From assembly GCF_000400465.1 (NCBI RefSeq), contig NW_008806293.1:122601-154600 (forward strand): a stretch of 32,000 nucleotides of DNA. The letters run 5' to 3'. The translations under genes were made by a program, and so were the position numbers. Shown one piece after another: positions 1 through 32,000 of this stretch. Numbering within the stretch: the first letter of the stretch is position 1; each line of letters starts with the position of its first letter. The stretch comes from Wallemia ichthyophaga EXF-994 (Eukaryota > Fungi > Basidiomycota). A model generated the notes under the pieces. That model ran no database searches, had not been told where the DNA came from, and worked only from the letters and a program-made list of their open reading frames with translations.

Positions 1-1227
1 GGGTCGCTTTTCAATGACAAAACCAAAAGCTGGAATGTGGCAAACCTGCCGTCGTATCTCACCGAAATCCTTAAAGAAGCTGGTGTCGGTGCACAGCTAC
101 CTGGAGTCAACACACCGTACTTATACTTTGGTGCATGGCGAGCAACTTTCGCGTGGCACGTCGAGGACATGGATCTATACAGTATAAATTATATTCATTT
201 CGGTGCACCTAAATTCTGGTACACGATTCCGCAGAAGCAGAAATGGAAATTCGAGAGACTGATGGCAGGTCTGTTCCCTGGGGAGTCTAAGCAATGTCCG
301 GAATGGCTGCGCCATAAATCGTATCTCGCTTCGCCACACGTGTTAGCGTCACAAAACATCAAGCCGTCAGTGCTAGTGCAAAAGCAGAACGAGTTTGTGA
401 TTACATTCCCACATGGCTACCACTCGGGTTTCAATATGGGCTTTAACTGCGCAGAGTCTGTCAATTTCGCTACTGAAGGATGGACCAAGTATGGAAGGAA
501 GGCGCGTGCATGTACCTGTGTTGGCGACAGTGTGAAGATAGACGTAGATCAGCTGCTCGAGCGGATCGAGTATAGGAAGAGGGAGATGGAAGCTGAGAAG
601 AAGGGGGTGGTGATGAAGATGTCTTTGGATGAATATCTACAGTCGAAGCGCGTCAAAGAGACGGCTGATGAACAGATATCCCATATAAAGATACTTGACT
701 ACCTCGTACCTACATTCGCACCGCCGCATGATCAGCAGATTGCGTGGATGAAGTGGGGCGCTACGCAGCCAATTGAGGTGCAGCATGTGATCATCCAAGT
801 TCCGTGGATGCAGGAATGTGTGAAGAATACGCTGAAATCGACGAATGAGAAGAAAGATCAGGCACAGAAGCAGGCACAGACAAAAAAGCAAGAGGAAGTG
901 GCGCAAGAGGAGACGAATTCTCAGCAGCAGCAGCAGCAAACAAACCCAAATATTAACCATTCATTCGCACAGTCATCTGACACCTCCCTTATGCCATCTT
1001 ACAACTCATCATTACCATCATACCAAGCACATCAGACACATCAGGGACTACCAAATCACTACAATCACATATCATCATTGGCTACCTCACAGCAGGCTCA
1101 GCAGCATTCAACAGCAACGCAAGCACAAGTAGCACCAGCACAAGCACCATCATCAGCACACCCATTAGCACAATCACATTTAGCAGCATCCCAAACACAT
1201 TCGTCGCATCTTCCTGGAGGTATTTGA
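1..1227 (+). CDS. JmjC-domain histone demethylase, KDM4/JMJD2/Rph1 family (5' truncated by window edge)
   Basis: Frame is open from base 1 (GSLFNDKTKSWNVANLP). It carries the KDM4 signature YFGAWRATFAWHVEDMDLYSINYIHFGAPKFWY and FPHGYHSGFNMGFNCAESVNFA, followed by a Q/H/S-rich low-complexity tail. Confidence 0.93.
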   Translation, partial: GSLFNDKTKSWNVANLPSYLTEILKEAGVGAQLPGVNTPYLYFGAWRATFAWHVEDMDLYSINYIHFGAPKFWYTIPQKQKWKFERLMAGLFPGESKQCPEWLRHKSYLASPHVLASQNIKPSVLVQKQNEFVITFPHGYHSGFNMGFNCAESVNFATEGWTKYGRKARACTCVGDSVKIDVDQLLERIEYRKREMEAEKKGVVMKMSLDEYLQSKRVKETADEQISHIKILDYLVPTFAPPHDQQIAWMKWGATQPIEVQHVIIQVPWMQECVKNTLKSTNEKKDQAQKQAQTKKQEEVAQEETNSQQQQQQTNPNINHSFAQSSDTSLMPSYNSSLPSYQAHQTHQGLPNHYNHISSLATSQQAQQHSTATQAQVAPAQAPSSAHPLAQSHLAASQTHSSHLPGGI

Positions 1228-1664
1228 TCTCTTTTTGTGTTTGCATATATCTCACCTTGTATGAGTAGCACGTGTGTGTATGTTTGTGTGAAATGTGTTA
1301 ATTTTTAGACACTCGAATCGAAGTAAATGTTACATGTATAGGTAAACAACGTAAATAAAGTAAAAAGGATGGACAAAACTACGTAAAGTTGTATTGTTAT
1401 TGCTATTGCAGATAATGCAGGTAGCGTACAAGGAGAGTGTACAAGAGTACAGGATAAAGACATAGTGAAATTGATATTTCAATTGCGATTGCGAGTATGA
1501 GTGTGATTGAAGTCAAGATTGCGATTGCGTTTATGATTGCGAGTGTAAGTGAAAATTGTACATACAGGATGCGAACAAAGAACTGAGAACTAAACAAGAG
1601 TCGTGAGTGTTGAGAAAAAGTGCTGAGTAAAGTGGAGAGTAAGTGGAGGGTAAGTTGGAGAGTA

Positions 1665-2727
1665 TTAAACTCTATCTGCACTATGGTTGTTCATTATCCG
1701 ACAAAAGAGGGATGTGAAGAGATAGGGTGAAGCGGAGGTAGCTGGATGGTCTATATCGATGTTGTGGGTATTATTGCCTTGGTTGTTACTGTTGCTGATA
1801 TGACTATTGCTATTGCCGCTGTCAGCCTGGTTGTCAACGCGGTTGTCGCGGCTATCTGTGATGTCAGCTTCTTCAAAGTGCTCGCTGATAGGGTGGAGTT
1901 CGTGAGCAGATTGAGAATGAGTACAACGAGAAAGTCTGAGAGCGTTTCTGAACGACTGCAACGAAACATGACGTCTGCCTGGGAGATGAGCGGTAGAGCG
2001 AGAGAGGAAAGTTAGAGAGTTGGAGGAGTTAGATGCTTCTGCTTGCAACTTGGTATCTCTGAAATCTTTTCTACACTAGAACGAAGAGAGTGTTAGTGAT
2101 TGAAGCTGAAAAATAAAAACCTACCAATGGACAGACGCCTTGTATTTCAAGTAGCCATTGATCGATGCAGCTGGAGTGAAAACAGTGTTTGAGGCTGCAT
2201 GGCAGAATGCGGAGTTGTTCACCGTTCTGAAAATCTTCATAGCAGATAGCGCAGTTGTTAGTGTTTTCAGAGTCAGGCTTTTGTGAGGTATCACCCAGTT
2301 CAATATCTTGAGTACTTTTATCATTATCAACCTTGTGCAAATTTTCATCATTGAATTTCACAAGGGGGAAAGTTTCGAGGATAGCGCGCGCAATGCCAGC
2401 GGCGCGTATCTGGAAATTGTCTTGGATAGTAACAGTCTGGCTATTGGGTGTGTCTGTAACGCGTCTTCTACGAGCGCGTCTACCGTATCTGCGTGGGTTA
2501 CGAAACGCTCTAATGCTTCCAGCGACGATGAAGAAAATGAGGATGAGGACAACGCATCCAATAATAATCCAAAGCGCGTAGAGTGCTATATGATTCTGCC
2601 TCCCCTTCTGCGCCTCCTTTTCCTCATCAGTTTGATCCTCGTCGAACTTGTAGAGCTCTGCAATCCCCATAGAGAAAGCGTGGGTGGTTGATTTGAGTGT
2701 GATTAGAATTATTATTGCGGTCATCAT
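1665..2727 (-). CDS. Single-pass transmembrane RING-H2 E3 ubiquitin ligase (~337 aa; intron 2076-2124)
   Basis: Hydrophobic N-terminus MMTAIIILITLK, then TM segment ALWIIIGCVVLILIFFIVAG, then CAIC..PCSLKHCFHSSC..CPL|C. The last Cys is restored only by splicing GTAGGT..TTCTAG. The start at 2727 is inferred, since in-frame ATGs exist upstream (antisense to the CLC gene). Confidence 0.85.
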
Positions 2728-2767
2728 CGATTTTTTATTTTTTTTCCCTTGATTGTTATCACTCAAC

Positions 2768-5076
2768 ATGACTTCACTGGGTTGGAATCTTGCATTCCCT
2801 AAAATCCCTAAAGTTGCGAAATTCCTGCAGCCTCTGTCAAATTGGCTTGTGTTCCTCATCGCTGGTCTCTCTATTGGTCTGCTTAGCGGTGTTCTCTCCA
2901 TTCTTTCCGTTTGGCTCGCGAATCTCAAGTCTGGGCGATGCGTAGACAATCTATCAACACTCAAGACTACCTGCGTTGATTGGAGGGAATGGTCTGATTG
3001 GTCCATTCTCAACTACTTCATTTACATACTTTTCTCTATCTTTTTCGCTTTCGTAGCTGCTTTCGCCGTGCACAGACTAAGCCAACAGGCTTCTGGTAGC
3101 GGTATAAGTGAAATCAAGTGCATTATTGCTGGTGTTGACTATCCCGGCTATCTTCACTGGCCGGTGCTCGCTGTGAAGGCGTGTACTTTGGTGGGTAGCT
3201 GGGTGTCTCAGTTAACCTTATCACTTATTACATTCCTCTCTACAGCCACTCGCCATCGCTTGCGGCCTGTCCATCGGCAAAGAGGGTCCCTCAGTCCACG
3301 TTGCCTGCTGCATCGCACATCTCCAAGCCTCTCTCTTCCCCTATTTCCGCAAAAGCACCGCCAAGATGCGCGAGATTCTCGTCGCTGCCAGTGCGGCTGG
3401 TGTTGCGTGTGCATTCGGTAGTCCAATCGGCGGCGTCATGTTCTCCATCGAGGAGATGACACATACACACACAACCAAGATGATCTGGCGCAGTTTCTTC
3501 TGTGCACTCGCTGCCACTGCTATGCTCTCCGCCCTCAATCCTTTCCACACAGGTAAACTCGTTCTTTTTCAAGTATCGCACGACACCAGTTGGCACTTTT
3601 TCGAGATTGTCTACTTTATAGTGCTCGGTGTGTTTGGGGTGGGTGATGGGTTATGTTGGGTCGTTTAGCATACGCTGATTTTCTTACTTCTTCTCGACAT
3701 TCCCTCTCCAGGGTCTCTTCGGGTCTGTTGTCATCAAGCTCAATCTGGCATATACGGAGGTACGGCGCCGTCACCTGCTTCGCTATCCTGTCAGTGAGGC
3801 AGTTATACTAGCGCTAGTGAGTGGGGTGCTCAGCTACCCGAACCCGCTCCTCCGCATCGACATGACGGAGGGGCTAGCGATGTTATTGCGGGAGTGCAGT
3901 CCTGGCAATAACAGCGATAACCACATTGAAGATTACGGGATGTGCGATGCATCACAAGCATGGACGACTATCCACCGCACACTGTTGGCTACAGTGATAC
4001 GAACGGTGCTCCTGATTATCACATATGGGTGCGGGGTACCCGCGGGTTTATTTGTGCCGTCGCTAGCAGCTGGAGCCACTTTCGGTCGACTGGTGGGCAC
4101 TGTGAGCGCGATGGTGCATGCTCGTTACGCCCACATGCCCTTCTTCGCTGAGTGCCACGCGTCTGCGTCCCAAGCGCCGTGCATCTCACCGCCTACTTAC
4201 GCTCTACTCGGTGCTGCCGCGGCGCTTAGTGGTGTACTGCGAATCTGGGTAACTGTCCCCATTATCATCTTCGAGCTTACAGGCGCACTAGGCCATATTC
4301 TACCCACTATGATCGTCCTAATCACTACAAAAGGGGTTTCGGACTGGTTAAGCGGAGGAGAGGGCATGGGTGGGCACGCTGAGCAGGCTATACGGCGCAG
4401 TAAGATACCCGTGTTGACGAGAACGGATGGCGAAGGTGAAGGGGATGGTGAGGGTGAGGGTGTGCACGTCGCACTAGCCATGACGCCGCTCGCTCAGCTC
4501 GTCGTGCTGCGCGAACACATGCAGGTAGGCGACGTAGACAACGTCTTGCAAAGCAAGCACAGCGGATATCCCGTCGTGCGGTCTGTGGATGGGGATGGAA
4601 TGCAGCTCGTTGGCTACGCAGATGCTCAAACCCTCGCTAAACGCCTCGCGCAACTCGATCGGCTGTCTCAGTGGGCGTGGGTGAGTTTCAGCACTTTCGG
4701 TGGTGAGCAGACCATCTTTGATGTGGATGTGGATGCAGGTGATAGCGATAGTGATAGTGATGGTGGTGGTGATGGTGTAGACACTCCCACACGCACTCCC
4801 ACCGCTATCAACCTCAGCGACACACTCACGGAAACGCCCATCACCATCGCCCCCTCGACACCCCTACACGTCGCAATGAAGCTGTTTAAGAGGCTGGGGC
4901 CGCGCGTGATGCTCGTCGTGCGTCTTGGCGCGCTGGAGGGTTTGGTGGGAGTGGCGGATGTGCTGAGGGAGCGAGACAGCCGGGCCAGCAGGGACAGCAG
5001 GGACAGCAGGAGCAACACTCGCAGCACGATATGGATCCAACTAAGGGACTATATAACGACAAAGATAAATATATAA
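2768..5076 (+). CDS. CLC-family chloride channel/H+ exchanger with C-terminal CBS domains (~726 aa; introns 3191-3245, 3639-3711)
   Basis: Motifs GSGISE, GKEGP (after splicing), FSIEE, GLFVP and IIFELTG, plus a CBS pair (SGYPVV..; LFKRLGPRVMLV). Both introns are phase 0 and join three ORF-track fragments. Confidence 0.92.
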
Positions 5077-5114
5077 AAGAGCACGATAGAAGGCGTGTAA
5101 ACCGTGTACACAAT

Positions 5115-5492
5115 CTACTGATTGATCTTGCCACTCCTACCTTCCCTCTTCTTCTGCTTCTTGCGTCTACGCTCGTCAGCCTTAGATTTAACCTGCTCGA
5201 GACGCTCCTTCTCCTCTCTGAGTTTGCGGCGCTCGATAATCTTGTGCGTGTGCTCTTGCCGCGCACCAGCGACGTCCTGCTTTAGGTCGCGCTCCCTGCT
5301 CTTCATTTCGCGCAGCCGGTCGTCGCGGGCTTTGCGATGGCTGAAGGAAGATTTTGTGTTGAGCGGGAGGTGGTTGCGGTGGAACGGCTGCGACTGTTTC
5401 CCGCTGTTGATCGACGCGAGTGTCGTGAGCGTGCGCCGTTGATCCTGCTCCTCTTTCGTCGTCACGCTGTGTTCGCCGGGAGCCATGTGCAT
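5115..5492 (-). CDS. CGR1: rRNA-processing protein Cgr1 (small basic coiled-coil nucleolar protein)
   Basis: About 125 aa with SGK.. motif, K/R/E-rich helix ERRKLREEKERLEQ and terminal KKREGRSGKINQ, resembling the Cgr1 family. Start is ATG 5492 or 5486. Confidence 0.75.
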   Translation of the reverse strand: MHMAPGEHSVTTKEEQDQRRTLTTLASINSGKQSQPFHRNHLPLNTKSSFSHRKARDDRLREMKSRERDLKQDVAGARQEHTHKIIERRKLREEKERLEQVKSKADERRRKKQKKREGRSGKINQ

Positions 5493-5578
5493 GATGGTGG
5501 TGTGGGCGTGATGATGTAACGTGCAGGAAGGGCAACGAAAGCGATACAAGCGAATACAACGAGTTTAATGAAAATTAT

Positions 5579-7262
5579 TTAATATCCGAGCACCGCACGC
5601 TTCTCCGCTATCAGCCCATATGTCCTGTCATAAGCCCATTTCGGATTGCAGGCCCAAGTCCACACGCCGTCGTCAACCGCAAACGCACATGTGTCCAGCT
5701 CGCCTATAGCGCTGGCCATCTCGTCCGTCATCTCAAACTCGAGGGGAAACCGCCAGACCTGAGCTGCGCGAGTTGATTGATTCCCGAGGTGGAGCGGCTC
5801 GGTGAGTGTGTTTGGGATGCCTTTGCTGGTGCTCTGTGCGAAGCAAAACGCGAGAACATGCGCCTGTGCCTCATACAGGCTGAATGGGCGAACATTCTTC
5901 AGCAGTCCGACGAACCCGAAAGACGGGTCGGGGAGGTAGAGCAGGTGGTGTTTCGAGATGTTGTGGCGGAGGCCAGCCCAGCCGCGAGCGCACTCCGCCA
6001 TTTCCGCCTCGCCTAGTTGCTTGTGCGCGGGGATGTTCTGCACTTGCACCTGCCCGCTCCTCTCTCCGCGCGCATCGTCAGCGACAGGGTGCTCCTTCCA
6101 CGGCTGGTCGCCTGCGTGCATGTATGGGAAGAGGTAGTCGTACCCCGTAGCGAAGACGAGGACGTCGACGCCGGTTTCTACGCGCCCGTCTGCGAAGGTG
6201 ACGCTGTGGCCGTGCGCGTGTGTTATAGGCGGGCGTTGGTGGATGGAGCGGTACCACGCGGGCGCGTCTGTCCACTCCGGCGGCGGCGAGCGCGATGATT
6301 GGATAACCGTGGTGGGCGGGAGGTGGAGGTGTGGGTGTGTGTCGACAGACGCGTACGGCGAGTGCACATTGCGCGGCGCTACATTGAGCCAAGCCAGCTC
6401 GCGCGTCAGGTCGTACCCGCTGCTGCGACTCCCAACGACCACCACCTTGCGCCCACGGTGCGCCTCGGGGCCGCGCCACCACCGGCTGTGCTCGACTACC
6501 CCGTCATACGCCCACAGCCCGTCGATCGTGGGTATGTACGGACTCGCGTAGTGGCCCGCTGCATTTACTACACAGTCGTATGTACGCGTGGTGGTAGGTG
6601 AGACATTGTGAAGATTTTCCTTCTCGCCTCTCTCTACCTTTTCCGACACACTCAGATCCTCCACCGTGAGCTCCCATCTGCGCATGCTGTTGTTGCTGCT
6701 GCTGCTGCTGTGAGGGCTGTGGCGGACGCGCGTAACGCGGTGGCGGAAACGGACGAGAGGGATCAGCGCGTGTTTGTGAGCGTAAGAGTGGAGATAAGCA
6801 AGAACCTCTGCATGCGTGGGGAAGGTCTTGTCGGTGATAGCAGCGTCGTACGGCTCGTCTCTGAAGCTCATCAGCGGGGTGGGGAGGTTGGTGCGCAGGG
6901 AGGGGTAGACGGGCGAGGGGGGGACCTCCTCTACGACGTGCATTGTGTTGCGTCTGCCGTCGATGTTGCCGAAGTCGATCGCGGCGCGTGGGTTGCCGTG
7001 GCTATCGAACTTGATCTGGCGCGAGAGGGCGTCGGGGGAGTAATTCCTGGTTGTGGATTAGTATGCAGCGGTTATTGGCATTCCAGCTCACCACACGCCA
7101 CCTACACTCCCGCGTACTTCGTATATCGTTACCTGGGCTTGCGGAGTACGCGCGAGGATCTGGCGCGCACTGGCTAAGCCGCTGAGGCCTGGGGAGAGTC
7201 AGTGGATGGCACTGGGCCAGTCACGGAAACCCACCTGCGCCTATGATGGCAACATGGGACAT
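5579..7262 (-). CDS. FMO1: Flavin-containing monooxygenase (FMO; introns 7189-7234, 7047-7091)
   Basis: Spliced N-terminus MSHVAIIGAGLSG..VTIYEVRGSVGGVW (FAD-binding). Also Y.SLRTN, FMO signature YDGVVEHSRWWR, NADPH motif VVVVGSRSSGYD and FATGY. Confidence 0.9.
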
Positions 7263-7423
7263 AGAAAGAGGTGGATTGCGGGACAGCGGGAAATGCACAG
7301 CGACAGCGACGGCGACGTGTACACCGCCAGCAACGCCTTAAAAAGAAATAAAAAACATTTTGCACGCCCGCACCCACTTTCCTTCAGATACGTCGAGGTT
7401 CTCTGACATATAACACAACGAGA

Positions 7424-9143
7424 ATGGCAGCCGCAATGGGACCTGGTGGACAGCCAATGATGGTTATGAGTGGGTGGATAGCGCGAGTTGTGATCACGTC
7501 TAATGCTCTACGCTGCAGACACAAACGCACCTGAACGCCAAAGCGGTAGAAAGGCACAAATGTCGAATATAATGGCATCAAAGACGGTGTCCGATATTAT
7601 ACGCACCTGCTTGGGACCGCAGTCGATGCTCAAGATGATTCTCGATCCAATGGGCGGGATCCTCCTTACCAACGATGGACATGCAATTCTGCGTGAAATA
7701 GACGTTGCACACCCAGCAGCCAAGAGTATGATCGAGTTGTCGCGTACCCAGGATGAGGAGGTTGGCGATGGAACTACCAGTGTCATCATTCTCGCCGGTG
7801 AAATCCTCGCCCAGAGTGTTGGCCTCCTCGAGAAGAACATTCATCCAGTGCAGATCATCCAAAGCTACAAACTCGCTCTCACCGAGGCACTCAAGACTAT
7901 CGAACTCATCGGCAAGCCCCTCGATACAGCCAACGAAAAGGAAATGCTTGCGCTGATCAAGACATCCATCGGCACCAAGTTCGTCCAGAGGTGGTCCGAT
8001 CTCATGTGCAAGCTGGCTCTCGACAGTGTCAGGACGGTAGCTACAGCTGACGCAGCCAACGCCGACCTCAAAAGCGTCGATTTGAAGCGTTACGCGCGTA
8101 TCGAGAAGGTGCCAGGAGGTGATGTTGAAGACAGCTGTGTGCTGAGCGGGCTCATGGTGAACAAAGACGTAACGCACCCCAAGATGAGACGTAAGATCGA
8201 ATCCCCACGCGTCCTCCTTCTCGACTGTCCACTCGAGTACAAGAAGGGCGAGTCGCAAACCAACATTGAAATAAGCAAAGAGGGCGACTGGGAGAAGATT
8301 CTCGCTATTGAAGAGGAGCAGATTAAGGGCATGTGTGAGCACATACTCTCCTTCAAACCTGATCTCGTCCTCACCGAGAAGGGTGTATCTGATCTCGCCC
8401 AGCACTACCTCACACGCGCTAACGTCACAGCTCTTCGCCGTTTGCGCAAAACTGATAACAACCGTATAGCACGCGCGACTGGTGCGACTATTGTGAATCG
8501 TGTAGAAGATATCCGCGCAACTGACATTGGTACGAAATGTGGCAAGTTCGAAGTGAAGAAGCTTGGTGATGAGTACTTCTCTTTCCTGACAGAGTGCAAA
8601 GATCCTAAAGCATGCACTGTGCTTCTGCGTGGACCAAGCAAAGACATACTGAACGAGATTGAGCGTAACTTGCACGACGCGATGGCAGTAGCCCGTAACG
8701 TTGTCTTTAACCCACTCCTAGCACCTGGTGGAGGAGCTACGGAGATGGCAGTGAGCGTCGCCCTGGGTAAACTTGCCAAATCGGTCGACGGTGTAGGTAG
8801 TTTGGCTATACGCGCCGTGGGTGATGCTATGGAGGTTATTCCACGCACTCTCATACAGAATTGCGGTGGTAACACTATTCGCACCCTCACAGAACTCAGA
8901 GCCAAACATAGCAACGGAGAGGTGAGCTTCGGTGTCGATGGTGATACTGGTAAAGTTGTCGATATGGCTACTTACGGCCTCTACGAATCGGCTGCAGTTA
9001 AAATTCAGACCATCAAGACTGCCGTCGAATCGGCTAGCCTTCTCCTTCGTGTGGATGACGTTGTCAGTGCGAGGAGACTCCAGCAGGGTGGCGGCGCAGG
9101 CATGATGCCGCCAGGGGAGATGGCCGAGGGAGCAGAGCAGTGA
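7424..9143 (+). CDS. CCT3: T-complex protein 1 subunit gamma (chaperonin CCT3; intron 7470-7518)
   Basis: ERQSGRKAQ, LGPQSMLKM, TNDGHAILREI, GDGTTSV and LEYKKGESQT are diagnostic of CCT-gamma. The first exon MAAAMGPGGQPMMVM joins in frame. Confidence 0.97.
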
Positions 9144-9238
9144 GGATTCATCAATGTAAAGAATGAAATGAATAAATGGTGGTATAAATGGAGTGAAACT
9201 GAGTGAAATATAAATATAGAAAGCACTACGCACTACGC

Positions 9239-10495
9239 TCAATGAAGCGACTGAGAGATGAGGAGCTGAGTGGTAAGCAGGGCTTGATACTTGACGTTGT
9301 TATCTGGATGCTGCAGGAGTTGCATTATGGCAGTTTTGTGGTGGGTGTGTATATGTTGCTTAGCGGTAGGGGTGTATTTGAGGAAGGAGGCAGTGTCAGA
9401 GAGGGCAATGTGGAGGGTGGTAGGGTCATCACTCTCCAACAACCCCAGCAACCTCTTTACGCCCCATCCACCATTATTTAACAACGCCCTACTCTCGTTC
9501 TTCCAGAATTGCTCATCCTTATGAACAGGTGACCACTTGAGCAGGCCCGAATCAAGCTCAGAAGCATATTCATCCCAGTTGCTCACACTAGCAAAAGAGA
9601 GAGACAGTTGTTGTTGTATGGCTGCGAGATCAGCGAGTAGGTCGTCATCTACCCATCTACGAGTGGAGAGAGAGGTGAGCGTGGGTTGTATGGGCAGGGC
9701 TAGGAAGGTGTTTAGCGTGTTCTTCTTTGCGAATCTGAGGAGATTTGAGAAAGTGGCCAAGATTAACCTGACGACTTTCTCCTTAATCGAGGTTTTTGCA
9801 ACGTTGGCGAGGTGGGGGATGATTTGGTGATCGGTGTTGATCCTCGCACAAAGAGAGCTATCAAAAGAGATGATCCAGATGGAATAAATGATGTTGTACG
9901 TCGTTTGTGGGGGTGTTTGCGGGTGAGACATTATGGGAATGAGGGTTGGGAGGATGTTGTGATAGGAGTAGTGTTTAGAGGGTGTTAGAGAGAGTAGCTG
10001 TGTGAGGAGGAGGGTGCTGACATCGACATAAACGCCTGTATCAATGTCCTTGTGGATAGAATGGAGGAGGGAGTTTAGGTGGTGGGTGGACGGGGAGTGA
10101 GTGAGGGAGAGGGAGAGTAGTTTCTCAGTGGATAAGTGAGTGTAAGTATCGTTGTTCTGAAGGTGCTGGAGGAGGTTTTCGTTGATATTTGGAGTGTTTG
10201 TGAGGAGGTTGAGGGTTGTGGGTGGGTTGATGAGTAGTAGCTGCTGTAAGCGGTACAAAACCCACTGAACAACGTCTAGCTTGTTGATGCTGTTGAGTAG
10301 GCTATTTAGTAGGTGTATATGACACTCTATGGAGTATTGATCGACAGAGAAATCCACACCATGATTGTCTAGCCCAGTAATCAACTGATAATCACCTTGG
10401 CTAATAGACTTTGACTTTAAATAACCAAGCCAGGGAATACTTTTAATAGGATTGCTATTAAAATGATCAAAGTTCAAGTGAATTACAAGGTTCAT
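9239..10495 (-). CDS. VMA13: V-type ATPase V1 subunit H
   Basis: IKEKVVRLILATFSNLL and WDEYASELDSGLLKWSPVHKDEQFWK motifs. 418 aa single exon. Confidence 0.92.
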   Translation of the reverse strand: MNLVIHLNFDHFNSNPIKSIPWLGYLKSKSISQGDYQLITGLDNHGVDFSVDQYSIECHIHLLNSLLNSINKLDVVQWVLYRLQQLLLINPPTTLNLLTNTPNINENLLQHLQNNDTYTHLSTEKLLSLSLTHSPSTHHLNSLLHSIHKDIDTGVYVDVSTLLLTQLLSLTPSKHYSYHNILPTLIPIMSHPQTPPQTTYNIIYSIWIISFDSSLCARINTDHQIIPHLANVAKTSIKEKVVRLILATFSNLLRFAKKNTLNTFLALPIQPTLTSLSTRRWVDDDLLADLAAIQQQLSLSFASVSNWDEYASELDSGLLKWSPVHKDEQFWKNESRALLNNGGWGVKRLLGLLESDDPTTLHIALSDTASFLKYTPTAKQHIHTHHKTAIMQLLQHPDNNVKYQALLTTQLLISQSLH

Positions 10496-10531
10496 TGGGA
10501 TTTTCTAGTTGGATGTTAGAAGAAAACGGCC

Positions 10532-11195
10532 ATGACTAGTAAAATTAAATCAACACTATTAATTATTAGACCACCGTATTTAACACCAAAGCAACATCCG
10601 CTAGCAACTGAATACTACAAATATACTAGTCTCCTCCATCAATCATTAGCTTCGAAATTTAAACTCGATTTCTACTATCAACCACAGAGCCTAAATAGTA
10701 AGAAGTTTGTACAGGGGGAATATTTAAGGCAGATTAAAGACTGGGGATATTCACACTACTCCAATCAAGATGTCTCTGTCGATTCTGGTGTAGATATCCA
10801 TGAGAATCTTCCAACTTCCAACAACAAAGTAGACAACATTGAAAGACTTGGTGATAGATCTCTTGGTTTGCTGCTACCCAACCACTCACTCCCTTCAACC
10901 ACCTTAAACGCCGGCGAATCACTCGACCAAGCAGCGTTAAGAGCTGGTTATCAGCAGTTTGGAAGGGATATTGATCTTTGGGTGGTGAGTAAGTTACCAA
11001 TAGCTGTGAATAAGGATGAATCGGGCGTGGACGTGAGTAGATTGCCATTATACACTGCAATCCCCACTAATACACCCCCAGAACTACATAATACTCAGCT
11101 ACATACTCAATGGCACTCCCTCCACACCCACCAGCTACCTCAGTAAAGAAGAAATCCCTAAAAATAATTTTGTAGACTTAATCCCAATACAATAG
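10532..11195 (+). CDS. MRPL17: Mitochondrial large-subunit ribosomal protein mL46/Mrpl17 (intron 11033-11081)
   Basis: LLIIRPPYLT..HPLATEYY..DFYY N-terminus and GESLDQAA Nudix-like segment. The spliced C-terminal exon NYIILSYILNG..YLSKEEI fits the family. Confidence 0.75.
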
Positions 11196-11225
11196 ACACT
11201 ATTACTCTTGCTCACGACAACCAAC

Positions 11226-12696
11226 ATGTTTAGACTCGCAATCAGACAGAATTTACTTGGAAACCTTTCAAGGCGTTGTGGGTGGTCGTTTCTAGTATTA
11301 AATACCCACTCACACCCCCCAAAGCCCTCTCCACCACTCCTTCCACCCACCAACTCCAGAAATTCGCTTTCCCAGCGTGAGCCTTGAGTTTTTCAAGCAA
11401 TCCCTTCTAAATAACTACAGCATGTCCCCTACCATGACTGAAGGTGGTATCGCCTCTTGGAAGAAACAAGCCGGCGATTCCTTCACTGCTGGTGATGTTC
11501 TCCTCGAAATTGAAACCGACAAGGCCACCATGGACGTCGAAGCCCAGGATGAAGGTGTTCTCGCTAAAATTATGCTCGGCGATGGCAACAAATCAATCCC
11601 TATTGGTACTCCCATCGCTATCCTCGCTGAGCAGGGCGATGACCTCTCTGGCGCAGACGCTTTAGCTGAGCAGGCTGCCGCTGAGAGTAAGGAGTCTGCC
11701 ACTGAAGAGAAGCCTGAGGAGAAGCCTGAGCAAAAGTCTGAGCAGAAACCAGAACAAAAGTCTGAAAAAACCCCAGAGAAGCCTAAAGAATCCACTTCCA
11801 CTCCTCCACCAAACACCCCTCGCCAAACCATCGCCGCCACTCCAATCGCTCGCAAGTTGGCTCTCGAAAGAGGTGTCCCTCTCATGCAGCTCAAGGGCTC
11901 CGGCCCAGAAGGTCGCATCACAAAGGAGGACGTCGAAAATTACAAGGCTGCTCCAGCAACCGCCGCACCTTCCGCACCTTCAAAGAACGCCGCCCCTCTC
12001 TTCGAAGACATGCCTGTATCCAACATGCGCAAAGTTATTGGCCAGCGTCTCTCAGAGTCCAAGTCACAGACTCCTCACTACTACGTAACACACGAGGTAG
12101 ACCTCAGCAAGCTTCTCAAGCTGCGCACAGTCTTTAACGGTGCTGCTGAAGCTGAGAAGCGTGCCAAGCTCTCCGTAAACGACTTTATCCTCAAGGGTGT
12201 CGCACTCGCCTTGAAGGAAGTCCCTGAAGCTAACCAGGCATGGCTCGGCGACACCATCCGTCAATACCACCAAGCAGACATCAGTGTAGCTGTTGCCACC
12301 CCCACCGGTCTCATAACCCCTATCATCAAAAACGCTGGTGCAAAGGGATTGGCTGAGATTAGCGCAGAGACAAAGACTCTCGCTGGTAAAGCACGTGATG
12401 GTAAACTCAAACCTGATGAGTACCAAGGAGGTACCTTCACCATCTCTAACCTCGGAATGCTCGGCGTGGACAGTTTCACAGCTATCATTAACCCTCCACA
12501 AAGCTGCATCCTTGCAGTTGGTGCTTCCTCACCTAAGCTCGTCTTGGATGACTCAACTGAAAAAGGCTTCCGTGAAATTCAAACTCTCAAACTCACTATG
12601 AGCTCGGACCACCGCGTCGTCGATGGCGCTATCGCTGCTAGATTCCTCGCTGCACTCAACAAAATCCTCGCTGAGCCTCTCTCCTTGATGCTCTGA
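11226..12696 (+). CDS. LAT1: Dihydrolipoamide acetyltransferase, pyruvate dehydrogenase E2 (introns 11278-11324, 11377-11420)
   Basis: Presequence MFRLAIRQNLLGNLSRR, lipoyl domain PAMSPTMTEGG..ETDKATMD, E3-binding ATPIARKLA and catalytic DHRVVDG. The linker has EKPEQK-type repeats. Confidence 0.97.
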
Positions 12697-12800
12697 GGGT
12701 ATTTAAATAAAATAGATAATCGTTTCCTTCTCTCTTTTCTACCATGTGAAAACAAGTACATAAAAATACATGAATATAACTTAGTGTCATCTCTGACATC

Positions 12801-14559
12801 TCAATAGCGCGTCTTTTTACTAGGCTTTGCATCTTCTGCTTCTTCGACGAAATTGAATGGTGATGGTGAGTGTATGTGGGATGTAGTTTGAGCATTTGTG
12901 TTTGAGGTTGAGTTAGTGTTTGTGTTTGCGTCTGAGTTTGCATTCACATTTGCACTTGTACTCGCCTCACCACCCTCACCCATCCCTCTGAGCAAACTAT
13001 CGAGATCTGAATCATACCCCTTAAACAGCTCAGCCATCGCCTGATGATCATTATGCTGCGACTGCGAAGCCTGCAATATTTCACTTGCCTGTGTCGGGTT
13101 GAGACCCATATTATTCACCACCGTGTTAATCGATTGCTGCAATGCATCTAAATCATACGAAAGTTCATTCAGCTGACTTCGCTGTGCGCCCATCTGGTTC
13201 TCATTCATCTGCACTCCTTCACTCGGATTATTGATTGCGTTGAAATTTAGATAGTCAGATGCGTTGTTATGCGTGTTGTTATGGCCGTTGGTATTATTAC
13301 TCCCTCCCCCTCCGACCAACCTCTGCGTTGTGCGCGGCGATAGTAGACTCGCAAATTGCGCAATATCTAGCTGGCCTGGTGAGATGAGTGCTTTGGAATT
13401 ATCGAACGCTTGCGTGCTGGCGCTGCTCAGTTCTGGGATAGTGAGATGTGGAGATTTTTTAGTGCTTTGGTTGCCGTTGTTCGTCGACGTATTTCTGTTA
13501 TTGTTATTATTATTATTGCCATTGTTGGTACTAGTACTGCTCTCCACATACTCAGATCCAGGTGTGTTTCCCGCCGCGCTGCTTTGGCTCTCTGGACTGA
13601 TGTGGGTGAAGCGAGAGATGTCCTCGTGAGCATTGTGATTCTGATGTTGTTCATACGCATTACTATCGCCACCGCCGAAATCATATGCTGGATTCAACTC
13701 GCCACCCTCCGCAAGATTGTTGAGCATAAGCTGCCGTTTTTTGGGTACCAGCGCCACCTGATTCCCCGGCTGGTCATTATCGTAAGGGTGAGCGGGAGCA
13801 TTAGCGCCAGCAGAAGCAGCGGCACTGGCAGCGTTAACACCAGCCACATCCCCACCATAAACGGAGCTAACGAATTGCAGGAGCTTTTTGATAGTCTCCT
13901 CATGCTGTCTGTGACGCTCCCGCGCAGCTGCCGCCTCCTGCCACAGCCGCTGATTCGATTGCTGGAGAGTGAGCAAGCTGGTGCTGATATAAGCCTGTTG
14001 TTTCTGTATCTGCGTGAATCCAGCAACGACCGTGCCGACATCAATCTGAGCGTCCTGCGTTCCATTACTCGTGGGTGCTGGTTCAATGTAGTTGGTGAGC
14101 TGCTGCGACGCCTCTCCCTCTCCTTTCACTCCAGCCTTCTTCTCCGTCGCTGTGGATACCTTGCGATGGACATCTACCAGCAGATCGGGTTTGTCGCGCT
14201 GGAAATTTTCGTTGGTGAATTCCCAAAGCTCAGAACTACCACCATCGTGGAGAACACCCTGGTGAAGGTGCGGCACTTTGTTGAATCCGTACATGTTTAA
14301 CTGACGGACGAAGGAGGAGTAATTGGAGTGCTTGAAATAGCGGGGAAGTACTTCGCGTGCGAGTGCCTCAGGATTCGGTACAAAAAACGTGTCCCCGGAG
14401 TCCGACCAGTGTATGTATCTATCTGTGTCGCTGTCGTTGACGATTCTAAGGTTAACATGCGTTAGAATTGCTCTCCCAGCTATCCCATCTAACCCACGAA
14501 TACAACTTGTTTATAAATGGTGGTATCTTTAACGCTCGAGCAATATTTCTATCCCCCAT
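12801..14559 (-). CDS. HSF1: Heat shock transcription factor (intron 14446-14497)
   Basis: Spliced HSF DNA-binding domain IPPFINKLYS|IVND..IHWS..LPRYFKHSNYSSFVRQLNMYGFNK, followed by the HR-A/B coiled coil LQQSNQRLWQEA..TIKKLLQFV. Confidence 0.94.
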
Positions 14560-14761
14560 TGCCAGATTTCAAATTTCTATCTTATGTAATGAATCGGTTT
14601 GAGTTTGAGAAGGGCACAAGTCCATGTAAACCACTTTTCATTCAATTTTTCTAAACGAGCGTGAATGTATTAAATAGAATACTGTATCAACAATTATTAA
14701 GTTATCTTCTCTTTATCGCTGTGATTTTCGTCTTTAGTGAATTTCTGCATTATGTCTCATT

Positions 14762-16252
14762 TCAGATACGACTTCTCTCTCCAAACATATCGCGAATGTG
14801 CTGCTTGAGCCACTCAGGCGTCATATCAAAGTTATAGTAGTCATCCGTATCGATTACTCCGTCATTGATCGCCTTGCGCCAGTTCCAGTCGTTTCCTTGC
14901 TCACCCTTGTAAGCCCAGAAGGCGGATCCAGCAAGAGCGCCGACCCAGAGAGACTGTTCAGCCTGGTATGTGTATCTGAGGCTCTCGACGTCCTGTTCGT
15001 ATGGACGAGCATTCGAGTACTCTCCAATAAAGATTGGCAAGTGTGATGCAGCTGCTTCCGTTGCAAATTTAGCGAGATCATCCGCAATGCTTGCGTCCGT
15101 GACTGAGGCTGGATCACTGTATGCCCAGTAGCGGTGTACATCCAAAGCAACATTCTCACCCTGTGTAAACATGTCGCTCCATTTGGCTGGCCCGAGGAAC
15201 GCGTCGGATGTGACGAGTGTGAAACCCGCTTTGTTGACAATATCGTACGACTCCACAGCGAACTTCTTTGTCGTGCCGATCTGGTCGTCGTTCTCGGGTT
15301 TGATCTCATTCGCGTTTTCTATCCCAGCAATCATGCATTGCGTGTCTTCAGGCAACGACTGCACATACTCCGTCACCGCGCGCACTGTGTTCAGCGCTCT
15401 TTCCCAGTATTGAGAGGTCTGCGTGAGGAAGTATGCTTCACCAAGTCTGCCTGAATGTTCGAGGCCGTTTTGTGAGCCTGGATAGTTGTAAGCGTCGTTG
15501 AATTAATTCTCTCTTCGCCTACCTGGTACAGCATGGATGTCAATCACTGCATGCAGTCCGTATGCCGGAAGGAGATTGAGCACACGAGTGAGCTCCATCT
15601 TCTGTGCTTCATCCGTAGGGTATGGCTCGTCGCCTGTCGTGTCGATGAATGCATAGAATGGTACCGGGATTCTAACCATGTTTGCGCCGTGGTTGCTAAT
15701 GTACTCCAAATCACTTTCGAGTATGTAGCCTTCCCAGTTAGTGCGCATCTCTTCAGTGCATTCCGCTGTTCTGCCCGCACATTGCGAGTAGATGTCGCCG
15801 TTGTACGATATACCGTCTGGGTGTCCCATCCATGACCACTCGGGGATCAGCCAGTTGCCGAGATTGACTCCGATTGCTGGCTCACTGCTCCACCAATCCC
15901 ACTTGTGACACTTGCCGTTGTCATCTTGAGGTGGTGGCTGCATGTCATTCTCATCTGTCTCACCACTATCTTGATCGCCATCGTAGTTTGGTTGTTCAGG
16001 CTCTCCACCATTTTCTGGGTAGTCGGGGTATCCAGCTTCATTTCCATTGTTGGGGTAGTCAGGATAATCCTCACCACCCTCTTCACCGCCTCCCACTGGG
16101 AAAGTTGGGCCGAGCTCTGGCGCGTCTGGTCTGAATGAACCGCCTTGTCCGTTCGCATTGTCGAATCCAGGGAAAGGAAGTCCACCACCGTGTCCTCCGT
16201 TGCCGAGGGCTCCTTGATATCCCTTCCATAATTGACTGCCGACTTCTGACAT
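14762..16252 (-). CDS. Glycoside hydrolase family 5, exo-beta-1,3-glucanase-like (intron 15478-15522)
   Basis: GVNLGNWLIPE, GANMVRIP, IDIHAVPG|SQNG, acid/base NE (IENANE), nucleophile IGEY and GSAFWAYK. Preceded by an acidic G/P/D/E-rich N-terminal region. Confidence 0.88.
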
Positions 16253-16664
16253 TATCTTGTTTCTAGCTTACGATACAGCGAGCGAGGGTGGTCGGTGGGT
16301 TGTTGTGGAACAAATAAATATGTACTGAAGAAAGAGTATAGTTTATTTACTTTAGTCTTTCACTTCATCGGCATCTTCGCGTCTTCACTAGTGTGGAATG
16401 TGAAAGTAAAAGACGGTCTATTTGAAGAAATTTAATGATATTCATATCTCATTAGCTTATTTTGTTCTAGATCGTAGCTACCCTGCCTTTTTTGGTTGTT
16501 TGCACGGTTGCATGGCTCGCTGAAACATTTTTCAGGGTGGAATATCAAGTGGAGGTGATGGTCAAATGAATGGAACGTGATTTAAAAGAATTGGAGTGAT
16601 TAAACAGGTGCTTTTAGACAGTTTTCACTATGAGACAGGAGTTAGTGTGTTTTCTAAGGCATCA

Positions 16665-16674
16665 ATGACGTCAT
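16665..16674. promoter_or_regulatory. Perfect CRE-type palindrome ATGACGTCAT (ATF/CREB or CYS3/MetR-type bZIP site)
   Basis: Exact 10-bp palindrome in the divergent intergenic region between the GH5 gene and the orphan cluster. It also fits the ATGRYRYCAT consensus. Function is not demonstrated. Confidence 0.4.
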
Positions 16675-16862
16675 GCAAAATCAGTGCGTAAAGTGAGACT
16701 TACACGAGCTTTTAGCTGGCGATGACTACTTTCTAATACTTTTAAGGGGGCTGATTGCTGATCAGAAACGTCAACCACTTCAGCTCAGACTGGTCGCTAT
16801 CAACAACTCACAACTCACAACTGTCAATACATGCCTCCAATTTAATGTAAGAACTTGCAAGC

Positions 16863-16870
16863 TATATAAA
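16863..16870 (+). promoter_or_regulatory. TATA box TATATAAA
   Basis: Consensus TATA about 130 nt upstream of ATG 17002. Confidence 0.4.
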
Positions 16871-17001
16871 TACGTAGAAATTTGTGTCAAAATTGATTAA
16901 ATAATCATCCCTCGGAACTTCTCATTACCCACTAAGAACCGAGCAGAGTGGGTGGTGAGCATTTAAAGCTTCCGAGAAGTAGAGGATAGTAGAGGGTGGT
17001 A

Positions 17002-17394
17002 ATGAATGCGCCCAAAACGCTGAGGAAGCAGCAGCATCCGTCAAATACACACACAAGCACCTCATTGTCAAATCGTATAAATGCCAATTCGACAAACAAG
17101 GCGGAGGCAACAATTAAAGACAATCGATATCGCCTCCTTACTTTAGCATCCATAGAATGGCCATAACACTACATTCTCGAGTTGTCGTTGGATCACTTTG
17201 TGTTTGCAATCATCCCGCTCGGATGGATGGTGGCTGCTTGGGTGGCAAGCGATTTACTCAAGTATTACCTCGCCATAGTCTGGGTACTGGTGAGCTTGAT
17301 TTTCAAGGGCTTGTTTGTTTTAGCCATTGGATGGCAGAGACCTTCAAATCGATCACTTGACGAACTAACTCAAATTCAACCTTGGACTTCATAG
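17002..17394 (+). pseudogene. Possible disrupted small membrane-protein gene (130 codons with one in-frame TAA at 17164)
   Basis: ATG 17002 reads 54 codons to TAA. The same frame then continues open through hydrophobic segments (FVFAIIPLGWMVAAWVA; YYLAIVWVLVSLIFKGLFVLAIGW) to TAG 17394. Confidence 0.3.
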
Positions 17395-17467
17395 CGTAAT
17401 CTTCCACACCTTCAAATATAACATTTTTATTGCTATTTGTTTCACTTCGCCTTTGAAAAGAAACACA

Positions 17468-18377
17468 ATCACTGCCAATGAAATTCGAACGCGAGGAGAA
17501 AGTCATTAGAGACGAGCACAAAGATAGTAGGGTACAGAAAGAGCTTGAGAAAGAGGAAACTGAGAAGGAAGACAATGAGATAAGAGCGAACATGTTCAAT
17601 TCCCACCCACGTTGGGCGAAGCTCTACATTTTTGTCTTAGCCTGCCAAATTCTTCTTTCTGTTGGCTCAATATTGGCTATTCTGGTGTTTTGCTTTACGC
17701 TCCGCCATATTACCGAAAAAAACTTAACGCTCGGCCATGTCAAGGAGATTATGTGTGCTTTTATGACTATCAAGGTTTTAGAGGCTTTCTACGATTTCTT
17801 CAGCTATTCTGAAAAGTCGATTATCTCCATCCTTCGTCAGAAGCGAATTTACGGGGCGAGTCTGTACGATTTAGAAAATAATGCTGTGGAAGAGAAGATA
17901 GCCTCAATGCAGGAAAAAGTTGTGCGCAAGAAAAGCGAATTGGTAGCGGAACAGTGCTAATTTCTCCTTTCTGAGTTATCGAATTCGGACAATGATACCT
18001 ACACTCACTCCTCACTCTTTAAGCTCAATTTAGTGGCTCGGGGATGATACATCTCATTATTTGCAAACATATTCATTAGCATCTTATACCTCTGGAAAAG
18101 CTTTTACATTAATCCTGATAGACATACTTGCATGTACATGTAATCCAACTTGAACATCTCAGGCTTTCTTAGGATTTGGTTGGATGGAATGAGAAGAAGG
18201 TGGAATCACTCAAACACAGGTCTGATTTTCATAGCATTCTTCTGCGTATTAAAACATTATTGTCTGCGTTACTGATTTTATTTTACTTGTCTTTCCATTT
18301 GCCGAGGTCTTACACCCCACCTCTCCTCATCTCACACCCATCACCATCACTGCCAATGAAATTCGAACGCGAGGAGA
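17468..18377 (+). repeat. 32-bp exact direct repeat spanning the start codons of the two paralogs (17468-17499 and 18346-18377)
   Basis: ATCACTGCCAATGAAATTCGAACGCGAGGAGA occurs twice, 878 bp apart. Confidence 0.9.
17478..17960 (+). CDS. Orphan 160-aa protein with hydrophobic core, tandem paralog A
   Basis: ATG-initiated ORF with a charged N-terminus and hydrophobic segment LYIFVLACQILLSVGSILAILVFCF. Homologous at both termini to 18356-18838. Confidence 0.7.
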   Translation: MKFEREEKVIRDEHKDSRVQKELEKEETEKEDNEIRANMFNSHPRWAKLYIFVLACQILLSVGSILAILVFCFTLRHITEKNLTLGHVKEIMCAFMTIKVLEAFYDFFSYSEKSIISILRQKRIYGASLYDLENNAVEEKIASMQEKVVRKKSELVAEQC

Positions 18378-18838
18378 GAGTTGTTAGGGACGAGCGCAAG
18401 AACCACGTGCTCCAGAAAGGTTTTGACAAAGAGAAATCTGAGAGATTAGCGCATATGCCTCAATTCAGGTACCGCTTCGAAAAGCTCTTCAAATCGTTCA
18501 TAGTCTGGCATATTTTTATGGCTATTTATCTACTAGTTGTGGTAATTTGTCATCCAGAGACGCACCTTATTGGTCACATAAACAAGCTTAAAATTTATTT
18601 AGGTATGAATCCGGATAATCCATGTTTAAATCCGGTAATTCTCTTGAATATATCCAATATCATTGTCTTTCTTTTCAACTTGCATATCCGCCGCGAAAAA
18701 CGGATCTGGGAAGCGAGTTTGAGCAACGAGAATAAAGATGTAGAGAACAATGCAGCGGTGAATGATAAGTGCCTGTCAATCTCAGAGGAGAAGGGAGTTG
18801 TGGGAGATACTGGCGCACATGTATTGGAAAAGTGCTAA
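18356..18838 (+). CDS. Orphan 160-aa protein with hydrophobic core, tandem paralog B
   Basis: The first ATG of the 18176 (TTG) ORF is at 18356. It has the same MKFEREE start, the same length and a terminal Cys like paralog A. Confidence 0.7.
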   Translation: MKFEREERVVRDERKNHVLQKGFDKEKSERLAHMPQFRYRFEKLFKSFIVWHIFMAIYLLVVVICHPETHLIGHINKLKIYLGMNPDNPCLNPVILLNISNIIVFLFNLHIRREKRIWEASLSNENKDVENNAAVNDKCLSISEEKGVVGDTGAHVLEKC

Positions 18839-19022
18839 TTTGTGTAAAGGTATCGGACTTGGATGAAGATATCAAGTTTCAATTAATTCAGAAGCGTTGT
18901 TTTCTAGACGCACAGGAAGGACATGTCTCAATTTGTACAAAAAATTAATAAATATGATATATGTTTTCAGATTGAAAATAATAGTTCATCAGAAACATTA
19001 CAAATTACTCTGCAGATTGCAT

Positions 19023-19590
19023 TCACCCGAAAATACGCTTGAACTCATCTTGATAGATGTACAAATCCGGTTCGGAGAAAAGGACAAAAGTTACGCTAGT
19101 CTGATGAGCGAGCTCGTTAGGTGGATTAATCCAAGTTTACCAGGCGTACCTCTTTATGTGTTTCCAGAAAGTCTCTGACCGTCTTTAAAGCCACTTCTGA
19201 AGCCTCCTCTATCGGGTAGCCATATATACCTGTGCTGATGCTAGGAAAAGCGATGCTATGTATGCTGTTCTCATGCGCGCATTCCAAGCTGCTTCTGTAG
19301 GCGTTACGGAGAAGTTCCTCCCTCCTGCTACTCGAGTACCTCGGTCCAACGGTGTGAATGACGTACTTGGAAGGCAGATTATATCCCTTTGTCAGCTTCG
19401 CTTCACCGGTACGGCAGCCATTCAATTTGCGGCACTCTTCGAGCAGCCCCGGTCCAGCGGTTTTGTGGATCTGGCCATCAACGCCACCGCCGCCGAGGAG
19501 TGACTCGTTTGCGGCGTTTACTATGGCATCTACGGTGGTCAATTTTGTAATATCGCCACGCAATACGTTGATACGATTGATAACGCTCAT
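19023..19590 (-). CDS. Macrodomain protein, MacroD-type (ADP-ribose / O-acetyl-ADP-ribose hydrolase; intron 19101-19149)
   Basis: RGDIT, DAIVNAAN, LLGGGGVDG, VIHTVGP and IAFPSISTGIYGYP. The spliced last exon is TSVTFVLFSEPDLYIY. Confidence 0.93.
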
Positions 19591-19825
19591 GTGAGTGTGG
19601 TGTAAAGTTGGTCGATATGCGTCCAATATAGCAGCAAAAGAAAGCTGTGATAAGAACTCTGAGGAGTATAAACGCTCTCTGGCAATACACTACTATGAAA
19701 CCCCCTAATTACCATAATAGGGTAGGGCATGCAAATTTTCAGATAGCTGCGTACGAGAAGAAATGGGAGGGAAACTGTCTTTAATTTTACTCTGAATAAG
19801 CAAGAACCACCTACGAGCTCATTAA

Positions 19826-19852
19826 ATGACTCAACCTGTCACAATCATGTAA
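19826..19852 (+). promoter_or_regulatory. Candidate uORF (MTQPVTIM*) overlapping a TGACTCA AP-1/Gcn4 site, upstream of the bZIP gene
   Basis: ATG ACT CAA CCT GTC ACA ATC ATG TAA ends 57 nt before ATG 19910. The transcription start is unknown. Confidence 0.35.
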
Positions 19853-19909
19853 ATCACAAATCTATCACATTAACATTAACAATCATCACAAAATCACAAA
19901 ACCTTGAAA

Positions 19910-20809
19910 ATGCCTTCATCGACGCTACCGCCTTTGAATTGGCTAGTCAGTCCGCCGCAGAGCACAGAGACATCGCCGACGAATCCAGAAACCAACCAGA
20001 CGTGCGTGGAGTGGAGTGATTACAGCCAGCCAGTGTACTGATTTACCCATAGGAGCCATGATCAGCTCAGCGTTCCTATCCAGCCTGACGAGCTCACCGA
20101 GCAGCTCGATCTGTGGGCGAATGTCAAATTCGACTTTGATAGCCCCGACAACGCCGCAGGCGGTCAGCTAGCCAGTCTCGACGACGAGTATGCCAACGCT
20201 CTCACATTCGACACGGACCAGAAGCCGCAGATCAAGCGACAGAAATACGACTTGGATGCTGCACTAGCGGGTGTTGTGGGTGCGGGTGGCGCGGGTGGTG
20301 CGCAAGCGAACAGCGTGCCAGCCAGCAGTGTGCCTTCGCTCCTCCCTCAATCTGAACCTACCCTGGAGACTATCAGTGCGCTCCTCAAAGAAGCACCCTC
20401 AGCGCCCCTCCTCAGCAACAGCACCACAAACAACGCTCACGAGGAGGACGACGATGATGAGCACAATGACGAGGACAAGGTGGTGCGCAGACGCCGTTTC
20501 AAGAAGCTGCCTATGCCCCCTGTCCAGCAGAAGGACGGCGAGTCGTACGACCAGGCTAAAAAGCGCACTGAGAAGGAGCACAGAGAGGCGGAGACGGCGG
20601 CTAAGAAGGAGCTGGAGGAGGACAAGCGTCGCAGAAACACAGCAGCTTCGGCTAGATTCAGAGTTAAGAAGAAGGCTAGGGAGGCTGCTCTCGAGCAGGA
20701 GACAAACGAGTATAAAGGTCGTCTGGAGCAGGCGGAAAGGGCAGTCAGCGATCTCAAACGCGAGAATGGTTGGCTTAGAGGGTTGATTATAAACTCGAAT
20801 AGGGCTTAG
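19910..20809 (+). CDS. bZIP transcription factor, MetR/CYS-3/Zip1 (sulfur-regulator) type (intron 20002-20052)
   Basis: Basic region EEDKRRRNTAASARFRVKKKARE with a zipper ending ENGWLRGLI. The N-terminal motif EQLDLWANVKFDFD joins in frame after splicing. Confidence 0.85.
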
Positions 20810-20958
20810 TCTCATCTGTCCTTTTTCGTTGAAATTCATGTACCATCACCACACTCGTATCTCGGATATAGTCATTTGTTTATAGTTATACGTGTTCATA
20901 TATATTCAAATGAATAAATATCTTTTTCTTCTCACCCATTAAACCCCATTGACACCCA

Positions 20959-22032
20959 CTAAAACCCAAAAATGAGATCGGCAAGTTTACCGCCCCAGCT
21001 GGAACCACTTTGCTGCGGCTGGACTTGCTGTGCGGAGATGCCATATTCATTGCTAGACTTGTTAGCGCTGGGAGAATTAAACATGGTCCTGAGTGAAGCA
21101 GTGCTAGACTGCGGTTTAGGGGAGGGTTTGAAAGCCTGTGAGGGCGGGAGCGGGGTAAGATGCTTGCTATCGTGGTGCTGGGAAGGAGGTGCACTCTGAG
21201 CATGCTCTTCACTCCCGCCATGTGTCAATTTAACACCGAGCATTACGCCGCCCAGGTCATCCACCTTGACGCCATTCCACTTGATTGCTCTGCTGGCAGC
21301 GAGAGTGTCCGCAAACACCGCATCTATCCAGTTGACGCCGTCGCTCACGCTCTCCACCTGACCGAACTGGGGTATGAAGACGTCCATCATTCTCGCTCGG
21401 AGGTTATCGCCTATGCCGAAGAAAGTAACGCTGCGAGTTTCGAGAGGCGCGTGTATCCTTGTTGGCTGCGGAGCGTGGTGCCATGGAGTCAAATTGTGTA
21501 TCTGCTTCGCTGAGGGTGCGTTTGTATGTTGTGAGGGTGCCTTAGCAGCTGTATTAGCAGCCGCATTACCCGTGTCGGATTGGAATTGATGTACATTATC
21601 CTCGTCTTGGAGGAACATTGTTGGCGGTGCCTCCTGGTCGTCTTCTAGGCGTCCGTACAAACTGTTACGGGGGGATTTGGAGAGCGGTGTGGAGATACTG
21701 CCAAAGAGGGAGCCTGCACCGAAAGCACCCCCGCTGACGCTGTGGTTTACGCTTTGGTTCGGTGTGTGGTGGGCACTAGACTGGGAAGTGGAAAGCGGGG
21801 AGCGGGATAAAGACTGCTGGGATGAGCTGTGTGCGTGGCTGGATTGGGTCTCCTGGCGCGGTGGTGTGGATACTGGTATAGAAGATCCTCGGGCAGCGCT
21901 GCTGAGATATCCTGGGAGGTACGACGTGCTCTCTGAATTGGCCGTCTGAGCTGATTGGCTGGTGGAGGATGACTGCGCTGGAGTTTGCGTACTTCTGCTT
22001 AAATCGTTGAATGTAAGTGGACTATTGAACAT
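20959..22032 (-). CDS. NUP53: Nucleoporin Nup53/Nup35 family
   Basis: S/T-rich N-terminus, DQEAPPTMFL motif, RRM-like domain (SVTFFG..FGQV..NWIDAVF..AIKWNG..MLGVK) and C-terminal amphipathic helix SWGGKLADLIFGF. Confidence 0.85.
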   Translation of the reverse strand: MFNSPLTFNDLSRSTQTPAQSSSTSQSAQTANSESTSYLPGYLSSAARGSSIPVSTPPRQETQSSHAHSSSQQSLSRSPLSTSQSSAHHTPNQSVNHSVSGGAFGAGSLFGSISTPLSKSPRNSLYGRLEDDQEAPPTMFLQDEDNVHQFQSDTGNAAANTAAKAPSQHTNAPSAKQIHNLTPWHHAPQPTRIHAPLETRSVTFFGIGDNLRARMMDVFIPQFGQVESVSDGVNWIDAVFADTLAASRAIKWNGVKVDDLGGVMLGVKLTHGGSEEHAQSAPPSQHHDSKHLTPLPPSQAFKPSPKPQSSTASLRTMFNSPSANKSSNEYGISAQQVQPQQSGSSWGGKLADLIFGF

Positions 22033-22323
22033 GATGAAGGTTTGGGAGAAGAAGTTGTATAGGTGGTAGTTGAAGGGAGTATAACCCCTAGCGGTGTATT
22101 TGATGTGTATACGATGTATCTATAAGCAGATTTCCATTCTAATCAATTGTACACTTACGAATACGGCGTAGTCATTTAGAGGGAAGTACAGAAACAACGC
22201 GTATTAAAACTCGTGAATTGACTGTGTTTATCATTAACAGCCTCTCAAAATTCATTTTACACCTTTTAGAGTCAAATATTACGCGTCATATTTCCCCTTT
22301 CACCAACGACCAACTACTGTAAT

Positions 22324-22707
22324 ATGGGATTCCAGGTGTTTGAAGAGGAGGAGCCAGCTCAGCAAGTGCCACAGCAGCCACCGCAAAAGAGCCTGAGTAC
22401 TTCAATGCTCAGTTCAAAGACACACAATATCCAGAAATCGAACTCAGCGCCATCGAAATTAGAAGGCGTGAATAAGCCACCCAAAGTTAATACGCATAGA
22501 CAGGCCCTAGCGGATGCAGCTGCAATGCCACCAAAGAAAGCTGCTGCTGCTGCCAAGAAGACATCCATCAAGAAGACTGAGGGAATCTCAGTGGATGAGC
22601 TGAGACGGGCGAGGCGTGCAGAGACGCTGCGCAAGCAGGGCTTGTACGGTGCATCGAATGAAACAAAGGCACCCAGAGCACCCAAGAAATCCAAACTCAG
22701 CCTTTAA
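22324..22707 (+). CDS. Hypothetical basic low-complexity protein (127 aa)
   Basis: ATG-initiated ORF filling the gap between NUP53 and ATG10. K/A/P-rich, with no recognised domain. Confidence 0.6.
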   Translation: MGFQVFEEEEPAQQVPQQPPQKSLSTSMLSSKTHNIQKSNSAPSKLEGVNKPPKVNTHRQALADAAAMPPKKAAAAAKKTSIKKTEGISVDELRRARRAETLRKQGLYGASNETKAPRAPKKSKLSL

Positions 22708-22751
22708 TCGGAGCATAAACATAGACACGCATACCTTCACCTCAAACTGCC

Positions 22752-23296
22752 TCAACTAATGTAAACTAATGTATCTATAATCATCCTCCATACTCTATTG
22801 TACTCTGCGTGGGGCTCTGCCGCCATTATCTCGTCCACCGCAGTGCTGAGATTGCAGGGGTGAATGTAGTAGCAGGTAAGGCGGGAAAGTGGGTGGTCAG
22901 TGATGGAAATATACCCGCTGTGTTCTGTGTGCTTGAGTATGCCTTGAGCGATGAGTGTATCGAGTGATCGCAGTGGCTGGCTGTCTATGTACCCATTGAA
23001 GTAGAGCACTGGCACGTTGTATGTTTTCGAGTGAAATATATCCCAAACAACGCTGATTAAAGCTGTGCTGGTGCTTTCGCTAGTTGCTGCATCATCCACC
23101 TCACTAACCCCATTAACCTCGCCCTCAAACTCATCCTCAATCACGTTTCTGCTGTGCGTATTTCCACATGGATAGAACGAGCGTCGACGGAGCCCAGACT
23201 GCTTCACCCACTTTGACTGCGATTCTTCCGTAAGCCTCAATTGATTTAATTCCCCTTTCTGCCCACCTCGCTCCCGATTTCTTCAAAGTCCTCCAT
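22752..23296 (-). CDS. ATG10: Autophagy E2-like conjugating enzyme Atg10 (predicted intron 23217-23266)
   Basis: WDIFHSKTYNVPVLYFNGY and ITDHP..YYIHPC (catalytic Cys). The 10-codon first exon MEDFEEIGSE is joined by a 50-nt GTGGGC..CTTAC..CGCAG intron. Confidence 0.85.
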
Positions 23297-24306
23297 GGCG
23301 CTCAAAGCAGAGAGGATTCTAAACTGGCTCAGGCCGCTGATACACTCTACACAACTCAACAGACCTTTCTTCGTTGGCCTTACTGGCGTGCAAGGTGAAT
23401 TTGACGCTCTTTATATCCTCCCACATGACTCAACTGGTGCACACCGCAGGCTCTGGCAAGTCGACTATTGTCAATGAGCTTACTGAGGAACTGGAGAGGA
23501 GTGGTCTGCGAACTGTGCATTTCAGTCTCGACGATCTTTACCTCACCCACCGCGAGCAGCTCGAACTCTCCGCGAAACACCCCGCCAACAAGCTCTACAA
23601 ACATAGGGGACTTTCTGGAACACATGATATGGTGCTCGCGAAAGACATCTTCCAGCAGCTACGCGAGAGCTGGAATGCCCCTGCGCACTCTCACATCGAT
23701 ATACCAGTGTACGACAAGTCCCTGCATAGCGGCCAGGGCGATCGCAAAGCGAAGGGTGAATGGACAAGTATCGATCTACAACCCAGCAACCCGATCAGAG
23801 TGGTCATTTTTGAAGGCTGGTCTGTAGGTTTCAGACCACTCGAAGCTGCTGTCTTGTCTGCTCAGCATAAATCTGCTACTCACTCTGAACCCTCCCTCAC
23901 AAACCAACTCGCTGAACATAGTCTGCAGGATGTGCTCGATATCAATAGCGCACTCCGTGACTACGACACCTTCTTCTCCGGCCCTCAGTTTTTCGATGGT
24001 CTCGTGTACCTCCAAACACTGGAGCTGGGGTATGTTTACGACTGGAGACAGCAACAGGAACAGGGCTTGAGAGATGCAAATAAGCCTCATCAATCTGAAG
24101 AGGGCATCATCAACTTTGTGAAAAATTACATGATTGTGAGTAGGCTTTTTGACATGTGATGAAGCTACTGACAGAGTTTATATCAGGCATATGAGCTTTA
24201 TCTGCCTCAACTCACTCAAGGATTCTTTGGCAGCCAAAATAAAGGTAGACAGCTCACACTTACCCTCAACAAACAGCGTGAAATGATGGGTAGCCAGGTA
24301 ATTTAG
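23295..24306 (+). CDS. P-loop kinase, Tda10/YGR205W (glycerate/uridine-kinase-like) family (introns 23395-23448, 24136-24186)
   Basis: Walker A GVQG|SGKST is formed by splicing. Also SLDDLYL, RGLSGTHD, IPVYDKSL..GQGDR, VIFEGWSVGF, VYDWRQQQE and FVKNYMI|AYELY. Confidence 0.88.
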
Positions 24307-24694
24307 GGTGTTGATTTGGGTGATTTGGGAGGTATATATGAGTTTAAGTATACGTGCATGATATGTTTTACATCTAGTTGCTATTGGAGATACGTTTCAG
24401 TGGTGTTTTCTACGAGAGTTAAGGTTGTATTTGCAATTCAGTAACAGTGAACTAGAATTAGTGAAGTAAGACATCTTCAATCGTAATTGTTCAATCTATC
24501 ACATAAGACTGGACAATTCACCATCTACGGAGGCGTGAATATGCATTTGATTTCCGCATTATTAATACAAGTCTGAAGTCTGGTATTCTACTATGTCTCT
24601 CATTCCGTAAATTCTCTCAATTATTCCGTGTCTCAGACAATATCTTCGATCCGCAAACAAATCATATTCGGATAATGTGAAATTTGTGGTTGAA

Positions 24695-25212
24695 ATGTCA
24701 CATTATCAATGCACCACGAATCTAAAGAGGTAGATTGCCTAATGAGATAGTGGAATAAAATTGTGATAAGATATGTTAAACTATAGACAAGAGATGGATA
24801 TGGGAGATGAAACAACTTTGTTGTATCTAGTGAATCTAACTAATTATTTTACTTCCTCCTAGCAAACATTGGAAGTCATCTGATGACACCCTGAAAGCAA
24901 TTTATCTTCAAATGAAACCATTTGACAGACTATTTTTCAAGGTTCAACACTTCAATACGTTTCTGATCATATGTAAGTCGCTCATATTCAAGCGACATCC
25001 GCAAAATGCTCATCGCATTGTTTAATTCAGTTATGAATTTGAGTGCACAAAGTTTCAGGTAGATAACTTGGTTTATATCACTTAAATGCATTGAAATTAG
25101 CAAGTATCAGTTACAGGGACTAAAATTCGAGATATCTAATACTTCAACGATCCAAGACCAATTTTGCTGCATCTTGGCGTGCCTAAAACGTAATTCGTGG
25201 AATATGATTTGA
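24695..25212 (+). CDS. Candidate unannotated multi-exon small orphan gene (speculative)
   Basis: Four intron-sized GT..AG segments (24730-24786, 24820-24862, 24973-25030, 25059-25100) join in frame into an ORF of about 105 aa. No family is recognised. Confidence 0.25.
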
Positions 25213-25895
25213 GAGGACGAGGGCACTTGCACTTGCAACTGCTCAGAGCCAAATCCATAAAGGGCTTTAATTGAGTAAATCGGCCAATTTGGTGCTTCCA
25301 GACAAGCAATGCAATAAACCAGAATAAGCAAATCAATATCAAAACTAACAGTCCAAATGTTATAAGTTTAGTTTGACTTACAGCTGGATTAAACGGTAGT
25401 GGTCTGTACTCAGTTGGGTCTACAGGTACTCCAATGAAGATGCGTACTCTCAAAAGGTCTAGATATTAGTAAAGTAGTATGCATCCACCTAACGATCCAT
25501 CCCTCAACAATTATCAAGCTCAACGGATCTTAAAGAACGGGATGAGAATGAATGATGCGATAATTGATTCCGATCCTACTTCCGGGGTCATTGCTTTTCG
25601 AAGGCTGAAAAGAGGGCAGTGTATGTGTACAAGTGGAGGCAGCAGCAGAATCAGTGCTTGAATTTGTCCAACAAGCCACACCAATCTAATGAAGAAGCAG
25701 ACAACCCTCTGACAGATGACGGCATCCACGTGCTGTTAATGAGATATGAATACACTCCTTATTCAAATACAAACCTCCACCGAATAAATTAATTTTATTG
25801 TCTTATAATCACCTTCCACGGACCAAATTTACTTTTCGGAGAATTGCTCTTCTCAAGTCCTTCCGCGATAACCACGAAGACGCTGCAGATTTATT

Positions 25896-28696
25896 ATGTC
25901 AGCGACTGAAGCAGACACATCGTCTTCATCTACGGCAACGTTTTTGTCGGCGTTGGTACTTAACAGTGCCATCGCTGGTGCGCAATTTTTGGCCTTCTGC
26001 CTCTTAAGGCTCAAATTTCCACATATTTACCAGCCACGTGTTACAAAGCCACCTGTAAAGTCTGTATAGTGTTTCTTTGCTTGAGCCCGCTAACTCATCT
26101 CTCAGACACAGAGCCACTGGCCTCACCAAGAGCGTAGTGGGTTGGTTACCGCAGGTATTTAAGGCACCGTATCAGCCTATAGCGAGGCACAACGGCCTTG
26201 ACAGTTTCATGTTCATCAGATACCTTCGCTTGATTGTTAAGATGTTCGTCCCTATGTGGGTCGTGTCCTGGGTTATCTTGTTCCCGGTAAACAGCGCAAA
26301 TTCTGATGGTGGCAAGGATGGTTTGAATATGTTCACGTTCGGTAACATTTCCACTAGCAACCACCCACGTTATGCCGCTAGTTTACTCCTTGCCTGGATT
26401 TTTACTTGTGGGCTGAACTACTGGCAAATTTAGAAAACTGCTCATACACCAAACAGTCTGGATTTTCTACCTCATCAGGTCCGAAATGACTTACTTCATT
26501 AACGCAAGACAACGCTATCTTATCGATAAAGAGCACTCGTCCCTCCCACAGGCCAATACCGTCCTCATTACAGGTGTACCTCAATCGCAGTTGAATAAAG
26601 AAAAGCTCTATGATCTCTTTTCCTACCTTCCTGGCGGTATTAAAGATGTCTGGATTAACCAAGATCTCAGAGAGTTACCAGAGATGCACGAAAATCGTCT
26701 CAACGCCTGCAACAAGCTTGAAGGTGCAGTCACAGCAACTATTAAAACTGCCAAAGACATGGAGCTGAAGCGCGCAAAGGCCGAAAAGAAGGGCAAGCCA
26801 GCTCCAAAGAAGACCATTGTAGAGGATGAGGACTTGGAAAAGGACGACATTGGAGTTGCCGAAAAGCTTATCCCTGCAAAGCAACGCCCAACTCACAAGC
26901 TTGGTTTCATGGGACTGTTTGGAGAGAAGGTTGACACTCTCATATGGTGCAGGGAGGAAATCTCGAGATTGAATGCTGAAATTGGTGATATGCGTAAAGA
27001 GGTCAATTCAGACCCAGAAAAATACAAACCTAAGGGCTCTTGTTTCATTCTTTTCAACCAACAACTCGCAGCACATCTCTGCGCAAAATCATTGATCCAC
27101 CACGCTCCTTACAGAATGGTTGAAAAATACTCCGAGGTCGGCCCAGACGATGTCATTTGGACGAACCTTAACGTTAACCCATACGAGAAACGTCTTAAGT
27201 CTGTCGTCAGCTGGGCAGCTACCATAGCTATTACTATCTTTTTCGCCATCCCAGTCGCATTTGCTGGTGCTGTATCCAACATCAACGCACTTGCTTCTAG
27301 ATACAGCTGGCTGGAGTGGCTAGGAGATCTTCCACAACCGGTCAAGGGTATCATTCAGGGTGCATTTCCACCAGTGCTTGTTGCTATTCTTTTTGCCCTA
27401 GTTCCGATCCTCTTCCGTCTGTTAAGTAAGTTTGAGGGTATTCCACGCTCAACGGCGGTAGAGCTTTCGCTTATGCACCGCTACTTCTTATTCTTGGTAT
27501 TTAACGGTTTCTTGATCACCACTCTCTCTTCTGGTATTATCAGCTCGCTACGTCAACTAACTACAGCCGATGTGACAACTTATCCACAAATCCTTGCAAA
27601 CAACCTTCCAGGTGCCTCCATCTACTTTATCACCTACGTCACCCTTCAAGGTCTTTCTGGATCTTCCGGTGCACTGCTGCAAATAGGTGGATTGGTTGTG
27701 TTCTACATAAAGTCATGGTTCTTGGGATCGACACCACGTTCACGTTGGATGATCTTCAACGCCATGCCTGGTGTCGCATGGGGTACGCTATTCCCACCAA
27801 TGTCTCTCCTGGTCGTCATCACTATTGCGTACTCCATCATTGCACCAATCCTGAACGGCTTTGGTGCCGTCGCCTTTATGCTCTTCTACTTTACCTACAA
27901 ATACAACTTCCTCTACGTATACGATATTAAGCCGGTCTCGGACACGGGTGGGCTGTTTTTCCCAAAGGCGATTCAGCACATTTTCACGGGAATGTACATC
28001 TCGCAAATCTGTTTGGCTGCGCTATTTTTCCTTTCTAAGTACGACGGTAGGCAGGTGGGTATTCCGGAAGGTGTGATCATGGTTGTACTTATCGTGATCA
28101 CAATCGGCTTCCACATAATGATCAACAGCTCATACCAGCCACTCTGCGAAGCGCTACCATTGACGCTGGCATCCAAGACGTGGGGCCAGCAGAGCGATGA
28201 ACAGCCATTGCTTTCTGGACACAACACGGTCGACAGTTCGAACGAGATCAGGGAGTCGAGTGATGGCAGTATGCCACTCTCTGAACTTGGAAAGAGCATG
28301 GGCAAGACGCCATTGGATGAAAAGAAGGAAAAATTGGGAGCGATTGAGGAGGGAGAGGGTGAAAGTAAGGGTGATAAGGGTAGTAAACATAGGGCGCACG
28401 AAGACCAAGACGAAGATCGTACGAGGCATGAAGACGAGGAAGAGGCCAGCACGCCACCACCACCATTCAGTGAGCAGGAGGTCTCGTTCACGCACCCATC
28501 CATGTGCCACCCACAGCAGATCGTTTGGACCGCTAAAGATGAGTACGGCATTTCAGATGAAGTTGTGGAGAAGTGTACTAGAGATAATGTCAACGCAACC
28601 AATGAGCGCGCGTGGATAAATTCAAACGAGAAGGGCAAGCTGGGTAAAATTGAGACACGCGGCTGGCCACCAGGCGAAGACCATAAGTTTGCGTAG
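25896..28696 (+). CDS. CSC1/OSCA/TMEM63 (Rsn1/Phm7, DUF221) calcium-permeable osmo/mechanosensitive channel (~901 aa; introns 26060-26105, 26408-26456)
   Basis: N-terminal TM then IYQPR; GLDSFMFIRYL; RPTHKLGFMGLFGEKVD; GSCFILFN; PDDVIWTNL; multiple TMs; FTYKYNFLYVY..TGGLFFPKAI. Confidence 0.93.
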
Positions 28697-29105
28697 GTTG
28701 ATGCTGAGGCTAGCGTTAAGGTTAAAGCTAGCGCTACTTTCGGATTGTTTCAATTTACGTTATCTTTCTCTTCTTTGTTCTTGTCGGCGTGTAGTCGGCG
28801 TTTCTACAGCACAACAAGCAGCAACTACGTAATAACTACTTAATAAGATACACGCAACATATTATTTGTCAATATCCATATTTTTATACATGATAATTTA
28901 TTGTTAAGCTCTGATCGGACCTGAGAAGGGTGAAATTGAGTTTGAGAAGGGTGTGTGGGGTGTTTTAGAGAATTAGCACCGATGGCCAATAAAGTTCCCG
29001 CTCATTGAAGTACCCTGAATAACTTGAAGTGACTTGAAATGCCTTGAATCTATTGAATAACACAAATGTCACTCCATCGCTTCTCAGATCGCTACCACCG
29101 TCACA

Positions 29106-31912
29106 ATGTCACTCGAAGCGGCGGGGATTCCTGAAAGGGAAAATGAGGAAGACAGCGGCATCGTGAATCATCAAACAGACAGCACACAGCCATTTACCCA
29201 GATGGACAAACAAGGCGAGATGGCTGAACTAGCACGTCTCTCACAGCGCAATGCTGAATTGCTGCAAGAACCGTTAGGAAAAGTGGATGAAATCCTACTC
29301 AAGTGCCTTGTGAAAGTACAGCAGAATTGCATCCTCGCTCTCAATACTCTCATATTCTCCACTCTTACCGCCATCAAGCCAATCAGCGCCAGCGACTGGA
29401 GGAGCGTAAGTGATAAATACAGCACTTCTAGGAATCTGCATAATCTAAGCCTCAATGTTAATTATGCCTTCGTGACACACTTGAACGCTCCTATTCGTGG
29501 TGATCTAAGTGAGAGAATCGAAAGAATATCCTACCTCTTCTCGCCGATTGATGCGAAACTTGTCGTTGCTTTGGATCAGTTTGCTGATGTTCTTGCCGTT
29601 ATGACTGGTACCGAGGACGAAGTTGACTCTGAGAGTGAATTGGAGAGAGTTCCCTCACGAACATCGTCCCAAAAATACTCCTCCAACTCCTCATCATCAA
29701 ATGAGGTCTACGACACCCTTCAGTCTCAAATGTCTCAGCTAAAGCTAGAGATGCGCACAAATCATCACAAAGAAAACGACATGTGGGTAAAGGTTGAGAC
29801 ATTCATTAACCTCATCAACATACTCTGCATGGAGAGAGAGAACACGAGTGAAATGCCCCCAAGTTATTCGGACCTATCTATGCGCTCCATCCACCGCCAG
29901 CTCTCCAACAAGTCAGTATCCAGCGCCAGCGTAGGGTCAAGCGTCCAGGACGAGAAGATGCGACGTGATTTGGAGAGAGTGACAGATTCCATCGACAGAC
30001 TCATGGGAATCACCCCCCAGCTGGCCGGTCAGAGGGTGGAGCTATCGCAAAAGCAGGTCGTCGAGATGGATTTGGCTAAATTGGCTGGAGAGGTGGAAGC
30101 GTCGGTCAAGACGAGCAAGTCTGAAGCCAGCACGAGCGGGTGTGCGAGTGTGATTGGTAGTGCAAACAAAAGCAAACAGTCAAACAACGGCGTGGGCAAG
30201 TTTTTCCCTAAATCCATCAGTTCGCGCCGCAGTGATAACCAGATAATCAGTGGTATTGAAAAGGCTAATAACCGCAGACTCGACAGTCAGCGCGTCGAAA
30301 TGGGCAGCCGTTTAAAAGATGCTCACACCAAGATGCGCGACGCCGACCTCATCGACATCATTGAGAGAAACAGCATGGGGAGAATGGTGCAACAGGAAAG
30401 TCAGTTTAGTGAGGCCAGCAAGCTGCGCCAGGGAAATAATCCGCGCTCTAGCAGAGGTATGTGGATTTTTTTTTTGTCTTTGACACATCTTTCTAACACT
30501 CTGTTAGACTCCAACGACTCGCAAACACATAGTATGGTATCGCACCAAGCATACCTCGCAGAGCACAACATAAATGTTGGTAATGTGTTAGTGCAGTTCA
30601 AAACTCAACTGCATGGCCAATCCAGGGAGCTTGAAGTAGAGATAGACGAGCAGGACAGAGACACCGCGGTGTTGAAAAACCTATCCAGCTACAACGTCCG
30701 CTTGAACCTGCCTACGGGAGTGGTGTGGCCGCAACACAGGACGGCAAAGCTGGTAGAAAAAGACCTCTTCGAGTTCAACCTGCAAGTGACTCATCAGTCA
30801 AGGAAGTCACTTACAACGCCAGCGGTAGAGCCGCCATCATACCCATTTAGTGCTGTTGACTTTGCCGTGACCAGACCGTCCAGCTTTTGCTGCGCTAAAT
30901 GCGGTCGAGACCTTAGCAGCGGGGAGCTTATCCACAATTACAGAGATCTCCCGTCAGACAATTGGTCTGAGCATGTCGACAACTGGATGTGTCACCCTGC
31001 GCAGGAACTTAACGCGGATTACTACCGTACTTCGCTCAGCGACGCAGCTAGTCCCGATGAGGCCCTCATCGGCAGCAATTATTGGGTCTTCCATAAGAAA
31101 AACATGGTGGAGAGGAGTTTAAAAGTGGAAAGTAATGTGAGTATGGATTCTTGATGTCCCGAAACGGGCGGCCAAGAAGGCCAAGCGGGGCTGTCTCAGA
31201 CACATCCTACCTCGCCTGTTGTCGATACAGCCGCCCAATAGTAATACCCTCGCTGAATACCCGCGGCGTCTCGAGATCCATGTCACGCTGCGGCTACATA
31301 GAGGGGGACATCTGAATGTTTTACTAGAGACATTAACTGACCAACCCCTAAAGGAGCAACAAATAGAGCCGACCCTGAAGTGTGTCTGTGGCAGCACCGT
31401 GGGTAGTGTGCAGGGCGAGGCCTTCTTTCGCCTCAGCAAGGTGGCCGTGAGGCCCATTGCACAGGGCACTGCGTAGGTTTGTTGTGTATGTGTGACTCAT
31501 CTAACACCCGCATAGCTACCACCGCTATAACATCGGCCACTACATCTCCGCAGAGCTTGTCGACCAGTCGCGCAACTATGGCAGCTACCGCTACTTCCTA
31601 CAGGATGAGGATAGTGGTGAACTGAGGCTGCTGGTGTGGCTTTTCAACCCTCTCGTCCGACTGCGCACATCGCAGCTCAGCCTAAATGCCACTGTCGACG
31701 CGTGCAAATTATTCTGGAAGACGAGCAAGGAGGAGCCCTTCCACGACAATCGAATGGGCAAGATACCGAGACTGTCGTACCCTGGTTGGATCCTCGATGA
31801 GTTCGAGAAGTTGCTCATGCACGGCATCGCCTCCTTTCTCGCTGATTCTCCAAGACGTTTCTTCTCCGATTGGCATATAGGATATATCGAGCGCGTGGGC
31901 GTGCCTAAATAA
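29106..31912 (+). CDS. HECT_2 (E2-binding) domain protein, Ipa1/UBE3D-like, with long N-terminal extension (introns 30457-30507, ~31137-31353, 31473-31515)
   Basis: FCCAKC..YRDLPSDNWSEHVDNWMCH, LKCVCG..FRLSK.AVRP and RYFLQDE..LLVWLFNP..WHIGYI match the UBE3D/Ipa1 pattern. The acceptor of the second intron is uncertain. Confidence 0.78.
31161..31313 (+). ncRNA. Intronic box H/ACA guide RNA, predicted snR81-like guide for U2 snRNA Psi42
   Basis: Architecture is hairpin 1 (31166-31236), H box ATAGTA (31238-31243), hairpin 2 (31247-31305), ACA (31308-31310) plus 3 nt. Both pockets lie 14 nt from their box. The 5' pocket strands AAGAA and GATAC are complementary to U2 GUAUC-[U42]G-UUCUU. Confidence 0.78.
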
Positions 31913-32000
31913 GACAAGGCACTTAAGTGGCATTCAATTGGCGTTTTAAATAGCATTGCACATCATCAAAACATCATTCCCAATCATACACTCAACATAG

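Follow-up and report, generated by a model that had tools for sequence, protein, structure and literature searches.

ATG10 and a gene for a predicted P-loop kinase stand head to head in the fungus Wallemia ichthyophaga EXF-994, and they very probably represent a retained pair whose spacer has shrunk to nothing, with both translation starts in one CCATGG palindrome and with two independent genes that tolerate the overlap. The 6-nt palindrome occupies positions 23293-23298 of the window (the whole 32,000-nt stretch of DNA that was analyzed) and serves both strands; its central CATG (23294-23297) contains the kinase ATG on the + strand (23295-23297) and the ATG10 ATG on the − strand (23296-23294). 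The junction sequence (23285-23305) is AAAGTCCTCCATGGCGCTCAA. Lying on opposite strands, the start codons share 2 nt and have an identical context from −2 to +4; the overlap between the coding sequences (CDSs) is likewise 2 nt, and there are no bases between them. When the sequence was re-read, every coordinate that a preliminary description had given proved correct, and its claim that intergenic DNA is lacking also stands, the two ATGs being the best-supported initiation codons on the sequence evidence.

The window agrees with the deposited genome, with 0 mismatches over 19,249 nt between positions 12752-32000 and EXF-994 scaffold KE007243.1; Rfam and tRNA scans of the entire window returned no matches. 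GC content is ∼0.50 across the junction and coding-like in 23297-23424, compared with 0.38 in the adjacent 291-bp head-to-head spacer, and the GC profile has no AT-rich dip at the junction, whereas neighboring spacers do show one. A C frequently precedes an ATG, so that a CATG is by itself little proof. What does go beyond chance is the homology behind the antisense ATG, which marks it as the start of another real gene, together with the persistence of the arrangement in related genomes.

The gene on the − strand is ATG10. Its first exon (30 nt; 23267-23296) encodes MEDFEEIGSE, which contains the N-terminal Phe conserved in the family (F4); it is followed by a 50-nt intron (23217-23266; GTGGGC...CTTAC...CAG), whose position is conserved in five lineages, and by exon 2 (22752-23216; stop codon 22752-22754), which carries the Autophagy_act_C domain and the HPC catalytic motif. 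This GT..CTTAC..CAG intron had been proposed in the preliminary description, and its removal does restore the frame of the Atg10 ORF after MEDFEEIGSE. The spliced product has 164 aa and 100% identity with the protein deposited at NCBI as [quoted passage not shown], and it matches the Pfam family PF03987 (Autophagy_act_C) over residues 25-159 with 81.8 bits (gathering score 24.4). The catalytic Cys motif, H129-P130-C131, is invariant in an alignment of 69 sequences of the family (alignment A3). ATG10 is the E2-like enzyme for Atg12, and as such the protein would be predicted to bind Atg12 as a thioester and pass it on to Atg5. The AF2 model of the protein (pLDDT 78.7), in which a short helix is predicted at residues 3-8 with moderate confidence, has the predicted autophagic E2 fold of Atg3/Atg10. 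Foldseek searches with this model retrieve Atg3 structures (8e-5 to 6e-3) and the Atg10 structure 4ebr_A (E = 0.025, prob 0.97), a fold search that taken alone does not separate Atg10 from Atg3; a sequence search of the PDB gives a weak Atg3 match only. At 164 aa the protein is small, comprising an Atg3/Atg10-type E2 core without the flexible and handle regions of Atg3.

The first ATG in exon 2 is found only at residue 142, and an upstream exon is therefore required. In the family alignment, the F4 column is Phe in 56 of 69 sequences and the W13 column is Trp in the same number (56/69); the homologs have a median of 7 residues ahead of the conserved Phe versus 3 in Wallemia Atg10. Together, these columns and residue counts put the Atg10 ATG at the place expected for the family. 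The first exons of the five lineages read MEDFEEIGSE, MDDFEEIASE, MDDFEEIKSQ, MNDFCEIAAE, and MFKDWNEISTN, so that four conform to M[END]DF[EC]EI.. and the fifth is MFKDWNEISTN. Intron 1, at the same position in each, measures 50, 48, 46, 42, and 63 nt; lengths that differ modulo 3 are the behavior expected of a real intron. The donor (GTGGGC) and branch (CTTAC) sequences of the intron in the window are not the commonest fungal forms. In the comparison with the lineage L001, no segment of the junction is as well conserved as exon 1 (87% nucleotide identity; kinase exons, 74-77%; three introns, 61-66%), and the substitutions in exon 1, compared by eye, fall mostly at third codon positions.

These data bear on the possibility that Atg10 translation begins elsewhere, either in an upstream coding exon antisense to the kinase or at a non-AUG codon (TTG 23240), in which case the shared CATG would be coincidental. 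Such a start would fit with the many Atg10 homologs of 200-220 aa, with a Pfam Autophagy_act_C alignment that begins only at profile position 42, and with the Atg10 frames of L001 and L009, which are open upstream to further in-frame ATGs; however, the upstream extensions in these two lineages show no sequence conservation, the family-conserved Phe and Trp are already present at F4 and W13, and all five lineages have the ATG at the homologous position. Upstream, the frame ends without an ATG at −36 in L003 and at −117 in the window, where the preliminary description was exactly right in stating that no ATG precedes the TAA. The TTG at 23240 falls inside an intron that varies in length and phase among lineages. 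We regard a different Atg10 start as very unlikely. The 162-aa member of the Atg10 cluster (P0131) is an unspliced ORF call with a TTG start.

The kinase gene on the + strand is composed of three exons (23295-23394, 100 nt; 23450-24135; and 24187-24306, stop codon included) separated by introns of 55 nt (23395-23449; GTGAAT...CAG) and 51 nt (24136-24186; GTGAGT...CTGAC...CAG). The ATG at 23295 opens MALKAERILNWLRPLIHSTQLNRPFFVGLTGVQG, although its −3 base, a T, is a poor one. Its frame is closed by a TAA 48 nt further upstream, and exon 1, which encodes MALKAERILNWLRPLIHSTQLNRPFFVGLTGVQ(G), has no further ATG. The full spliced product is 301 aa in length, with the N terminus (M)ALKAERILNWLR. 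Its relatives in the PDB are the D-glycerate 3-kinases 6ckg (1.1e-38; query 22-299), 7xpc (1.5e-34), and 1odf (5.7e-31), the last of which is yeast YGR205W/TDA10; all three align from kinase residue 21-23, at near full length, and share the P-loop GxxGxGK[ST]. Homologs at E ≤ 1e-10 number 146 and carry varying names (D-glycerate 3-kinase, TDA10, uridine/cytidine kinase), and Pfam yields weak generic P-loop matches only. The gene product is thus a predicted P-loop kinase of the D-glycerate 3-kinase/TDA10 family.

The 34 residues of exon 1 supply the family-conserved “RPFxxGLxGVQG” block, that is, the β-1 strand and the first Walker A glycine, and the P-loop is split between exon 1, which holds its first half, and exon 2, which begins with the remainder (SGKST); the complete Walker A motif (G-x-x-G-x-G-K-S/T) that follows the β-1 strand, FFVGLTGVQGSGKST, therefore needs exon 1. 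In an alignment with 13 fungal homologs (alignment A1), residues G34, G36, and K37 show no variation, and P24, G31, and Q33 almost none. Two homologs, P0008 and P0010, align with the kinase from its first Met (MDVKVAAIEKWL.. versus MALKAERILNWL..). L001, L009, and L003 likewise have exon 1, and in each of them a GT..AG intron interrupts the kinase gene at the equivalent codon; the introns there are 47, 48, and 79 nt long, contain no ATG, and run into stops in each case when read through. The protein clusters of both genes consist of annotation-derived proteins or unspliced ORF calls on Logan contigs, with no match to the spliced 301-aa kinase among them.

The reference annotation omits exon 1. 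The reference kinase CDS, J056_002402, covers 23425-24306 and encodes 276 aa, MTQLVHTAGSGKST, leaving a gap of 128 bp to ATG10 (23297-23424); the other annotated strains have the same 276-aa model. Its start codon (23425-23427) is inside intron 1, such that the protein begins with 9 intron-derived residues and is without the 34 residues of exon 1, including the first P-loop glycine; the annotated protein (P0125) lacks the conserved N-terminal block and fails to present a complete Walker A. The annotated N terminus, MTQLVHTAGSGK, and the exon-1-derived segment, MALKAERILNWLRPLIHSTQLNRPFFVGLTGVQGSGK, distinguish the 276-aa and 301-aa models. A later kinase start had been named in the preliminary description as an observation that would count against shared start codons; the annotation does have such a start, which we judge to be wrong on the grounds of homology and conservation.

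Were the reference right, the kinase would begin at ATG 23425, and the 128-bp spacer would be a small bidirectional promoter with no overlap between the genes. This start belongs to the deposited gene model in EXF-994 and in every annotated strain, and it is in frame with kinase exon 2; a minor intron-retention isoform is also conceivable, since intron retention is the commonest mode of alternative splicing in W. ichthyophaga (PMC3849046). The resulting protein would, however, be missing the β-1 strand and the first Walker A glycine, which are nearly invariant in the 13 fungal homologs and present in the solved structures. The annotated “spacer” has a coding-like GC content and encodes a 34-residue peptide that aligns with the N termini of homologs, residue for residue in the case of P0008/P0010, and no equivalent of ATG 23425 exists in the introns of L001, L009, and L003, which also carry the read-through stops. 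The recurrence of the model among strains does not add to its support: the annotations of 21 strains were produced by MAKER with the reference proteome as evidence (PMC6738226), so they give no independent support, and this use of the reference proteome explains why the 276-aa model recurs. We consider the annotated start very unlikely.

The genes of W. ichthyophaga were predicted ab initio with GeneMark-ES (PMC3849046), and the 276-aa reference model is most likely an artifact of an ab initio predictor that was unable to place an overlap between opposite strands. As a single-path predictor, GeneMark-ES is not known to output pairs of genes with an overlap between opposite strands; with ATG10 having taken 23296, this constraint would have pushed the kinase start downstream. 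The gene structure proposed here, comprising both starts and both first introns, is in our judgment probably correct as predicted from the DNA.

Conservation was assessed in four Wallemia-like lineages, represented by metagenome contigs and Logan assemblies. Identity to the Atg10 protein of the window is 77, 67, 54, and 48% (mutual identity among the five lineages, 42-77%). The preliminary description had suggested looking for the overlap and synteny in related genomes; kinase and ATG10 are head to head in all four relatives, and the spacing between their start codons is −2 nt in the window and in L009 (also in L006 and L007), where the CATG is shared again, +7 nt in L011, +9 nt in L003, and +10 nt in L001. 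In L001, a 12-nt in-frame indel lies between the MDDFEE start and the kinase ATG, and the first in-frame Atg10 ATG (MIRL-MDDFEE) shares a CATG with the kinase ATG. Exact sharing of the CATG thus appears to be one of several states that are interconverted by small indels. In the tremellomycete Naganishia, the kinase gene has other neighbors and is not beside ATG10, and the synteny is therefore not ancient. Within the Wallemia-like group the near-zero spacer is an old feature, the start codons being ≤10 nt apart in all five lineages.

W. ichthyophaga is a halophilic basidiomycete with an “unusually compact” genome of 9.6 Mb, 73.6% of which is CDS, and its introns average 61 bp at 2.41 per gene (PMC3849046). 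From the totals in that report we calculated a mean CDS-to-CDS spacer of ∼370 bp; the neighboring head-to-head pairs in the window are separated by about 300 bp. Where there is no spacer, each core promoter and 5′ UTR must be within the transcribed region of the partner, in an exon or in the first intron. The preliminary description had put promoters and 5′ UTRs inside the partner's CDS; a location in the partner gene follows from the geometry. Pol II would have to assemble, for either gene, on DNA that belongs to the transcribed and largely coding part of its partner. The transcription start site (TSS) of the kinase would be at a position below 23295, within exon 1, intron 1, or the early part of exon 2 of Atg10, and the Atg10 TSS at a position above 23296, within exon 1 or intron 1 of the kinase. 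Start sites so placed would make the two mRNAs complementary over their 5′ leaders and the CATG. Provided that both starts are used, the mRNAs would overlap by 4 nt or more, and the antisense-overlapping 5′ ends put forward earlier follow from the geometry. Polymerases from both promoters would converge across the short leader interval. We envisage ATG10 and the kinase gene as independent and probably weakly expressed housekeeping units, with leaders of less than ∼130 nt and no dedicated switch, and the overlap as a by-product of genome compaction that would have arisen through small deletions in a spacer of ∼7-10 nt.

The sequence on either side of the start codons offers some leads on leaders and promoters. 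In the window, no upstream ATG (uATG) occurs within 127 nt of the kinase start or within 130 nt of the Atg10 start; as a sign of 5′ UTR extent these zones are not significant, given a chance expectation of 12-14% of positions for each. Among the relatives, L009 has an out-of-frame uATG at −8 and an in-frame one at −27 relative to the Atg10 start, and L001 has an in-frame one at −12, which suggests that the leaders are very short or that N-terminal extensions are tolerated. Candidate Atg10 promoter elements on the − strand are found inside kinase intron 1 (23410-23432) and are taken as a lead only: a candidate TATAAA (23415-23410, − strand), ∼115-120 nt upstream of the Atg10 ATG, and a candidate TGACTCA of the AP-1/Gcn4-type consensus (23426-23432). 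The first ∼22 nt of the intron and a TTTATAT run are common to the window, L001, and L011 (in L011, at the start of the intron). Kinase intron 1 of L009 has no TATA, and the candidate motifs are not kept there. Preserved promoter elements in this intron were considered and rejected on account of an identity of 62%, no higher than that of other introns (61-66%), and of the L009 intron without a TATA.

The overlap could also be a selected interference switch, such that expression of ATG10 and of the kinase is mutually exclusive or coupled, for example, during starvation or salt stress. Yeast Pol II molecules on opposite strands are reported to be unable to pass one another (PMC3504299), the TATAAA and TGACTCA lie upstream of Atg10 in kinase intron 1, and the spacing of ≤10 nt has been kept in five lineages despite an Atg10 identity of just 42-77%. 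The exact geometry nevertheless drifts (−2, +7, +9, +10), L009 has not kept the candidate motifs, and conservation of kinase intron 1 (62%) does not exceed that of the other introns (61-66%). The kinase-ATG10 synteny is absent in Naganishia, no functional link between ATG10 and the kinase is known, and lack of space suffices to account for retention at a mean CDS-to-CDS spacer of ∼370 bp. We therefore hold a selected switch to be highly unlikely, and the transcriptional interference raised in the preliminary description is speculative.

A related proposal, that the zero-length spacer is itself functional and that the embedded promoters fire convergently over the CCATGG to render kinase and ATG10 transcription mutually exclusive, also seems improbable. 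If it were true, the locus would link an autophagy E2 with carbon metabolism by means of a compact interference switch, in an organism that is an extreme halophile, and the first introns (50 and 55 nt, within ∼100 nt of the start) would provide room for core promoters, for example, for the TATAAA at 23415-23410. Our preferred reading remains that of two independent genes tolerating an overlap left by the loss of their spacer.

Comparison with known systems helps to place this pair. Bidirectional-promoter pairs are exemplified by GAL1-GAL10 of Saccharomyces cerevisiae and by mammalian pairs under 1 kb. As in those pairs, two protein-coding genes are transcribed apart from one short region; in contrast to them, where the spacer is non-coding and holds the promoter, the ATG10/kinase spacer is −2 nt. 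With no intergenic promoter, ATG10 and the kinase are not a classical bidirectional-promoter pair. Coupling of the divergent GAL genes is treated in PMC10205079. Head-to-head cis-natural antisense pairs have been catalogued in fungi, Neurospora crassa among them (PMC3951366), and transcriptional interference or collision is the consequence usually proposed for overlapping 5′ ends (PMC3504299). The present genes resemble such pairs in having divergent mRNAs that, judged from gene structure, would be complementary at their 5′ ends; typical cis-antisense pairs overlap in their UTRs only, whereas the ATG10/kinase overlap reaches the initiation codons, with 2 nt shared between the CDSs.

The closest parallels for the loss of intergenic DNA are in more extreme genomes. 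Overlapping transcription units in the compacted eukaryotic genomes of microsporidia and nucleomorphs were reportedly described by Williams et al. in PNAS in 2005. In these organisms, as in the pair studied here, intergenic loss forces regulatory and UTR sequence into neighboring genes; microsporidian overlaps, however, mostly involve 3′ ends or read-through, shared start codons not being the typical form there, and Wallemia, unlike microsporidia, is a free-living basidiomycete with normal intron density. Overlapping transcripts confound annotation in compact fungal genomes (bioRxiv 10.1101/2023.04.26.537486), and the mis-modeling of genes by predictors that forbid opposite-strand overlap is common to compacted genomes and this locus. 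The ATG10/kinase pair is a conserved yet fairly ordinary extreme of gene crowding, of a type that is already known. What is unusual is a 2-nt start-codon overlap within a shared palindrome, conserved across lineages, in a free-living and intron-rich basidiomycete.

The implications are modest, and existing concepts are left unchanged. The immediate one is a correction of the gene model: at the N terminus of J056_002402 and its copies in other annotated strains, 34 residues are missing, part of the ATP-binding loop among them, and similar truncations are probably present in other tightly packed Wallemia pairs. With an annotation method that is not able to place genes overlapping one another, the gene counts of this compact genome, like its N termini, may be systematically biased. 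The pair would also provide a conserved natural case of two eukaryotic core promoters lying inside one another's transcribed and coding DNA, and it could be used to ask what the minimum leader length is in fungi and how Pol II handles convergent initiation over ∼100-250 bp. As an example of genome compaction in a free-living basidiomycete, the locus stands at one extreme of the range over which spacers are lost.

The N-terminus of the kinase reference protein is wrong. The annotated coding sequence (J056_002402; 23425 through 24306, 276 aa) begins at an ATG that lies inside intron 1 (23395 through 23449) of the three-exon, 301-aa model spanning 23295 through 24306, and its first nine residues (MTQLVHTAG) are intron-derived. 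It lacks the 34 true N-terminal residues, among them the β-1 strand and the first glycine of the Walker A motif. The same 276-aa model is found in UniRef and in the other annotated W. ichthyophaga strains.

Intron 1 also carries a TATAAA on the minus strand (23415 through 23410) and an AP-1/Gcn4-type TGACTCA (23426 through 23432), located about 115 to 135 nt upstream of the Atg10 ATG. A run reading CG(T/C)T(A/C)TTTAT is common to the window intron, the relative L001, and the start of the intron in a second relative, L011; the GC-rich L009 lacks it.

The N-terminal helix of Wallemia Atg10 (residues 4 through 13; window 23287 through 23208, minus strand, intron included) is much shortened: the conserved Phe and Trp are separated by only 8 residues, compared with roughly 15 to 25 in most of the 69 aligned homologs. 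Residues 39 through 58 are acidic and predicted to be disordered. On the Logan contigs, the Atg10 intron is translated as coding sequence by the gene calls in L001 (3728 through 4264) and L011 (132 through 638), where it is stop-free and a multiple of three in length (48 and 42 nt, respectively); the resulting protein entries, P0002 and P0139, contain spurious inserts of 16 or 14 residues. The database sequences of these relatives are thus not to be taken at face value.

On the 3′ side of ATG10, only 44 bp (22708 through 22751) separate its stop codon (22752 through 22754, minus strand) from that of a convergent 127-aa gene (22324 through 22707, plus strand), so the 3′ UTRs and terminators of these tail-to-tail genes must overlap or intrude on each other; a comparably close tail-to-tail neighbor is called in L001, L006 through L009, and L011. 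Downstream of the kinase stop, a 1.6-kb low-GC stretch (24307 through 25895; GC 0.34 to 0.42), about four times the mean spacer of the genome, extends to the start of an RSN1/PHM7-like gene of the calcium-permeable stress-gated channel family (25896 through 28696). The annotation places no gene in this stretch, and its ORFs are all short; a long promoter is one possibility, an unannotated or noncoding gene another. The relative L004 differs here, with an SDR (adh_short) gene about 400 bp downstream of the kinase.

In L001 (∼3725 through 3745, minus strand), a 12-nt in-frame indel (CATcaagcgtatCATG) would, with translation from the first AUG, extend Atg10 by MIRL. In L009 (∼485 through 515, minus strand), an in-frame ATG at −27 of Atg10 would add MRSTLADAV and give a CDS–CDS overlap of 29 nt; a second upstream ATG, at −8, is out of frame. 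Upstream of the L003 kinase start, an in-frame ATG lies at −57. Possible N-terminal extensions therefore vary by lineage.

Follow-up and report, generated by a model that had tools for sequence, protein, structure and literature searches.

A predicted box H/ACA RNA with a candidate U2 U42 guide pocket in an intron of Wallemia ichthyophaga

Pseudouridine 42 (Psi42) of yeast U2 aids Prp5-dependent recognition of the branch site. Its guide in Saccharomyces cerevisiae, snR81, is transcribed independently, while the intronic H/ACA RNAs snR191 and snR44 of the same organism are freed by splicing and trimming. The vertebrate RNA SCARNA4 is intron-encoded. snR81 is a two-hairpin H/ACA RNA that guides U2 Psi42 as well as 25S Psi1051/1052, and its 5' pocket leaves U2 U42-G43 unpaired (PMC6049503, PMC7960923). 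A homology survey of fungal snoRNAs recovered snR81 only in Saccharomyces (PMC5824354), and the uridine equivalent to U42 is guided by snR81 in yeast, by SCARNA4 in vertebrates and by SCARNA15 in non-eutherians (PMC5733568, PMC7960923). In SCARNA4 (ACA26) the equivalent U2 Psi41 is guided by the 5' hairpin, which can also rescue yeast snr81-delta; complementarity of the 3' pocket to the branch-site region of U2 is weak and non-canonical, and that pocket was inactive on position 39/40 in a yeast test (PMC5733568). SCARNA15 (ACA45) and the Drosophila scaRNA:PsiU2-38.40.42 each guide several neighbouring uridines in the branch-site region of U2, in some configurations with three unpaired nucleotides (PMC5733568). 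Fungal snoRNAs are often intronic (PMC3596301), and the snR191/NOG2 intron serves as an expression cassette (PMC5733568).

The window analysed here, a 32,000-nt stretch of DNA whose numbering is used throughout, comes from Wallemia ichthyophaga, a basidiomycete fungus. An intron of its HECT_2/UBE3D-like gene probably encodes a box H/ACA RNA of ~148 nt, the first pocket of which is predicted from sequence to guide U2 U42. Like snR81, the element has two hairpins and a 5' pocket predicted to leave U42-G43 unpaired; unlike snR81, it is hosted by an intron, its U2 pairing comprises 10 bp rather than ~14, and its 3' pocket does not match the 25S site (yeast 25S). Intronic location is shared with SCARNA4, as is the layout that we infer for the second pocket, whereas SCARNA4 belongs to the metazoan Cajal-body RNAs, has CAB boxes and gives no Rfam match to the Wallemia element. 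SCARNA15 and the Drosophila guide are animal RNAs whose activity on U2 has been put to experimental test, whereas the pairing of Wallemia pocket 2 is computational. In its arrangement of one sense-strand H/ACA RNA per protein-gene intron the element resembles snR191 (NOG2 intron) and snR44 (RPS22B intron); those RNAs guide rRNA, whereas U2 is the predicted target here, and the Wallemia host is not a ribosome-biogenesis or translation gene.

Rfam, suggested with the original prediction as a check against snR81 and fungal H/ACA models, gave no H/ACA, snR81 or SCARNA match at gathering score in the window or at the seven orthologous loci, and none to the element at E<=10 (31000-31500); sequence or structure homology to snR81 was thus undetectable at this threshold. 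The only Rfam match, snR76 at 31442-31500 (E=2.6), is at chance level and was discarded. With respect to the snR81 family (Rfam model; snoStrip HACA_26), the element therefore fails to match the covariance model and does show the predicted U2 Psi42 pairing. Of the claim that this is an snR81-like guide, the predicted U42 pairing stood, while the family match and the fit of the 3' pocket to the 25S site did not; the term holds for predicted function only.

Host intron and RNA architecture

The element lies entirely within a spliceosomal intron, on the sense strand. The host was assigned by profile to the HECT_2 (UBE3D/Ipa1) family with a score of 150.7 bits, in agreement with the resemblance originally proposed, and its NCBI models comprise 871 aa in W. 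hederae and 820 aa in W. mellicola. The reading frame extends upstream to an ATG at 29106, across a 51-nt intron (30457-30507). The link of this family to Ysh1/CPSF73 has no bearing on the intron RNA. The relevant parts of the gene are as follows.

30534-31136, + strand: host exon 5' of the intron, HECT_2/UBE3D-like
31137-31353, + strand: host intron, 217 nt; GTGAGT at 31137-42, branch site CTGAC at 31337-41, AG at 31352-53
31354-31472 and 31516-31912, + strand: host exons 3' of the intron, separated by a 43-nt intron (31473-31515)

The intron position is common to seven relatives, in which AG|G precedes the conserved exon 2, and the exon junctions of the GTGAGT...CTGAC...AG intron are conserved in all of them. 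The predicted RNA within it is composed of the following features.

31166-31313, + strand: mature box H/ACA RNA as predicted, ~148 nt with inferred ends, from folds, consensus fold and covariance model
31166-31172, + strand: 5' arm of the hairpin 1 lower stem, GGGCGGC, 7 bp with GCCGCCC at 31230-31236
31173-31178, + strand: pocket 1 5' strand, CAAGAA; AAGAA predicted to pair with U2 U44-U48 (UUCUU, yeast numbering)
31179-31223, + strand: hairpin 1 upper stem and terminal loop, 11 bp (31179-83 and 31185-90 with 31210-15, 31217-18 and 31221-23)
31224-31229, + strand: pocket 1 3' strand, GATACA; GAUAC predicted to pair with U2 G37-C41 (GUAUC), leaving U42-G43 unpaired
31230-31236, + strand: 3' arm of the hairpin 1 lower stem, GCCGCCC, pairing with GGGCGGC at 31166-72
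31238-31243, + strand: H box ATAGTA in the hinge, fitting ANANNA, from sequence
31247-31251, + strand: 5' arm of the hairpin 2 lower stem, CCCTC, pairing with GAGGG at 31301-31305
31252-31260, + strand: pocket 2 5' strand, GCTGAATAC; candidate pairing of GAAUA with U2 U42-C46
31261-31293, + strand: hairpin 2 upper stem and loop, CCGCGGCGT (31261-69) with ACGCTGCGG (31285-93), loop 31270-84
31294-31300, + strand: pocket 2 3' strand, CTACATA; candidate pairing of CUACAU with U2 G32-G37
31301-31305, + strand: 3' arm of the hairpin 2 lower stem, GAGGG, pairing with CCCTC at 31247-51
31308-31313, + strand: ACA box (31308-10) and 3-nt tail TCT, from sequence

The RNA's 3' end was placed near 31313 on the basis of the ACA+3 rule. 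The upper stem of hairpin 2 (CCGCGGCGT/ACGCTGCGG) comprises 9 bp including one G-U, and the spacing from upper stem to box is 14 nt for both pockets (31224-37 and 31294-307), identical in all relatives and in keeping with the ~14-16 nt that usually separate a target position from the H or ACA box. These results bear out the original prediction closely: the intron was flagged as oversized, and its 217 nt, splice sites and branch site were confirmed, the remaining introns of the gene being 51 and 43 nt long; the coordinates given for hairpins, pockets, H box and ACA hold base for base, as does the 14-nt spacing; and an 85-aa ORF does run across the RNA (31219-31476). Protein databases hold false 'proteins' that run from the host exon into the RNA element.

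The minimum-free-energy fold of the W. ichthyophaga element consists of both hairpins, and the same shape was obtained independently in four species (z = -2.2, -4.8, -1.5 and -4.7); the minus strand folds no better than its shuffles (z = -0.64). A covariance model of the element found one copy only, on the + strand. The window contains the motif AAGAA..GATAC..ANANNA a single time, for an expectation of 0.09, which is weak by itself; joined with the conservation and covariation in seven orthologues, it places the element far beyond chance. Taken as read from sequence and predicted structure, the element appears to carry all the hallmarks of a eukaryotic box H/ACA RNA, a conclusion that the analysis supports.

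Conservation and covariation within Wallemia

The comparison set comprised seven distinct sequences, from W. ichthyophaga, W. hederae, W. mellicola and four Wallemia-like contigs of metagenomes and read archives; no mention of the read-archive accession SRR6399748 was found in the literature. The covariation is drawn from one genus throughout, much of it from one clade. Protein searches with HECT_2 for wider orthologues returned Wallemia-like proteins only, and RSN1, the host's neighbour gene, does not adjoin a HECT_2 gene in Phaffia or Ceratobasidium.

The element occupies the corresponding intron of this gene in all seven sequences. The RNA shares 73-88% identity with the relatives, the adjoining exons 62-77% and the remainder of the intron 31-62%, and conservation ends ~3 nt past the ACA box, collapsing outside the element. 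The original prediction had proposed a search of the orthologous introns for covariation, and this was found: 97.8% of stem cells are paired across the seven sequences, compared with 42-57% when partners are slid, and eight pairs show compensatory change on both sides, compared with 0-2 in the slid controls. In W. mellicola, columns 10/76 and 13/73 of the hairpin 1 lower stem are doubly changed (GGGTGGT/ACCACCC) and the hairpin 2 lower stem is compensated (CCCTT/AAGGG). The upper stem of hairpin 1 is paired in 100% of cells, while that of hairpin 2 has three doubly changed pairs (CCGTGATGT/ACATCACGG, CCGTGACGT/ACGTCACGG) and its loop retains CUCNAGA...UGUC.

Both strands of pocket 1 are invariant (7/7), as is the 3' strand of pocket 2, CTACATA; the 5' strand of pocket 2, GCTGAATAC, is invariant apart from a single C>T in the mellicola clade. 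The H box reads ACAGTA in W. hederae, ACATTA in W. mellicola and A(A/C)AGTG in the relatives L002 and L005, where the last position deviates to G. The ACA box is ACA in W. hederae, L002 and L005 and AAA at that site in the mellicola clade; AAA is a natural, accepted alternative (PMC7991803).

Predicted targets and competing readings

The target sequences were yeast U2, 18S, 25S and 5.8S, the 18S (1800 nt) and 25S (3396 nt) having the correct lengths. The U2 target segment used for pocket 1, GUAUCUGUUCUU, is the one conserved between yeast and human. On it, the pairing proposed originally was reproduced, with 5+5 Watson-Crick bp flanking U42-G43. This is the top match of pocket 1 in U2, 18S and 25S combined, and among random 6+6 pockets only 10/20000 (0.05%) equal it on U2 nucleotides 1-60. 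Ten base pairs lie at the short end for natural guides, snR81 having ~14. The minimum measured for snR81 is 8 bp, which pocket 1 exceeds with both flanking pairs intact (PMC6049503).

No canonical pairing of pocket 2 with yeast 18S, 25S, 5.8S or U2 attained 8 bp, and the pocket does not pair at yeast 25S Psi1051/1052. Its perfect complement, TATGTAGTNGTATTCAG, has at least 120 matches in metagenomes, but the scan is uninformative because the contexts are unrelated and none is rRNA-like among the matches listed. Computationally, pocket 2 matches best to the branch-site region of U2, where its pairing would be non-canonical, with 6+5 bp and four unpaired nucleotides, within the same 15-nt U2 segment as pocket 1 (p ~0.015). 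The configurations with three unpaired nucleotides of SCARNA15 and the Drosophila guide offer a precedent for this pairing at U38 (PMC5733568). Both pockets might address one 15-nt U2 region, pocket 1 acting canonically on the equivalent of Psi42 and pocket 2 on that of Psi38 (or Psi40), which would make the RNA a fungal analogue of the U2 scaRNAs that serve several sites in metazoans (SCARNA4, SCARNA15, Drosophila PsiU2-38.40.42). We put this two-pocket arrangement forward tentatively and regard it as rather doubtful.

The complementarity of pocket 1 to U2 could be coincidental in a genuine H/ACA snoRNA whose real targets are Wallemia rRNA or another RNA. Most H/ACA RNAs guide rRNA, pocket 2 is without a canonical target in the RNAs tested, 1.6% of random pockets obtain 10 bp somewhere in U2+18S+25S, and pocket 1 itself has a second match, of 9 bp, at yeast 25S U1686, from which it follows that near-matches arise by chance. 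However, U1686 lies in a variable region of 25S and is not known to be a pseudouridine, whereas the ten Watson-Crick pairs of the top match fall around the exact uridine that is H/ACA-guided in yeast and vertebrates, and the best match of pocket 2 falls nearby in U2. We consider a coincidental match unlikely. That the intron holds a conserved structured element regulating the splicing or expression of the HECT_2 host, rather than a stable H/ACA RNP, is very improbable. Structure and conservation alone are no proof of a stably accumulating RNA, some relatives depart from the consensus at the H and ACA boxes, and Rfam families gave no match, but the canonical spacing at both boxes, the two symmetric internal loops that stay invariant in sequence while the stems covary, and the end of conservation 3 nt past the ACA argue against a splicing element, which needs none of them.

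The exon-2 frame is open through the element in W. ichthyophaga and W. hederae, giving the 85-aa ORF, and use of an acceptor at 31230 would make 31231-31353 code for 41 extra host residues. Such coding use had been named in the original prediction as evidence that would speak against an RNA, and the data contradict it. Within the element, the exon-2 frame has stops in L002 and a frameshift with stops in W. mellicola; on these grounds the 31230 acceptor was rejected. In addition, W. mellicola has AA in place of the AG at 31229-30, the 41-residue insert matches no family and its inclusion makes the HECT_2 score drop from 150.7 to 144.0 bits, and substitutions track base pairs, not codons. A protein-coding role for the element is hardly credible.

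Proposed pathway and significance

By analogy with the biogenesis of known intronic H/ACA RNAs, the guide RNA would be transcribed within the host pre-mRNA, and Cbf5-Nop10-Nhp2(-Gar1) would bind its two hairpins and its H and ACA boxes. Once the intron has been spliced out and debranched, exonucleases would degrade it as far as the protected particle, yielding an RNA from near 31166 to near 31313, 3 nt past the ACA. Judged by its sequence, the 5' pocket (AAGAA and GAUAC) would pair with the segments UUCUU and GUAUC in the part of U2 that recognizes the branch site, and Cbf5 would then isomerize U42 to the conserved pseudouridine. The 3' pocket, equally constrained, may perhaps address U2 U38 or U40 non-canonically, or another Wallemia RNA.

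The element is an unannotated RNA of a well-known type, an expected kind of gene that involves no new mechanism. Only the enlarged intron, in a genome whose introns are very short, brought it to notice. The homology survey concluded that Wallemia has lost ~92% of H/ACA snoRNA families (PMC5824354); the element indicates that at least one guide of the U2-Psi42 type, as predicted, is present in the genus and invisible to homology and Rfam searches. It provides a candidate guide, in a basidiomycete, for a spliceosomal pseudouridine that is among the most conserved. If both pockets do address U2, a dedicated guide for the U2 branch site would be older than the divergence between fungi and animals, and basidiomycete U2 would be modified more like animal than budding-yeast U2. 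The locus also suggests a practical way to track down snoRNAs that seem to be missing from compact fungal genomes, namely to look for introns of outlier length with an internal island of conservation.

The host intron and the structure of the element

The predicted box H/ACA RNA (31166-31313) lies in an intron of a UBE3D-like gene of Wallemia ichthyophaga (Basidiomycota, class Wallemiomycetes), with the following features:

31137-31353, + strand: host intron, 217 nt, with GTGAGT at 31137, branch site CTGAC at 31337-41 and AG at 31352-53
31166-72 with 31230-36, + strand: hairpin 1 lower stem, GGGCGGC with GCCGCCC
31173-78 and 31224-29, + strand: pocket 1 strands, CAAGAA and GATACA, a symmetric internal loop
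31179-90 with 31210-23, + strand: hairpin 1 upper stem, closing this symmetric internal loop
31238-43, + strand: H box ATAGTA, fitting the consensus ANANNA
31247-51 with 31301-05, + strand: hairpin 2 lower stem, CCCTC with GAGGG
31252-60 and 31294-300, + strand: pocket 2 strands, GCUGAAUAC and CUACAUA
31261-69 with 31285-93, + strand: hairpin 2 upper stem, CCGCGGCGT with ACGCTGCGG
31308-10, + strand: ACA box

The sequence agrees exactly with the intron, stem, pocket and box positions of the original prediction, including the distance between upper stem and box, which is exactly 14 nt in both hairpins. The two-hairpin shape is the minimum-free-energy fold of the + strand (z = -1.6 to -2.2), and the - strand folds no better than shuffles. 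The motif AAGAA..GATAC..ANANNA, searched by sequence only, occurs once in the window with 0.09 expected, which is not decisive alone. The element has the structure by which eukaryotic H/ACA guide RNAs are defined.

When spliced, the flanking exons (30534-31136, 31354-31472 and 31516-31912) encode a 372-aa protein matching Pfam HECT_2 (PF09814, UBE3D/Ipa1 family, E = 6.8e-44), bearing out the Ipa1/UBE3D-like host originally proposed. The 217-nt intron is an outlier, since the two others in the gene are only 51 and 43 nt. The host reading frame extends upstream to 29106 via a 51-nt stop-free intron (30457-30507). The upstream 450-aa ORF (29106-30533) matches no Pfam family and shares its reading frame with the HECT_2 part; the NCBI models of W. 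hederae and W. mellicola unite the two in a single 820-871-aa protein. The host may thus be a long UBE3D-like protein with an N-terminal extension.

Several observations concern the neighbourhood. The adjacent RSN1/DUF221 protein (26486-28693) shows 100% identity to a W. ichthyophaga protein, 79% to W. hederae and 77% to W. mellicola. A 50-nt non-coding block just past a stop codon (22759-22808) shares 86% identity with W. mellicola (L004 5025-5074), against only ~70% for the coding DNA beside it, and might represent a conserved 3'-UTR or terminator element. The Rfam model of the C/D snoRNA snR76 gives a weak hit at 31442-31500 (15.3 bits, E = 2.6), which runs from the end of exon 2 into the 43-nt intron and is therefore almost certainly due to chance. 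In two relatives the HECT_2 gene is followed, after a few hundred bases, by a tRNA gene (L003 14644-14735; L005 3768-3868, minus strand); the window itself, which stops 88 nt past the HECT_2 stop codon, contains none according to ARAGORN and Rfam.

Conservation in Wallemia and the coding alternative

Orthologous loci comprised W. hederae (L003), W. mellicola (L004), the Wallemia-like contigs L002, L005, L006 and L009, and a partial L007; L001 is identical to L004 in the element region. The element (144-151 nt) occupies the same intron position in all orthologous loci recovered, in introns of 221-287 nt (the 287 nt of W. hederae being counted to an exon-2 start observed separately in that locus). 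The covariation proposed as a check was found: in a seven-sequence alignment, standard pairs occupy 97.8% of stem cells, versus 42-57% in controls with the 3' partners shifted by 1-3 columns, and 8 pairs are changed on both sides, versus 0-2 in these controls. Compensatory changes affect, for example, the lower stem of hairpin 1 (GGGCGGC/GCCGCCC to GGGTGGT/ACCACCC) and both the upper (CCGCGGCGT/ACGCTGCGG to CCGTGATGT/ACATCACGG and CCGTGACGT/ACGTCACGG) and lower (CCCTC/GAGGG to CCCTT/AAGGG) stems of hairpin 2. In the same alignment a single C>T, seen in the mellicola clade, is the only change in the four pocket strands, and pocket 2 is as strongly conserved as pocket 1.

Identity to the relatives is 73-88% in the RNA, 62-77% in the flanking exons and 31-62% in the remaining intron parts, and conservation ends ~3 nt past the ACA. 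Each orthologue folded separately gives the same shape (z down to -4.8). A covariance model derived from the element alignment and run over 265 kb hits each locus once and has no other match. In L002 and L005 the last base of the H box is G, A(A/C)AGTG. The 3' box is AAA, not ACA, in every mellicola-clade sequence (L001/L004/L006/L009), with AGA two bases upstream; AAA is a recognised natural alternative to ACA in H/ACA RNAs (PMC7991803).

The terminal loop of hairpin 2 (31270-31284) keeps CUCNAGA...UGUC in 7/7 sequences, with a variable middle. Its invariant AG is reminiscent of the metazoan CAB box (ugAG), which directs H/ACA RNAs to Cajal bodies; no evidence for a CAB-box/Cajal-body system in Wallemia was found.

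The original prediction named translation from an acceptor at 31230 as the competing reading. An ORF (31219-31476) does run through the RNA, as the 85-aa misreading noted there, and two database proteins, P0001 (L002 1024-1749) and P0002 (L001 10001-10735), continue from HECT_2 exon 1 into it (...NVS...GWPRRPSGA...); these are annotation artefacts of prokaryote-style gene calling on fungal contigs. The exon-2 frame has two stop codons within the element in L002, and a frameshift plus stops in W. mellicola, where the AG at 31229-30 is AA. With the 41 extra residues, which match no family, the HECT_2 match scores 144.0 bits, lower than the 150.7 bits obtained without them. The broken frames, the lost AG and the lower score rule out coding use of the acceptor, and the element is therefore an intronic RNA. 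It is very probably a real, unannotated, genus-conserved and intron-encoded H/ACA guide.

Predicted targets of the two pockets

In H/ACA pockets the substrate pairs 5' of the target U with the 3' strand of the pocket, and 3' of the next nucleotide with the 5' strand. The target sequences were the conserved yeast/human U2 and yeast rRNAs; the predicted pairing in Wallemia assumes that the U2 branch-site region is conserved across eukaryotes. On this U2, GAUAC (31224-28) complements G37-C41 and AAGAA (31174-78) complements U44-U48, reproducing the proposed 5+5 bp with U42-G43 unpaired (yeast numbering). All 10 pairs are Watson-Crick and both pairs beside the target dinucleotide are intact, where guiding has a measured minimum of 8 bp and flanking pairs matter near that minimum (PMC6049503). 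The site is the top pocket-1 match among these U2, 18S and 25S sequences; random 6+6 pockets equal it on U2 nucleotides 1-60 in 10/20000 cases, and anywhere in the 5.4 kb of U2 and rRNA in 1.6%. From this complementarity, the element probably guides the equivalent of U2 Psi42. The same uridine is served by snR81 in yeast and, in vertebrates, by SCARNA4, plus SCARNA15 outside eutherians (PMC5733568; PMC7960923), and yeast U2 pseudouridines work with Prp5 in branch-site recognition (PMC7960923).

For pocket 2, no canonical target of at least 8 bp was found in yeast 18S, 25S, 5.8S or U2, and a metagenome scan for a perfect complement gave, among the matches listed, only unrelated chance ones. With 2-5 unpaired nucleotides allowed, its best match in all RNAs tested falls once more in the U2 branch-site region, at GUGUAG[UAUC]UGUUC (6+5 bp including two G-U, 4 nt unpaired, U38 the first unpaired base), and is equalled by random guides in 1.3-1.6% of trials. 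Up to four unpaired nucleotides (PMC6049503) and two-pocket guides on this region (PMC5733568) are documented. It is thus conceivable, if rather doubtful, that pocket 2 addresses the region at U38, and both pockets may then act on the same 15 nt of U2; otherwise pocket 2 is an orphan or has a Wallemia-specific target sequence.

Relation to known guide families

The predicted pocket-1 function is like that of snR81 and SCARNA4. The 3' hairpin of snR81, in contrast, guides a 25S site that pocket 2 does not fit, and the suggested Rfam search, covering snR81 and H/ACA models, matched neither the element nor any orthologue. The snR81-like identity therefore holds for the predicted U2 target and not for family membership: the element is not demonstrably a member of the snR81 or SCARNA4 family. 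In fungi other than budding yeast, an intronic position is nothing unusual for a snoRNA (PMC3596301). 'The fungal snoRNAome' reports an apparent loss of 92% of H/ACA families in W. sebi and describes snR81 as Saccharomyces-specific (PMC5824354); the element described here suggests that both the reported Wallemia losses and the restriction of snR81 stem at least partly from what homology search is able to detect.
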